The notes beneath the pieces are model-generated. The model did not search any database. It was not told where the DNA came from and worked only from the letters and a program-made list of their open reading frames with translations. A stretch of DNA of 64,000 nt, taken from positions 13,282 to 77,281 of the forward strand of contig CACGLH010000006.1 of NCBI GenBank assembly GCA_902573735.1, in the 5' to 3' direction. This document shows positions 1 to 64,000 of this stretch, in pieces. Position 1 is the stretch's first letter. Each line of letters starts with the position of its first letter. The translations under genes and the position numbers were made by a program. This DNA comes from an uncultured Alphaproteobacteria bacterium (GTDB lineage Bacteria > Pseudomonadota > Alphaproteobacteria > Rhodobacterales > Rhodobacteraceae).

Positions 1-1002
1 TTGTATGACTTGGGTATTATTATGGATAATTTTGTTTCAGAAAGCTCACTTTACAAGAATGGTAAAGTTCAAGAAGCTATAGATTACCTCTCTAAATTGA
101 ATTTGATATATAAAGGTGTACTTGAGAAACCTAAAGGTAGTGAGAAACTGGATTGGGTAGAGAGAGAACAAGATTTGTTTAAATCTACATTATTTGGAGA
201 TGATATAGATCGACCAATAAAAAAAATTGATGGTAATTGGACATATTTTGCGCCAGATATTGCCTATCATTATGATAAAATTAAAAGGAATTATCATGAA
301 ATCGTAGATATTTTTGGAGCTGACCATAGTGGATATACTGTAAGGATGAAAGCAGTTGTTAAGGCATTATCAAGTGGAAAAAAAGATTTAATAATTAAAC
401 TATGTCAACTGGTCAAATTATATAAAGATGGGATACCAGTGAAAATGTCTAAAAGGGCTGGAACTTATGTAACTCTTAGAGATTTATTAGATGAAGTGGG
501 AAAAGATTCGATTAGGTTTCTTTTTTTAATGCGCAAAAATGATGCTCCATTAGATTTTGATTTTAATAAAGCAATAGAACAAACAAAAGATAATCCTGTT
601 TTTTATGTTCAGTATGCAAATGCTCGAATATACTCAATACTTAAAAGGGCAAGATCATTAGGCATTAATACAGAAAAAGAATTTATAGCTAAAACTGATT
701 TATCTTACTTATCTAGTGAAAATGAGATATTAATTATTAGAAAACTTTCTGAATGGCCTAATATAATTTTTGTTTCTGCTTCCAGATATGAGCCTCATCG
801 TATAGCTTTCTATTTGTATGAACTGGCCCAGCTTTTTCACGGTTTGCAAAGTCTTGGGAAAATAGATCATACCATGAAGTTTTTGATTAAGGATAATATG
901 CAAGTTACCCTAGCAAGAGTTGCATTGATTCAGTCAATTCAAATAGTAATTATTTCAGGATTAAAAATATTAGGTGTTAAACCAGTAGATGAAATGTTGT
1001 AA
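1..1002 (+). CDS. argS: Arginyl-tRNA synthetase, C-terminal part (5' end outside window)
   Basis: ORF is open to the window edge. It has FGADHSGY and the class I KMSK-type loop (VKMSKRAGTYV), plus a C-terminal anticodon-binding region typical of ArgRS. Confidence 0.9.
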   Translation: MYDLGIIMDNFVSESSLYKNGKVQEAIDYLSKLNLIYKGVLEKPKGSEKLDWVEREQDLFKSTLFGDDIDRPIKKIDGNWTYFAPDIAYHYDKIKRNYHEIVDIFGADHSGYTVRMKAVVKALSSGKKDLIIKLCQLVKLYKDGIPVKMSKRAGTYVTLRDLLDEVGKDSIRFLFLMRKNDAPLDFDFNKAIEQTKDNPVFYVQYANARIYSILKRARSLGINTEKEFIAKTDLSYLSSENEILIIRKLSEWPNIIFVSASRYEPHRIAFYLYELAQLFHGLQSLGKIDHTMKFLIKDNMQVTLARVALIQSIQIVIISGLKILGVKPVDEML

Positions 1003-1076
1003 AAATTTTCAATTTATATTAACATATAAAATTAAAATTATAAAAAATTAAGAGCAGTTTAAATATTGAGGTAATT

Positions 1077-1736
1077 TTGGTTGAAGAAGAGTTGCATGCT
1101 AAATCAGGTACAAAAGTAAATATTATAATTAAACTTTTAGGCTTTTGCTTATCTACCACCATAATTTATTTTATGGTTATTTGGACTATTCAATTAAGTA
1201 AAGTAGAGATTGAAGACTTACCAGTAATTTCAGTCTTAAATAAAGATTTCAAGATCCCTGCCGAAGAAAACTCACATGATGGTATTGAAAATTTAGGTTT
1301 ATCAATAAATACACTAAAAGAGGGTAATTCTTTAGAAGATCATAAAGATTATAAACCTCTAAATACAATTGAGCCAGAATTACTCAATAACGAAAAAGCA
1401 GTCTCATCTGATATGAAGGACCAGCTTCAAAACTCTATCAACCTAGCCTTAAAGAGTTTAGAAAAACAAGAAATAATTTCATCTGATAAATCATATTATT
1501 TATATTTAGGATCTTTTGAAAGTCCAGAAAATGCTAATAAAAGGTTAATAGCAGTAAAAAAAATAGATGATCTTAATTTGATAACAAATTTTTCAATTAA
1601 AAAAAATATGACTGAAAATGACATAAATAATTACAGTGTTATATCTAATAACTATTTTTTTTATGAAAAAGCGTTAGATTATTGTGAATTAGTTTCAAAG
1701 CATGATTTAGATTGTAAAATAATATCGGACATATAA
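1077..1736 (+). CDS. Membrane-anchored SPOR-domain-like protein
   Basis: TTG start and one N-terminal TM helix. The C-terminal YYLYLGSFESPENANKRL segment resembles a SPOR fold. It sits after argS, as in many Alphaproteobacteria. Confidence 0.55.
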   Translation: MVEEELHAKSGTKVNIIIKLLGFCLSTTIIYFMVIWTIQLSKVEIEDLPVISVLNKDFKIPAEENSHDGIENLGLSINTLKEGNSLEDHKDYKPLNTIEPELLNNEKAVSSDMKDQLQNSINLALKSLEKQEIISSDKSYYLYLGSFESPENANKRLIAVKKIDDLNLITNFSIKKNMTENDINNYSVISNNYFFYEKALDYCELVSKHDLDCKIISDI

Positions 1737-1742
1737 CAATAA

Positions 1743-2507
1743 ATGGTTAATACAAATCCTATTAATAATGAATTTATAGTTGATCTAAAGGGTTTTGATG
1801 GTCCTTTAGAGCTCCTACTTTCTTTAGCTCAAAAACAAAAAGTTGATCTAAGGGAGATATCCATAACAGAATTAGTTGATCAATACTTATTTTTTTTAAA
1901 AACAGCTAGTAAAATTAAAATGGAACTAGCTGCTGAATATTTAATGATGGCTTCCTTTTTGACCTATTTGAAAAGTAGAATTCTTTTACCCAAAGATTTT
2001 TTTGAAGAAGAATTATCCACTTTAGAACTAGAACAAAATCTTGCTTTTAAGTTGAAAAGGTTATCTGAAATCAAAAATTCTACAGAAGAACTTTTTATGA
2101 AACCGAAGTTAGGAGTAGATTTTTTTGAGAGAGGATTTTTTGAAAAAAATAATAAAAAAGTTATTAAAAAGTTAGATTCTTCGTTAATTGAAATCTTACG
2201 TGCTTTTGCAAAAATAAATAGTAAGAAGATTTTCTCACCCTTGAAATTTATAAGAGAATCTATTTTCAAGATCGATGATGCTGTGAATATTTTAATAAAC
2301 TATATCATCAAAAGTAAAAACTGGATTCTTATACAAGACATTATACCTAGGGATTGGAAACATAACAAAAAAAAAATAAGATCAGCTATGGCTACTACTT
2401 TTGCAGCTTCTTTAGAGCTAGCAAAATCAGGAGATTGTTTTTTAGAACAAAAATCCGCATTTACTGATTTAAAAATAAAAGGGAATGATTTAGAGGTTAA
2501 AAAATGA
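1743..2507 (+). CDS. scpA: Segregation and condensation protein A
   Basis: N-terminal FDGPLELLLSLAQKQKVDLREISI motif typical of ScpA. There is a 4-nt ATGA overlap with the downstream scpB. Confidence 0.85.
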   Translation: MVNTNPINNEFIVDLKGFDGPLELLLSLAQKQKVDLREISITELVDQYLFFLKTASKIKMELAAEYLMMASFLTYLKSRILLPKDFFEEELSTLELEQNLAFKLKRLSEIKNSTEELFMKPKLGVDFFERGFFEKNNKKVIKKLDSSLIEILRAFAKINSKKIFSPLKFIRESIFKIDDAVNILINYIIKSKNWILIQDIIPRDWKHNKKKIRSAMATTFAASLELAKSGDCFLEQKSAFTDLKIKGNDLEVKK

Positions 2508-3115
2508 ATTTTATTCATAAAAATGAAAATGAAAATTTTTCTGATACCAAAACTCATGTATCAGAATTAAATAATGAAACCAATTTTGAAAATGAAAAAA
2601 TTCTTGAAGCTATTATTTTTTCATCTACTGAACCTTTAAGTATAAATTACTTAAAAAAGTCTTGCCCATTTATTGAGGACATAGGGGCATCTCTTAAAAG
2701 TTTAATGGATTTTTATAGTAATCGTGCAGTCAATCTTGTTAAAATTAACAATACTTACGCTTTTAGGACTTCACCATACTACAGTAATCACATAACGCAA
2801 AAAGTTGAAAAAAAAGTCAAGTTATCCAAAGCTGCCAAAGAAACTTTGGCTGTTATTGCGTATCATCAACCTGTCACAAGGACAGAAATAGAAGACATAC
2901 GGGGGGTAAGTTTACATAAAGGCTTAATTGATACTTTATTAGAATCTAAGTGGGTTAGCTTAGGACAAAGACGAAATACTCCAGGAATGCCAGTTACATA
3001 TATAACAACTAATTATTTTCTAGATTATTTTGGATTAAGTAAAGTTAAAGATTTACCTAATTTTAAAGAAATGAAAGAAGCTGGTTTTTTAACTGATTTA
3101 AAAGAAGATATGTGA
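2504..3115 (+). CDS. scpB: Segregation and condensation protein B
   Basis: EAIIFSSTEPLS and YHQPVTRTEIEDIRGV winged-helix motifs. Translationally coupled to scpA. Confidence 0.85.
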   Translation: MNFIHKNENENFSDTKTHVSELNNETNFENEKILEAIIFSSTEPLSINYLKKSCPFIEDIGASLKSLMDFYSNRAVNLVKINNTYAFRTSPYYSNHITQKVEKKVKLSKAAKETLAVIAYHQPVTRTEIEDIRGVSLHKGLIDTLLESKWVSLGQRRNTPGMPVTYITTNYFLDYFGLSKVKDLPNFKEMKEAGFLTDLKEDM

Positions 3116-3138
3116 AATTTGATAAGAAATAAGTCTTG

Positions 3139-4203
3139 TTAATTTTTAAAATGTTTTGACAATTTCAACCCTTGTCCTTGGTAATTTGATTTTAGTGTTT
3201 TTCCATATAAAATGTCTGGCTTCTCTAACATTTCTTCAAATATCAATTCCCCCATTTTTTGACCGTGCTCCAAAATAAAAGGTGTATCGTGGCATCTAAC
3301 TTCTAAAACTGCTCTTGATTTTTGAGTATTGTCAGTACTATAGCCAAACCCTGGATCAAAAAATCCAGCATAATGAACTCTAAATTCACCTATCATTGGA
3401 ATGTAAGGAGCCATTTCGGCTGCAAAATTAGGTGCAACACTTACATATTCTCTACTACTTAAAATATAAAATGCTCCTGGGTCTAAAATTATTTTTTTAT
3501 TTTTTGACTCAATTTTTTCCCAGAAATCGTCAATACTATAGTAATTAACCTTTCTTAAATCAATTAAGTCTGTATGAGACTTTGCCCGATAACCAATAAA
3601 TAAATTATCATTGTTTTGTAAATTAATAGAAAAAATTTTTGGTTTGGCTATGTCTCTATTAATTAAAACTTGCTCAGTATCCAAAGTTTTATGTAATTTA
3701 AATCTGATTTGATTTAGTTTTATATTTTGTTGAGCTAATACTGAAAAAGAATTTGGTGCAATTTCAGCGTATAATGGACCATTGTAACCTTTAATGACCC
3801 TGTCAAATTCATTACAGTAATCACTAATTAATCTAGTGAACAAATCTAATCTCCCAGTAGAGCTCTTAGCATTTGCGATTCCTTCGATATTTTCTGGTAG
3901 ATCTAAGGTTTCTTGCAGCTTTACCAAATAAACAGAACCTTTTTCTAGAATATAGCCCTTAGATAGATCAATCTCTTGCATTGCAAACTCTGATATACAA
4001 GAACTAACTTTTCTATCGGTACCGGGCAAAAATGAAGCTCTCATTCTCCAGGCTTTTGATCCCAAACGAAGGTCGATACTAGAAGGCTGAATTTGGTCTT
4101 TTTCAAAATTTAAATTTGAAAATATTTGTTTTTTATCCAAAAGTTCTCTTATATTTTGAGAAGGAAGCACTGATTTATAAAATGCATGCTCTTTTGAACA
4201 CAT
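3139..4203 (-). CDS. dcd: 2'-deoxycytidine 5'-triphosphate deaminase, long (~350 aa) form
   Basis: 354-aa ORF whose length and sequence pattern (QPSSIDLRLG, HYAGFFDPGFG) resemble the long DCD family of Alphaproteobacteria. Confidence 0.7.
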   Translation of the reverse strand: MCSKEHAFYKSVLPSQNIRELLDKKQIFSNLNFEKDQIQPSSIDLRLGSKAWRMRASFLPGTDRKVSSCISEFAMQEIDLSKGYILEKGSVYLVKLQETLDLPENIEGIANAKSSTGRLDLFTRLISDYCNEFDRVIKGYNGPLYAEIAPNSFSVLAQQNIKLNQIRFKLHKTLDTEQVLINRDIAKPKIFSINLQNNDNLFIGYRAKSHTDLIDLRKVNYYSIDDFWEKIESKNKKIILDPGAFYILSSREYVSVAPNFAAEMAPYIPMIGEFRVHYAGFFDPGFGYSTDNTQKSRAVLEVRCHDTPFILEHGQKMGELIFEEMLEKPDILYGKTLKSNYQGQGLKLSKHFKN

Positions 4204-4221
4204 AATTTTTTCCTAAATAAA

Positions 4222-4298
4222 TGGTCGGGCTAGCGAGATTTGAACTCACGACCTCTCGTCCCCCAGACGAACGCGCTACCAGACTGCGCTATAGCCCG
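4222..4298 (-). tRNA. tRNA-Pro (anticodon GGG)
   Basis: Reverse complement reads CGGGCTA-TA-GCGCAGTCTGGTAGCGC-G-TTCGT-CTGGGGG-ACGAG-AGGTC-GTGAG-TTCAAAT-CTCGC-TAGCCCG-A-CCA. This folds as a full cloverleaf with encoded CCA. Confidence 0.9.
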
Positions 4299-4322
4299 TA
4301 ATAGAATTTATTATATTATATC

Positions 4323-4757
4323 TTAAAAATCATTTGATATTCTACTTTCAATTTTTAATTTCAAAAAATTTAATTCATTTATAACTTCTTCTATTTTATC
4401 TTTATTAAAGTTAGATTTTTGAATATTTATTTTTTCAAGAGATGATGCATTTTTTTGAAAATTTAGGTTATTACCCCTCATACTCTTACCAATGTTAATA
4501 ATATCGTTAATTCCATTTTCTTTTATTAACCTTTTAACTCCACTTATAGTTAATCCATCAATATGCAATAGTTTTTTTATGCCAAATATAAATAATATAT
4601 CATTTGGTCTATAAAATCTTCTCCCTCCTGCTCTTTTCAATGGTTTAATTTGTTTAAACTTACTCTCCCAAAATCTTAAAACATGTGAAGGTAGTGACAA
4701 AATTTCTGATGCCTCTGAAATAGTTCTAAAAGCGTGAGGTGATTTTTCAATTACCAA
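4323..4757 (-). CDS. MerR-family transcriptional regulator
   Basis: N-terminal HTH ([25 protein letters not shown]...[11 protein letters not shown]). Conserved position downstream of ihfA. Confidence 0.8.
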
Positions 4758-4771
4758 TTAAATTAACCAAA

Positions 4772-5092
4772 TTATCTTTTTTGGTTCCCTTTATTTATTT
4801 TGTCTTTCATTATTTGCGAAGGTTTAAAAGTTACAACTGTTCTAGCAATAATTGGAGCCTCAATTCCTGTCTTAGGATTTCTACCTATTCGTTCTTTTTT
4901 TTGTCTACAAGAAAACGTTCCAAATGATGATATTTTTACGTTTTCTCCAAGGGATAGAGAATTAGATAAGTGGTCTAGTACGTCATCTACTAATTGCATA
5001 GACTCGTGTCTAGAAAGACCAACCTCTCGAACTAAAGCATCTGAAAGTTCTAGCCTTGTAAGACTGTTATTATTTTTATTATATTCCATCAA
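4772..5092 (-). CDS. ihfA: Integration host factor subunit alpha
   Basis: 106 aa with HU/IHF fold motifs (LTRLELSDAL, GRNPKTGIEAPIIARTVVTFKPS). Confidence 0.85.
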   Translation of the reverse strand: MMEYNKNNNSLTRLELSDALVREVGLSRHESMQLVDDVLDHLSNSLSLGENVKISSFGTFSCRQKKERIGRNPKTGIEAPIIARTVVTFKPSQIMKDKINKGNQKR

Positions 5093-5190
5093 AAAATAAT
5101 ATTAAAAATACTTACTTAGAGTCAACATATATTGATATTCAAATTATAAATTTTTTAATATTATAGTTTTAGTACAAATTATTAAAAACC

Positions 5191-6231
5191 TTAAAGATTA
5201 TTTATTTGTAAAACTTTATTTTCAAGATTTTTTTGAAAATTATTTTTGGCTAGTTTACTAGCAAGAGTAATGGCTGCACATATACCAATGGCATCTGAAC
5301 TACCATGTGATTTAACAATCGTTCCATTAAGTCCTAAAAAAACTCCACCATTTACTCTTCTTGGATCAATTCTTTTTCTTAGATTTTTTAATGCTTTAAA
5401 AGCAAGAAATGAAGCAATTTTAGCCAGAAATGAGTTTGTAAAAGTTTCTTTGAATAATGTTCTAACTAAAGTAGCAGTACCCTCACCAGTTTTTAAAGCT
5501 ATATTTCCAGTGAAACCATCTGTTACTATTACATCAATTTTAGAAGAAGGTATATCATCTCCTTCTACATATCCAATGAATTTAAAGCCTAAAATTGATG
5601 ACAAATTTTCAATCATGTCAGAAGCCTTCAGTAATTCTGAACTTCCTTTATGGTTTTCTGTACCAACATTTAAAATACCAACCCTTGGTGTTTCTATATT
5701 AAAGCCACTTTTTGCATATGACACACCCATCGCGGTATATTGGCATAAATCATGAGCATCTGCTTTAATATCTGCTCCTGCATCCAATAAAATATTAAAT
5801 CCATTTATATTAGTTGAAGGCCAAAGTACTGCTATAGCAGGTCTGTTTATTCCATTTATTTTTTTTAATTTAACCATGGACATTGCCATTAATGCTCCTG
5901 TATTTCCACAAGATATGGCTACTTCAGCTTCTCCACTAGAAACACATGAAAGAGCATTCCACATTGAACTCTCTTTTCCTTTTCTTAAGGCTTGTGAGGG
6001 TTTTTCACTCATACTCACCACATTACTGGCTTCCACATACTTGAAAGATCCAGAAAGTATTTTGTGTCTACTAAGTAATTTGGGAAGTAAATTTCCCGTT
6101 CCATGGATAATAAAATACAAATAATTATTTTTATTATAAGCACTGATAATTCCTTTGAGAACTTCTTGCTCGCCTAAATCACCACCCATACAGTCTATGG
6201 ATATAACTATTTTATCTTTTATTTTATGCAT
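5191..6231 (-). CDS. plsX: Phosphate acyltransferase PlsX
   Basis: 346 aa with IDCMGGD near the N-terminus and VTDGFTGNIALK. Sits downstream of rpmF as in most bacteria. Confidence 0.9.
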   Translation of the reverse strand: MHKIKDKIVISIDCMGGDLGEQEVLKGIISAYNKNNYLYFIIHGTGNLLPKLLSRHKILSGSFKYVEASNVVSMSEKPSQALRKGKESSMWNALSCVSSGEAEVAISCGNTGALMAMSMVKLKKINGINRPAIAVLWPSTNINGFNILLDAGADIKADAHDLCQYTAMGVSYAKSGFNIETPRVGILNVGTENHKGSSELLKASDMIENLSSILGFKFIGYVEGDDIPSSKIDVIVTDGFTGNIALKTGEGTATLVRTLFKETFTNSFLAKIASFLAFKALKNLRKRIDPRRVNGGVFLGLNGTIVKSHGSSDAIGICAAITLASKLAKNNFQKNLENKVLQINNL

Positions 6232-6263
6232 AATAAAAATGGTATAAGAATCTATCTCACCTT

Positions 6264-6470
6264 TTATGCGGCATCATCATCAATATCAATATCCTCAACT
6301 ATAGGTGTAATCTCTTTATCACCATAGTAACCACACGCTTTACATATGTGATGAGGAATTTTTTGTTCTCCACAATTAGGACATTCCACAACATTAATTG
6401 CCTTTACAGAGTCATGTGATCTGCGCATGCCTCTTTTAGATCTTGTAATTTTACTCTTTGGTACGGCCAT
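6264..6470 (-). CDS. rpmF: 50S ribosomal protein L32
   Basis: [20 protein letters not shown] start plus a CxxC...CxxC zinc ribbon. The tracked ORF has a 20-codon upstream extension, which I trimmed to the conserved MAVPK start. Confidence 0.9.
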
Positions 6471-6581
6471 GATAAGTCCTTTTTGATATAATAATTTGTC
6501 AGTACTAATTAAACAAAAAGTTATTTTCAATACAAAAATTTAATTTTAATAAATTTTTTTATAATTTTAAGCTTTCAAATT

Positions 6582-7130
6582 TTAAAATTTTAGTCTTTCA
6601 AGCTCTTGAAATGGATTTAATTCGGTATCTTCTTCGTTACTATAAATTTGCTCCAATTTTACTCCTTCCTTTTTGGGATATTTAGGTATTGCAAGATATA
6701 GTTCTTCACTAATTATATCACCTAAATCGATACATTCTGTCAAAGGATCTATTTCACAGTTAATATCTTCATATTTGATTAATGCATCAATATTTTTAAT
6801 TTGATTAGATGATAAATGCCTTTTAAAAGGTACATATACTTTATATTTTATATCCTCGAGACTAATAATACACTGAAGATTACAGTTCATTGATATTTTG
6901 CCATTAATTTCAAAATCAGTGCCTAATTGAAAAATATTAATTATACAATTAAAAGTTTTAATTGATCTAACTTCTAAAAATCTTTCTAGAAGATTGAGTT
7001 CTCTTTTATTTAAATTTAACTTGATTTGTTTTTTTTTGCTAAAATCAAATTCCGAAAATTTGATAACCCTACTAAATGGAGGGGAAGACCATTTAACTTT
7101 AAAAGAATTATTTTTATTTTTTTTTGTCAT
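6582..7130 (-). CDS. yceD: YceD/DUF177 family protein
   Basis: 182-aa acidic protein immediately upstream of rpmF-plsX, the conserved position of DUF177. Confidence 0.7.
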   Translation of the reverse strand: MTKKNKNNSFKVKWSSPPFSRVIKFSEFDFSKKKQIKLNLNKRELNLLERFLEVRSIKTFNCIINIFQLGTDFEINGKISMNCNLQCIISLEDIKYKVYVPFKRHLSSNQIKNIDALIKYEDINCEIDPLTECIDLGDIISEELYLAIPKYPKKEGVKLEQIYSNEEDTELNPFQELERLKF

Positions 7131-7192
7131 ATTATATATTCTATAATCAAAAGATTGAATCTTGTTTCGAATTAAGATATTAAATTTTATAA

Positions 7193-7654
7193 ATGGCTTA
7201 TCATTATTTAATACGATTTTGCAAATTTTTTAAAATTTTAATATTATGTTTTTCTACTATTGGATGCAGCAAATTAGTTGTGCAGAATGGAGTTCCAGTT
7301 GACAATGATATATTTCAAAAATTAATAATTGGTAGCTCAACCAAAAATCAAGTAAAAAAAAATCTTGGTGAACCTCTTATGATTGATACTCAGAAAGAAG
7401 AGACTTGGATCTACTTTAGTCAAAAAATTGAAAATATTGCTTTTTTTGCTCCGAAACTTAAAGAAAGATCAGTACTGATGCTGAAATTTAAGCGTAATAA
7501 ACTTATCAGTAAGGAAAGTTTTACTCAAAAAGATTCAAAAATTATTGAGATAAGTACAAATAAAGTAATTTCAGGTGGTAGAAAGCTTACAATTCTTCAG
7601 CAAATTTTTGGAAACATAGGTAACTTTTCATCACAAAACTTTCAGCAAAATTAG
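7193..7654 (+). CDS. bamE: Outer-membrane lipoprotein, BamE/OmlA-like
   Basis: Lipobox FSTIGC. The downstream GSSTKNQVKKNLGEP segment resembles the SmpA/OmlA domain. Confidence 0.6.
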   Translation: MAYHYLIRFCKFFKILILCFSTIGCSKLVVQNGVPVDNDIFQKLIIGSSTKNQVKKNLGEPLMIDTQKEETWIYFSQKIENIAFFAPKLKERSVLMLKFKRNKLISKESFTQKDSKIIEISTNKVISGGRKLTILQQIFGNIGNFSSQNFQQN

Positions 7655-7661
7655 AGCTAAA

Positions 7662-8066
7662 TCATTTTTTGCCGTTAAGCGCAGCACCATTAATACAATA
7701 TCTTAGTCCAGTAGGTTCAGGGCCATCTTCAAAAACATGTCCTAAGTGAGCATTACAATTACTGCACTTTACTTCTGTTCTAACCATACCATAGCTCTCA
7801 TCTTTATGCTCGGTAATTGCTTCTGCTGAAAATGGCGACCAAAAACTTGGCCAACCAGATCCACTTTCAAACTTATTTTCTATTTTAAAAAGAATAGAAT
7901 CACAGCAAACACATTCAAAAAGTTTTGTATCTTCTTCAAAACCTTCATGCGAGAATGGCCGTTCTGTAGCGCTCTGTTGGGTCACTCTAAATTGTAGTTC
8001 ACTCAATTTTTTTTTTGTCTTATCTCTTGATATATCATTCATAGCATCTCTAATTTTTATTATCAT
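7662..8066 (-). CDS. msrB: Peptide-methionine (R)-S-oxide reductase
   Basis: Two CxxC pairs, GWPSF and RYCINGAAL motifs. An alternative start at 8042 would remove the 17-nt overlap with pyrE. Confidence 0.9.
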   Translation of the reverse strand: MIIKIRDAMNDISRDKTKKKLSELQFRVTQQSATERPFSHEGFEEDTKLFECVCCDSILFKIENKFESGSGWPSFWSPFSAEAITEHKDESYGMVRTEVKCSNCNAHLGHVFEDGPEPTGLRYCINGAALNGKK

Positions 8067-8724
8067 GTTTTTGTGACCATTTTTTTGGTGAATTCAGGAA
8101 TTCTTCTATCTGGTCAATAGTTTTTAAGTCTATTACAGATTTCTTTTCTTTACAATAATCCAAGATGTCCCACCAACATGCCAAATAAAAAAGATTTATA
8201 CCAGATTTTTGGAGTTTTTTTATGACATCATCGTAAATATTATAGTAAAATAATACAATTGCGTCTTCAACTTTTGCACCGGCTCTTCTAATTGAATCAC
8301 AAAATTTGATTTTACTACCCCCATCGGTTGTTAAATCTTCTATCAAAATTACCTTTTTTCCCCTAATATTATTTCCTTCAATATGCGCATTTACACCAAA
8401 TCCTTTCGGTTTTTTTCGTACATAATGCATTGGTAGTTCTAATTGACATGCTAAAAATGAAGCAAATGGAATTCCAGCAGTTTCACCACCCACTAAGCTT
8501 TCAATTTTATTTAAACCTATTTTTTTTGTGATTATTTCACTGCAAAAATTTATTATAATGCTTCTTGCCTTCGGATAAGAAATAAGTTTTCTGCAATCAA
8601 TATAGACCGGACTTTTTAAACCAGAAGTAAGGGTGAAAGGTTTTATTGAATTAAAATGAACGGCATTAATTTCTAATAGCAATTTTGCTGTAGTTCTTGC
8701 AATATTTTTGTCTATATTAGTCAA
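8050..8724 (-). CDS. pyrE: Orotate phosphoribosyltransferase
   Basis: PRPP-binding loop VILIEDLTTDGGSK. Adjacent to pyrC. Confidence 0.85.
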   Translation of the reverse strand: MTNIDKNIARTTAKLLLEINAVHFNSIKPFTLTSGLKSPVYIDCRKLISYPKARSIIINFCSEIITKKIGLNKIESLVGGETAGIPFASFLACQLELPMHYVRKKPKGFGVNAHIEGNNIRGKKVILIEDLTTDGGSKIKFCDSIRRAGAKVEDAIVLFYYNIYDDVIKKLQKSGINLFYLACWWDILDYCKEKKSVIDLKTIDQIEEFLNSPKKWSQKHDNKN

Positions 8725-8745
8725 GCTCTTTCCTTCTCAAATTTA

Positions 8746-9804
8746 TCAAGGTAGAATATCATTTTCCCAATATAAAGGGTATCCAGGATTAAACAATGTA
8801 ATCATATTTTTACCAATTTTTATTTTTTCTGGATATTTTATAGCTTCTTTAAATTTTCTAAATTTGGTAAGCGAAGAATTTAATGGCAAATTATAAAATT
8901 TTGCTCCATTTATAGAAATAAAGTTTTCAAGATTGTTGATACAGGAATCCTCATCAAAAACTTGTGCTACATACCCTAATGCATTTGGTGATGAAAAAAT
9001 ACCGGCACAACCACAAGAATTTTCTTTATTATGATCAAAATGAGGCGCTGAATCTGTACCCAAAAAAAACTTAGAGTTTCCTGAAGTAGCTGCTGCACGA
9101 ACTGCTATCCGATGTTCTTCTCTTTTGGCAATTGGTCTACAATAAAAGTGGGGTCTCATTCCTCCATCGAAGATGTGATTTCTATTGATTATAAGATGAT
9201 GCGCGGTCACAGTTGCTGCAACATTTTTTTTACTTTCTAATACATAATCAACACTCTCTTTAGTTGTAATATGCTCCAATACAATTTTTAAATTAGGTAT
9301 ATTTTTTCTTATACCTAAAACTGTTTCTTCAAGGAAATATGCTTCTCGGTCGTAAATATCAATTTCAGTGTTTGAAGTTTCTCCATGTATTAATAGTGGA
9401 ATACCAAAATCCGCAATTTTTTCTAATAACTTGTAAATTTTGGATAAATTTTTTATACCCCCTGAAGAATTTGTAGTAACTCCTTTAGGATAAAATTTAA
9501 TAGCTTTTATTATTCCACTCTTAACACCTTCATTTATGTCTTGTACTTTAGTATCTTCACTCAAAAAAAGTGTCATCAAAGGCTCGAAATTATTCCCAGT
9601 TTTAATTAAATATTTAATTTTTTCATAATATCTTTTTGCTTGAGAAAATGTAATTATTGGAATTTCCAGATTTGGCATAATTATGGCTCTCCCATAGCTT
9701 TTATATGAATACGGAAGAACCTTTTCAATGATAGGACTTTCTCTTAAATGTAAATGCCAATCATCTGGAGTTTTTACAATTATAGATTTTATTTCTTCTT
9801 TCAT
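8746..9804 (-). CDS. pyrC: Dihydroorotase (homodimeric type)
   Basis: 352 aa with the DWHLHLR metal-binding motif and a conserved HxxxxxxD-type C-terminal region (GTDSAPH). Confidence 0.85.
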   Translation of the reverse strand: MKEEIKSIIVKTPDDWHLHLRESPIIEKVLPYSYKSYGRAIIMPNLEIPIITFSQAKRYYEKIKYLIKTGNNFEPLMTLFLSEDTKVQDINEGVKSGIIKAIKFYPKGVTTNSSGGIKNLSKIYKLLEKIADFGIPLLIHGETSNTEIDIYDREAYFLEETVLGIRKNIPNLKIVLEHITTKESVDYVLESKKNVAATVTAHHLIINRNHIFDGGMRPHFYCRPIAKREEHRIAVRAAATSGNSKFFLGTDSAPHFDHNKENSCGCAGIFSSPNALGYVAQVFDEDSCINNLENFISINGAKFYNLPLNSSLTKFRKFKEAIKYPEKIKIGKNMITLFNPGYPLYWENDILP

Positions 9805-10035
9805 TTTTCTTGCTGAGAATGAAACTCTTAGTTCAATTTCATTAATTAAAAAAATTTAATTTTTCTTACCTTCATTACTATATGTTGCACCTTTATTATA
9901 TGTGATCTATAATGAAATTTAAACCATATATAGGATAACAAATATTTATTTTGTTTTTATCAAGTTTCATCAATAAATCTAGGTTAAATTAATTAGCCAT
10001 TTTACTTTTTAAAAGTTAATGCTTAGGAGAAAATA

Positions 10036-10650
10036 ATGGGTGTTCACGATTTTTCAATAAACCCAGAAAGAGAAAATTTACAAAATACAGAAAGACCATC
10101 AGAAACAGAGGTGCTAGAAGCGGTAAAAACTCTACTGAGATGGACAGGAGATAATCCTGACAGAGACGGTTTAAAAGATACACCAAAGAGAGTTTTAAAG
10201 GCCTACAGCGAATGGTTTGGTGGATATAATGAAGATCCCAAATTATTATTGAGCAAAACTTTTGAAGAGGTACAGGGATATAATGATTGGGTTATTTTAG
10301 ACTCTATTAGAGTAGAGAGTTACTGCGAACATCACCTGGCTCCAATTATCGGAGTAGCAAAGGTAGGGTATCTACCAAATGGGTTAGTTGTTGGAATATC
10401 AAAATTAGTTAGGGTTGTTAATGCATATGCTAAAAGACTTCAAATTCAAGAAAGACTTACCAGAGAAATAGCTTTAGCAATTCAAGAAACCTTAAATCCT
10501 AATGCTGTCGCTGTAGCAATAAAAGCAGAGCACCATTGCATGTGCACAAGGGGTGTAAATAAACCTGGTACTAAAATGCTTACTAGTTCATTTATAGGCG
10601 AAGCAGAAAAAAATCTTGAATTTAGGAGATCTTTTTTAGAAATGGAATAG
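10036..10650 (+). CDS. folE: GTP cyclohydrolase I
   Basis: DTPKRV, SYCEHHLAPIIG and HHCMCTRG motifs. Confidence 0.9.
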   Translation: MGVHDFSINPERENLQNTERPSETEVLEAVKTLLRWTGDNPDRDGLKDTPKRVLKAYSEWFGGYNEDPKLLLSKTFEEVQGYNDWVILDSIRVESYCEHHLAPIIGVAKVGYLPNGLVVGISKLVRVVNAYAKRLQIQERLTREIALAIQETLNPNAVAVAIKAEHHCMCTRGVNKPGTKMLTSSFIGEAEKNLEFRRSFLEME

Positions 10651-10754
10651 TTTTAACTAATGTAGTTGTAAATTATAAAAAATACCTTTTATAGTTGACC
10701 AAAATTGTTGTAAACAATCGATGAAACTAATATTTTTTTAAGAAAGCTTAATTT

Positions 10755-11654
10755 TTGCCTGACTCATTCCAAGAAATTATTCAAAAATTAAATGAATATT
10801 GGGCTTCAGTAGGGTGCATTATTTTACAGCCTTATGATTTAGAGGTTGGTGCCGGTACTTTTCATCCAGCAACTACCTTAAGAGCTCTAGGAAAAAAACA
10901 TTGGCATGCCGCTTATGTTCAACCCTCTAGAAGGCCTACTGATGGTAGGTATGGTGCAAACCCCAATAGGCTTCAACATTTTTACCAATACCAAGTTATT
11001 CTTAAACCCTCGCCTTTCGAAATGCAGGAATTATATCTTAATAGTTTAAAATCTATAGGGATAAATTTTAATAATCATGATATAAGATTTGTTGAGGACG
11101 ATTGGGAAAGTCCTACACTTGGTGCATGGGGGTTAGGATGGGAAGTTTGGTGTGATGGAATGGAAGTTAGCCAATTTACATATTTCCAACAAGTAGGAGG
11201 AATAGACTGTAAACCAGTATCTGGTGAACTTACATATGGTTTAGAAAGAATAGCAATGTTTGTATTAGGTATTGATGATGTAATGGATTTACCTTTCAAT
11301 AGTCCAGAATGCATTTATCCAATGAAGTATTCAGATATCTTTCAAAAAGCAGAGAGGGAATATAGTCGTTGGAATTTCAATGTGGCCAATGAAGAAACAT
11401 TATTAAAACATTTTAGTGATTATGAAGAAGAATGTAATAGAATTTTATCTCAACCAAAAATTGATCCTCAAAGTGGTTATTCTATAATAATGGTTCAACC
11501 AGCCTATGATTATTGCATAAAAGCAAGTCACCTATTCAATCTATTAGATTCAAGAGGAGTAATTTCACCAACAGAGAGACAAAACTTTATTTCTAGAGTA
11601 AGAAATTTAGCTAAAAGTTGCGCTGAAGCTTATATAGTTTCTGAAAAGGATTAG
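10755..11654 (+). CDS. glyQ: Glycyl-tRNA synthetase alpha subunit
   Basis: TTG start. Highly conserved [25 protein letters not shown] and WGLGWEVW motifs. Confidence 0.95.
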
Positions 11655-11665
11655 TATTCGAGAAA

Positions 11666-12106
11666 ATGTCTGGCAAAATTACTGTAATATTATTAATAGG
11701 CGTAACTTTAGTATTTGGGATTATTTTTTTCTATTTTCAGAATTTTGCATATTATTCAAAAGTGTCAAATAAAGAAGTAATAATGGTAAATAATAAACTA
11801 ATAAAAGTAAAAGAGTATCTGGGGATAAGATCAGATGTGTCAAAATTAAAACTACGAGGATGTTTTAAAGTTGATCCATCATTATTTGAAAAATTTGATG
11901 AAGATGATAAAGCTTCACCTTTATCTGCTCCGTTTTGGTTTAAATGTTTTGATTATGAAGAAATTCAATCTGATATTGATAAGGGACTATTAAAAGCTTA
12001 CCTTGCAGAGGAAAATGAAACACTTGGGATAGATAGATATATTGCTATTTCTAAAAATGGTTTAGGATATGAATGGCGTCAGCTAAATGAAATATTTGTG
12101 AAATAA
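11666..12106 (+). CDS. Small membrane-anchored protein of unknown function between glyQ and glyS
   Basis: 146-aa ORF with one N-terminal TM helix. Tightly packed: 11 nt after glyQ and 4 nt before glyS. Confidence 0.5.
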   Translation: MSGKITVILLIGVTLVFGIIFFYFQNFAYYSKVSNKEVIMVNNKLIKVKEYLGIRSDVSKLKLRGCFKVDPSLFEKFDEDDKASPLSAPFWFKCFDYEEIQSDIDKGLLKAYLAEENETLGIDRYIAISKNGLGYEWRQLNEIFVK

Positions 12107-12110
12107 AAAA

Positions 12111-14174
12111 ATGTCTGATTTGGTTTTAGAGTTTTATTCAGAAGAAATTCCCTCTAGAATGCAGTACAATGCCTCTCTTTATCTAGAGAATTTTTTTATT
12201 GATGAATTATTACATGCTCGTTTAAATTACGCTAAACTTAATACTTTTGTAACCCCTCGAAGATTAACCCTTATAATTAATGATCTTTCAGAAAGTTCAA
12301 AAATTTCTTTTGAAGAAAAGAGAGGGCCAAGAGTTGGTTCACCAAGTAAAGCAATAGAGGGTTTTGCTCGTTCACTGAATATAGATAAATCTTTACTATA
12401 TACAAAAAAAGAAAAAAAAGGTGAGTTTTATTTCTATAAATCTAAAAAAAAGAGCATTACTTTAACTGATATTATAGGACAAATCTCTAAAAATTTATTA
12501 ACTAATTTTCCATGGAAAAAGTCAATGAGATGGGGAGAAGGAAATTTAAGATGGGTAAGACCTCTAAAATTTGTTTATTGTTCTCTTTTTAATAATGAAA
12601 ATGATTTTGAAATCATAGATTTGAAACTTAATGAGGTAAAATCAGTAAATTTTACTTTTGGTCATTATTTAATTTCTTCAAAAAAAATTTATCCTAAAAG
12701 TGTAAGTGACTATTTACAAAAATTATTTGAAAATAAAGTTATATTGGATAGGGATGAGAGAAAAAAAATAATTATTGATGCCACTAAGAATTTATTAAAA
12801 AATAAGCATAGTTCTATTATTTTTGATGAAGAACTTTTAGAAGAAATAGTAGGATTGGTTGAGTGGCCAGTAGTTTTTTTAGGACAAATTGATAAAGAAT
12901 TCTTATCCCTACCGAAAGAAATTTTAAGAGTCACTATGAAAGAGCATCAAAAATTTTTATCTGTTTTTAATAAAAATAAAAATTTAATAGATCAATTTAT
13001 AGTTGTCGCAAATATGTTGGCAAAAGACGGTGGAAAAGCTATCCTAGATGGGAATACAAGAGTTTTAAGATCCAGGTTAAAAGATGCAAAATTCTTTTTT
13101 GAAAATGATTTAAGGGTTATAAAAACTGAAGGGCTATCAAGTTTTACTAAAAATTTAAGTAAAGTTACTTTTCATAATAAGATTGGAAGTCAATTAGATA
13201 GAATTAATAATATTGAGGAACTTTCAAAAAAAATTTCTCATCTATTAGGTGTAGATTCTTCAAAATGTGTAATTGCTTCTAGAATATGTAAAACAGATTT
13301 GGTTACACAAGTTGTTTCAGAATTCCCTGAATTACAAGGGATAATTGGCAAAATTTACGCTGACCAAGAAGGCATTGATAAAATTATAGCCCATTCAATT
13401 GAAGAACATTATTGGCCAATGAAATTAAATGATAAAGTACCTACTGAGCCAATATCAATAGTTTTAGCTTTAGCAGACAAAATTAATACTTTGATAAGTT
13501 TTTGGAAGATAAATGAAAAACCAACTAGTTCAAAAGATCCTTATGCTTTGAGAAGGTCTGCAATAGGTTTAATCAGAATTCTTATTGAAAATAAAATTGA
13601 CTTAGACATAAATAAATTGATTCATAATTATTTAGAAATAAATGTTTCTAATGATCTGATTAAATTTATAGAAGATAGGTTTAGAGTATATTTATTAGAA
13701 AAAGAATTTAGTAATGTTTTATTAGATGCATGTTTAGCATTATTCGAATTTAATAATCCTTTCTTGTTCTATTTAAAAATAGAAAGTTTAAAAAACTTTC
13801 AAAAAACAAAAGAGTTCACCAAGTTAATTAATTCCTACAAAAGACCTATAAATATTTTAAATTCGGAAGAAAAGAAAAGTAATGATATTTACTCTGGCGA
13901 GCCATTAGTTGAACTTTTTGAAAAAAAAGATGAACGAGAGCTTTACGAAAAACTTATAACAGTAGAGAAAAAAGTTATAAATTTAATTAAAAGAAACGAC
14001 TATAAAAAAGTACTAATATTCCTAGCATCTTTTGATCAAGAAATAGAAAACTTTTTCGAAAATGTTGTTATCAACGCAACTGAAAAAAATATTAAAACAA
14101 ATAGGCTAAATTTATGTAATAAAGTAAGAAAAATCATGCATTCAGTTGCTTGTTTTGAACATTTCAATGTTTAA
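12111..14174 (+). CDS. glyS: Glycyl-tRNA synthetase beta subunit
   Basis: 687 aa with the LEFYSEEIPSRMQ start typical of GlyS. Sits in the glyQ operon. Confidence 0.9.
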   Translation: MSDLVLEFYSEEIPSRMQYNASLYLENFFIDELLHARLNYAKLNTFVTPRRLTLIINDLSESSKISFEEKRGPRVGSPSKAIEGFARSLNIDKSLLYTKKEKKGEFYFYKSKKKSITLTDIIGQISKNLLTNFPWKKSMRWGEGNLRWVRPLKFVYCSLFNNENDFEIIDLKLNEVKSVNFTFGHYLISSKKIYPKSVSDYLQKLFENKVILDRDERKKIIIDATKNLLKNKHSSIIFDEELLEEIVGLVEWPVVFLGQIDKEFLSLPKEILRVTMKEHQKFLSVFNKNKNLIDQFIVVANMLAKDGGKAILDGNTRVLRSRLKDAKFFFENDLRVIKTEGLSSFTKNLSKVTFHNKIGSQLDRINNIEELSKKISHLLGVDSSKCVIASRICKTDLVTQVVSEFPELQGIIGKIYADQEGIDKIIAHSIEEHYWPMKLNDKVPTEPISIVLALADKINTLISFWKINEKPTSSKDPYALRRSAIGLIRILIENKIDLDINKLIHNYLEINVSNDLIKFIEDRFRVYLLEKEFSNVLLDACLALFEFNNPFLFYLKIESLKNFQKTKEFTKLINSYKRPINILNSEEKKSNDIYSGEPLVELFEKKDERELYEKLITVEKKVINLIKRNDYKKVLIFLASFDQEIENFFENVVINATEKNIKTNRLNLCNKVRKIMHSVACFEHFNV

Positions 14175-14193
14175 TAGTACCTCAAGAATATAG

Positions 14194-16773
14194 ATGAAAA
14201 AAAACAAAAGATTATTAATTCCAGTATCTTCTGAAATTGATATATGTCAAAAAAAGTTTGGAGAGAAAGCTATCATTATTTCTAATTTGGGAAAGATTGG
14301 TTTTCCAGTTGTCGATGGCTTTTTTGTTTCCTCTGATGTTCTCAAACAAATAGACCTTGGAAAAGAATCTCCAGAATTTCCAAATAATTTTTTAGTAAAT
14401 GGTCCTTTTTGTTTAAGATCTAGCCCAAACAGCAAAGAATTAGCTGGACCAGAAGCCTTTTTATATTTGGGTTTAAATAGAGAGATGGTTGATGAATTAT
14501 CAAAAAAAATTGGCAAAAAATTTTCAAACCTTTTATACTTAAATCATATTAAAAACTTCAGTGTAAGAGTTTTCGATTTAGAAGTAGATTTTTTTGAAAA
14601 TAAAATTTTGAAAACTCTTGAGAGCAAACAAGTACATTCTGTCAATAATCTAGATGTAAAATCTTTAAATATTTTAATTAGTGAATTTGAACATTATTGT
14701 AGGACTAGTTTGGGTTTCGATTTTCCTCAAGATCCGTCAAAGCAAATACATTATGGATTTAAAACGATATTAAACGAATGGCAGAGTTCAACATCAAAAA
14801 TATTAAGGAGTTCATTAGGATGTATTGGTAACGATTATATTGGTTTAATAATTCAAAAAATGATATTTAAGAATTTAAAGTCTACTGATATTGATCTAGA
14901 AATACAATTCATTGATACTGACACTGGTAAAGAAAAAATCAATGGTTCATGTCAAAAAGGTGGGAATCGTTATTCTTCTCCAAGATACTTTGATGGTTTT
15001 AGTTTCAAAAAATTATTATCAGAAAATATTGAGATTGGTCGACCAAAATTTAATATATTTTCAAATCCTTTTTTTAATAAAATTCAGAAACTAGACAAAT
15101 TAGCTACTAATCTTTTTGAAAAAAAACTTAAATATAAGTTTATATTAAGTCATAATAATCTTTTTTTGATAGATGCTAATAATGTTGATTTGAAACCTTC
15201 AGCTATTATGAAACTTCAAATAGATAAAGTCAAAAAAGGCATCATTAGCAAACAAAAAATGCTTGCCAATATAGACCCAGAAATGTTTATTCAGTCTTTA
15301 CATCCACAAATTAATCAAAGTTCTAAATTGGACATTATTGGAATTGGATTGCCAGCAAGTCCAGGTGGTATTTCTGGAAGAATTGCATTTAAAGCTGAAG
15401 AAGCGATAAAAATGAGTTCAAAAGGAATTACTGTAGTGCTGGTCAGAAGTGAAACAAGTTCTGAAGATATAAGAGGGATGCATGCATCTGCTGGAGTCCT
15501 TACATTGAGGGGTGGTATGAGTAGTCATGCTGCAGTAGTTGCACGTGGTCTTGGTAAACCATGTGTTGTAGGAGTAAGCGATTTAAATGTTAATAGTAGC
15601 TTAAATGCAATAATTACATCAACTGGAGAAGTATTGAAATCAGGTGAAATGATTACAATTGATGGATCAACAGGCCAAGTATCAAAAGGTAGTGCTAAAA
15701 TGGTACAACCAAAACTTTCTAAAAATTTTTTTGAAATCTTGAATTGGGCAAGTGGTCTTGGAAAAATAAGTGTCAAAGCTAATGCCGACACTGTAAAAGA
15801 GGCTGAACATGCAAAAGGATTTAAAGTTGATGGTATCGGATTATGCAGAACTGAACATATGTTTTTTGAAAAAAACTCTTTGCAAATAATGCAAAAAATT
15901 CTGTTGTCTTCAAATAATAATGATAAGTTAAATTTTATCTCTAATCTTTCAAAAATACAGGAATTAGAGTTTGAGAATATTTTCAAAATAATGCGTTTTA
16001 AAACTGTAACAATCAGATTGTTAGATTTACCTGTTCATGAATTTTTACCAAATAGTGTTAATGAATTAGAGCTATTGGCTGATGAGTTAAAACTGACCTT
16101 TTTACAATTATCTCACCTTTGTAGGCAAATGGCTGAGATAAATCCAATGTTGGGTAAAAGAGGAGTTAGATTGGGTATTCTTTTACCAGAATTATATAAA
16201 ATGCAAGTACAAGCTATAATTAAAGCTAGCATAAATATTTATGGAAAGAATCAATCAAAATTTCCCCCTGAAATAATGTTACCAATGGTTTCGACTTTCA
16301 AGGAAGTTAATTGGCTTAAAAATTTGATTGACGATGTAATAATGAAATTAAGTGAAGGAATTAATTTTAAAATTAGTTATAAGTTAGGTGTTATGGTTGA
16401 GACACCACGAGCAGCATTAAAAGCAGGCGAGTTATCAAAAATAAGTTCTTTTTTAAGTTTTGGGACTAATGACCTTACACAAATGACATATGGGTTAAGC
16501 AGGGATGACTCTGGTTCATTTATGAGAAATTATTTAGAAAAAGAAATATTTCCTGAAGATCCATTTAGATCATTAGATCTACATGGTGTTGGAGAACTAT
16601 TAAAAATTGCTTCAAAAAGAAGTAGAATAGCTAATCCCTTTATCAAAATAGGTATTTGTGGAGAACATGGCGGAGATCCAAAATCTATTGAATTTTGTAA
16701 AAAAATTGGTTTAGATTTCGTTTCTTGTTCAACATATAGAGTACCTATTGCTAGACTTGCGGCTGCAAAATAA
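14194..16773 (+). CDS. ppdK: Pyruvate, phosphate dikinase-like enzyme (divergent N-terminal domain)
   Basis: Phospho-His motif GGMSSHAAVVARG, plus GLCRTEHMFF, FGTNDLTQ and CGEHGGDP. The N-terminal ~380 aa lack the canonical ATP-grasp motifs (see findings). Confidence 0.8.
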   Translation: MKKNKRLLIPVSSEIDICQKKFGEKAIIISNLGKIGFPVVDGFFVSSDVLKQIDLGKESPEFPNNFLVNGPFCLRSSPNSKELAGPEAFLYLGLNREMVDELSKKIGKKFSNLLYLNHIKNFSVRVFDLEVDFFENKILKTLESKQVHSVNNLDVKSLNILISEFEHYCRTSLGFDFPQDPSKQIHYGFKTILNEWQSSTSKILRSSLGCIGNDYIGLIIQKMIFKNLKSTDIDLEIQFIDTDTGKEKINGSCQKGGNRYSSPRYFDGFSFKKLLSENIEIGRPKFNIFSNPFFNKIQKLDKLATNLFEKKLKYKFILSHNNLFLIDANNVDLKPSAIMKLQIDKVKKGIISKQKMLANIDPEMFIQSLHPQINQSSKLDIIGIGLPASPGGISGRIAFKAEEAIKMSSKGITVVLVRSETSSEDIRGMHASAGVLTLRGGMSSHAAVVARGLGKPCVVGVSDLNVNSSLNAIITSTGEVLKSGEMITIDGSTGQVSKGSAKMVQPKLSKNFFEILNWASGLGKISVKANADTVKEAEHAKGFKVDGIGLCRTEHMFFEKNSLQIMQKILLSSNNNDKLNFISNLSKIQELEFENIFKIMRFKTVTIRLLDLPVHEFLPNSVNELELLADELKLTFLQLSHLCRQMAEINPMLGKRGVRLGILLPELYKMQVQAIIKASINIYGKNQSKFPPEIMLPMVSTFKEVNWLKNLIDDVIMKLSEGINFKISYKLGVMVETPRAALKAGELSKISSFLSFGTNDLTQMTYGLSRDDSGSFMRNYLEKEIFPEDPFRSLDLHGVGELLKIASKRSRIANPFIKIGICGEHGGDPKSIEFCKKIGLDFVSCSTYRVPIARLAAAK

Positions 16774-16874
16774 TTTTAATATTGAAATCATCTATTTAAA
16801 TTTTTTTATATAAAGCTTGCATGATTGTCATATTAGCATTATGAGCTACTCACTTAGTTTTAATTATTAAAATC

Positions 16875-17534
16875 ATGTATTATTTTCGAAAAATATTAAT
16901 TTCTATTTTATTTTATTTACTTTTTATATTTTTTTATAATTTGGGAATTGCAGAAGAACTAAATAGTGAACTTGAAACAAAAGAAGTAGATTCTTTTAAA
17001 TTATTAAAAGATTTTGTAGAGTCCGATTTATTTTTAATTTCTTCTTTAGATCAAAATATTTTGAAAAACTTATCTGGTTTTGCAAGATATGATAGGGAAA
17101 AGTTTTCCTTTGATGCTCTAGATAAATTACCTCAGCCTAAAACTTCATCAGAAATGAAATGTTTGGCTGAAGCTATTTATTTTGAAGCTAGAGGTGAATC
17201 GATTGAAGGACAATACGCTGTTGGAGAAGTAATAATTAATAGAGTTTTATCGGATGAATTTCCGAATAGTGTTTGTGGTGTCATTTCAGAAGGCGCTAAT
17301 AGATTAAATGCATGTCAATTTTCCTATAACTGTGATGGTAAACTGGAAACAATTAATGAAAAAAAAATTTATGGAAGAATTTTGAAGCTATCTAAAATAT
17401 TATTAGAACCATCAGCTAGGTTTCTAACTGGAGGAGCTACTTTTTACCATTCTAAATTTGTAAGCCCTAGTTGGTCAAAAAAATTTTTAAAAACAAATGA
17501 AATTGGTAATCATGTTTTTTATAAACTACCTTAA
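16875..17534 (+). CDS. Cell wall hydrolase, SleB family
   Basis: Signal/TM N-terminus. CLAEAIYFEARGES...VGEVIINRV motif of the SleB/Hydrolase_2 family. Confidence 0.8.
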   Translation: MYYFRKILISILFYLLFIFFYNLGIAEELNSELETKEVDSFKLLKDFVESDLFLISSLDQNILKNLSGFARYDREKFSFDALDKLPQPKTSSEMKCLAEAIYFEARGESIEGQYAVGEVIINRVLSDEFPNSVCGVISEGANRLNACQFSYNCDGKLETINEKKIYGRILKLSKILLEPSARFLTGGATFYHSKFVSPSWSKKFLKTNEIGNHVFYKLP

Positions 17535-17584
17535 ATAATTTATTAATTAGGGTAATAAAAAAATATTTATAATGGAGGTGATGA

Positions 17585-17938
17585 TTGGAACAGATTTTTG
17601 TTAAGGATTTTGTTCATGAAACTGAAATTGGAGTTTATCAATCTGAGTTTGGAAAAAAACAGAGATTAAAATTCAACGTATTTTTGACGATCGATTATTT
17701 AAATAAAAATAGAAATGATAATATTGAAGATGTAATTTCTTATGAAATTATTATTAATGCAATAAAAAAGCATACATCTGCAAGCAGGTTATATCTTTTA
17801 GAGACATTAGCTTCAAAAATATCTGAAACATGTTTTGAGGATCAAAGAGTTAAAAAAATTGACATTAAAATTGAAAAATTAGATAGAATAAAAGGATCAT
17901 TAGGTATTAGAATAGTAACAGAGAATAAACCAAAGTGA
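17585..17938 (+). CDS. folB: Dihydroneopterin aldolase
   Basis: 117 aa with the IGVYQSE..KQRLKFNV pattern. Shares an operon with folP. Confidence 0.7.
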   Translation: MEQIFVKDFVHETEIGVYQSEFGKKQRLKFNVFLTIDYLNKNRNDNIEDVISYEIIINAIKKHTSASRLYLLETLASKISETCFEDQRVKKIDIKIEKLDRIKGSLGIRIVTENKPK

Positions 17939-18588
17939 AGCAAGATTATAATATAGTTTTTGATCTTGATGGGACACTAGTTCACACAGCACCAGCTTTG
18001 ACTAAGGCAGCTAATAATTTACTTAATGAATTAAGCTTACCAAACATTAATACAAAGTTGTATTCTACTTTTATCGGTGGTGGTATAATAAAACAAGTGG
18101 AAAGGCTATTAAATTTTTATAAATACAAATATGATTCAGTGGATGAATATGTTAGGATATTTAAAAAACATTATTATATCGACCCATTTTTTCAAACCCA
18201 CCTTTTCCCAGATGTTAAAAGTGTATTAGCACAATTGAAATCTTCGAATTTTGATATGGCCATATGTACTCAAAAAAATAAAGAACCAGCTTTAAAAATT
18301 CTAGAATATTTTGACATTAAAGATTTTTTTTCAGGTTTTGCTTTTGGAGATTCATTAGATGTATTAAAACCAGATCCGTTAATGGTAGATTTTGCACTAA
18401 AAAGTTTTAATTCAAAAAAGACTATATATATAGGTGACAGTAAAACTGACTTAAAAACGGCAAGAAATTCAGATTCAATATTTTTTTTATTTACAGAAGG
18501 TTATAGAACAGAAAACATATCAGATTTAAATCCAGATTACTTTTTCTCAAAATATTCTGATTTAATGGCATTGATTAAAAAATTATGA
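17935..18588 (+). CDS. HAD-superfamily phosphatase (phosphoglycolate phosphatase-like)
   Basis: FDLDGTL nucleophile motif, a later CTQK motif and a GDSKTD motif. GTGA overlap with the folB stop. Confidence 0.7.
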   Translation: MKQDYNIVFDLDGTLVHTAPALTKAANNLLNELSLPNINTKLYSTFIGGGIIKQVERLLNFYKYKYDSVDEYVRIFKKHYYIDPFFQTHLFPDVKSVLAQLKSSNFDMAICTQKNKEPALKILEYFDIKDFFSGFAFGDSLDVLKPDPLMVDFALKSFNSKKTIYIGDSKTDLKTARNSDSIFFLFTEGYRTENISDLNPDYFFSKYSDLMALIKKL

Positions 18589-18605
18589 TTTTTTGAGGAA
18601 AAAAT

Positions 18606-19607
18606 TTGACTAAATATTTTCAGCCATTAATAAATTTTGGTCCTGAAGCCACTAAAGGAAGCCTTTTTTTGTCAGATAGAAATTTCTGGTTTGATAAAGT
18701 TAAAGTAATTCAAAGAGGAAGAAAACCATTTATTATAAATTCGAATGATGTTCCTAAAACAGTAATTAAAGACATTTCAAATTCATTCAATTTATGTGGT
18801 TATAAAAACAGACCAGTTATAATGGGTGTGCTGAACCTTTCACCGGATAGTTTTTCTAATGTCAAAAACATACCTCAAAATAAATTACATAATTATATTG
18901 ACAATATAATTAATCAAGGTGCAGACATTATAGACATTGGAGGTGAGTCGACTAAGCCCAACTTCATTGATGTAGAAGATTTAGTAGAAATAAAAAGAAT
19001 AAAAAAAGTATTTAAGCTTATAAGTAAAAAATATTCATCAAAAATTTTTTCTATTGATACAAGAAAGTCACGTGTAGCTAATTTTGCCTTAAAAAATGGA
19101 GCAGCTATTTTTAACGATGTGTCTTCATTGCAGTATGACCCAAAAAGCATAAATGTTGTAAAAAAGCGTAAATGTTTTGTTTGCTTAATGCATAATTCAG
19201 GATCTGGAAAAGAACTTCATAAGAAGTTATTAGGAAAATATTATTTGCTAGATATTTATGACTATCTCCAAAACAGAATAAATTTTTTATTATCTTTTGG
19301 TATACCAAAATCTAAAATAATAATTGATCCAGGTATCGGTTTTGGCAAGTCCTTAAATCAAAATTTAAAAATCATTTCCAATATTGATCTATTCCATTCA
19401 CTAGGTTGTCCTATTCTTGTAGGATTATCAAGGAAAGGTTTTATTGGAAAAATAATAGGCCAGAAGGAACCAAAAAAAAGAGTGTTGAGTTCTGTAATTT
19501 TAGCATTTGAGCTTATAAAAAAAGGTGTTCATATTATTAGAGTTCATGATATTAAAGAAACTTCTGAGATGTTGAAGATTTTTAATAGTTTAAAATCAAA
19601 TTTTTAA
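18606..19607 (+). CDS. folP: Dihydropteroate synthase with ~70-aa N-terminal extension
   Basis: IMGVLNLSPDSFS, DIGGESTKP and VHDIKET motifs. TTG start. Confidence 0.9.
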   Translation: MTKYFQPLINFGPEATKGSLFLSDRNFWFDKVKVIQRGRKPFIINSNDVPKTVIKDISNSFNLCGYKNRPVIMGVLNLSPDSFSNVKNIPQNKLHNYIDNIINQGADIIDIGGESTKPNFIDVEDLVEIKRIKKVFKLISKKYSSKIFSIDTRKSRVANFALKNGAAIFNDVSSLQYDPKSINVVKKRKCFVCLMHNSGSGKELHKKLLGKYYLLDIYDYLQNRINFLLSFGIPKSKIIIDPGIGFGKSLNQNLKIISNIDLFHSLGCPILVGLSRKGFIGKIIGQKEPKKRVLSSVILAFELIKKGVHIIRVHDIKETSEMLKIFNSLKSNF

Positions 19608-19622
19608 ACAAGAAAGTTTGTA

Positions 19623-20969
19623 ATGGTTAGGAAAATATTTGGAACTGATGGCATTAGGGGAAAAGTCAACTCTGAATTTATTAATGCAGAATTTGCTCAA
19701 AAATTAGGTATTGCTTGTGGCAAATATTTCTTATCAAAGAGTGGTAGTGAAAGATCCAATAGAGTAATTATTGGTAAAGATACTAGACGATCGGGTTACA
19801 TGTTAGAGACCGCTCTTACATCTGGTTTTACATCAATTGGTATGGATGTATTTCTTTTAGGACCTATACCTACACCTGCAGTTGGTATGTTAACAAGATC
19901 CATGAGAGCAGATCTAGGTGTAATGATATCTGCATCACATAATAATTTTGAAGATAATGGAATTAAATTTTTTGGTCCTGACGGTTTCAAATTATCTGAT
20001 CGTGTAGAGAAAGATATAGAAAGATTAATATTTGATAAAATTGATCTTGTTGGTCCTTCATTAGTTGGCCGAGTAAAAAGGATAGATGAAGTATTAGGAA
20101 GATATACTGAGGCTGTAAAAAAAAGTTTGCCAAAGAATTTGAATTTAAGAAATTTAAAAATAGTAGTTGATTGTGCCAATGGTTCTGCATACAAATGCGC
20201 TCCGCAAATTCTTTGGGAATTGGGAGCTAAAGTAATACCTCTCGGAGTAGATCCCAATGGTTTTAATATAAATTTAAATTGTGGTTCTACTAATACACTT
20301 AAGGCTGCAGAATTGGTAAGAGAGCATAATGCTGATTTAGCAATTTGCTTAGATGGAGATGCTGATAGGGTAATATTACTTGATGAAAAAGGTAAAGAAA
20401 TAGATGGTGATCAATTAATTGCGCTTATTGCAAGAAATCTGAAAATGGAAAAAACGCTACAAGGTAACTCTGTAGTTTCAACGGTAATGTCAAATTTAGG
20501 ATTACAAAAATACCTTAATAATTTAGGTTTGAATTTATTTCGCACACCGGTTGGTGATAGGTATGTTGCTGAAAAAATGAATATGAACGGATTTAATTTT
20601 GGTGGTGAGAAATCCGGTCATATCATAATGACAGATTATTCATCTACTGGAGATGGATTATTAGCTGCACTTCATTTTTTATCAATTCTTAAAAAATCAA
20701 AAAAAACTACAAGCGAACTCTTAAATGTTTTTGATCCATTTCCACAAAAATTAGTAAATTTAACATTTGAACCTGAAAATGATCCTTTAGAAAATTTAGA
20801 ATTTAAAAAAACTATTGAAAAACTGAGTAGTAAAATTGCAAATAATGGAGAAATCTTAGTTCGAAAGTCTGGAACTGAACCCATTATTAGGATTATGATT
20901 CAACATTCTAATTCAAAAATGATTGCTCCAATTTTGAAAGAAATTGAAAATAAGATATCAAATTTATAA
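19623..20969 (+). CDS. glmM: Phosphoglucosamine mutase
   Basis: FGTDGIRG start, active-site SASHNNFEDNGIK and GDADR motifs. Has the conserved folP-glmM linkage. Confidence 0.95.
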   Translation: MVRKIFGTDGIRGKVNSEFINAEFAQKLGIACGKYFLSKSGSERSNRVIIGKDTRRSGYMLETALTSGFTSIGMDVFLLGPIPTPAVGMLTRSMRADLGVMISASHNNFEDNGIKFFGPDGFKLSDRVEKDIERLIFDKIDLVGPSLVGRVKRIDEVLGRYTEAVKKSLPKNLNLRNLKIVVDCANGSAYKCAPQILWELGAKVIPLGVDPNGFNINLNCGSTNTLKAAELVREHNADLAICLDGDADRVILLDEKGKEIDGDQLIALIARNLKMEKTLQGNSVVSTVMSNLGLQKYLNNLGLNLFRTPVGDRYVAEKMNMNGFNFGGEKSGHIIMTDYSSTGDGLLAALHFLSILKKSKKTTSELLNVFDPFPQKLVNLTFEPENDPLENLEFKKTIEKLSSKIANNGEILVRKSGTEPIIRIMIQHSNSKMIAPILKEIENKISNL

Positions 20970-20974
20970 TTTTA

Positions 20975-21883
20975 CTATACTTTTTTTGACTGACAAATAA
21001 TAATGCCAATCAATATTAAAAATGATGAAAGAAAAAAATTATTTGGTAACATTTCTTTGAGTAATAGAAAACCAAAAATCGTTGACCAAAGTGGAACCTT
21101 GTAATTCACTAAGCTCAAAAATATTGGACCTTCTTTTTTGATTAAATAGACTAAAATTATTGTCGCCACACCTGTTGGTATTATTCCAAGATATAAAATT
21201 GCAAAAATAGATTGCAAATCAATTTTATTTGGAAATAAACCTTGTTTAACTAAAAAAGGTGAGCTTAAGACAGAAGCTATAAATAGGGCATGTGTTGTAA
21301 AAGATAGCAAGTTTTCAATTTCAGCTTTATTTATAATTATAGCTCCAAATGAGTAAGAGATTGGGGCAAGTATGCATAAAAATATAAATATAAAATGTAT
21401 TTCTTGGTTATTATCTAAATCTTCGGATGCTTTGGAGATAACTAAAAGAGCTGAGCCACTCAACCCAATTATGATACCAAATAATTTTTTGGATGAAATC
21501 GGTTCATATTTAAATAGAAAAAGTGAAAAAATAGTTATTAATAAAGGTATAATGGCCATACAAAGACCAACAAATATTGTAGAAAAGTTTACTTGTGCTA
21601 TTGCCAAAATAGTAAATGGTAATAAATTCGATAAAACAGCAACTCCAATGCAAAATAACCAATATCTTTTTGGTTTATAAATATTAAATATTTCTATTTT
21701 GAAAATTAAAGAAAATAAAAAAACTATAAAAAAACCTATTATTATCCTTAGAGATGAGATTTGAATTGGTTCGAATGCAATAATTGCATATTTTATTGAT
21801 AAAAATGAACTTCCCCAAATTACCCCAAGAATAGAAATTAAAATCCAGGATATTGGGTTTTGATTTATTGTTTTAAAAAACAT
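20975..21883 (-). CDS. EamA/DMT-family transporter
   Basis: 302 aa with about 10 predicted TM helices and the duplicated EamA-like architecture. Confidence 0.7.
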   Translation of the reverse strand: MFFKTINQNPISWILISILGVIWGSSFLSIKYAIIAFEPIQISSLRIIIGFFIVFLFSLIFKIEIFNIYKPKRYWLFCIGVAVLSNLLPFTILAIAQVNFSTIFVGLCMAIIPLLITIFSLFLFKYEPISSKKLFGIIIGLSGSALLVISKASEDLDNNQEIHFIFIFLCILAPISYSFGAIIINKAEIENLLSFTTHALFIASVLSSPFLVKQGLFPNKIDLQSIFAILYLGIIPTGVATIILVYLIKKEGPIFLSLVNYKVPLWSTIFGFLLLKEMLPNNFFLSSFLILIGIIICQSKKV

Positions 21884-21974
21884 CTTTAGAATTTTTAAAT
21901 TAATTTAAAGTAATACTTGAAGTTAATCCAATTAAATATTATCGGATAAATATGATCACTTACATTTTTTTGTC

Positions 21975-23141
21975 ATGTTAGAAAAGCCAAATAAAACACC
22001 AAAACGTCCAAACTTTTCGTGTGGTCCTTGTGTCAAGAGACCTGGGTGGACAATCAAAAATCTAAACACTTTGGATTTACTTGGGAGGTCTCATCGATCT
22101 GACATTTGTTTAAAAAATTTAAATGAGGTTATAAAATTAACAAAAGAAACTTTGGATATTCCTATTGATTATAAAGTTGCAATTGTCCCAGGTTCTAATA
22201 CTGGAGCTTTTGAGATGGCTTTATGGTCAATGATAGGCCCTTTACCGGTTGATGCTTTGGCTTGGGAAACTTTTGGAAGTGGATGGATATATGATCTAAA
22301 AGACCAACTAAAAATAAAAGATCTGAGAATACATAAAGCTGATTATTCAAGTATTCCTAATTTATCTTTGGTTAGTGATGAATCGGATATTTGCTTTACA
22401 TGGAATGGAACAACTTCAGGAGTAAAAGTTCCTAATGCTGATTGGATAAGTGAAAACAGAAAAGGAATTACTTTTTGTGATGCAACATCTGCAATCTATT
22501 CTCAAGAATTAGACTGGAATAAAATTGATGTAGCAACATTTTCATGGCAAAAGTCAATGGGTGGTGAAGGGGGTCATGGTATTTTAATTATAAGTCCTAA
22601 AGCAATTGAAAGATTAAAAAATTTTAAGCCTGATAGACCATTACCCAAACTATTTAGGCTTATGAAAGATAACGAAATTTTAGATGGGATATATGAAGGA
22701 AAAACAATTAATACCCCTTCAATGCTTTGTGTTGCAGATGCTTTAGATTCTTTATTATGGATAAAAAAATTAGGAGGATGGAAACAAACTTATAAAAAAT
22801 CTATGGAAAACTTCAAAGTTTTATCTGATTGGTATGAGAACAGAGAATGGGTGTCAAACAGTGTTAAAGATAAAACAATACAATCAAATTCTTCTATATG
22901 TCTAGATATTAATGATAAAAGATTTTTGAAATTAGATATTCAAAATAAATGGATTTTTATTCAAGAGATGTGTTCTATACTTGAACAAAACAATGCAGCA
23001 TTTGATATAAAAGGCCATCGAGATGCTCCACCAGGTTTAAGGATTTGGTGTGGTCCAACGGTTGAAGAAGACGATTTGAGAGCGTTATTACCATGGTTAG
23101 ACTGGTCATTTGAAATTGTGAAAAATGACTTTTTTAACTAA
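21975..23141 (+). CDS. serC: Phosphoserine aminotransferase (alphaproteobacterial/archaeal-type)
   Basis: 388 aa with PNFSCGPCVKRPGW near the N-terminus and the WQKSMGGEGG PLP-lysine region. Adjacent to serA. Confidence 0.8.
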   Translation: MLEKPNKTPKRPNFSCGPCVKRPGWTIKNLNTLDLLGRSHRSDICLKNLNEVIKLTKETLDIPIDYKVAIVPGSNTGAFEMALWSMIGPLPVDALAWETFGSGWIYDLKDQLKIKDLRIHKADYSSIPNLSLVSDESDICFTWNGTTSGVKVPNADWISENRKGITFCDATSAIYSQELDWNKIDVATFSWQKSMGGEGGHGILIISPKAIERLKNFKPDRPLPKLFRLMKDNEILDGIYEGKTINTPSMLCVADALDSLLWIKKLGGWKQTYKKSMENFKVLSDWYENREWVSNSVKDKTIQSNSSICLDINDKRFLKLDIQNKWIFIQEMCSILEQNNAAFDIKGHRDAPPGLRIWCGPTVEEDDLRALLPWLDWSFEIVKNDFFN

Positions 23142-23149
23142 ATTAGGAA

Positions 23150-24757
23150 TTGATCAAATTGACCTATAAAGTTCTAATCTCAGATAATTTATCAAAAGAT
23201 ATAATTTATAAATTTAATGAAGCTGATATAGATGTAGTTTACAGTCCTGAAATGGGAAAGAATAGTTCATTGATTTTAAATGAGATTCATAATTTTGATG
23301 CTATAGCTATAAGATCTGATACTAAAATAAATTCTGCACTATTAAATAAAGCAACCAAATTAAAAGTTATAGGAAGAGCTGGTATAGGTATTGATAATAT
23401 AGATCTAAAATTAGCATCTAATAAAGGTATTGTAGTAATGAATACACCTTTTGGAAATGCAACTACCACCGCAGAACATACTATGGCTATGATTTTTTCA
23501 TCAGCAAGGAAGATACCTGCTGCAAATGAATCAACACATAGTGGAAAGTGGGAAAAAAATAATTTTATAGGTACTGAATTATCAGGTAAAAAATTAGGTG
23601 TTGTTGGTGTTGGAAATATTGGATCAATAGTGGTATCATTGGCACAATCTATAGGTATGGAAATTATTGCTTATGATCCTTTTTTATCCAATGAAAGAGC
23701 AAAAAACCTTAAGGTTTCAAAAACTACTTGTCTTTCTGAATTATTATCTCAGTCTGATATTGTAACCCTTCATTTACCAATAAATGAAAACACAAATAAT
23801 ATTATTTCTAACGAAAATATTTTTAAAATGAAAAAAGGATCAATATTAATTAATTGTGCCAGAGGTGGATTGGTAGACGAGAATGCAGTTGTCGATGCTA
23901 TCCAAAAAAACCACTTATCAGCTGCCGCATTTGATGTGTATCTTGAAGAACCTGCCTTATCAAATCCCTTGTTTGGTTTAAAAAATGTAATTTGTACTCC
24001 ACATCTTGGTGCTTCAACTACTGAAGCGCAAGAAAAGGTTTCATTTCAAATCGCTGAACAGATAATAGATTATCTAAATAATGGAGCTATTACTAATGCA
24101 TTAAATGCTCCCCCTATTGATTCTAAAGAGGCTCCCTTGCTAAACCCTTGGATTAAATTAGCTAAAAATTTAGGATCTTTTGTTGGACAAATTACTGACG
24201 CACCTATTTTATATATCGAGATCGAATATGTAGGGAAGGTTGGGGAATTAAATTTCAAACCTATTTCTTCGGTTCTAATAGCTGAAATTTTGAAACCACT
24301 AGTTGGAGGTGGATTGGTTAATATGGTATCTGCTCCTCTAATTGCGAGAAATAAGGGAATTAAAATTTCAGAAATTCGAAGAGACACTCAAGGAGCCTTT
24401 GATTCTTACATAAGAGTTGTTTTAAATCATGAGAATATTTTATTCTCAATTGCGGGGACAATATATTCAGATGGCAAACCTAGATTTATTCAAATAAACA
24501 GTATCAATTTAGAAGCAGAACCAGTTAATCATATGCTATACACAACTAATATTGATAAACCAGGTTACATTGGAGCACTTGGAATGGTATTAGGTGATGC
24601 AAATGTAAATATAGCCACTTTTTCTTTGGGGAGAGACAAAAAAAATGGTAAAGCCTTGGCCTTATTAGGTGTAGATGAAGCTATATCTGATAATGTTATT
24701 GAAAAAATAAAAAAACTCCCTCAAGTGGAAAAAGCTAAATCTTTAAATTTTTTTTAA
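23150..24757 (+). CDS. serA: D-3-phosphoglycerate dehydrogenase (long form with ACT domain)
   Basis: 535 aa with the NAD-binding GVVGVGNIGS motif, CTPHLGAST and a C-terminal ACT-like segment. Confidence 0.9.
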   Translation: MIKLTYKVLISDNLSKDIIYKFNEADIDVVYSPEMGKNSSLILNEIHNFDAIAIRSDTKINSALLNKATKLKVIGRAGIGIDNIDLKLASNKGIVVMNTPFGNATTTAEHTMAMIFSSARKIPAANESTHSGKWEKNNFIGTELSGKKLGVVGVGNIGSIVVSLAQSIGMEIIAYDPFLSNERAKNLKVSKTTCLSELLSQSDIVTLHLPINENTNNIISNENIFKMKKGSILINCARGGLVDENAVVDAIQKNHLSAAAFDVYLEEPALSNPLFGLKNVICTPHLGASTTEAQEKVSFQIAEQIIDYLNNGAITNALNAPPIDSKEAPLLNPWIKLAKNLGSFVGQITDAPILYIEIEYVGKVGELNFKPISSVLIAEILKPLVGGGLVNMVSAPLIARNKGIKISEIRRDTQGAFDSYIRVVLNHENILFSIAGTIYSDGKPRFIQINSINLEAEPVNHMLYTTNIDKPGYIGALGMVLGDANVNIATFSLGRDKKNGKALALLGVDEAISDNVIEKIKKLPQVEKAKSLNFF

Positions 24758-24789
24758 AATATAATGAAAATTTTTATTAAAAATATTAA

Positions 24790-26109
<1,320 letters not shown>

Positions 26110-26112
26110 TTT

Positions 26113-26325
26113 ATGTTAAAAATTAAGCAAAGAAAAAAAATAGCATACTTTGTATTATTTATTTTTTTACCATTATACATTATTTTTGTAGTCTCAATTC
26201 TCAATTATGTTGGGCGATTAAATATTTGGTTAGAATTTTTGACTTATATATTACTAGGCATAATATGGGTTTTTCCTTTTAAGTTTGTATTTAAAGGGTT
26301 AGCTTCCAAAAATATAAGTAAATAA
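26113..26325 (+). CDS. Small two-TM membrane protein (DUF2842-like)
   Basis: 70 aa with two hydrophobic helices and a basic N-terminus. It sits 3 nt after purA. Confidence 0.5.
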   Translation: MLKIKQRKKIAYFVLFIFLPLYIIFVVSILNYVGRLNIWLEFLTYILLGIIWVFPFKFVFKGLASKNISK

Positions 26326-26357
26326 TTCTTGATAATTAATTTAATAGGTCTTTTATT

Positions 26358-27014
26358 ATGGTTCTTAAAAACTATGATACACCCTTAACAATTGTTGGTG
26401 GAGGAGAATTTTCTAGCACAAATTTTCACAAATGCCTTAAAATAGCTCCCAAAATAATAGCTGTGGACTCAGGATTAAATTTCTTAGATATAAACAAAAA
26501 TGTTCCAGATTGGATTATAGGAGATCTTGATTCTGTAAAAAACTTAAAAGTTTGGAAGCTAAAGGGATCTAATATAAAAAAAATACAAGAACAAGAAACT
26601 ACAGATTTTGAAAAATGTCTATATTCATTCAACGCTCCATTTTTCTTAGGTAACGCTTTTTTGGGTGAAAGAATAGACCATTCAATGGCAGCTATCTCTA
26701 CTTTAGTTAAAATGAAAGATAAGAAAGTTTTTCTTTTGGGTAAAAGAGATTTCCTTTTTCATATAAATAAAAAAATTCAACTTAATTTAGAAATTGGTAC
26801 AAGAATTTCCTTGTTTCCACTTAAAGATGTTGTAGGGATATCAAGTGAAGGTCTTAAATATGGAATTAAAGGGGTTTGTTTTTCTCCAGGCTTTAAAATT
26901 GGTACATCTAACGAAGTTTTAAATTCTAAAGTGAAAATTGAATTAAGTGGTACAGGAATGATAATTATTTTACCAATAAAATCTTTTGATAAAATTGTGA
27001 ATTTTATGAACTGA
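26358..27014 (+). CDS. Thiamine pyrophosphokinase
   Basis: IIGDLDS and QETTDFEKCL motifs characteristic of TPK. Confidence 0.65.
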   Translation: MVLKNYDTPLTIVGGGEFSSTNFHKCLKIAPKIIAVDSGLNFLDINKNVPDWIIGDLDSVKNLKVWKLKGSNIKKIQEQETTDFEKCLYSFNAPFFLGNAFLGERIDHSMAAISTLVKMKDKKVFLLGKRDFLFHINKKIQLNLEIGTRISLFPLKDVVGISSEGLKYGIKGVCFSPGFKIGTSNEVLNSKVKIELSGTGMIIILPIKSFDKIVNFMN

Positions 27015-27019
27015 AATTA

Positions 27020-28423
27020 TCAACATTCTATAACATTTACAGCCAATCCTCCCTTTGATGTTTCTTTGTATTTTTCCATCATATCTTTTCCTGTTTCAAA
27101 CATTGTTTTAATACAAGCATCTAAACTTACAAGATGAATTCCGTCTCCTCTTAAAGATAATGAAGCAGCTGAAACTGCTTTAATTGCACCTAACCCATTT
27201 CTTTCTATGCATGGAGCCTGTACCAACCCCTTTATTGGATCACAGGTCATTCCAAGGTGATGCTCTAAAGCAATTTCCGCTGCATTCTCTATTTGTAAAC
27301 TATTTCCTCCTAAAATTGCACATAAAGCACCAGCTGCCATTGCAGAAGCAGAACCTACTTCCCCTTGACACCCAACTTCCGCTCCTGAAATAGATGCATT
27401 TGACTTCAAAATCCCCCCTATAGCAGCTGCAGTTAGAAGATAATCTTCAATTTTTTTTTGATCAGCATTGGGTACATGATTTAAATAATACATAAAAGTA
27501 GCAGGTATTACACCTGCAGCTCCATTAGTAGGTGCAGTAACAATTTTACCACCTGCTGCATTTTCTTCATTTACTGCCATAGCATATAAAGAAATCCAAT
27601 CATTTATTATATGGGGTGCAATAGTATTTGATCCAATTTCTGAATTAAGAGAATCGAATATTGACTTAGCTCTTCTTCTTACGTTTAATCCACCTGGGAG
27701 TATTCCATCTCTTTTTAATCCGTAGTTAATACTATTAGACATTGTATTCCATAACTCAGAAATACCCTTTTTAAGTTTTTCTTCAGAAATAAAAACTAAT
27801 TCATTTTGTCTTTTCATTTCAGATATTGAAATTTTATGTTTTTTAGAAAGATCAAGCATTTCTTCTGCCGTTGAAAAAGGGTATGGAACTTCTTCATCAA
27901 TTTCTACCTCGCTCGGATTTTCAAGTTCTTTGATAGTTTTTATAAACCCCCCGCCAACTGAAAAATACGTTTGTGTAGCGCACAAGTTTTCATCCCTATC
28001 ATATACAGAAAAAATCATACCATTTGCGTGTTGTTTTAGTGCTGGACCATAATTAAAGATAATATCTCTAGTAGGGTAAAATTTTATTTCTGGAAAACCT
28101 TTTACAGTGATATGGTCATATTTAGATATTTCTTTTTCAATTTCTATACCTATTTTCTCATTATATGAAGAAGGAATAATCCCAGCCATACCATGTAATA
28201 TAGCCTTGTCTGTATAATGTCCTTTTCCTGTAAATGATAGTGAACCATAAAGAGTACACGTTATTCTGAAAAATGATTTTGATCCAGGTATAATATTTGA
28301 TCTATTATTTATAAAATTTAAAAATAAAGAAGTTGCTACCATTGGTCCATTTGTATGAGAGCTAGAAGGTCCAACTCCCACCTTAAATATATCAAAAACG
28401 CTTAAAAACAAAAATATCACCAA
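27020..28423 (-). CDS. sdaA: L-serine ammonia-lyase (single-chain Fe-S type)
   Basis: FDIFKVGVGPSSSHTNGPM N-terminus and the C-terminal alpha-domain motif HLGMTCDP. Confidence 0.9.
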   Translation of the reverse strand: MVIFLFLSVFDIFKVGVGPSSSHTNGPMVATSLFLNFINNRSNIIPGSKSFFRITCTLYGSLSFTGKGHYTDKAILHGMAGIIPSSYNEKIGIEIEKEISKYDHITVKGFPEIKFYPTRDIIFNYGPALKQHANGMIFSVYDRDENLCATQTYFSVGGGFIKTIKELENPSEVEIDEEVPYPFSTAEEMLDLSKKHKISISEMKRQNELVFISEEKLKKGISELWNTMSNSINYGLKRDGILPGGLNVRRRAKSIFDSLNSEIGSNTIAPHIINDWISLYAMAVNEENAAGGKIVTAPTNGAAGVIPATFMYYLNHVPNADQKKIEDYLLTAAAIGGILKSNASISGAEVGCQGEVGSASAMAAGALCAILGGNSLQIENAAEIALEHHLGMTCDPIKGLVQAPCIERNGLGAIKAVSAASLSLRGDGIHLVSLDACIKTMFETGKDMMEKYKETSKGGLAVNVIEC

Positions 28424-28527
28424 TTAATTATTTTTAATTTTATGTTTACTAAATTATTTTTTCTTATTTGACTACAGTAAGTATAAAATTTTAAATAATA
28501 AATCAAAGTTTTTTGGAGGAGAATTAA

Positions 28528-29250
28528 TTGCCTGAGAATAATTCAAATAAAGATATTGGAAAAAAAATTGCTGCAGAAGAAGCGCTAAATTTTGTTCATT
28601 CTGAAATGGTTATTGGTTTAGGAACAGGTTCAACAGCAAAGATTTTCGTAGATTTATTATCCCAAAAATATTTCAAAGAAAATCTAAATATTAAGGTTCT
28701 AGCAACATCATCCTCTACTGAATTTCAATCTAAAAGTTTAGGTTTACCAATTACTTCAATAGATACTGTAAATTACGTCGATCTTACTATAGATGGTGCT
28801 GATGAAGTGGATTCAGATCTTAATCTTTTAAAAGGTGGTGGTGGAGCGTTACTTCAAGAAAAAATAATGGCCTCTTACAGTAAAAAAATGATTGTAATTG
28901 TTGATAATAGTAAAGTTGTTACCAATTTAGGAAAGTTTCCACTTCCAATAGAAATAGTTAAATTTGGTAGTAAATGTACTCAAAAACAAATAGAAAACAC
29001 ACTTTTAGAGTTAGGATATTCAGATTTTTCAATTAACTTTAGAAAAGAAAATGGTGATTACTTTGTTACTGATGAAAAGCATTTTATTCTTGATTTAAGT
29101 CTTAAAAAAATCACTGATCCATATATTTTGGATAAGAAAATAAAAAAGGTTGTTGGTGTAGTGGAAACAGGATTATTCATTAATATGGCAAGTTCAGTGA
29201 TCATTGGAAACAATGATGGAAGTTTCAAGTTAATCGAACATAAAGGATAA
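28528..29250 (+). CDS. rpiA: Ribose-5-phosphate isomerase A
   Basis: GLGTGSTA, DGADEVD and GGGGALLQEK motifs. TTG start. Confidence 0.9.
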   Translation: MPENNSNKDIGKKIAAEEALNFVHSEMVIGLGTGSTAKIFVDLLSQKYFKENLNIKVLATSSSTEFQSKSLGLPITSIDTVNYVDLTIDGADEVDSDLNLLKGGGGALLQEKIMASYSKKMIVIVDNSKVVTNLGKFPLPIEIVKFGSKCTQKQIENTLLELGYSDFSINFRKENGDYFVTDEKHFILDLSLKKITDPYILDKKIKKVVGVVETGLFINMASSVIIGNNDGSFKLIEHKG

Positions 29251-29253
29251 ATT

Positions 29254-30594
29254 TTGGAAAAATATGATTTTGATCTCTTTATAATAGGCGCTGGGTCAGG
29301 TGGAGTTAGAGCTGCAAGACTTGCTTCAAAATTAGGTAAACGAGTTGGAATTGCCGAGGAATATAGGTTTGGAGGAACTTGTGTAATTCGAGGATGTGTT
29401 CCAAAAAAATTAATGGTTTTTGCTAGTTCATACTCAAAAATTTTTCAAGAATCAGTTGGATTTGGGTGGGATCAAAAAGAGCTTTTATTTTCGTGGGATA
29501 AATTTTCCAAAAGTATGAACTCTGAAATTGACCGTTTAGAACAAATTTACAATGAATTGCTTTCATCATCCAAAGTAAAAATTTTTCAACAAAAAGCAAA
29601 GTTGACTAGTTCAAACTCTATAATTTTAAACGATAAAACAGAAGTTACTTCAAAATATGTTTTAATTGCAACTGGTGGGGAGCCCTTAAAGCTAGATGTT
29701 GAGGGAGGTGATTTGACAATCACTTCTAATGATATTTTTAACCTCAAGCATTTACCACAAAAGATGGTCATTATTGGTGGCGGTTACATAGCCTGTGAAT
29801 TTGCATCAATTTTCAACGGTTTTGGAACTGAGGTTTCTATAGTATACCGTGGTGATAGAATTTTACGTGGATTTGATAATGATATTAGAGAAAGTATTGA
29901 GAAAGCTTTTTTACAAAAAGGTATTAAAATTCTGAACAATTGCTCTCCTAAATCCATAAGATCTAAACATGATAAGTTTGAACTTCAATTGAGTAATAAA
30001 CAATTAATTAATACTGATATAGTTTTGTCAGCAATCGGCAGAAAACCAAATACTGAAAATCTTGGATTAGATATATTAAAATTGGATTTAACAAAACAAG
30101 GAGCTATTAGGGTTAATAAGTTTCAACAAACATCACAAAAATCAATATTTGCAATTGGAGATGTGACTAATAGACTGAATTTGACACCTGTTGCAATAAG
30201 AGATGCAGTGGCATTAATAAATACTATTTTTGGAGAAAAAAAACAGTCACCTGATCATAAATTGGTTCCAACAGCCGTTTTTACAAAACCAGAAGTTGGG
30301 ACGGTCGGTTTGACAGAAACAGAGGCAAGAAAAAATTTTAATGTAAAAATCTTTAAGACTTATTTTTCTAGTTTAGGAAGTAAAATTAAAAATAATCAGG
30401 AAAAAATTATGATGAAATTGGTAGTTTGTAATAGAACTGATAAAATTCTGGGGTGTCATATTGTTGGGGATGGTGCAAGTGAAATGATTCAAATGTTTGG
30501 TATATCAATGAAAATGGGAGTTAAGAAAAAAGATCTTGATTCTACATGTGCCGTACATCCCACAATTGCAGAGGAGATTGTTACTTTAAGTTAA
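29254..30594 (+). CDS. gor: Glutathione-disulfide reductase
   Basis: GAGSGGV FAD motif, redox-active GGTCVIRGCVPKK and the C-terminal HPTIAEE motif. Confidence 0.8.
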   Translation: MEKYDFDLFIIGAGSGGVRAARLASKLGKRVGIAEEYRFGGTCVIRGCVPKKLMVFASSYSKIFQESVGFGWDQKELLFSWDKFSKSMNSEIDRLEQIYNELLSSSKVKIFQQKAKLTSSNSIILNDKTEVTSKYVLIATGGEPLKLDVEGGDLTITSNDIFNLKHLPQKMVIIGGGYIACEFASIFNGFGTEVSIVYRGDRILRGFDNDIRESIEKAFLQKGIKILNNCSPKSIRSKHDKFELQLSNKQLINTDIVLSAIGRKPNTENLGLDILKLDLTKQGAIRVNKFQQTSQKSIFAIGDVTNRLNLTPVAIRDAVALINTIFGEKKQSPDHKLVPTAVFTKPEVGTVGLTETEARKNFNVKIFKTYFSSLGSKIKNNQEKIMMKLVVCNRTDKILGCHIVGDGASEMIQMFGISMKMGVKKKDLDSTCAVHPTIAEEIVTLS

Positions 30595-30651
30595 AATGTT
30601 CTCTTGAAATTTTGTTAATAAGCCACAATTAAATAGAAACAAATTAAGGAT

Positions 30652-31818
30652 ATGAATATGCCCTACAAAGATGACTCTGATGGCCCTTGGGGATCTGGAA
30701 AAAAGAAGGATAAAAATAGTAATGGAAATAAAAGCCCTTGGGGTGGAAATTCTGGAAATAATGGAAGTGGGCCTGGCCAAGGTGATATTGGAATACCTGA
30801 AATTGATCAAATCGTAAAAAAAGGTCAGGAAAGACTTAAAGTTCTTATGGGTGGTAGAGGTGGATCTTCAGGTGGTAGTGGACCTGGCAGAGGAGGTGCG
30901 CCTAATTTCGGTAAAAGTACTCTATCACTTATACTAGTAGGTATTTTAGTAATTTGGGCATTTTTATCTTTTTACACTGTTAAACCTGAAGAAAAGTCAA
31001 TCGAACTATTCTTTGGAGAATATTACGATACTGGTGAATCAGGCCTTAATTTTGCACCATGGCCTCTCATTACGCACGAAGTTCTTACAGTTACTAGAGA
31101 AAATACCGAAGATATTGGTGTTGGTGGTAGAGGAGGAAGACAAGATGAAGGTTTGATGCTTACAGGTGACGAAAATATAGTTGATATTGACTTTCAAGTT
31201 GTTTGGAATATTTCTGATCCTGCAAAATTTTTATTTAACTTAGCTGACCCTACAGAGACAATCAGAGCTGTATCAGAATCCGCAATGAGAGAGGTTATTG
31301 GTAGATCTGAACTGAGTCCTATTCTTAACAGGGATAGAGCTTTGGTAAGTGCCGATGTTAGAGAATTGATTCAAAATATTTTAGATACATATAGTAGTGG
31401 TGTAAATATAGTTCGTTTAAATTTTGACAAAGCTGATCCACCTGGAGAAGTTATTGATGCCTTTAGAGATGTACAAGCCGCTGAACAAGAAAGAGATACT
31501 TTAGAGAAAAAAGCGGATGCTTATGAATATCAAGCACTTGCTCAGGCGCGAGGAGAAGCAGAACAATTAAAACAAGAAGCTGAAGGTTATAAAGCTAGGG
31601 TAATAAACGAAGCTACAGGTGAGGCAAGCAGATTCATAGCCATTTATAACGAATATGTAAGTGCTAAAGATGTTACTAGAAAAAGATTATATATAGATTC
31701 TATGGAAAAGGTTTTGGGAGATGTAGATAAAGTAATCCTAGACCAAAACTCAGATGCAGGACAAGGAGTTGTTCCATATCTTCCTTTGAATCAGTTAAGA
31801 ACAGGGAGTAATAACTAA
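30652..31818 (+). CDS. hflK: Protease modulator HflK
   Basis: Gly/Ser/Asn-rich N-terminus, one TM helix and an SPFH/band-7 domain. 1-nt overlap (TAATG) with hflC. Confidence 0.9.
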   Translation: MNMPYKDDSDGPWGSGKKKDKNSNGNKSPWGGNSGNNGSGPGQGDIGIPEIDQIVKKGQERLKVLMGGRGGSSGGSGPGRGGAPNFGKSTLSLILVGILVIWAFLSFYTVKPEEKSIELFFGEYYDTGESGLNFAPWPLITHEVLTVTRENTEDIGVGGRGGRQDEGLMLTGDENIVDIDFQVVWNISDPAKFLFNLADPTETIRAVSESAMREVIGRSELSPILNRDRALVSADVRELIQNILDTYSSGVNIVRLNFDKADPPGEVIDAFRDVQAAEQERDTLEKKADAYEYQALAQARGEAEQLKQEAEGYKARVINEATGEASRFIAIYNEYVSAKDVTRKRLYIDSMEKVLGDVDKVILDQNSDAGQGVVPYLPLNQLRTGSNN

Positions 31819-32687
31819 TGAATAGGTCTTTTATATTTTTAATTTTCTTCGTTGTTATTTTTATTGGTGTTACTTCCTCCATTTTTGTAGTTGATGAAAG
31901 AGAAAAAGCTTTAGTATTACAATTTGGTCAAGTAAAAAGTGTAAAAACTGACCCAGGTATTAAATTTAAAGTTCCTTTAATACAAAATGTAGTTAGATAC
32001 GACGATAGAATTCTGTCTTTGGACACTATGCCACTAGAAGTTACACCTCTTGATGGAAGAAGATTAGTTGTAGATGCTTTTGCCAGGTATAGAATAGTAG
32101 ATGTAGTTGTGTTTAGAAAAGCTGTTGGAACTGGGGGTACAGCTTCTGCAGAAGTTAGATTGGAAAGAATTTTGAACGCTGCTTTGAGAGAAGTTTTAGG
32201 ATCTGTTACATCTAATGCTGTTACTTCTGCTGATAGGGTTGAATTAATGACAAGAATAAGAGATGCAGCTATTACAGAAGCTGGAGGCTTAGGTGTTGAG
32301 ATTGTTGACGTTAGAATTAAAAGAGCAGATTTACCAACTCAAAATCTAGCAGCTACTTTCCAGAGAATGCAAGCAGAACGCGAAAGAATGGCAGCTGACG
32401 AAAGAGCAAGGGGAAGAGAAGCCGCACAAAGAGTAAGAGCTCTTGCAGACAGAAAGGCAATGGAAATAGTTTCAGAAGCAAGAAGGGATGCTGAAATAAT
32501 TAGAGGTGAAGCAGATGCAGAAACTACTCGTTTGCTAGCTGATGCATTCGGTAGAGATCCTGAATTTTATGCATTTGTCAGGTCTTTAAAAGCTTATGAA
32601 GGATCAATGACTGGTAAGAACACTACAATAGTCTTAAATCCAGACTCAGAATTTTTCGACTACATTAAAGAAAGTGGCTCGAAATAA
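31818..32687 (+). CDS. hflC: Protease modulator HflC
   Basis: SPFH domain and an Arg/Glu/Ala-rich coiled C-terminal region. Coupled to both hflK and the downstream ORF. Confidence 0.9.
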   Translation: MNRSFIFLIFFVVIFIGVTSSIFVVDEREKALVLQFGQVKSVKTDPGIKFKVPLIQNVVRYDDRILSLDTMPLEVTPLDGRRLVVDAFARYRIVDVVVFRKAVGTGGTASAEVRLERILNAALREVLGSVTSNAVTSADRVELMTRIRDAAITEAGGLGVEIVDVRIKRADLPTQNLAATFQRMQAERERMAADERARGREAAQRVRALADRKAMEIVSEARRDAEIIRGEADAETTRLLADAFGRDPEFYAFVRSLKAYEGSMTGKNTTIVLNPDSEFFDYIKESGSK

Positions 32688-32872
32688 TGGATAAAATCTT
32701 GTTTGCTCTGGGTTCAGTAGCTGTTTTTGAAGGTTTTTTTTTGGCTATAGCTCCTGGAAGGATTCCTAAAGTTTTAGAGATGTTGTCAAAGTTTTCTAAT
32801 TCTGAATTATCTAGGTTTGGACTAATTATTATGGCAGTTGGCGTAGCAATATTGATGGTTTCTGGTGTATAG
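32687..32872 (+). CDS. Small membrane protein (DUF2065-like)
   Basis: 61 aa with two TM helices. 1-nt overlap with the hflC stop, the conserved position after hflKC. Confidence 0.55.
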   Translation: MDKILFALGSVAVFEGFFLAIAPGRIPKVLEMLSKFSNSELSRFGLIIMAVGVAILMVSGV

Positions 32873-32894
32873 ATTTTTTTAATGGAGCGTTTAG

Positions 32895-34779
<1,885 letters not shown>

Positions 34780-34785
34780 ATTAAT

Positions 34786-36057
34786 TTAATTAGTCAAATT
34801 AGTGAGTATGTTTTTTGCTATGTCTTTTCTGTGGAACTCATTCTCCCAATTTATTTTATCTACCACTTCATAAGTTTTCTTTCTAGCATCATTTAAATTT
34901 GAAGATCTTGCAGTTATGCTTAAAACCCTTCCTCCATTAGTGACAATATTTTCATCTATACATTTTGTTCCAGAGTGAAATATTTCTATATCTGTAGAAT
35001 TATTAAATTTCTCTATACCCTTTATTTTAAAACCAGTTTCATATTTGTTTGGGTACCCACCTGAAGCCATTACAACAGTAACACCAAAATCGTCTGCGTA
35101 ATTAATTTTTATTTTACTGAATTCATTTGTAGAACAATAAAATAGAGCATCTAATAGTTGTGCACCAAGTCTAATTGCAATTACTTGGCATTCTGGGTCT
35201 CCTAATCTTACGTTGTATTCTATAAGTTTAGGTCCCTTATGAGTGATCATCAAACCAGCATAAAGAATTCCGGTAAAAGGGGTTCCCCTTTCATCCATTT
35301 CTATTAAAGTTGGAGTGACAATTTTATCTAAAATTTCTTTCTCTACTTCTGGTGATATATTTAAAGCAGGAGAAAAAGCACCCATACCACCAGTGTTCGC
35401 ACCTAGATCTTTATCATAGATCTTTTTATAATCTTGAGCACTTCCTAATAATTTAAAATTTTTCCCATTGCAAACCACAAATAGACTAGCCTCATTTCCA
35501 ACCAGAAACTCTTCGATTAATAAGGTAATTTTTTTGTTTCGTTTAAGATATATATTTTTAATTATTTCAATAGCCTCGGATTTTTTGGTTGAGATGAATA
35601 CTCCTTTACCAGCTGCAAGACCATCCAGTTTTATAACAAATGGTGGTACGAATTTTTCAATAAAATTAAGGGCATCTTCTTTTGAAGTTGCTAAAATATA
35701 ATTAGCAGTAGGTATGTTTTTAATGTCACATATTGATTTTGTAAAACTTTTTGATGACTCTAAAAAAGCTGCCTCCTTAGTTGGTCCGAAGCTAAGTATA
35801 TTATTTTTAGTTAGACTATTTATTAATCCGTTAGCCAATGGAGCCTCAGGACCTACTACAACAAAATCTATTTTGTTTAACTTGCAGTATGAAATTATAA
35901 GTTCATTATCTAGAATATTTAAATCCTTACAAATAGCTAGTTGTTTGATACCAGCATTACCTGGGATACAATGAATTGCTTGACATTTGGGATTCTGAGA
36001 AAAAGCCCAAACTAATGAATGTTCTCGTCCACCACTTCCTATGACAAGTATTTTCAA
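34786..36057 (-). CDS. purD: Phosphoribosylamine-glycine ligase
   Basis: MKILVIGSGGREHSL start and ATP-grasp motifs (GLAAGKGV, EYNVRLGDPE). Confidence 0.95.
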   Translation of the reverse strand: MKILVIGSGGREHSLVWAFSQNPKCQAIHCIPGNAGIKQLAICKDLNILDNELIISYCKLNKIDFVVVGPEAPLANGLINSLTKNNILSFGPTKEAAFLESSKSFTKSICDIKNIPTANYILATSKEDALNFIEKFVPPFVIKLDGLAAGKGVFISTKKSEAIEIIKNIYLKRNKKITLLIEEFLVGNEASLFVVCNGKNFKLLGSAQDYKKIYDKDLGANTGGMGAFSPALNISPEVEKEILDKIVTPTLIEMDERGTPFTGILYAGLMITHKGPKLIEYNVRLGDPECQVIAIRLGAQLLDALFYCSTNEFSKIKINYADDFGVTVVMASGGYPNKYETGFKIKGIEKFNNSTDIEIFHSGTKCIDENIVTNGGRVLSITARSSNLNDARKKTYEVVDKINWENEFHRKDIAKNILTNLTN

Positions 36058-36137
36058 TTTTAGCCCATTAAATTTTTGTTATTAGAATCGAATTTATTAG
36101 TTAACATATATTAATCATTATTATGGGAAATTAAAAA

Positions 36138-37493
36138 TTGATAAATAATTTTACAAATTTAAAAGAGTTTTCTGTATCTGAAATTTCTTTATCCATAAAA
36201 AAACATATTGAAAATGAGTTTACTTTAGTCAAAGTAATTGGTGAATTAGGTAGGATATCAAAACCTTCTTCTGGACATATATATTTTGATATGAAAGACG
36301 AAAAATCTAGTTTATCTTGTGTTGTTTGGCGTAATACTTTGAAAGATCAAGAAGAGTTTTTGGAAGAAGGCTCCGAGGTTATTGCATTAGGAAGAATAAC
36401 TACTTTTTCTGGTCAAAGTCGATATCAACTTGTAGTTCAAGACGTATTCCCTTCTGGTGCAGGAAGTTTAATGGCTTTGTTTCAAAAAAGAAAACAAAGA
36501 TTTTTAAATGAAGGTTTATTTGATCAATCTAGGAAAAAACCCATTCCATATTTGCCAGAGGTAATAGGGGTTATAACTTCAGAAAGTGGGGCAGTTTTTC
36601 AAGATATACTTCATCGATTAAAAGAGCGTTTTCCAAGAACAGTAATATTATGGTCGGTTCCTGTACAAGGTGAAGAAAGTGCAAGAAGAGTAGCTGAAGC
36701 TATTGTTGGATTTAATTCATTTGAATTTAATAAACAAGATAAAAGACCTGATTTATTAATAGTTGCCAGGGGAGGTGGTTCTTTAGAAGATTTATGGGGA
36801 TTTAATGAAGAAATAGTAATTAAGGCTGTAGCTAACAGTAAAATACCAATAATTTCAGCGATTGGGCATGAAACAGATACCACTTTAATTGATTATGTAG
36901 CTGATAAGAGAGCTCCCACACCAACTGCTGCTGCAGAAATGGCGGTTCCTGAAAAAAAACAATTATCAGAACAAATAAAAAACTTATGTCTAAGACTTGA
37001 TCGATCTATCGATACTAAAATTGAATGGGAAAAACAAAAAATATCTTCATTTGCAAAAAGTATAAATAATGTAACATTCATTTTATCTGATTTTAATCAG
37101 CGCTTCGATATTTTAATGATAAAATTCCCAAATATTCTTCTTAGTTATTTACAAAGGAAAAGAGAAAATCTCTTTAAGTTAAATCTATCTATGATTGAAA
37201 AAAATAATTTATTAAAAGATATTAGATTTAGAAAAGATGGCTTAGTAAAGATAGAGAAATCAATAAATCTTTTATTTAAAAATGTTTTAGATACAAAAAA
37301 AAACTACATAGACAATTTATATAAAATTTATAGTGCCTTAAGTTATAAAAGAACACTTGCAAGAGGATATTCGATTATAAGAGACAAAAAAATGAATTTG
37401 GTTACTAGTAAAACTTCTGCTATTAAAGCTCATGAATTATCAATCGAATTTAGTGAAGATACAATTGAAGTTGAAGTAAAAAGTAACAAATAG
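36138..37493 (+). CDS. xseA: Exodeoxyribonuclease VII large subunit
   Basis: N-terminal OB fold (SGHIYFDMKD) and a catalytic region (ARGGGSLEDLWGFNEE, IGHETD). Confidence 0.9.
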   Translation: MINNFTNLKEFSVSEISLSIKKHIENEFTLVKVIGELGRISKPSSGHIYFDMKDEKSSLSCVVWRNTLKDQEEFLEEGSEVIALGRITTFSGQSRYQLVVQDVFPSGAGSLMALFQKRKQRFLNEGLFDQSRKKPIPYLPEVIGVITSESGAVFQDILHRLKERFPRTVILWSVPVQGEESARRVAEAIVGFNSFEFNKQDKRPDLLIVARGGGSLEDLWGFNEEIVIKAVANSKIPIISAIGHETDTTLIDYVADKRAPTPTAAAEMAVPEKKQLSEQIKNLCLRLDRSIDTKIEWEKQKISSFAKSINNVTFILSDFNQRFDILMIKFPNILLSYLQRKRENLFKLNLSMIEKNNLLKDIRFRKDGLVKIEKSINLLFKNVLDTKKNYIDNLYKIYSALSYKRTLARGYSIIRDKKMNLVTSKTSAIKAHELSIEFSEDTIEVEVKSNK

Positions 37494-37548
37494 TTTTCTT
37501 ATTATTAGAAATGTTAAAACTTCTTATAATTAATAAATAGGATACTTA

Positions 37549-38754
37549 ATGAAATTCTTTAGAAAATTAAAGGAAAAATTATTTTCTACGTCATCAAAAT
37601 TAAACAATGGTTTAGAAGAGATTGTTGATAAACAAAAAGATGAAATCTTTAATCAAGATAATAATGAGAATGAAGATTCCAATAATCATATTTCATCAAA
37701 TATGAAAGAAGACTTAAGGGAACAAAAAAAAGAAATAGAAACAGCAAGAATTAAGGATGAAAAAAGAAATAAAGTTACTGAAAAGCAGCCGTCTTTTTTT
37801 GAAAAAAATAAGAAGACTAATATTGAATTAGATGAAAAACAAATAGAGACACAAGAAAAAAAACCTAGTTTTTTCAAAAAAATAATTAAATCTGTAGAAA
37901 AAGTAGCCAAAAGAAGGAAGTTAGATGACACTATGTTAACTGAGATTGAAGAGCTTTTGATCTCTTCTGATCTTGGTGTGGCTACATCCTCTTTTATAGT
38001 TGAAAAAATAAAAAAAGAAAATTTTTCAAAGGAACTAGATATCACTCAATTAAAACAACTAATCAGTAGTGCAATTTATGAAATTATGAATGCTCCAAAA
38101 ACTATTACTGAGATTAAAAATGATCAGCTAAATATTTGGCTTTTCGTCGGCGTTAACGGTTCTGGGAAAACCACAACCATAGGTAAAATTGCAAAACAAG
38201 AAAAAGAAAATGGTAATAAGGTAATACTGGCTGCTGCTGATACTTTCAGAGCAGCGGCTGTTGAACAACTTTCAATTTGGAGTGAACGTGCTGGGATTCC
38301 TATGATAAAGGGTGAGGAAAAGAGTGATCCTGCCTCTGTTGTTTATAAAGCAATAGAAGAATCTAAGAGAGGTAAATATGACCTACTTTTAATTGATACA
38401 GCTGGAAGACTTCAAAATAAAACAGATTTAATGGAAGAGCTTGAAAAAATAATAAGAGTAATAAAAAAACAAGATTCAACTGCACCTCACAATTGTATTA
38501 TTGTGCTAGATGCTACATCTGGTCAGAATGTAAATTCTCAAGTGGAAATATTCTCAAAAACTGCAGGTTTAACTGGGATTGTTATGACTAAATTAGATGG
38601 AACAGCAAGGGGTGGAGTATTAGTAAGTGTTACTAATAAGTTCAACTTACCTATATATAGAATTGGTTTAGGTGAAAAAATTGATGATTTGGAAATTTTT
38701 GATCCTAAACTCTTTTCAAAAGTTATTGTTGGTTTGGACAATGATACTATTTAA
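37549..38754 (+). CDS. ftsY: Signal recognition particle receptor FtsY
   Basis: Lys/Glu-rich A domain followed by an NG domain (GVNGSGKTTTIGK, DTAGRLQ, TKLDGTARGG). Confidence 0.95.
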   Translation: MKFFRKLKEKLFSTSSKLNNGLEEIVDKQKDEIFNQDNNENEDSNNHISSNMKEDLREQKKEIETARIKDEKRNKVTEKQPSFFEKNKKTNIELDEKQIETQEKKPSFFKKIIKSVEKVAKRRKLDDTMLTEIEELLISSDLGVATSSFIVEKIKKENFSKELDITQLKQLISSAIYEIMNAPKTITEIKNDQLNIWLFVGVNGSGKTTTIGKIAKQEKENGNKVILAAADTFRAAAVEQLSIWSERAGIPMIKGEEKSDPASVVYKAIEESKRGKYDLLLIDTAGRLQNKTDLMEELEKIIRVIKKQDSTAPHNCIIVLDATSGQNVNSQVEIFSKTAGLTGIVMTKLDGTARGGVLVSVTNKFNLPIYRIGLGEKIDDLEIFDPKLFSKVIVGLDNDTI

Positions 38755-38817
38755 CTAAAGTAAATTTCAGCATAAAAATTATGTTGATTGTATAATATAA
38801 CATAGGAGTACTGCACA

Positions 38818-39438
38818 GTGAATGAAGATAATAAGGAAAGACCTTTTTCAAAATTAGTTTTAGAAATTGGTCCACTAATTATATTTTTTGTGTGTTACTA
38901 TAAAGCACCAATACCTGAAAATATAGTAAATGATATAGATGCAGCAAATCTGTTTAAGATAATATTTGCAACTAAAATATTTGTGCCAGCAATTTTAATT
39001 GCTTTATTTATTAGCTGGTTACAAACAAAAAAAATAGCAAAAATGCCTTTAATTACGGCCATCTTGGTTGTTGTATTTGGAGGATTAACAATTTGGTTAA
39101 ATAATCCTGTATTTATCAAAATGAAACCAACAATTATTTATCTGATTTTTTCTGCAGTGTTAGTTTACGGGTTATTAAATAAAAAAAGTTATATAAAATA
39201 TTTAATGGGTTCAGCAATACCAATGAATGAAGAAGGCTGGTTTCTTTTGAGTAAGAGATTTGCAGGGTTTTTTATTTTACTTGCTTTAACTAATGAGATT
39301 ATCTGGAGATTTTTTTCTCAAGACTTTTGGGTAAATTTTAAAACATTTGGTTTACCAATTCTCTTGATTATATTTATGGCAATGCAGTTTAATTTATTCA
39401 ATAAATATTCAAATAAAATAAATAAAGATTTAGATTAA
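38818..39438 (+). CDS. yciB: Intracellular septation protein A family (YciB/IspZ)
   Basis: GTG start, about 5 TM helices and an LLEIGPLIIFF-type N-terminus. Confidence 0.75.
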   Translation: MNEDNKERPFSKLVLEIGPLIIFFVCYYKAPIPENIVNDIDAANLFKIIFATKIFVPAILIALFISWLQTKKIAKMPLITAILVVVFGGLTIWLNNPVFIKMKPTIIYLIFSAVLVYGLLNKKSYIKYLMGSAIPMNEEGWFLLSKRFAGFFILLALTNEIIWRFFSQDFWVNFKTFGLPILLIIFMAMQFNLFNKYSNKINKDLD

Positions 39439-39445
39439 TATTCGA

Positions 39446-39991
39446 TTATTGATTAATGAATTTATAAAATTTTGTTGTCATTATCTCTTTTGTAATTGGA
39501 CCGGCATGTCTAAATAAAACTCTACCTTCTTGATCAATTGCAAATGTCTCAGGTACCCCATAAACACCCCACTCTATTGCATTTCTTCCTGATTGATCTG
39601 TTCCAATTTTAAGAAACGGATTTCCATACTCTTTTAAAAAGTTAAGGGCTGAATTTTTTTTATCTTTGTAGTTTACTCCATAAAGTTCAACGTTTTCTAA
39701 TTCTGATAATCTTTCTAATTGAGGATGTTCTACTCTACAAGGTGGGCACCAACTAGCCCAAAAATTAACTAACCTGATTTTATTTTCCTTTATAGAATCT
39801 AAATCTTTTTTGCTTACTAAATCGTAATTCCCTAAGTTTTCAAGCACAAGAGGTGGGGGAGATTTACCAATTAAAACAGATGGTAGGCTTTCCCTATCAT
39901 ATTTTTGTAATGCAATAAAAGCTAATAGGATTAATAAAAAAAAAATTAAAAGAGGAAAAAATTTAAAAAAATTGATTTTTTTATTTATCAT
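39446..39991 (-). CDS. ccmG: Thiol:disulfide interchange protein CcmG/DsbE
   Basis: One TM helix and the thioredoxin motif WASWCPPCRVEHP. Last gene of the ccm cluster. Confidence 0.85.
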   Translation of the reverse strand: MINKKINFFKFFPLLIFFLLILLAFIALQKYDRESLPSVLIGKSPPPLVLENLGNYDLVSKKDLDSIKENKIRLVNFWASWCPPCRVEHPQLERLSELENVELYGVNYKDKKNSALNFLKEYGNPFLKIGTDQSGRNAIEWGVYGVPETFAIDQEGRVLFRHAGPITKEIMTTKFYKFINQ

Positions 39992-40136
39992 TTAAATTAT
40001 CAATATTTAAATTTTTGAGGTCTCTTTTTACTTTTCTTGCGTCTAAATAGGTAGATACAATTACAATAGCTACAAGAGAAAATGTTCCTACGTAAGAAAT
40101 TAATATTTCAAAAGTATATTTGCCAAAATCCAACAT
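39981..40136 (-). CDS. ccmD: Heme exporter protein D
   Basis: A 51-codon ORF I translated by hand; it is not in the supplied track. Sequence is MLDFGKYTFEILISYVGTFSLVAIVIVSTYLDARKVKRDL..., a single TM helix plus a basic tail. Its ATG overlaps the ccmC stop by 1 nt and its 3' end overlaps ccmG by 11 nt. Confidence 0.6.
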   Translation of the reverse strand: MLDFGKYTFEILISYVGTFSLVAIVIVSTYLDARKVKRDLKNLNIDNLNDK

Positions 40137-40876
40137 TAACCATCCCTAGCATTTAATAAAATATTAATTTTTCTTTTTTGTATTTCTGTCTTTATTCTTA
40201 TTAATAACAAAGTCAAAAACAATAATACAAATCCTATAATGCATATAATAAGAGGAAAATAAAATGCATTATCAATATTTTCCTCTTTATCTAATGATAG
40301 GGATGGCCCCTGATGAAGACCTTGATTCCAAAAAAACACAGCATATCTCGAAAGAAGTGCGAAAATAGAACCAACTATACATAGCCAGGATGATAAGTCT
40401 CCTATTTTATCACTGAACTTCATAGTCTGCCAAATTGACAAATATCCAAGATAAAACATTAATAAAATTGCAAAGGAAGTTAGTCTTGGATCCCAAGCCC
40501 AATATGTACCCCAAATTGGCTTTCCCCAAATTGCTCCAGTTAACATGGCTGACAAAGTCATAATTAGGCCAATTAATGCAGCTGATTTTGCAGCTATTAA
40601 ACTAACATGGTGCCTCCTTATTAACCAAATAATTGATGCTAAAAGCATCATGAAGTATATATTAATTGCTAGAAAAGCAGTTGGTACATGTATAAAAATG
40701 ATTTTTACTGATGATCCTTGCCTGTAATCCTCTGGTGTAAAAAATAGGCCCCATACTAGGCCTAAAGATAAGGTTATAATTGTTAATATCAAAAAAAAAG
40801 GTATGATTTTATTTGCTATACTTAAGAAATTATTTGGATTTGCAAACTCCCATATGTTTTTTCTAAATTTGATCAT
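40136..40876 (-). CDS. ccmC: Heme exporter protein C
   Basis: WGTYWAWDPRLTS tryptophan-rich heme-handling motif in a polytopic membrane protein. Confidence 0.9.
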   Translation of the reverse strand: MIKFRKNIWEFANPNNFLSIANKIIPFFLILTIITLSLGLVWGLFFTPEDYRQGSSVKIIFIHVPTAFLAINIYFMMLLASIIWLIRRHHVSLIAAKSAALIGLIMTLSAMLTGAIWGKPIWGTYWAWDPRLTSFAILLMFYLGYLSIWQTMKFSDKIGDLSSWLCIVGSIFALLSRYAVFFWNQGLHQGPSLSLDKEENIDNAFYFPLIICIIGFVLLFLTLLLIRIKTEIQKRKINILLNARDG

Positions 40877-40884
40877 TGGTTATC

Positions 40885-41547
40885 TCATGTGTAATGAATT
40901 TTAATTATTAGTGAAGTGATAAAAGGGGTAATTGCAATACATATCAATGATAAAGCAAAAAGAATTAAATGTGCCATGATGTCGTAGGTTGAATTTGTTA
41001 TTAAGAGAGATATTTTCATTCCAAATATAATAATAGGAAGAAAAGTAGGAAGTATAAAAATTGAAATTAATAAATTCCCTCCTTTTTCACCTAAAGTCAA
41101 AGCAGCCCCGATTGTTGAAATGAAGCTTAAAGCGGGTGTGGATAATAGCATTACAAAACAAATTAATATAGAATGGTATATTGTGATACCTAGAGGAAAA
41201 CTGATTAAAGGTATTAAGATTATAATAGGTAAATTGGTTGTTATCCAATGAACAATTGATTTAATAAAGATAATTGTTTCTATTGACGTATTTGATAAGA
41301 TATATAAATCAAGGGTACCATCATCAAAATCCTCCTGAAACATTGTTTTAATTGAAAGTAGAGAAGAAAGAGAAATGGCAATCCAAATTATTGCTAATAA
41401 AGTTTTTTCGGAACTTTCTCCAATTTGACTAAATCCAATACCAACTATTAAAATTAAAATAATAAAAAAACTTGTTGAAAGTAATATGCCTTTATTTGCT
41501 AATGCAAAAAGTAACTCATATTTCAAAAGGTGAAAACTCAATTTCAT
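40885..41547 (-). CDS. ccmB: Heme exporter protein B
   Basis: 220-aa protein with 6 TM helices, sitting between ccmA and ccmC. Confidence 0.8.
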   Translation of the reverse strand: MKLSFHLLKYELLFALANKGILLSTSFFIILILIVGIGFSQIGESSEKTLLAIIWIAISLSSLLSIKTMFQEDFDDGTLDLYILSNTSIETIIFIKSIVHWITTNLPIIILIPLISFPLGITIYHSILICFVMLLSTPALSFISTIGAALTLGEKGGNLLISIFILPTFLPIIIFGMKISLLITNSTYDIMAHLILFALSLICIAITPFITSLIIKIHYT

Positions 41548-41551
41548 AGTA

Positions 41552-42187
41552 TTAAAGGAAAGGATCTCTTTCGCGGTTCTTAGGTGGATTTAAGGTCAAA
41601 ATTATATCTTGATTATTCGACGAAATGAAGGTTTCATGAGACGCCACTATTGCTATCCCTCCTTTTTTTTGGTGATCTTTTAAATAATTTTTTAATCTAC
41701 TTACATTTTCAATATCTAATGAAGTTGTAGGTTCATCTAAAAGCAAAACTTTCTTATCATCTATTGATAATCTTGATAAACCTACTCTTCTTTTTTGACC
41801 TTCGGAGCATTCATAAATTCTTCGATTAAGAATTTTTTTCAAATTAAATGAGTCCGACTCAAAGTTATATTTTTTTTCTGAGATACCTTCCCAGAAATCA
41901 ATTTGCTGTTTTACTGTTAGATAGTTCTTCAGAGAATTACTATGTCCTATGTAAAAAAAATTATTATAAATTATATCGTTCCTATTTGTTATATCTTCAT
42001 TGTTTAAACTGACTTTACCAGTCCATACTTTAATAAAGCCTGCTAATAATCTAAGGAGTGTTGATTTACCTGAACCATTCGGTCCTTTAATAAAGCAAAC
42101 ATCACCGGATTTAATTTTAAAACTTAGATCTGAAAAAATCAATTTTCCATCTCTTTTGCATGATAATGAGGATCCTATTAAATTCAT
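41552..42187 (-). CDS. ccmA: Heme export ABC ATPase CcmA
   Basis: Walker A GPNGSGKSTLLR, signature SEGQKRR and Walker B LLLDEP. Confidence 0.85.
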   Translation of the reverse strand: MNLIGSSLSCKRDGKLIFSDLSFKIKSGDVCFIKGPNGSGKSTLLRLLAGFIKVWTGKVSLNNEDITNRNDIIYNNFFYIGHSNSLKNYLTVKQQIDFWEGISEKKYNFESDSFNLKKILNRRIYECSEGQKRRVGLSRLSIDDKKVLLLDEPTTSLDIENVSRLKNYLKDHQKKGGIAIVASHETFISSNNQDIILTLNPPKNRERDPFL

Positions 42188-42484
42188 TTTTTTAATTTCA
42201 TATTTACAGAAAACTAAATTTTTGATCTGATTTTTTTTACTATTTTATATACATAGTAATCAATTTTTTGAAATAATTAATATTAAAATATGAGTGATAA
42301 AATTTTTAAGGAAATTAATTCTCTTAAATTAAAAAATTCTTTTTATTTACATTTAATATTTGATAATTAAAGTTTGTATCCATTTACTTGCATTAATATC
42401 AATATTTAAAATAAGTTTATTACTTGAAAGCTTATGATTGTAAGTATAAATAGAACTACTTTAATTTTATAATGGGACAATAAA

Positions 42485-45274
42485 ATGAGCTTATATAATG
42501 CTTATTTGAATGAAATTTCAGAAAGAAAGAAAATTGGATTGTCTCCTAAACCTATTGATAGTGGAGATCTAACAAGCGAAATTGTTTCTAAAGTAAAGAA
42601 TAAAAAAAACAAGGAAAGAGATAATGCTTTAAATTTATTAATATATAATACCCTTCCTGGAACAACGTCTGCTGCTAGAGTAAAAGCAGATTTCTTAAAG
42701 GAAATCATAACAGGTAAAATTCAAATAGAAGAAATCACCCAAACCTTTGCACTTGAACTTCTTTCACACATGAAGGGAGGTCCATCTATAGAAGTTCTTT
42801 TAGATCTTTCACTTGGAGAAAACAAGAAAACTGCAAAAAAATCAGCTCAAATCTTGAAGTCCCAAATTTTTCTTTATGAACATGATACTAATAGATTAAT
42901 AGAAGCATACAAAAGTGGTAATGAAATAGCCAAGGAATTATTGATAAGCTATTCAAATGCTGAATTTTTTACAAGTTTACCCAATGTAGAGGAGGAATTA
43001 AAAATTGTTACCTATGTTGCTGCAGAAGGCGACATCTCTACAGATTTACTTTCCCCAGGTAACCAGGCTCACTCTAGATCTGACAGGGAATTACACGGTC
43101 AATGTTTTATTTCAAAAACTGCTCAAGATGAAATAAATAAACTTAAAGAGCTTCATCCTGATAAGAGGATCATGATAGTGGCAGAAAAGGGAACAATGGG
43201 TGTTGGTTCCTCTAGGATGTCTGGTATTAATAATGTAGCTCTTTGGACTGGAAAAGAATCTAGTCCATATATACCTTTTGTTAACTATTTTCCAATTGTT
43301 GCTGGGACAAATGGAATTTCACCAATATTTATGACAACAGTTGGGGTAACTGGAGGAATAGGAATTGACTTAAAAAATTGGAAAAAGAAACGAGATAATA
43401 ACGGAAATGTTATCTTAAACAATGATGGGGAACCTATTCTTGAGCAGTCTTACAGTGTAGATACTGGAACAGTTTTAGTCATAAACACAAAGAAGAAAAA
43501 ACTTTATGGTGAAGATGGTAAAGAATTAGTAGACATCTCCTCATCTTTTACTCCACAAAAAATGGAATTCATAAGAGCTGGAAGCTCTTATTCGATTATT
43601 TTTGGAAAAAAATTACAAAGCCTTGCTTCTAAGGTTCTTGGTATAAATAATAAAATTACATTTGCTCAATCAAAAATGAAACTTGCGGATGGAAAAGGGT
43701 TAACAGCTGTTGAAAAAATCTTTAATAAAAATGCAATAGATATACCACAAAATATTGTTTTACTGAGCGGTTCTGACGTAAGGGTTAAAGTTAACATTAT
43801 TGGTTCTCAGGATACAACAGGTCTTATGACTTCCCAAGAACTGGAGGCTATGGCAGCTACAAAAATATCAGACTCTGTTGATGGTGCTTATCAATCAGGT
43901 TGTCATACTGCTTCTGTTTGGGATATAAAGGCTCAGAATAATATCCCCAAACTTATGAAATTTATGAACGATTTTGGTTTAATTACTGGCCGAGATCCAA
44001 AAGAAAAATATCATCCTATGACTGATGTTATCCATAAAGTATTAAATGACCTAACAGTAGACGATTGGTCTATAATAATTGGAGGTGATTCTCATACCAG
44101 GATGTCAAAGGGAATTGCTTTTGGAGCAGACTCTGGAACAGTTGCTCTTGCACTTGCAACCGGTGAAGTATCAATGGTGATACCTGAAACAGTTAAAGTT
44201 ACCTTTAATGGTATGTTAAAAAATCATATTGATTTCAGAGATGTTGTACACTCTACTCAAGCTCAAATGTTAGATCAATTTGGTGAAAATGTTTTTCAAG
44301 GAAGAGTAATAGAAGTACACATAGGAACTTTGCTAGCAGATCAAGCTTTTACCTTTACTGATTGGACAGCTGAAATGAAGGCTAAAGCATCGATTTGCAT
44401 TTCTAGTGATGAAACCTTGATAAAATCTCTTGAAATTTCAAAAAAACGAATTCTTCTAATGATAAATAAAGGAATGGATAACGAGGATAAGACACTTCAT
44501 AAATTAATAAAAATAGCTGAAAAAAGAATTCAAGAAATTAAATCTGGTAAAATGCCAGCAATCTCACCTGATAAAGACGCAAAATATTTTGCAGAAGTTG
44601 TAGTTGATCTAGATATCATAGACGAACCTATGATAGCTGATCCAGACGTTAATAATATTGATATATCTAAAAGGTATACACATGATACTATACGACCAAT
44701 TTCCTATTATAAAGCTAACAAAAAAGTAGATTTAGGTTTTGTTGGTTCTTGTATGGTTCATAAGGGTGACATAAAAATAGTTGCTAAAATGTTAAAAAAC
44801 CTAGAGGAAAAAACAGGAACAGTAAAGTTTAAGGCTCCATTAATAGTAGCCGCTCCAACCTACAATATTATAGATGAACTAAAGGATGATGGTGATTGGG
44901 ATGTTTTACAGAAATACTCTGGATTTGAGTTTAATGATAATAACCCAAAAAATACTGCAAGAAAAAATTATAAGAATATTTTATACTTAGAAAGGCCAGG
45001 TTGCAATCTGTGTATGGGGAATCAAGAAAAAGCCGCTAAAGGTGACACCGTGCTAGCTACATCTACTAGATTGTTTAAGGGAAGAGTAGTTGAAGACTCA
45101 GAAAACAAAAAAGGCGAATCTTTACTTGCTTCTACTCCTGTAGTTGTTTTATCTGCTATTTTGGGAAGAACACCTACTATAGAAGAATATAAATCTGCAG
45201 TAGAAAATATTGATCTCACTAAATTTACACCATTAAATCAGATAAAAAATAATGGATTATCTTTGCACTTCTAA
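42485..45274 (+). CDS. acnB: Aconitate hydratase B family (AcnB-type), 929 aa
   Basis: AcnB-style N-terminus (AYLNEISERKKIGLSPKPID), plus GSQDTTG, GGDSHTRM, GSCMVH and PGCNLCMGNQ Fe-S ligand contexts. Confidence 0.85.
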   Translation: MSLYNAYLNEISERKKIGLSPKPIDSGDLTSEIVSKVKNKKNKERDNALNLLIYNTLPGTTSAARVKADFLKEIITGKIQIEEITQTFALELLSHMKGGPSIEVLLDLSLGENKKTAKKSAQILKSQIFLYEHDTNRLIEAYKSGNEIAKELLISYSNAEFFTSLPNVEEELKIVTYVAAEGDISTDLLSPGNQAHSRSDRELHGQCFISKTAQDEINKLKELHPDKRIMIVAEKGTMGVGSSRMSGINNVALWTGKESSPYIPFVNYFPIVAGTNGISPIFMTTVGVTGGIGIDLKNWKKKRDNNGNVILNNDGEPILEQSYSVDTGTVLVINTKKKKLYGEDGKELVDISSSFTPQKMEFIRAGSSYSIIFGKKLQSLASKVLGINNKITFAQSKMKLADGKGLTAVEKIFNKNAIDIPQNIVLLSGSDVRVKVNIIGSQDTTGLMTSQELEAMAATKISDSVDGAYQSGCHTASVWDIKAQNNIPKLMKFMNDFGLITGRDPKEKYHPMTDVIHKVLNDLTVDDWSIIIGGDSHTRMSKGIAFGADSGTVALALATGEVSMVIPETVKVTFNGMLKNHIDFRDVVHSTQAQMLDQFGENVFQGRVIEVHIGTLLADQAFTFTDWTAEMKAKASICISSDETLIKSLEISKKRILLMINKGMDNEDKTLHKLIKIAEKRIQEIKSGKMPAISPDKDAKYFAEVVVDLDIIDEPMIADPDVNNIDISKRYTHDTIRPISYYKANKKVDLGFVGSCMVHKGDIKIVAKMLKNLEEKTGTVKFKAPLIVAAPTYNIIDELKDDGDWDVLQKYSGFEFNDNNPKNTARKNYKNILYLERPGCNLCMGNQEKAAKGDTVLATSTRLFKGRVVEDSENKKGESLLASTPVVVLSAILGRTPTIEEYKSAVENIDLTKFTPLNQIKNNGLSLHF

Positions 45275-45279
45275 ATTAA

Positions 45280-45310
45280 GAAAGTAAATCAATCACACTT
45301 TCGATTTTTT
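45280..45310 (+). terminator. Weak candidate intrinsic terminator after acnB
   Basis: GAAAGT (45280-45285) pairs perfectly with ACTTTC (45297-45302) across an 11-nt loop, followed by GATTTTTT. The stem has only 2 GC pairs, so this is weak. Confidence 0.25.
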
Positions 45311-45523
45311 ATTGAGTTAACCTAAACTACTTAAGGATTTATAAAAATTTGGTTGAAATTATTTTTATTAAATTAATTAAATTTAATTTGTTGGTAGTTG
45401 TTGATATTTATGAGTGGTAAGGTATATTTATAAAATACTTCATTATTGTAAAAGTGATTATTACAAAAAGATGAAAAAAAATAATATATTGTAAAAAATT
45501 AAACATCTCCAAAGAAAATAAAT

Positions 45524-46303
45524 ATGCAATACTTCCAAAAATATTATATAGAGGTAAGTTGGCTATTTTTTTACTTAGTAATAATCATCAGTTGGATCTT
45601 AATATTTTTAATGATACTAGCCTCAGATAATGAAGCAAGTATTGAAAATTTCTATGGATCAGAATTTCTATCTACGTTATGTCAACCCATAAATAAAATG
45701 AGTGATTGGCCCTATGCGTTCCTTATGTGGTCTTTAATGGGTATAGCAATGATGGTTCCCACAATACAACCCACATTAAAAACTTTTGATGATTTGAGTA
45801 ACTTACATTATGTATCGAACTTCGGATTTGTCTCGCTTTTATTTGGATTTATCGTAGTTTGGATCATCTTCTCTGGTGTCGCATCTTTATTACAAATTTA
45901 TTTAACACAATTAAGTTTGGTAAAATCTGACGGTATTTTTATACATTTTATTCCCTCTGTTACTTTACTTTTTCTTGCAGCCATTTATCAATTTTCTGAT
46001 CTAAAAAAAGCTTGTTTACATAGATGCAGGCATCCACTTTTATTTTTTTTAAATGATTGGAATGGTAGTTTTGTAGCTTCTTTTATTGTTGGTTTAAGAG
46101 TTGGTTTATATTGTTTAGGTTGCTGTTGGCTTCTTATGATGCTTGCATTTGTAGGTGGAGTGATGAATTTGGGTTTTATGGGTTTAGCAACATTAGTCAT
46201 GATAGCTGAAAAACTTCCAGATTATGGACGTTACGTAACTTTGCCATTATCTCTTTTACTTTTGATTTCTGGATCAATAGTTGTTATATCGAATTTAATT
46301 TAG
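45524..46303 (+). CDS. Polytopic membrane protein, DUF2182-like (predicted metal-binding)
   Basis: 259 aa with about 6 TM helices. Has MWSLMGIAMMVPT, CLHRCRHP and CLGCCW motifs, matching my recollection of DUF2182/COG5486. Confidence 0.55.
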   Translation: MQYFQKYYIEVSWLFFYLVIIISWILIFLMILASDNEASIENFYGSEFLSTLCQPINKMSDWPYAFLMWSLMGIAMMVPTIQPTLKTFDDLSNLHYVSNFGFVSLLFGFIVVWIIFSGVASLLQIYLTQLSLVKSDGIFIHFIPSVTLLFLAAIYQFSDLKKACLHRCRHPLLFFLNDWNGSFVASFIVGLRVGLYCLGCCWLLMMLAFVGGVMNLGFMGLATLVMIAEKLPDYGRYVTLPLSLLLLISGSIVVISNLI

Positions 46304-46316
46304 AAGGAAATTATAA

Positions 46317-46952
46317 ATGAAGCCAGTATTAACAGCCTTTTTAAAAAAGTGGAAAATAAAGGGAGAATTAATATTAAATTGTAATTGCACTGTATTTTGT
46401 CCGTGTGTTGTTAGTTTAGGGAAACATCCTCCTACAGAAGGATTTTGCCAAGCTTGGGCTGGTATAAGAATTGATGAGGGATTCTATGACAAATATGACT
46501 TATCAGGTATCAATGTAGCAATGATGTTAGAAATTCCTGGTAGAATGGCCAGAGGTAACTGGAAGGCTGCAGTATTTATTGATGAAAATGCTAGTACGGA
46601 AGCTTACGATGGATTAGTTAAAATATTAAGTGGGCAAGCTAGGGGTACTACTGGACTATTTACAAAATTAGTAAGTGAAATTATGGGTGTTGAAAGTGCT
46701 GCTATTTCATATACTACAGAGGGTAAAACAAGACATTTAACTGTTGGCAATAAGATACAAGGTTCAATTACTCCTATAGTTGGTAATGATCCTAATGAAG
46801 AGGTCATGGTTAAAAATACAAGATACTGGATGGGTTCTGATATAACAGTATCTGCTGCAGATAAGGGAAGAGTAAGAGCTTTTGGCAGAGTATGGGATTT
46901 TAAAGGCTTGAGTTCAGAAATTTGCCAAATTGACTGGCACGGGCCTAACTAA
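46317..46952 (+). CDS. Soluble Cys-rich protein, DUF1326-like
   Basis: 211 aa with an N-terminal CNCTVFCPCVV cluster. It starts 13 nt after the DUF2182-like gene, and the two families are known to pair. Confidence 0.5.
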   Translation: MKPVLTAFLKKWKIKGELILNCNCTVFCPCVVSLGKHPPTEGFCQAWAGIRIDEGFYDKYDLSGINVAMMLEIPGRMARGNWKAAVFIDENASTEAYDGLVKILSGQARGTTGLFTKLVSEIMGVESAAISYTTEGKTRHLTVGNKIQGSITPIVGNDPNEEVMVKNTRYWMGSDITVSAADKGRVRAFGRVWDFKGLSSEICQIDWHGPN

Positions 46953-46986
46953 AATTTGAGTAAATAAATTAAATAAGGAGAAGAAA

Positions 46987-48228
46987 TTGGCTGAAAAAGA
47001 AGTTTATGAGTTAGGTGATAAACCGCAATTAGGTGTAGTTCCAAAGAAAATGCATGCTTTTTTAGTAAGACAAGATAGATTTGGAGCTCCAAAAGATGCT
47101 TGGAAAAGAGAAATAATAGATGTTCCAACTCTAGGACCAAAAGATGTTTTAGTTTATGTTATGGCAACTGGAATAAATTATAACAACGTCTGGGCTGCTC
47201 TAGGTTATCCTATAGATGTTATAGCAATTAGACAAAAAAAGGGAGAGCCAGAAGATTTTCATGCGGGTGGTTCTGATGCATCTGGAATTGTTTGGGCCAT
47301 TGGTAGTGAGGTAAGTAATGTAAAAGTTGGAGAAGAAGTTGTTATTCATTCGGGAACTTGGGCTCCTGATGATCCTTGGGTTGTTTCGGGGAAAGATCCT
47401 ATGCTTGCACCCAGTGTAAAAGTATGGGGATATGAAACAAATTATGGGTCTTATTGCCAATTTGCTAAGGCACAATCTCATCAAATATTAAAAAAGCCAC
47501 AACATTTAACTTGGGAAGAGTCTGCCTGTTATATGCTATGTGCCTCAACAGCTTATCGTCAATTAATGGGATGGACTGGGCATACTGTTGAAAAAGACGA
47601 TGTCGTTTTAGTCTGGGGTGCAGCTGGAGGTCTTGGTGCTTTGGCTCTTCAAATTGTTGCTGCTTTGGGCGGTAAACCGGTTGCAGTTATTTCAAGTGAA
47701 GATAAAAGACAATTTTGCTTAGATAAGGGTGCTGTTGGAGTGATTAATCGAAATAATTTTGATCATTGGGGTGTTTTACCAGATACGGACTCTGCAGATT
47801 TTAAAAATTGGGTTTCAGGAGCTAGGGCTTTTGGAAAAGCTATTTGGGATATTATAGGTGAACGTAAAAACCCTAGAATAGTTTTCGAACATCCAGGAGA
47901 AGCTACATTGCCTACTTCATGCTACGTTTGTGATTTAGGTGGAATGGTTGTTATCTGTGCTGGCACAACTGGTTACAATGTTTCTTTAGATCTAAGGTAT
48001 CATTGGATGCAACAAAAAAGACTTCAAGGTTCACATGTAGCTAATGATGAACAATCTAGGGCAGTCAATGAATTAGTAATAGCAAAAAAAGTTGATCCAT
48101 GTTTGTCTGAAACTTATAGTTTTGATCAAATAGGACATGCACATCAATTAATGCATGATAATAAACATCCTCATGGGAATATGGCTTGTCTGGTAAATTC
48201 GTTATCTAAAGGGCAAGGACGTTCTTAA
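46987..48228 (+). CDS. ccr: Crotonyl-CoA carboxylase/reductase family enzyme
   Basis: TTG start, 413 aa. The whole length resembles Ccr as I remember it ([76 protein letters not shown]). Confidence 0.8.
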
Positions 48229-48300
48229 GGTTTTGAAAACTTTTATTGAATTTTTATTTATACATAAAATTGAATACACCTTTAGTGAAAGATTTTTCTA

Positions 48301-49539
48301 TTGAATAGGTTAGATGTTGATTTTGTAAGAAAACAATTTCCCAGTTTTCAATTTGAGGAGGTAGTAGGCAATGGCTTCTTCGAAAATGCGGGCGGTAGTT
48401 TTATGTCTAAGCAAGTAATTGAACGACTTGGTAGATATCATAATCAGAGAAGAGTTCAACCTTATTGGGTATTTAATTCGTCAAAGTTAGCTGGTGAAGA
48501 AATGGATGAATCCAGATCAAGAATGGCTGCTTTATTGAATGTCAGTAATAGTAGTCTACATTTTGGTCCTTCAACTAGTCAAAATACCTATGTTTTAGCA
48601 AATGCCTTCAAAGATCTCCAAACTGATAGAAAAGTCATTATAGTAACCAATCAGGATCATGAAGCAAATTCTGGAGTTTGGCGAAGATTAAAAAATTTTG
48701 GATATACTGTAAAAGAATGGAAGGTTAGAAAAAATACAGGATCTTTGGTTTTAGATGATTTAATAAAAATTTTGGATAAAGATGTTTGTTTGGTTACTTT
48801 CCCTCATTGTTCAAACATCATAGGTGAAATTAATCCTGTTGAGAAAATATGTGAATTATCAAAAGAAAACGGTTCTTATACTTGTGTAGATGGAGTTAGT
48901 TATGTTCCTCATTCATTTCCTAATATTAAAAAAATTGGATGTGATATTTACATGTTTTCAACTTACAAAACTTATGGACCTCATTTAGGTATAATGTATG
49001 TTGATGAAAATTTAAATAAGTTGTTACCAGTGCAAGGACACTATTTTAATGCTGAAGACCCAACTAAAACTCTAACACCAGCTGGTCCTGATCATGCGCA
49101 AATTGCATCCGTTGCTGGAATAGTTGATTACATTGAAGAAATTGATAGGCATCATTTTAAAGATAATGAGGAAATAGCTACTCATTTAAAAGCAGAAAGA
49201 ATAGGTAAATTACAGCGTGAGGCTGAAAGTGAAATTCTATTGCCTCTTTTAAATTTTTTAAAACAAAAAAAAGGAGTTAAAATTTTAGGTAATATGGATC
49301 TTTCTATAGACAAGAAAGTTCCAACTATTTCAATTGATGTCAAAGGTGATGTAGATAGAGTAGTTCAACAATTAAATAAGAAAGGACTAATGGCTGGGTC
49401 AGGTGATTTCTATGCTGTAAGATTACTTGAAACGTTAGGTATTGAATTACCTGCGGGTGTGCTTAGATTAAGCTTTGTCCATTATACGAAATCTAAAGAA
49501 ATAGACTCATTAATAGAAGCATTAGACCAAATATTATAA
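48301..49539 (+). CDS. Class-V aminotransferase-fold PLP enzyme (cysteine desulfurase-like)
   Basis: TTG start. Has VRKQFPSF...FFENAGGS at the N-terminus and FSTYKTYGPH as the putative PLP-lysine context. Confidence 0.7.
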   Translation: MNRLDVDFVRKQFPSFQFEEVVGNGFFENAGGSFMSKQVIERLGRYHNQRRVQPYWVFNSSKLAGEEMDESRSRMAALLNVSNSSLHFGPSTSQNTYVLANAFKDLQTDRKVIIVTNQDHEANSGVWRRLKNFGYTVKEWKVRKNTGSLVLDDLIKILDKDVCLVTFPHCSNIIGEINPVEKICELSKENGSYTCVDGVSYVPHSFPNIKKIGCDIYMFSTYKTYGPHLGIMYVDENLNKLLPVQGHYFNAEDPTKTLTPAGPDHAQIASVAGIVDYIEEIDRHHFKDNEEIATHLKAERIGKLQREAESEILLPLLNFLKQKKGVKILGNMDLSIDKKVPTISIDVKGDVDRVVQQLNKKGLMAGSGDFYAVRLLETLGIELPAGVLRLSFVHYTKSKEIDSLIEALDQIL

Positions 49540-49640
49540 TATTTCATATATTGTTTAAATCAGAGAAAATTTAAAATGTTGAATTTTATAATAATTAAAA
49601 TACTAACCAAAACATTAATTTAACATTTTACGAATAATAT

Positions 49641-50921
49641 ATGAAAAGCCAAAAAATTGCAGTAATTGGAGCGGGTATTTCTGGGCTTGGTTCAGCATTA
49701 ATACTTAGTGAAAATCATGAGGTATATCTTTTTGAGAAAGAAAATAGATTTGGTGGTCACTCAAATACAATAACAATAAATAAAGAAGATAAACAATTCA
49801 AAGTTGATACAGGTTTCATTGTTTATAATGACAATAACTATCCATACTTTTCCAGATTATTATCATACTTAAAAATTAAAACCATCTGGTCAGATATGTC
49901 TCTTGGTTTTTCATTTAATAATAAGAATTTTGAATATGCGTGTGATAATTTAAATAAACTTTTTGCTCAGCGTAAAAATTTCTTTAATTATGGATATATA
50001 AAATGTTTAATTCAAATTTTAAGGTTTAATAAAGAAGCGCCATTACAACTTGGCAGAGGTGATCTGAAAGGATTAACCCTTAATAAGTTTCTTGTGCAAA
50101 ATAATTATAGTAAGTTTTTTATTGATCATCTTATACTTCCAATGGCGGGTGCTATTTGGTCAACAAGTCTTTACGATATTTTAGATTTTCCTGCTGATAA
50201 GTTTGTAAACTTCTTCATAAATCATGATTTAATGACTGGTCTGAAGCCAGCCCAAAAATGGAGAACTATTGCAAACGGTTCGGAGCAATACGTTAACAAA
50301 ATTATTAACAATGTAAGAATAAAATCAAAGCTTAATGCCAATGTAATAAAAGTCGAAAGGTATCAAAATAAATGCTTGATCCATTTTTCTCAAGGTCAGA
50401 GGGAAGAATTTGATCAAGTAGTTTTTGCAATATCTCCAACAATAATTAAAAATATTCTTAGTAATCAAACACCATCTGAAAGTAAAATTCTTTCAAAATT
50501 TAAAATTTCAAAAAATAAAGCTGTATTACATTCAGATCTCAAAGTAATGCCAAGACTTAAAAAAGTATGGTCAAGTTGGAATTTCGTAAATAGTGGACTG
50601 AATGATTTTAAAGAAGATCCTCCAGGTGTAATTTATTGGATGAATAGATTACAGAATATCAATAAAGATTACCCTTTTTTTGTATCACTGAATCCAAAGA
50701 ACGATATTGACGAAAAAAAAATTTATTATGAAACTGATTACACTCATCCTCTTTTTGACATAGAGACGGTAGGGGCTCAAATAGAAATTAATAAAATTCA
50801 GGGAAAAAATGGGGTTTGGTTTGCGGGTGCTTGGTTAGGAAATGGTTTTCATGAGGATGGTTTTGAATCTGCAATAAACATTTCAAAAAAATTTAATAGT
50901 TTACCAGAATGGCTAAAATAG
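49641..50921 (+). CDS. FAD/NAD-binding oxidoreductase, amine-oxidase-like (COG2907-type)
   Basis: KIAVIGAGISGLGSA dinucleotide fold followed by E-x-GG. First gene of the DUF1365/cfa cluster. Confidence 0.75.
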   Translation: MKSQKIAVIGAGISGLGSALILSENHEVYLFEKENRFGGHSNTITINKEDKQFKVDTGFIVYNDNNYPYFSRLLSYLKIKTIWSDMSLGFSFNNKNFEYACDNLNKLFAQRKNFFNYGYIKCLIQILRFNKEAPLQLGRGDLKGLTLNKFLVQNNYSKFFIDHLILPMAGAIWSTSLYDILDFPADKFVNFFINHDLMTGLKPAQKWRTIANGSEQYVNKIINNVRIKSKLNANVIKVERYQNKCLIHFSQGQREEFDQVVFAISPTIIKNILSNQTPSESKILSKFKISKNKAVLHSDLKVMPRLKKVWSSWNFVNSGLNDFKEDPPGVIYWMNRLQNINKDYPFFVSLNPKNDIDEKKIYYETDYTHPLFDIETVGAQIEINKIQGKNGVWFAGAWLGNGFHEDGFESAINISKKFNSLPEWLK

Positions 50922-50958
50922 TATTAAATATTAAAATTATAATTTTTAGATCTATGTC

Positions 50959-51729
50959 ATGAAAAATTGTATTTATGTTGGAAATATTATGCATATGAGA
51001 TTAGTTCCGAAAAAGCATAAATTCAATTATAGAGTTTTCAGTTTATTTTTAGATTTGGATTTTATAGACAATAAGAATAATCACTTTAAATTGTTAAAAT
51101 TAAATAAGTTTGGTTTAATATCTTTTTTTAATAAAGATCATGGAAGTAGGACTAAAAATAAATTAAAGCCCTGGGTTAATTCATTACTTATTAAAAATAA
51201 CCTTCCGAAGGCTAGTAAAATATTTTTATTAAGTTTTCCAAGGATCATGGGTTTAGGGTTTAATCCTTTATCAGTTTATTTTTGTTATGATAAAAACATT
51301 TTAAAATCTATTATTTATGAAGTAAAAAATACGTTTGGCGATCAAGTTCCTTATGTTTTTGAAGCTAAAATTGATAAGGATGGAGCTATTAGACATTCCC
51401 AAAAAAAAGAAATGTATGTATCCCCTTTTATTGATATGAAACAGAATTATCATTTTTCAATATATCCACCTAATAAAAGAATAGCGATACGTATAAAAGA
51501 GGAAGGAGGAGATGGTGACATTTTGATAGCTACACAAAATGGAGTTTATAAAGAGCTAACTGATTTTAATTTACTTTTAACTTTAATAACTCACCCTCTT
51601 ATGGGTATTAAAGTAATTCTTGCAATTCATTGGCATGCACTTAGATTATTTCTAAAGGGTATACGATTTCATTCTTACACTGAGTGGGTAAGCAACAAAT
51701 ATGGATTAAAAAAGGGGGGTAATAGGTGA
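50959..51729 (+). CDS. DUF1365 family protein
   Basis: VGNIMHMRLVPKKHKFNYRVFSLFLDLD N-terminus is typical of DUF1365. GTGA overlap with the downstream methylase. Confidence 0.7.
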   Translation: MKNCIYVGNIMHMRLVPKKHKFNYRVFSLFLDLDFIDNKNNHFKLLKLNKFGLISFFNKDHGSRTKNKLKPWVNSLLIKNNLPKASKIFLLSFPRIMGLGFNPLSVYFCYDKNILKSIIYEVKNTFGDQVPYVFEAKIDKDGAIRHSQKKEMYVSPFIDMKQNYHFSIYPPNKRIAIRIKEEGGDGDILIATQNGVYKELTDFNLLLTLITHPLMGIKVILAIHWHALRLFLKGIRFHSYTEWVSNKYGLKKGGNR

Positions 51730-52931
51730 AGGAAGATAATGTAGAGAGTAAAACTAGATTACCAAGATGGTTTAATGGAGTTTCGGTAATTTTAAAAAAT
51801 CTACGTAGAGGTTCGTTAGAAATTATACTTACTGATAAAAGATCTTTTATATTTGAAGGTAAAGAAAAAGGTCCAATGGGTATAATATTTGTAAAAAATA
51901 ATGATTTTTTTTCTAGAATTATACGGGAAGGTGATAATGGTTTTCCAGAATCTTACATGGATGGTTGGTGGGACACTCCTGATTTGTTAGCTGTTCTAGA
52001 TGTGATAATGTTAAATAACAAAGAAATTGGTTATAGTTTTCCAGGTACTTTTTTATTAAGAAATTATGAAAGATTTATGCATTGGTGGAAATCCAATTCA
52101 AAAAAACAGGCCAAAAAAAATATCTTTTATCATTATGATTTAGGTAATGATTTTTACTCGAGATGGCTGGACAAATCTATGACATATTCTTCAGCTCTCT
52201 TTAATTCAGATAATGAGAGTTTGGAGAAAGCTCAAGAAAATAAATATTTTAATATTTGCAAAAATATCAATCCTAAACCTGATGATCATTTGTTGGAGAT
52301 TGGATGTGGTTGGGGAGGATTTATGGAGTATGCAATTAAAAAGTATAAGGTTAATGTTACCGGTATAACTATATCGAAGGCCCAGCATGATTTTACCAAG
52401 AAAAGATTGTTTGAAGCTGGCTTAGCTGATCGAGCTAAAGTAGTCCTTAATGATTACAGAAATCAAAGAGGTCAATTTGATGGAATAGCATCCATAGAAA
52501 TGTTTGAAGCTGTTGGAGAGAAATATTGGCCAATATATTTTAGTACCTTAAAGAATCTCATGAAAACTGGTGCTAGGTCAACATTACAAATAATTACAGT
52601 TGCAGATGAACTATTTCCAAAATATAGAAAAAATGTTGATTTTATTCAAAAATATATTTTTCCTGGTGGGATGTTACCTAGTAAAAAAGTATTAGAAAAA
52701 CAGTTTCTCCAAGTCGGTTTAAAAAATGTGAATCTCAAAAGTTTTGGTTCCAGTTACTCCAAAACCTTAAGACTATGGCACACTAGTTTCAATTCAGTAT
52801 GGGATGATATATCTTCGGTAAAATTTGATGACAGATTCAAGAGAATGTGGAACTTTTACTTAGCATCATGTGCAGCAGTTTTTCATTCAAAGACTGGGGA
52901 TGTAATTCAAGTTACTCTAAAGAAATCATAG
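51726..52931 (+). CDS. cfa: Cyclopropane-fatty-acyl-phospholipid synthase-like SAM methyltransferase
   Basis: HYDLGNDFY, the SAM motif LEIGCGWGGF, and FPGGMLPS plus a C-terminal YLASCAAVF context. Confidence 0.85.
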   Translation: MKEDNVESKTRLPRWFNGVSVILKNLRRGSLEIILTDKRSFIFEGKEKGPMGIIFVKNNDFFSRIIREGDNGFPESYMDGWWDTPDLLAVLDVIMLNNKEIGYSFPGTFLLRNYERFMHWWKSNSKKQAKKNIFYHYDLGNDFYSRWLDKSMTYSSALFNSDNESLEKAQENKYFNICKNINPKPDDHLLEIGCGWGGFMEYAIKKYKVNVTGITISKAQHDFTKKRLFEAGLADRAKVVLNDYRNQRGQFDGIASIEMFEAVGEKYWPIYFSTLKNLMKTGARSTLQIITVADELFPKYRKNVDFIQKYIFPGGMLPSKKVLEKQFLQVGLKNVNLKSFGSSYSKTLRLWHTSFNSVWDDISSVKFDDRFKRMWNFYLASCAAVFHSKTGDVIQVTLKKS

Positions 52932-52943
52932 TGTGAAATTTTC

Positions 52944-54269
52944 TTGCTTAAAATCTTAGTATATGGTTTTCCCTCTCTACCATTAGCGTCTTTATATTTT
53001 AGTATATACGTCCTATTGGGGGAATTTTATTTTGATAATTATGGTCTTTCACTTTCGATAATTGGTTCAACTTTTATTATTATAAGATTGATTGATGCAT
53101 TTTCTGACCCAATTATGGGTTATATTAGTGATAATTTTATTTCAAAGTACGGAAAAAGAAAACCTTGGGTAATAATAGGTGGTACAATATTTGTTTTTTC
53201 AACTTGGTTTCTATTCGTCCCTATATTTAAATCAGTAGGCTTTAATTACTTCTTTTTTTGGTTATTGATGGCCACAATTGGTTGGACTGTTGCTTATGCT
53301 CCATATTATGCAATGGGGGCTGAGTTAAGTATGGATTATTTGGAAAGAAGTAATGTTACTTTTTGCAGAGAATTGTTTACCATCTTAGGTATAATTATTG
53401 CGTCTTTATTGTATTCAATAAGTTTTGATTTTGAATATAATATTTTCATAAATGGAATAAGTTCCAAAGAGGGTTTAATACAGATATGTATTTTTTCTTC
53501 TCTTGTTTTTTTATTTTCAATGATCCTCTTTTTGTTTCTACACAAAGACAAAAATGAACTTTCAGATAATATAAATAATAATTTTAATATTTTTGAAATC
53601 TTTTCTTCCTTACAAAAACAGAAACTAATGCGAAAGTTACTTTTTTCTCATTTTATCAACGGCCTTGCTAATGGACTACCACCTGCTTTATTTGTTTTCT
53701 TTGTAAACTCAATATTAAATAGTCCTGAAGTAACTGGTTTTTTATTATTTTTATATTTTTTGGGTGCTTTAATGGGAGTTCCCTTGTGGGTTTTTTTAAG
53801 CCGCAAGTACGACAAACATAGGGTTTGGTGTTGTGCAATGATATATGCCTGTTTTATATTTATGTTTGTCCTATTTTTAGAAGAGGGAGATTTAACATTA
53901 TTTATTGTTATTTGTATTTTTAGTGGTTTGGCCTTAAGTGCAGACTTGGCTATTCCAAGTTCGATCCAAGCTGATATTATTGATTTAGAATTTTTAAAAA
54001 CTGGTAAAAGATTAACTGCTCAATTCTTTGCTTTCTGGGGTGTCGTTTCAAAAGCGGCTGTTGCTTTATCAACAGGAATTGCTCTAATTTTACTTGATAT
54101 TGTAGGATTCAAGTCTGGTGATAATAATTCAACATTTGTATTATTTTGGCTTTCTTTTATTTATGGAGGATTACCTATTATTTTAAAAATAGTTTCAATT
54201 TATTTAATGTGGGATTTCAAACTAGACAGAAAAGCTCATGCGGAAATTTTATTAAAATTAAAAAATTAA
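52944..54269 (+). CDS. MFS transporter, GPH (glycoside-pentoside-hexuronide)-like
   Basis: TTG start, 441 aa, about 12 TM helices, and a DAFSDPIMGYISD motif typical of GPH/MFS_2. Confidence 0.7.
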   Translation: MLKILVYGFPSLPLASLYFSIYVLLGEFYFDNYGLSLSIIGSTFIIIRLIDAFSDPIMGYISDNFISKYGKRKPWVIIGGTIFVFSTWFLFVPIFKSVGFNYFFFWLLMATIGWTVAYAPYYAMGAELSMDYLERSNVTFCRELFTILGIIIASLLYSISFDFEYNIFINGISSKEGLIQICIFSSLVFLFSMILFLFLHKDKNELSDNINNNFNIFEIFSSLQKQKLMRKLLFSHFINGLANGLPPALFVFFVNSILNSPEVTGFLLFLYFLGALMGVPLWVFLSRKYDKHRVWCCAMIYACFIFMFVLFLEEGDLTLFIVICIFSGLALSADLAIPSSIQADIIDLEFLKTGKRLTAQFFAFWGVVSKAAVALSTGIALILLDIVGFKSGDNNSTFVLFWLSFIYGGLPIILKIVSIYLMWDFKLDRKAHAEILLKLKN

Positions 54270-54302
54270 AGAATTTAAAATTAAGAATTTTTATGAGTAA
54301 AT

Positions 54303-55148
54303 TCAAAAAAAGTTATCCATTATTCTTTTGGGGATGTATGGCCAAATTTTTTGGCTGTAATCGTTCGTTGGATTATATCTAATTTTGGGGTTTTTAGCTT
54401 CAAGGCTTTTTATTATTACATTTGCTAATTTTTCCATTGGTAACGAATTTTGATCAAATTGCTCAAGAGAGTTCAAAATTCTTTTGAATGGAACTGAATA
54501 TTTGGTTTTACCAAACTTATTTTGTTCTTTTTGTTTTTTTACTGTTTGCCAAATTGGTGTAGAAATAGAACCAGGCGCTACTATTATTACCTTTATTCCA
54601 AAAGGTTTTAATTCTCTCCTAAGAGATTCTGAAAATGCTTCAACGGCATGCTTACTCGCACAATAACCACTCATAAAAGGAGAGCCAATCTTACCTCCTA
54701 AAATACTACTTATATTAACTATTCTACCAGGTTCACCAAGTAAATTATGATCAGTCCCCAACAACGGTAAAAATATCTTCGTACAGAGAAATGTACCTAA
54801 TATTTTTGTATCCATCTGTTTCTTAAAATCACTAGTTGGTAAATATTCAACAGGACCTAAAGTAGCAATTCCTGCATTGTTTATCAATGCAGATAGCGTT
54901 TTATTTCCTAAATGATGTTTTACTTTTTCTTTAGCCTTTAAAACTTGGTTTTCATTGGTCACATCCATTATAAGAGCATTAAAATTTTGACCAAATTCCT
55001 TTTCTAACTCCAATGCATCTTTTTTATTTCTAACAGTCCCAAAAACATTATAGCCTTTTTCAACAAATGATTTACATAAACCTCTTCCTATTCCGCTTGA
55101 GGTTCCAGTAATAACAACAGTACCAGAAAATTTAATCAGACTTTCCAT
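54303..55148 (-). CDS. Short-chain dehydrogenase/reductase
   Basis: TGTSSGIGRG cofactor motif, NNAG, and catalytic YCASKHAVEA. Confidence 0.85.
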   Translation of the reverse strand: MESLIKFSGTVVITGTSSGIGRGLCKSFVEKGYNVFGTVRNKKDALELEKEFGQNFNALIMDVTNENQVLKAKEKVKHHLGNKTLSALINNAGIATLGPVEYLPTSDFKKQMDTKILGTFLCTKIFLPLLGTDHNLLGEPGRIVNISSILGGKIGSPFMSGYCASKHAVEAFSESLRRELKPFGIKVIIVAPGSISTPIWQTVKKQKEQNKFGKTKYSVPFKRILNSLEQFDQNSLPMEKLANVIIKSLEAKNPKIRYNPTNDYSQKIWPYIPKRIMDNFF

Positions 55149-55810
55149 AATGAATGCATGTTACCAACACTTTGTTTAAGTAGGAATTCAGCTTGCGAAC
55201 CACCAGCATAAAATCTACTTCCTAACCATTCTCCATCCTTGCCATAAAGTAATTCTAGGTCGAGGTCTCCACTTATTTTCCAGAGAGTCGCTGGAATTTC
55301 GCCATCAACACTTTTAGCCATATCAGGACCTATTTTATTAGCATTAACAGATAAAGGATCTCCGTCTTGGGTACTGATCCAGATTTTTCTTTTTAGAAAA
55401 TCAGGTGAAAAATAACTAGTTGTTGCAGGATTACCTTTTACTAACCCAGAAAATTTAGACCCCTCAATTTGAAAACCCTTATTTTTTCTTTCTCCTTTTA
55501 CAAATTCAGTTTTTTTACCAATGATAGTTTTTGATTTAATTTTAGTTAAAACTCCAGCTTCCCAAATTTCTTCATTTTTAAGATTATACGAAAAGGCATC
55601 AAAGTTTAAAACTTTTACTGAAATTTTGACTTCAATATTTGCAGTAATTTTTTTTCCTGATCTTTTGAGTTTAATATTAGAAAAACCAACATCTAAACCA
55701 CGCCATATTAAAGAAAAATAAGTGGATGCATTTTCAGCCATTGATACAACGGGATAAAGTCCTGTAAAAATAAAAGAACTAGCTCCAGTTATAAAATTTC
55801 TTTTTTTCAT
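55136..55810 (-). CDS. Secreted beta-rich protein of unknown function
   Basis: 224 aa with a signal-peptide-like N-terminus (cleavage near VSMAEN). 13-nt overlap with the downstream SDR gene. Family not identified with confidence. Confidence 0.5.
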   Translation of the reverse strand: MKKRNFITGASSFIFTGLYPVVSMAENASTYFSLIWRGLDVGFSNIKLKRSGKKITANIEVKISVKVLNFDAFSYNLKNEEIWEAGVLTKIKSKTIIGKKTEFVKGERKNKGFQIEGSKFSGLVKGNPATTSYFSPDFLKRKIWISTQDGDPLSVNANKIGPDMAKSVDGEIPATLWKISGDLDLELLYGKDGEWLGSRFYAGGSQAEFLLKQSVGNMHSLWKV

Positions 55811-55972
55811 TATGATATGGTTAATTGCTATTTTAAGGGATTTTATATATTAGTCTTAAATTAATTGAACTATCATTATTTAACATTATTGTACAGAAAG
55901 ATCATAATTCTTTAATTAAGAGGTATTTATTTAACTCGTTTAAACAAAAATTTTATTGGTGATGAAAAATAT

Positions 55973-58333
55973 ATGTTTATAGACTCAAAAAATTTTTTAT
56001 TTAATTTCTTTTCTATGTTGAAATTTTCATTTTTTATTTGTCTTTTTAACTTATTAACTTCTAATCTCATTTTTGCTAGCGAGGGTATAAGGTCTGAAGT
56101 TGAATATAACCAGATACTTAATATTTCAAAAGAAATTATAGATAGTGAAGCTTCTTCTGAATATTCCCTTAGAATAGTAAGGTCAAATTTAGTTGAGTTA
56201 CGTACTGAATTACTATCGATCGAAAAAAAACAACTCAATATAATAAATAATATCAATGAACAACTGGATGCAGTTGCTTTACCTTCAATCAACGAAGAAT
56301 TTATTTCTGAACCTCTAAAACAATTCAAAGAGAAATTAAATTCTGATCTGGCAAATGCAAGTTTTCCTTTAGCTTATTCAAGATCATTTAGGGAAAAAGC
56401 AGAACAATTTATCACTTCTATTGACCAGATCTTATTAGGTCGTTTTAAGACAAAGCTTTTGTCAAAAGGACCATCTCCTCTAAATATTTTTTCTTGGAAT
56501 GTTACTTGGTCAGATTTAATCAAAATCAAAAATGAAATAATCACACAATTAGATTTTTCAAATATAGCTACAATTTTTGGAAAGAATGTTGCTTTTTTTA
56601 ATCCATTTATACTGATGATAGTCGGTTTATTATTTATTTATTCAAGGTTTTTTTTCAAAAAAAAATTAAAACTATACATTAATCAATCATCTTCTCTCAT
56701 CTCTTCAAATATTTTTTTAGCGCTTGAAAATATAAACCATGTTTTATTCCCTATTTTAGGTTTATTTATATTTTTTGAAGGATTAGAACAGTTACCTTTT
56801 TTTGGTCTTTATCATAATTTATTTATTAGTCATGCATTTATGATAACTTCAATTTTTATTATTTCAAATTGGTTAGTGTTAAGTCTGGCATCAAGGAGTG
56901 TTAGAATTGGCCAGTTTTTTGATTTCAAAGAAACACAGGAGCGATATCTTATAAAGTTAGTAAATAAACTGGCAGTTTTATTTGCAGCCATATTATTCAT
57001 TGATATGTTAAATCTTGGGTTTGTCTTGAGTCAAAAATCAATTGCTAATCTTTATTTTCCTTTAATAATTATGATTTCTATTATTCTATTTTCGTTAAAT
57101 AGAAAAATTACAGATTCTGGTAATTATCAAATTGCTGGCAAAAACTATGGATTTATTATAGTTTTTTTAAACAAATCAATTTTTATACTTACAATATTAA
57201 TACCTTTTTTATCAGTTCTAGGTTTTTTAGAAGCGACATTATATTTAATAAAGTCAATCATCCTTACATTTGGTATCTTAGGAAGCGCTTATGTTTTATT
57301 TAAAGTTTTGGATACTTTTACACAGAGTTTGATAGCTTATTTCTTATCTAAAGAAATTAATTTGGAATTAGAACCTAGGCAGAAATTAAGTTCAAGTATT
57401 TTGTCACTGTTTTTTCTTATAGGATCTTCCCTTTTACTCCTTTTAGTATGGGGTTTTAGTGTAAATAACTTACAAGATTTATGGTTTAAGATTAATGAAG
57501 GTATTCCTTTTGGAAACAGTAATATTACTCCTTCAAGTTTAGTAAAGTTTCTTATAATTTTTTTTATTGGCTACTATTTAACTAAATTATTAAAAAAAAT
57601 AATTAATGAAAAAGTACTTCCATCAACTAAATTAGATACTGGAGGCAAAAACGCTTTATTATCTGGTTTAGGATATATTGGGATTTTTATTGCAGCTTTA
57701 ATTGCTTTGTCCTCTACTGGACTTGATTTATCTAGTTTAGCTATATTGGCGGGTGCTTTATCTGTAGGATTGGGCTTTGGTATGCAAACTATTGTTTCTA
57801 ATTTTGTTTCTGGAATAATAATGCTTATTGAGAGGCCTATTAAAGAGGGAGACTGGATTGAGGTTTCAGGTTTTTCAGGAACGGTTAAAAAAATATCAGT
57901 AAGGTCAACACATATCCAAACATTTAATAAGGCTACTGCTATAATTCCTAATTCAGATATTATATCTAGTTCTGTTGTAAATTGGATGCATGACGAAGTT
58001 GATGGAAGAGTTTCTGTTCCAATAGAGGTTGCTTACGATAGTGATGTAGAGTTAGTTAAAAAAATATTATTAGAAACTGCAAATAGTCATGCAAAAGTAA
58101 TGTCAGAACCCGAGCCGGTTGTTCTATTAAGGGGGTTTGGAGAAAGCGCTATTAAGTTTGAGTTAAGAGCTTTCGTGAACGAAAAATTTAGCTTATTTAT
58201 TCAATCAGATTTAAATTTTGAGGTGCTAAAAAAATTTTCTGATCAAGGAATCGAAATTCCATTTCCAAAAAGGGATATAAATTTGTCATTAAATAAAAAT
58301 GATTTAAAAATTTTAAAAGGAAACGAAAAATGA
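55973..58333 (+). CDS. Mechanosensitive channel, MscK/KefA-like large MscS family
   Basis: 786 aa: signal peptide, periplasmic coiled region, about 11 TM helices and a C-terminal MscS core (GFGMQTIVSNFVSGIIMLIERPIKEGDWIEV). An alternative start at 56015 is possible. Confidence 0.85.
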   Translation: MFIDSKNFLFNFFSMLKFSFFICLFNLLTSNLIFASEGIRSEVEYNQILNISKEIIDSEASSEYSLRIVRSNLVELRTELLSIEKKQLNIINNINEQLDAVALPSINEEFISEPLKQFKEKLNSDLANASFPLAYSRSFREKAEQFITSIDQILLGRFKTKLLSKGPSPLNIFSWNVTWSDLIKIKNEIITQLDFSNIATIFGKNVAFFNPFILMIVGLLFIYSRFFFKKKLKLYINQSSSLISSNIFLALENINHVLFPILGLFIFFEGLEQLPFFGLYHNLFISHAFMITSIFIISNWLVLSLASRSVRIGQFFDFKETQERYLIKLVNKLAVLFAAILFIDMLNLGFVLSQKSIANLYFPLIIMISIILFSLNRKITDSGNYQIAGKNYGFIIVFLNKSIFILTILIPFLSVLGFLEATLYLIKSIILTFGILGSAYVLFKVLDTFTQSLIAYFLSKEINLELEPRQKLSSSILSLFFLIGSSLLLLLVWGFSVNNLQDLWFKINEGIPFGNSNITPSSLVKFLIIFFIGYYLTKLLKKIINEKVLPSTKLDTGGKNALLSGLGYIGIFIAALIALSSTGLDLSSLAILAGALSVGLGFGMQTIVSNFVSGIIMLIERPIKEGDWIEVSGFSGTVKKISVRSTHIQTFNKATAIIPNSDIISSSVVNWMHDEVDGRVSVPIEVAYDSDVELVKKILLETANSHAKVMSEPEPVVLLRGFGESAIKFELRAFVNEKFSLFIQSDLNFEVLKKFSDQGIEIPFPKRDINLSLNKNDLKILKGNEK

Positions 58334-59049
58334 TAACCCATAATTTATTTTGGGAAGATCCTTATAAAAAGCAAGCTAGTTCTTGTTTGGAAACTATTAT
58401 TCAAGAAGAAGGCCTAATTTTTGAAAAATCACTTTTTTATCCTACAAGTGGAGGCCAACCATGTGACCTTGGTATGATAGAGTTTGAAAATTGCTCCTTG
58501 AAGGTAGTTAATGTTAAAAAAACTTCAACAGGTAAAGCCTTAATTGTCCCCAATTTTATTCCTGATAATTTAAAACTAGGTGAACCAGCTAAACAAATTA
58601 TTGACTGGGATCTTAGATATAAGCATATGAGAATGCATACTGCTTTACATCTACTTTCAGTCGTAATACCCCTTCCTGTTACTGGTGGGCAAATAGGAAG
58701 TACTAAAAGTCGGTTAGATTTTAATATGCCCGATGCTATTAGTGATAAACAAATAATTGAAGATAAACTGAATAGCCTAATTGCTAATGATTTATTTACT
58801 GAACAATTGTGGATCACAGAGGAAGAATTAAATACAAAACCCGAACTGGTCAAAACAATGTCTGTTTCTCCTCCTAAAGGTAGCGGTGATATACGACTGA
58901 TTTGTATTAGATCTGAGAAAGATCAGGTCGACTTGCAACCTTGTGGTGGAACTCATATTAAAAATACGAGTGAAATAGGAAAAATTGTAATAGGGAAAAT
59001 TGAGAAAAAAGGTAAAAACAACCGCCGTGTAAATATTCATATTGATTGA
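58330..59049 (+). CDS. alaX: Alanyl-tRNA editing protein, AlaX-like
   Basis: HTALHLL and CGGTH zinc-binding motifs of the Thr/Ala-tRNA synthetase editing (SAD) domain. ATGA overlap with the channel gene. Confidence 0.8.
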
Positions 59050-59100
59050 TAAATATGTTCACTAGACAATATTAAAAAATTTTTTAATAATAACCAAACT

Positions 59101-59190
59101 GGAGAGGTGGCCGAGTGGTCGAAGGCGCACGCCTGGAAAGTGTGTAGGCGGGTAACCGTCTCCAGGGTTCGAATCCCTGTCTCTCCGCCA
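59101..59190 (+). tRNA. tRNA-Ser (anticodon GGA)
   Basis: GGAGAGG acceptor, GCCGAGTGGTCGAAGGC D-arm, anticodon loop CTGGAAA, long variable arm GGCGGGTAACCGTC and T-arm CAGGGTTCGAATCCCTG, with encoded CCA. Confidence 0.95.
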
Positions 59191-59193
59191 CTT
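59168..59193 (+). repeat. Left copy of 26-nt direct repeat (3' end of tRNA-Ser)
   Basis: TTCGAATCCCTGTCTCTCCGCCACTT matches 62450-62475 at 24 of 26 positions. Confidence 0.6.
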
Positions 59194-59390
59194 AACTTAT
59201 TTAAACCATTTTTTAATATGTATTAAATTTTTTATAATAATTTCTATCCACAATACTACCCACAATGAAATAACGCATCACATTAGATTTCAAAACTATA
59301 AACTTTGTGCTGTTTTGTCCCTCTTTAAGAGCAACACTAGAATGGGCATTTGAAATTGAAATATTAACATCTGCTACTTTATCGTTTTTT

Positions 59391-61805
59391 TTATAAGTCA
59401 AAAAATACAGTGTTAAGGTCACTAAGGGATTGCAGATCTACATTTTCTAATTCTATGAGTGAATTGCCCCATTTTATTGTACTTGAATTCTGAATTGTTA
59501 TAGAATTTGGCTCACCTGATTGTATGTAAAACTTTATTTGATCTCCATCGCTCTTATTATAATCCTTTATGGTATCGTTGGCCGATCCTGTAGCAAATTC
59601 AAAAATATCTGCTCCAGTTCCCCCAGTTAAGGTATCATCCCCTAAACCTCCAAAAAGGATGTCATTTCCTTCACCACCATCTAAAATATCATTTCCTGAT
59701 GATGACCAAATGACGTCGTTTCCACTTCCACCATCGATTGTCATATTGTCAGTAAGATTGGTATCAGGAGAAGTAAGATCAACTACATCATCTCCCTCAC
59801 CTGCATTTATTATTTCAATTTAAGTAACTCTACTCGTAAAGTTTTTACCATAAGAATCTTTAGTCAATGATAGCTTGTGATGAAATCTGGCAAACGTATC
59901 GTGCAAGAAGAAAGCGTCTGATCCTGATGAAAGATTTATGGTATCAATGTCATTTCCACCATCTATTACATCTTGGAATTTATTTTTTCCAGTAATTGGA
60001 ATTTTATAAAATATTTTTTTTTCGGAATTTATGTTCCAAGCCTCTCTATCTTGTCCCCAAATACTGTCGACTGTTAAGTTTATTGTGTCGCTCCCTGCCT
60101 CACCGTTAACAACATCGGCTCCTAAGCCTGGTCCAATAATATCATTTCCATCTTTAGCTGAAATAATATCAGAACCTATATCAGCCGTGATGACATCGGC
60201 TTCAGGTGTTCCCAATAGATTTTGCCCTATAGCAAGTACATAATTTTGTTCAGCTCTTACCCCGGCTTTGTCAGTGGCGGATAGTTTAATAGTGTTAGAA
60301 ATTTCAGTAGATGTATCGGGCTGGCCTTGTAGCAGGCCAATATTGGGATCAAACGATAACCAGTCCGGCAGGTCAGTTGAAGCAAGGATTAAAACATCCT
60401 GAAGATCAATATCGGAAGCTTCGAGAGTGTACGTATAATTGTCTCCAGCCATCACATCGGTAACAGCTTCTGATTTTATGGTCGGGGCATCATTGGTATT
60501 GGAGACGGTGATGGTAAAGCTTTGGTTAACAAAAGCCCCTGCCGCATCGGTTGCTTTTATAACGACATTATGGGATCCGACATGAGCATTGGTGGGTGTA
60601 CCTGTCAGAGTTTTATTACTGGCATTAAAAGAAAGCCAGGAGGGTAGTGTGGTTGCACTTAAGGTTAAGGTATCGCCAGCATCAGAATCTGAAGCGGAGA
60701 CGGTATAAGAATAGGCACTATCTTCGGTAGCAGAGGTAATGGGGCTTGAGGAAATGCTCGGAGTATCATTGATATTGGAGACGGTGATGGTAAAGCTTTG
60801 GTTAACAAAAGCCCCTGCCGCATCGGTTGCTTTTATAACGACATTATGGGATCCGACATGAGCATTGGTGGGTGTACCTGTCAGAGTTTTATTACTGGCA
60901 TTAAAAGAAAGCCAGGAGGGTAGTGTGGTTGCACTTAAGGTTAAGGTATCGCCAGCATCAGAATCTGAAGCGGAGACGGTATAAGAATAGGCACTATCTT
61001 CGGTAGCAGAGGTAACGGGGCTTGAGGAAATGCTTGGAGGTTGGTTGTCATCAATACTGCTTGTTATTAAGCCTACTTGATATTGATTACTGATCTCAAA
61101 ATTACCCGCATTATCATAAAATGCTGCAGCAAATGATAATTGTTTCCCAACATGGCTATCAGTTATAGTGATTGAATTTTCATTAGTTAGCTCAGCATAT
61201 ACCCCATCCCAGTACCAAGCTATCGGAATAACCGCTGGCACTCCATTACTGTCAATTACACTTAAAGAAACAGTTATGGTCGATCCAGGATTTAAAGTTC
61301 CTGAGTAAGTTGCATTTAGAAAAGTAGCTGAAAAATTTGTTGTTTGTAGTTCAGCTGTTTTTTCGTAACCAATAGAATATTCAGCAGTATTGAAGGTGGA
61401 TCCCTTAACATATGCCCATACATCTGTTGTTTCTTGTATTGTAAAATCAACGTCTAAAAATGTATTGTAGCTAACTACTTCTCCTACACCATAGAACAGT
61501 TGATTTGTAGTAATACCAAACTCTGATACTGTACCAGAACTAAAGGTATCAAAATCCCAGTTATATTCATCAACATCAAGCTTGTATATTCCTGGAGTTA
61601 GAGAACCTAGACTGTAAAAATCGATATCTGCACTTGTCAGATAATAATTTTGCACAGGAACAGTTGCACCGTAGCCTACATTTAAAATTCCTGGTGCTAA
61701 ATAATAGTTTGATGTAATTGTATATTCTGGCTCAGAAGGAGCATCATAGTCTCCTACACTAGTAAAGACGCCTAGTCTTTCAGAGCTGGAAAAAAAATAA
61801 GCCAT
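59391..61805 (-). pseudogene. Cadherin-like (He_PIG/dystroglycan-type) and RTX calcium-binding repeat surface protein, interrupted by one in-frame TAA at 59820-59822
   Basis: The 661-aa and 117-aa ORFs are in the same frame. The 25 codons between them read IEIINAGEGDDVVDLTSPDTNLTDN without a further stop. There are three ~92-aa SATEDSAYSYTV...LPSWLSF...LTGTPT domains and GGxGxD nonapeptides (GGSGNDVIW, GGEGNDILFGGLGDDTLTGGTGAD). Confidence 0.8.
60481..61044 (-). repeat. Tandem duplication, 2 x 276 bp, inside the cadherin-like gene
   Basis: 60501-60739 is identical to 60777-61015 in my base-by-base comparison (239 nt), and similarity continues with a few mismatches at both ends. One unit encodes one 92-aa domain. 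Confidence 0.9.
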
Positions 61806-62038
61806 AATTTAACTCAAATAGAGTAATTATCGTAATCTTTTTTAATTAACTGTCTATAGAAAATATATGTTTATTTATTTTTATTGAATTTTATTTTAAT
61901 CCGAATAAATTTGGAGAGTCGTGGGCAAAACATATCTAGTGTTGCATAACTTTGCATAATCATACTTTCCCTGCATAACTCTAAATAGCTTGTTTTATTG
62001 AATAACATGGCATACCGCAGCTTTACATCGCTACAGTT

Positions 62039-62066
62039 GTAGGTTCGATTCCTATCGCCCAAACCA
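62039..62066 (+). other. tRNA-like 3' fragment (T-arm, acceptor strand, CCA) without a 5' half
   Basis: Reads GTAGG-TTCGATT-CCTAT-CGCCCAA-A-CCA. No complementary TTGGGCG acceptor strand or anticodon stem can be found upstream. Confidence 0.4.
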
Positions 62067-62167
62067 CTTTTCACTCAACTAAGTAAGCCACCCCTCGCTT
62101 TAACAACAAAAAAGAATTATTATAAAACCCTATATAAGAGGGATCTTTGAAGTTTACTAAAAACAAC

Positions 62168-62293
62168 ATGGTTGGATTTGCGACGAGGTTCGAGGATCAA
62201 TGGGAAGTTGTTCGATGTGGTGCTAAAACTCGATCTGGATCAAAGTGCCAACGCCCAGGATACAAGGTTGATGAAAAAAATTTTATTTTCTAA
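62168..62293 (+). pseudogene. Truncated small ORF with CGAKTRSGSKCQRP motif (possible remnant of an HGGxSTG-type Cys-rich protein)
   Basis: Hand translation gives MVGFATRFEDQWEVVRCGAKTRSGSKCQRPGYKVDEKNFIF*. It is locally GC-richer than the surrounding DNA, and the motif stops before the expected CR.HGG part. Confidence 0.3.
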
Positions 62294-62449
62294 AATATTT
62301 TCTTTTACTTTCCTCTACGTCTTACTTGATGTATACCATGCAAATAACTAGTTACATCTGTAATAATACGAAACCAAATGGGGAAAAAATGAGGGAAAAG
62401 ACGAAAGTCTTCAAAATGAGTTGAATAAAATCAATAGGTTATAAGGTTC

Positions 62450-62475
62450 TTCAAATCCCTGTCTTTCCGCCACTT
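62450..62475 (+). repeat. Right copy of 26-nt direct repeat
   Basis: TTCAAATCCCTGTCTTTCCGCCACTT. It sits 13 nt upstream of the MFS gene ATG. Confidence 0.6.
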
Positions 62476-62488
62476 TAATGAAAATTAT

Positions 62489-63682
62489 ATGATACTTTAT
62501 ATTTTTCCAATTGTTTGTGCTTCTATTATAGTAGCTGTAAGTTTTGGTAGTCGCCAAATACTTCCGTTGAGTATAGATGGCATTACTACAGATACGGCAT
62601 TAGATTACATAACTCTAAGCTTTGCCTTTGCAGTTGGACAAGTAATGTGGGGTTTTGCAAATTATGTAGGAGGAATGATTGCTGACAAGTTTGGGGACGA
62701 AAAAGCATTATTCCTAGGTATAGTATTGTCTGCTTTTGGCTGTTTTCTCATCCCATATTGTAATTCTACTTTAGAAATAGTAATTGCGGTAGGACTACTT
62801 TCAGCTGGAGGATCTGGAATTGCAGGATTAGCTGTTGCAATGTCTGCAGTTAATAAAAAAGTACCTGAAAAAAAAGCGGGTATTGCATTTGGAATATTGA
62901 ATGCTGGAGGATCAGTTGGACAAACACTTTTGGCTCCTCTAGCTGTAATAATAATTATAAATTATGGGTGGATATTTGCACTTAATTGTTTAGCAACATT
63001 ATTACTTTTGACTTTACCTTTCACTTATTTTTTAAAGAATGAAAAGCCAAAAATAAAACCAGTCAATAGTGATGATAAAGTAGACATTTTTGGAATGATT
63101 AAATTAGCCTTTCAAACTCCAAGCTATAACTTTCTAGCATTAGGATTTTTTACTTGTGGGTTTCATGTAGCCTTTATATCAACACATATGCCTGGTGTAA
63201 TTGCATATTGTGGACTTCCTACCTCTTTGACTGGGTGGTCTTTAGCCTTTATTGGTTTATTTAATATTTTGGGTAGTCTATTTGCTGGTTGGTATATTTC
63301 TTCGAGAAGTAAAAAGTTATTTTTATCATCAATTTATTTTTCTAGGGCTTTGATTATAATTCTTTTTTTGATTTCACCTAAAACTGAATTTGTATTTCTT
63401 ATTTTTTCTGCTCTTTTAGGGGTAACATATTTATCCACGGTTCCACCAACTGCAGCTTTAGTAACTAAAATGTTTGGGCCTAGTTGTATGGGTACTTTAT
63501 TTGGAATTGCTTTATTTTCTCATCAAATAGGCGCTTTTTTTGGCGCCTATTTAGGTGGTTATTTTTTTACTATTACAGGTGAATATACTTTTGTGTGGTT
63601 AATAGACATAATTTTAGCTATCTTTGCTGCTATAATACACTTGCCTATTAAGGAAAAATTAGTAACTGCTAGAACTATATGA
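62489..63682 (+). CDS. MFS transporter
   Basis: 397 aa, about 12 TM helices, with a GGMIADKFGDEK loop motif between TM2 and TM3. Confidence 0.8.
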   Translation: MILYIFPIVCASIIVAVSFGSRQILPLSIDGITTDTALDYITLSFAFAVGQVMWGFANYVGGMIADKFGDEKALFLGIVLSAFGCFLIPYCNSTLEIVIAVGLLSAGGSGIAGLAVAMSAVNKKVPEKKAGIAFGILNAGGSVGQTLLAPLAVIIIINYGWIFALNCLATLLLLTLPFTYFLKNEKPKIKPVNSDDKVDIFGMIKLAFQTPSYNFLALGFFTCGFHVAFISTHMPGVIAYCGLPTSLTGWSLAFIGLFNILGSLFAGWYISSRSKKLFLSSIYFSRALIIILFLISPKTEFVFLIFSALLGVTYLSTVPPTAALVTKMFGPSCMGTLFGIALFSHQIGAFFGAYLGGYFFTITGEYTFVWLIDIILAIFAAIIHLPIKEKLVTARTI

Positions 63683-63728
63683 TAACTTGTTATATTGACT
63701 TAATTTTTAAAAGTTATTTGAGGTAATT

Positions 63729-64000
63729 ATGCTCTCTAAAGAGTTACAATCAGCAAGTCAAATAGTAGCACTGGTGGGGCTTTTTTTCTCAATATTAATG
63801 TTTATACCTTGGTTAGCATCGTTTGCTGCTGGTTGGAAAGGTGGAGATCATTTTCTATGGTCTGGTCTCACCTCTGGTTTTGGATGTATTCTCGTTTTGT
63901 TAGCTACTAGAGGAGAAACACCAAAAATATCAGCAAGATTTGGAATATTAGTAGTTAATTTTCTTTGGTGGGTGGTTCCATTGATATGTGCTATACCTTT
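63729..64000 (+). CDS. trkH: Potassium uptake protein TrkH-like, N-terminal part (3' end outside window)
   Basis: ATG at 63729 and open to the window end. Hydrophobic N-terminus with FGILVVNFLWWVVPLICAIP resembles the first TrkH repeat. Not in the supplied ORF track. Confidence 0.5.
   Translation, partial: MLSKELQSASQIVALVGLFFSILMFIPWLASFAAGWKGGDHFLWSGLTSGFGCILVLLATRGETPKISARFGILVVNFLWWVVPLICAIP

Follow-up and report, generated by a model that had tools for sequence, protein, structure and literature searches.

In streamlined pelagic Paracoccaceae, a homologue of crotonyl-CoA carboxylase/reductase (Ccr), here called CcrB, appears to hold the genomic slot of acuI and to have taken over its job. 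We put at roughly 0.55 the probability of this reading taken jointly with its phylogenetic counterpart, namely that CcrB belongs to a separate branch of the enoyl-CoA carboxylase/reductases (ECRs), clade B, which is for the most part marine and works outside the ethylmalonyl-CoA (EMC) pathway. A large part of the carbon and sulfur in the sea passes through DMSP turnover, whose toxic bottleneck is acrylyl-CoA. The NADPH-dependent acrylyl-CoA reductase AcuI, which acts in the catabolism of DMSP and acrylate, is considered the standard way of dealing with it. In Cereibacter sphaeroides Ccr partly backs up AcuI, a point given as background that carries no weight as evidence here.

The gene lies in a stretch of 64,000 nucleotides (the window) from an uncultured alphaproteobacterium, and its features are collected in Table 1. 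It begins at a TTG codon that is common to the seven congeneric orthologues compared. As originally predicted, the product is a full-length Ccr homologue: it scores 548.3 bits against TIGR01751 (crotonyl-CoA carboxylase/reductase; cut-off 378.55) and is thereby placed in that family, with residues 17-411 aligned to model positions 3-395 of 398, and its closest solved structures are AntE (4Y0K, 537 bits), the Mesorhizobium metallidurans ECR (9KVA, 526 bits) and the Methylorubrum extorquens Ccr (4GI2, 468 bits). With the classical Ccr of the EMC pathway (C. sphaeroides and M. extorquens) it has in common the MDR fold, TIGR01751 membership, length, the NADPH motif (GAAGGLG in CcrB) and the four CO2-pocket residues. 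The dN/dS ratio is 0.03-0.04 (about 0.035), and the gene is under strong purifying selection. Clade-B proteins are named Ccr in public records.

Table 1. Positions of the ccrB locus features within the window, with strand and supporting evidence
Feature	Position	Strand	Evidence
PpoB2 (DUF2182) membrane protein, first gene of the conserved locus	45524..46303	+	PF09948, 176 bits
DUF1326 protein, second gene of the conserved locus	46317..46952	+	PF07040, 169 bits
Shine-Dalgarno AAGGAG, 6 bases 5' of the ccrB TTG	46975..46980	+	read in the sequence
ccrB, clade-B enoyl-CoA carboxylase/reductase, 413 aa	46987..48228	+	TIGR01751, 548 bits; PDB alignments; pocket columns; dN/dS; clade split
CcrB pocket codon N66	47182-47184	+	
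CcrB pocket codon Y149	47431-47433	+	
CcrB pocket codon E150	47434-47436	+	
CcrB pocket codon H350	48034-48036	+	
CcrB pocket-lining V351	48037-48039	+	
Class-V PLP enzyme, 412 aa, UstD/FGM3-like, VC1184 family	48301..49539	+	PF00266, 150 bits

The acuI position of the roseobacter locus

The genes around ccrB follow a conserved order: PpoB2, DUF1326, dmdA where present, and then either acuI or ccrB. In the classical roseobacters G018 and G024 the locus reads PpoB2, DUF1326, dmdA, acuI, with gntR upstream and photolyase and CFA genes downstream added in G024, while the clade-B carrier G341, in which PpoB2 has the same position as in these two genomes, reads gntR, PpoB2, DUF1326, dmdA, ccrB, PLP, photolyase, CFA. 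AcuI and CcrB are thus found at the same point between dmdA and the photolyase gene, and in clade-B carriers ccrB together with the class-V PLP gene fills the space of acuI. The dmdA gene is directly upstream of ccrB in G341 and in six further loci, and in sister genera it lies between DUF1326 and ccrB. From the window locus, which still has PpoB2, DUF1326 and CFA genes on its flanks, dmdA has departed; the genus carries a different type of dmdA elsewhere in the genome (45% identical). A dmdA-acuI operon is established and is induced by acrylate (PMC5395565), and our literature search returned no Ccr homologue linked with dmdA or acuI. By its place in the acuI slot of this roseobacter locus, ccrB is connected with the catabolism of DMSP and acrylate. 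Neither this position nor the distinct paralogous clade of ccrB had been noticed in the original prediction.

The distribution of the two genes across the family is complementary. AcuI was detected in 281 of 300 family genera and was absent from four of the five clade-B genera versus 15 of the 295 others (Fisher p = 5.6e-5, a value that overstates the case because genus representatives are not phylogenetically independent). It was also absent from 12 of 15 further clade-B carriers outside the window's genus, and AcuI and clade B occur together in four carriers. A tblastn search of the window's genome (77% complete) with roseobacter AcuI gave nothing at E <= 1e-3. CcrB itself stands outside the AcuI/YhdH family (Ruegeria pomeroyi, C. 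sphaeroides, Escherichia coli), scoring 63.4 bits against TIGR02823 (cut-off 297.25) and 36.9 against NF051456 (cut-off 440); it is 27% identical to AcuI over 110 residues and about 85 residues longer. Like AcuI, it would be an NADPH-dependent enoyl-CoA reductase of the MDR superfamily.

The pairing of ccrB with the class-V PLP gene, noted at the outset in the window, proved to be conserved in all Paracoccaceae carriers, with the PLP gene always 3' of ccrB. The DUF2182/DUF1326 pair was likewise correctly recognised as neighbouring ccrB, whereas the label of cysteine-desulfurase-like enzyme for the PLP protein did not hold: most SufS/CsdB-type structures align over the N-terminal ~240 residues only, and the best full-length PDB matches are FGM3 (9X4U) and UstD (7MKV). 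Against TIGR01976 the protein scores 244 bits, under the cut-off of 352. Outside the Paracoccaceae the PLP gene was missing from all clade-B loci examined, and these loci have mostly unrelated, heterogeneous neighbours, such that an operon conserved over the whole of clade B was not found. GntR-FCD and PrpE-like genes do recur; in four loci a PrpE-like CoA ligase gene adjoins ccrB on the opposite strand, in two of them with a GntR gene in between, and this neighbourhood, like the shared slot and the distribution of AcuI, points to acrylyl-CoA metabolism.

The CO2 pocket and the acyl pocket

The intact CO2-pocket signature of the original prediction was borne out when CcrB was scored against characterised Ccr/ECR enzymes. 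Asn81, Phe/Tyr170, Glu171 and His365 of the K. setae enzyme (KsCcr) correspond to N66, Y149, E150 and H350, all four of which match, and the surrounding motifs (NYNNVW, WGYETNYGS and LQGSHVAN) align with those of S. collinus Ccr (NYNSVW, WGFETNFGG and GSHFAN) and of M. extorquens Ccr. Tyrosine at the Phe170 position is harmless, since the KsCcr F170Y variant carboxylates fully (PMC6628652) and M. extorquens Ccr has the same Tyr-Glu pair as CcrB. Across 66 clade-B sequences the positions of N66, Y149 (aromatic residue 170) and H350 are invariant. The Glu171 position is Gln in 54 of the 66, with Glu kept in the window's subclade, which leaves the efficiency of carboxylation across clade B uncertain. 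The M. metallidurans ECR differs from CcrB in having Asn at this position; its preprint describes the structure and oligomeric state (PMC12632816). Given its CO2 pocket, the expected product of CcrB would be methylmalonyl-CoA, compared with propionyl-CoA for AcuI.

We think it unlikely that CcrB replaces AcuI as a plain acrylyl-CoA reductase, its propionyl-CoA passing to the biotin-dependent propionyl-CoA carboxylase and its CO2 pocket being an inheritance of little physiological use. The shared acuI slot and the complementary distribution of AcuI fit this account equally well, pccA and pccB are kept beside mcm and prpE in the genus, and the Gln for Glu171 in most clade-B sequences is also in its favour. 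Against it, the other three pocket positions are invariant in 66/66 sequences under strong purifying selection, the Glu is kept in the window's subclade, and the KsCcr E171A variant still gives 97% carboxylated product (PMC6628652), while the propionyl-CoA carboxylase is required anyway for the catabolism of propionate and of odd-chain or branched-chain compounds.

The acyl pocket bears on the substrate. Directly after the catalytic His, clade-B proteins carry Val or Leu and classical Ccr carries Phe, and in AntE the equivalent position, which is Val as in CcrB, lines the acyl pocket, a smaller residue there giving a wider substrate scope (PMC6164871). This replacement points to a substrate larger than crotonyl-CoA rather than smaller and counts against acrylyl-CoA. 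It favours, as do the clade-specific changes Y156, C157 and C185 within active-site segments (the full set of clade-B signature residues being A93, S122, L140, Y156, C157, C185 and H339), the account in which CcrB acts on another enoyl-CoA linked to the locus, either the methylthioacryloyl-CoA formed during demethylation through DmdA/B/C or an enoyl-CoA of C5-C6 length, maybe in a so far undescribed pathway that also involves the UstD-like PLP enzyme. The location of ccrB immediately 3' of dmdA and the arrival of the PLP gene with ccrB when acuI was replaced also speak for such a role, which we nevertheless consider improbable: the gene displaced was specifically acuI, L184 of CcrB at the AntE-A182 position is a large, Ccr-type residue as in crotonyl-specific enzymes (only V351 is small), the PLP gene is wanting in all the non-Paracoccaceae clade-B loci, and an enzyme reducing methylthioacryloyl-CoA would work against the direction of the demethylation pathway. 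A role in providing polyketide extender units (AntE/CinF type) was rejected on the large L184 and on a context of ~30 loci with no polyketide synthase genes among the annotated neighbours.

A lineage apart from the ethylmalonyl-CoA pathway

In the ECR-family phylogeny, clade B is separated from the remaining sequences with a support of 0.999 for the unrooted split, the value of only 0.33 in the midpoint-rooted tree being misleading. CcrB is a member of clade B and is not an orthologue of the classical alphaproteobacterial Ccr clade. MED-G56 has both kinds, a classical copy in clade A (support 1.0) and a clade-B copy that groups with the window protein. Seven genomes other than the window's have clade B alongside a classical ccr-ecm pair. 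In all seven clade-B genomes with an ecm-like mutase, the classical ccr (608-615 bits, except for one 347-bit fragment in G053) adjoins that ecm and the clade-B gene lies elsewhere; in ~60 loci clade B never adjoined ecm. Clade-B genomes without ecm have no classical ccr, G055 adding one weaker TIGR01751 match of 417 bits. More than 120 clade-B clusters at 90% identity were recovered from ocean metagenomes.

The window protein is 73-80% identical to clade-B proteins across the Alpha- and Gammaproteobacteria and only 50-54% identical to the classical Ccr of its own family, which makes an older transfer of ccrB likely. Horizontal acquisition had been one option in the original prediction; a recent transfer was rejected. 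The gene is indeed GC-richer than its surroundings (38.1% versus an ORF mean of 30.6%, rank 2 of 52 ORFs), but the surplus is confined to codon positions 1 and 2 (GC1 55%, GC2 41%), and GC3 is at the genome mean (18.2% versus 18.9%).

The reported absence of other EMC genes held for the window, and the orphan status of ccrB extended to the genome and the genus. Neither MM_CoA_mutase nor MC_hydratase was matched anywhere in the window's 77%-complete genome, and none of the 14 genomes of the genus has a second, ecm-type mutase; 11 of the 14 have the MCM-type mutase alone (about 770-780 bits), whereas all ten other sampled family genera have a second mutase (about 425 bits) that lies close to ccr wherever the two are on one contig. 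Mesaconyl-CoA hydratase (PF19315) was found in 0/14 genus genomes versus 7/10 other family genera and 6/6 genomes of one related-family genus, the sensitivity of this search being limited, as the 7/10 indicates. The ICL matches, which are partial and lie in proteins 217-313 aa long, included no true isocitrate lyase. At the genus level a complete EMC pathway outside the window was rejected, and on this gene content we judge that the window's ccrB is not the EMC-pathway enzyme.

That CcrB is nonetheless an ordinary Ccr for acetyl-CoA or PHB-derived carbon, the other EMC genes having gone undetected in incomplete assemblies or given way to promiscuous enzymes (methylmalonyl-CoA mutase, for example), is very unlikely: the TIGR01751 equivalog match, the Ccr names in public records, the incompleteness of the window's genome and its two PhaJ-like MaoC hydratases (~150 aa each, the only MaoC proteins) and sole HpcH_HpaI protein, a CitE/RipC-like lyase that is not clearly Mcl1, are set against two 96-97% complete congeners with a single MCM-type mutase, no MC_hydratase and no classical ccr, and against the seven genomes in which clade B occurs beside a classical ccr-ecm pair. 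Of the options in the original prediction, a different enoyl-thioester substrate fits best.

Proposed role in DMSP catabolism

Taken together, the genomic evidence is best read to mean that CcrB acts as an acrylyl-CoA carboxylase/reductase and supplies methylmalonyl-CoA mutase; both acrylyl-CoA as the substrate and carboxylation over plain reduction as the physiological reaction are what we infer. CcrB probably does the job of AcuI, the removal of toxic acrylyl-CoA derived from DMSP, and perhaps fixes CO2 in doing so. DMSP_lyase cupins and dmdA occur in the window's genus, as does a prpE-maeB-mcm-pccA-pccB cluster, the last known from congeners, as the window's own assembly is without that contig. 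In the proposed sequence, cupin-type DMSP lyases would split DMSP into DMS and acrylate, and a PrpE-like ligase would make acrylyl-CoA. CcrB with NADPH would then form an enolate to be carboxylated in the intact CO2 pocket to (2S)-methylmalonyl-CoA, which an epimerase and the B12-dependent methylmalonyl-CoA mutase would convert to succinyl-CoA. Were CO2 not incorporated, the product would be propionyl-CoA, to be carboxylated by propionyl-CoA carboxylase.

Classical Ccr carboxylates acrylyl-CoA at 40% of the rate for crotonyl-CoA, and the synthetic HOPAC cycle employs the same reaction proposed for CcrB (acrylyl-CoA, NADPH and CO2 to (2S)-methylmalonyl-CoA, on which epimerase and mutase then act) as an in vitro design on this side activity of M. 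extorquens Ccr, with a Km of 0.78 mM (PMC10266731). CcrB, in contrast, would be a natural and dedicated lineage. The broader proposal, that clade B as a whole is a dedicated acrylyl-CoA carboxylase/reductase by which one CO2 is fixed for each DMSP-derived acrylate in abundant, streamlined pelagic roseobacters as well as in several Gamma- and Alphaproteobacteria of the sea, is tentative, and we give it somewhat less than even odds. If it is true, acrylyl-CoA would be detoxified and methylmalonyl-CoA made in a single ATP-free step, a natural counterpart to the "new-to-nature" HOPAC carboxylation would exist, and the marine sulfur cycle would be joined to heterotrophic dark CO2 fixation by a previously unrecognised link.

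If CcrB does carboxylate acrylyl-CoA, pipelines that take any "Ccr" as a marker of the EMC pathway would mis-score these genomes, and enzymologists would have a natural ECR adapted to a C3 substrate, of use in synthetic cycles for CO2 fixation. For the organisms themselves, inorganic carbon would be assimilated in the course of DMSP catabolism, with one ATP saved per acrylate. The present analysis identifies a widespread ocean lineage in which acuI has been swapped for a relative that is predicted to carboxylate.

The ccrB gene and its product

The original prediction of a crotonyl-CoA carboxylase/reductase (Ccr) homologue with an intact CO2-pocket signature was borne out, since the reading frame is real, the family model is passed and the four pocket residues align. 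The TTG start of ccrB is preceded by AAGGAG at a spacing of six bases, and the product, which carries the LQGSHVAN motif, scores 548 bits against TIGR01751 (the NCBIfam equivalog for crotonyl-CoA carboxylase/reductase), above the cut-off of 379. Its closest solved structures are AntE (4Y0K), the enoyl-CoA carboxylase/reductase (ECR) of M. metallidurans (9KVA) and M. extorquens Ccr (4GI2). The CO2 pocket of K. setae Ccr is defined by N81, F170, E171 and H365 (PMC6628652), with which N66, Y149, E150 and H350 of CcrB align; M. extorquens Ccr likewise has Tyr at position 170 (K. setae numbering), and the K. setae variant F170Y keeps full carboxylation (PMC6628652). ccrB is under strong purifying selection, with dN/dS of 0.03-0.04 against congeners (genomes of the same genus) in comparisons with unsaturated dS.

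The source assembly (1.93 Mb, 61 contigs, 77% complete) has low-GC streamlined Paracoccaceae/Rhodobacteraceae MAGs, e.g., LRMED-261, LRMED-264 and MED-G56, as its nearest public relatives. While ccrB is indeed GC-richer than its genome (38.1% vs. 30.6%), the excess lies only at codon positions 1 and 2, and its GC3 of 18.2% matches the 18.9% average over the ORFs; the high GC reflects the amino-acid composition of a conserved enzyme rather than recent import.

Coordinates of the features discussed (G000, own genome; other G and L handles, genomes and loci fetched for comparison)
Feature	Location	Strand	Remarks
PpoB2(DUF2182)-DUF1326 pair	window 45524-46952		
ccrB	window 46987-48228	+	413 aa
Class-V PLP protein	window 48301-49539		Full-length matches FGM3 (9X4U) and UstD (7MKV), best solved
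Photolyase gap	window 49539-49641		Photolyase absent
Photolyase of relatives	L183 7511-8929; L176 10031-11446		
Genus DmdA	G000:C26:8752-9846; G000:C4:48272-49363		Above NF009133 cut-off
Second DUF1326-PpoB2 pair	G000 C39:3031-5403		Same strand as preceding cupin
Methylmalonyl-CoA mutase contig	G004:C22:47000-67000, L180		Missing from G000
Classical ccr, ecm, mesaconyl-CoA hydratase-like and CitE-like genes, MED-G56 contig 25	L093 4289-7688; 11060-12984		ccr divergent from ecm
Clade-B block, Polarisedimenticolia bin	L018 4447-7227		Clade-B gene at 70% identity

Clade B and the ethylmalonyl-CoA pathway

An ECR tree of 165 sequences resolved three groups: clade A, the classical alphaproteobacterial Ccr of the ethylmalonyl-CoA (EMC) pathway (50-54% identical to CcrB of the window); a Chloroflexota/Binatia/Leptospira mixture; and clade B, with 66 mostly marine sequences at 68-99% identity to the window protein (split support 0.999). 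Clade-B proteins are named crotonyl-CoA carboxylase/reductase in public records. All clade-B genomes with a mutase like that encoded by ecm (ethylmalonyl-CoA mutase), namely MED-G56, LRMED-275, cluster2_bin.10, two Hyphomicrobiales, one Aestuariivirgaceae and one Rhodospirillales MAG, have two TIGR01751 genes, of which the classical one (608-615 bits; a 347-bit fragment in one Hyphomicrobiales) adjoins ecm and the clade-B copy lies elsewhere. Genomes lacking ecm have clade B without the classical copy, G055 adding a weaker 417-bit match. Many clade-A and clade-C genes adjoin ecm; in approximately 60 clade-B loci ecm was never beside the clade-B gene. This coexistence and the lack of adjacency indicate that clade B has its own role, and copy number is the decisive result.

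MED-G56 is a single streamlined genome with both paralogues at separate places; on its contig 25, mesaconyl-CoA hydratase-like and CitE-like genes also adjoin sdhAB, mdh and sucC. On a contig assigned to a Polarisedimenticolia (Acidobacteriota) bin, PpoB2 and DUF1326 lie upstream of a clade-B gene in divergent orientation, which is either inter-phylum transfer of the block or a binning error.

The gene had also been described as an orphan without EMC partners, and this held beyond the window: the search of the genome and its congeners gave no ecm-type mutase and no mesaconyl-CoA hydratase (PF19315; 0/14 congeners, with limited sensitivity, as the positive control was found in only 7/10 other genera). 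No true isocitrate lyase was found, and two congeners at 96-97% completeness gave the same EMC-less picture. Exactly one B12 acyl-CoA mutase, of the methylmalonyl-CoA mutase type (~775 bits, ~710 aa), occurs in 11 of the 14 congeners, so that the lack of any in the window's own assembly is partly an assembly gap; the contig bearing the congener cluster prpE-like ligase-malic enzyme-methylmalonyl-CoA mutase-pccA-pccB, present in all better congeners, is missing from it. A second, ecm-type mutase (~425 bits) was present in 10/10 other family genera sampled, and in every case where the two genes could be put on a single contig it was near ccr. According to a recent survey, the EMC pathway is missing from some deep-branching pelagic clusters of Roseobacter (PMC12661815). 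CcrB is not the EMC enzyme.

The acuI position

The dmdA-acuI pair, encoding DMSP demethylase and the NADPH acrylyl-CoA reductase of DMSP/acrylate catabolism, is a known acrylate-induced roseobacter operon (PMC5395565; PMC4029986). In one classical roseobacter (G024) the order is gntR(-)-PpoB2-DUF1326-dmdA-acuI-photolyase-CFA synthase, and a second (G018) shares the core PpoB2-DUF1326-dmdA-acuI. The clade-B carrier G341 has gntR(-)-PpoB2-DUF1326-dmdA-ccrB-class-V PLP-photolyase-CFA synthase, a widespread MED-G56-like lineage has PpoB2-DUF1326-ccrB-PLP-photolyase-ufaD-DUF1365-CFA, and the window has this last order minus the photolyase; ccrB and the PLP gene thus stand exactly in the place of acuI. 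The photolyase of relatives has the PLP gene on one side and the genes for furan fatty acids (ufaD, DUF1365, CFA synthase) on the other. The distance from dmdA to the ccrB downstream of it is 17-20 nt at three loci from genomes (L007-L009) and on three contigs from metagenomes (L103, L104, L106), with DmdA scores of 560-572 bits against NF009133 (cut-off 410).

Among 300 genera of the family (one genome each, completeness >=80%; AcuI scored by TIGR02823), 281 had AcuI and 5 had clade B. AcuI was missing in 4/5 clade-B genera vs. 15/295 non-carriers (Fisher p = 5.6e-5), counts that indicate a trend rather than a formal probability, as related genomes are not independent. In the window's genus none of the 15 genomes had it, and it was also missing from 12 of 15 further carriers in several orders. 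Counting against replacement of AcuI, four carriers have both proteins, and dmdA is gone from the ccrB locus in the window's genus. The congeners do have dmdA, along with one or two DMSP_lyase-family cupins each; the genus DmdA shares only 45% identity with the roseobacter type encoded beside ccrB in sister genera, and several more GcvT-family paralogues occur.

The PpoB2-DUF1326 pair was compared across the window and loci L181, L182 and L176. Classical roseobacters, too, have it immediately before dmdA-acuI, and in the window's own genome a second pair follows a DMSP_lyase-family cupin, which together suggests that the pair itself is linked to DMSP catabolism; it may, e.g., supply metal to cupin lyases. 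The PLP gene accompanies ccrB in Paracoccaceae only and came into the locus with it on acuI replacement. Its product had been called cysteine-desulfurase-like, a label that fails over the full length, most SufS/CsdB-type desulfurases aligning only over the N-terminal ~240 residues. A role as C-S lyase on acrylyl adducts is pure speculation.

Proposed role of CcrB

The best-supported reading is that CcrB has taken over the AcuI step, the substrate and carboxylation being inferred: acrylyl-CoA, NADPH and probably CO2 would give methylmalonyl-CoA, which would enter the mutase pathway. Classical Ccr converts acrylyl-CoA to (2S)-methylmalonyl-CoA at 40% of the crotonyl-CoA rate (PMC10266731). In DMSP cleavage, acrylate is ligated to CoA by PrpE (PMC5395565), and in other clade-B lineages (L013, L114, L121, L125) ccrB has a PrpE-like ligase gene as its opposite-strand neighbour, with a GntR regulator between them in L114 and L121.

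A rival is that CcrB acts on another DMSP-linked enoyl-CoA. In AntE the position after the catalytic His lines the acyl pocket (PMC6164871); classical Ccr has Phe there and clade B has Val (n = 12 sequences) or Leu (n = 54), which hints at a roomier, not tighter, pocket and counts against acrylyl-CoA. Positions 150 and 351, both in the active site, covary without exception, Glu150 occurring with Val351 in 12/12 and Gln150 with Leu351 in 54/54 clade-B sequences, and both states are found inside the window's genus. CcrB might alternatively be a plain reductase, as AcuI is, a reading to be set against the CO2-pocket residues that it keeps. A residual EMC role, for which the family assignment might speak, fares worst given the EMC-less genus. 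Within the literature searched, no report ties a Ccr homologue to dmdA, acuI or acrylate detoxification. Under the AcuI-step reading, CcrB would be a known kind of enzyme with a proposed new physiological role that is directly testable.
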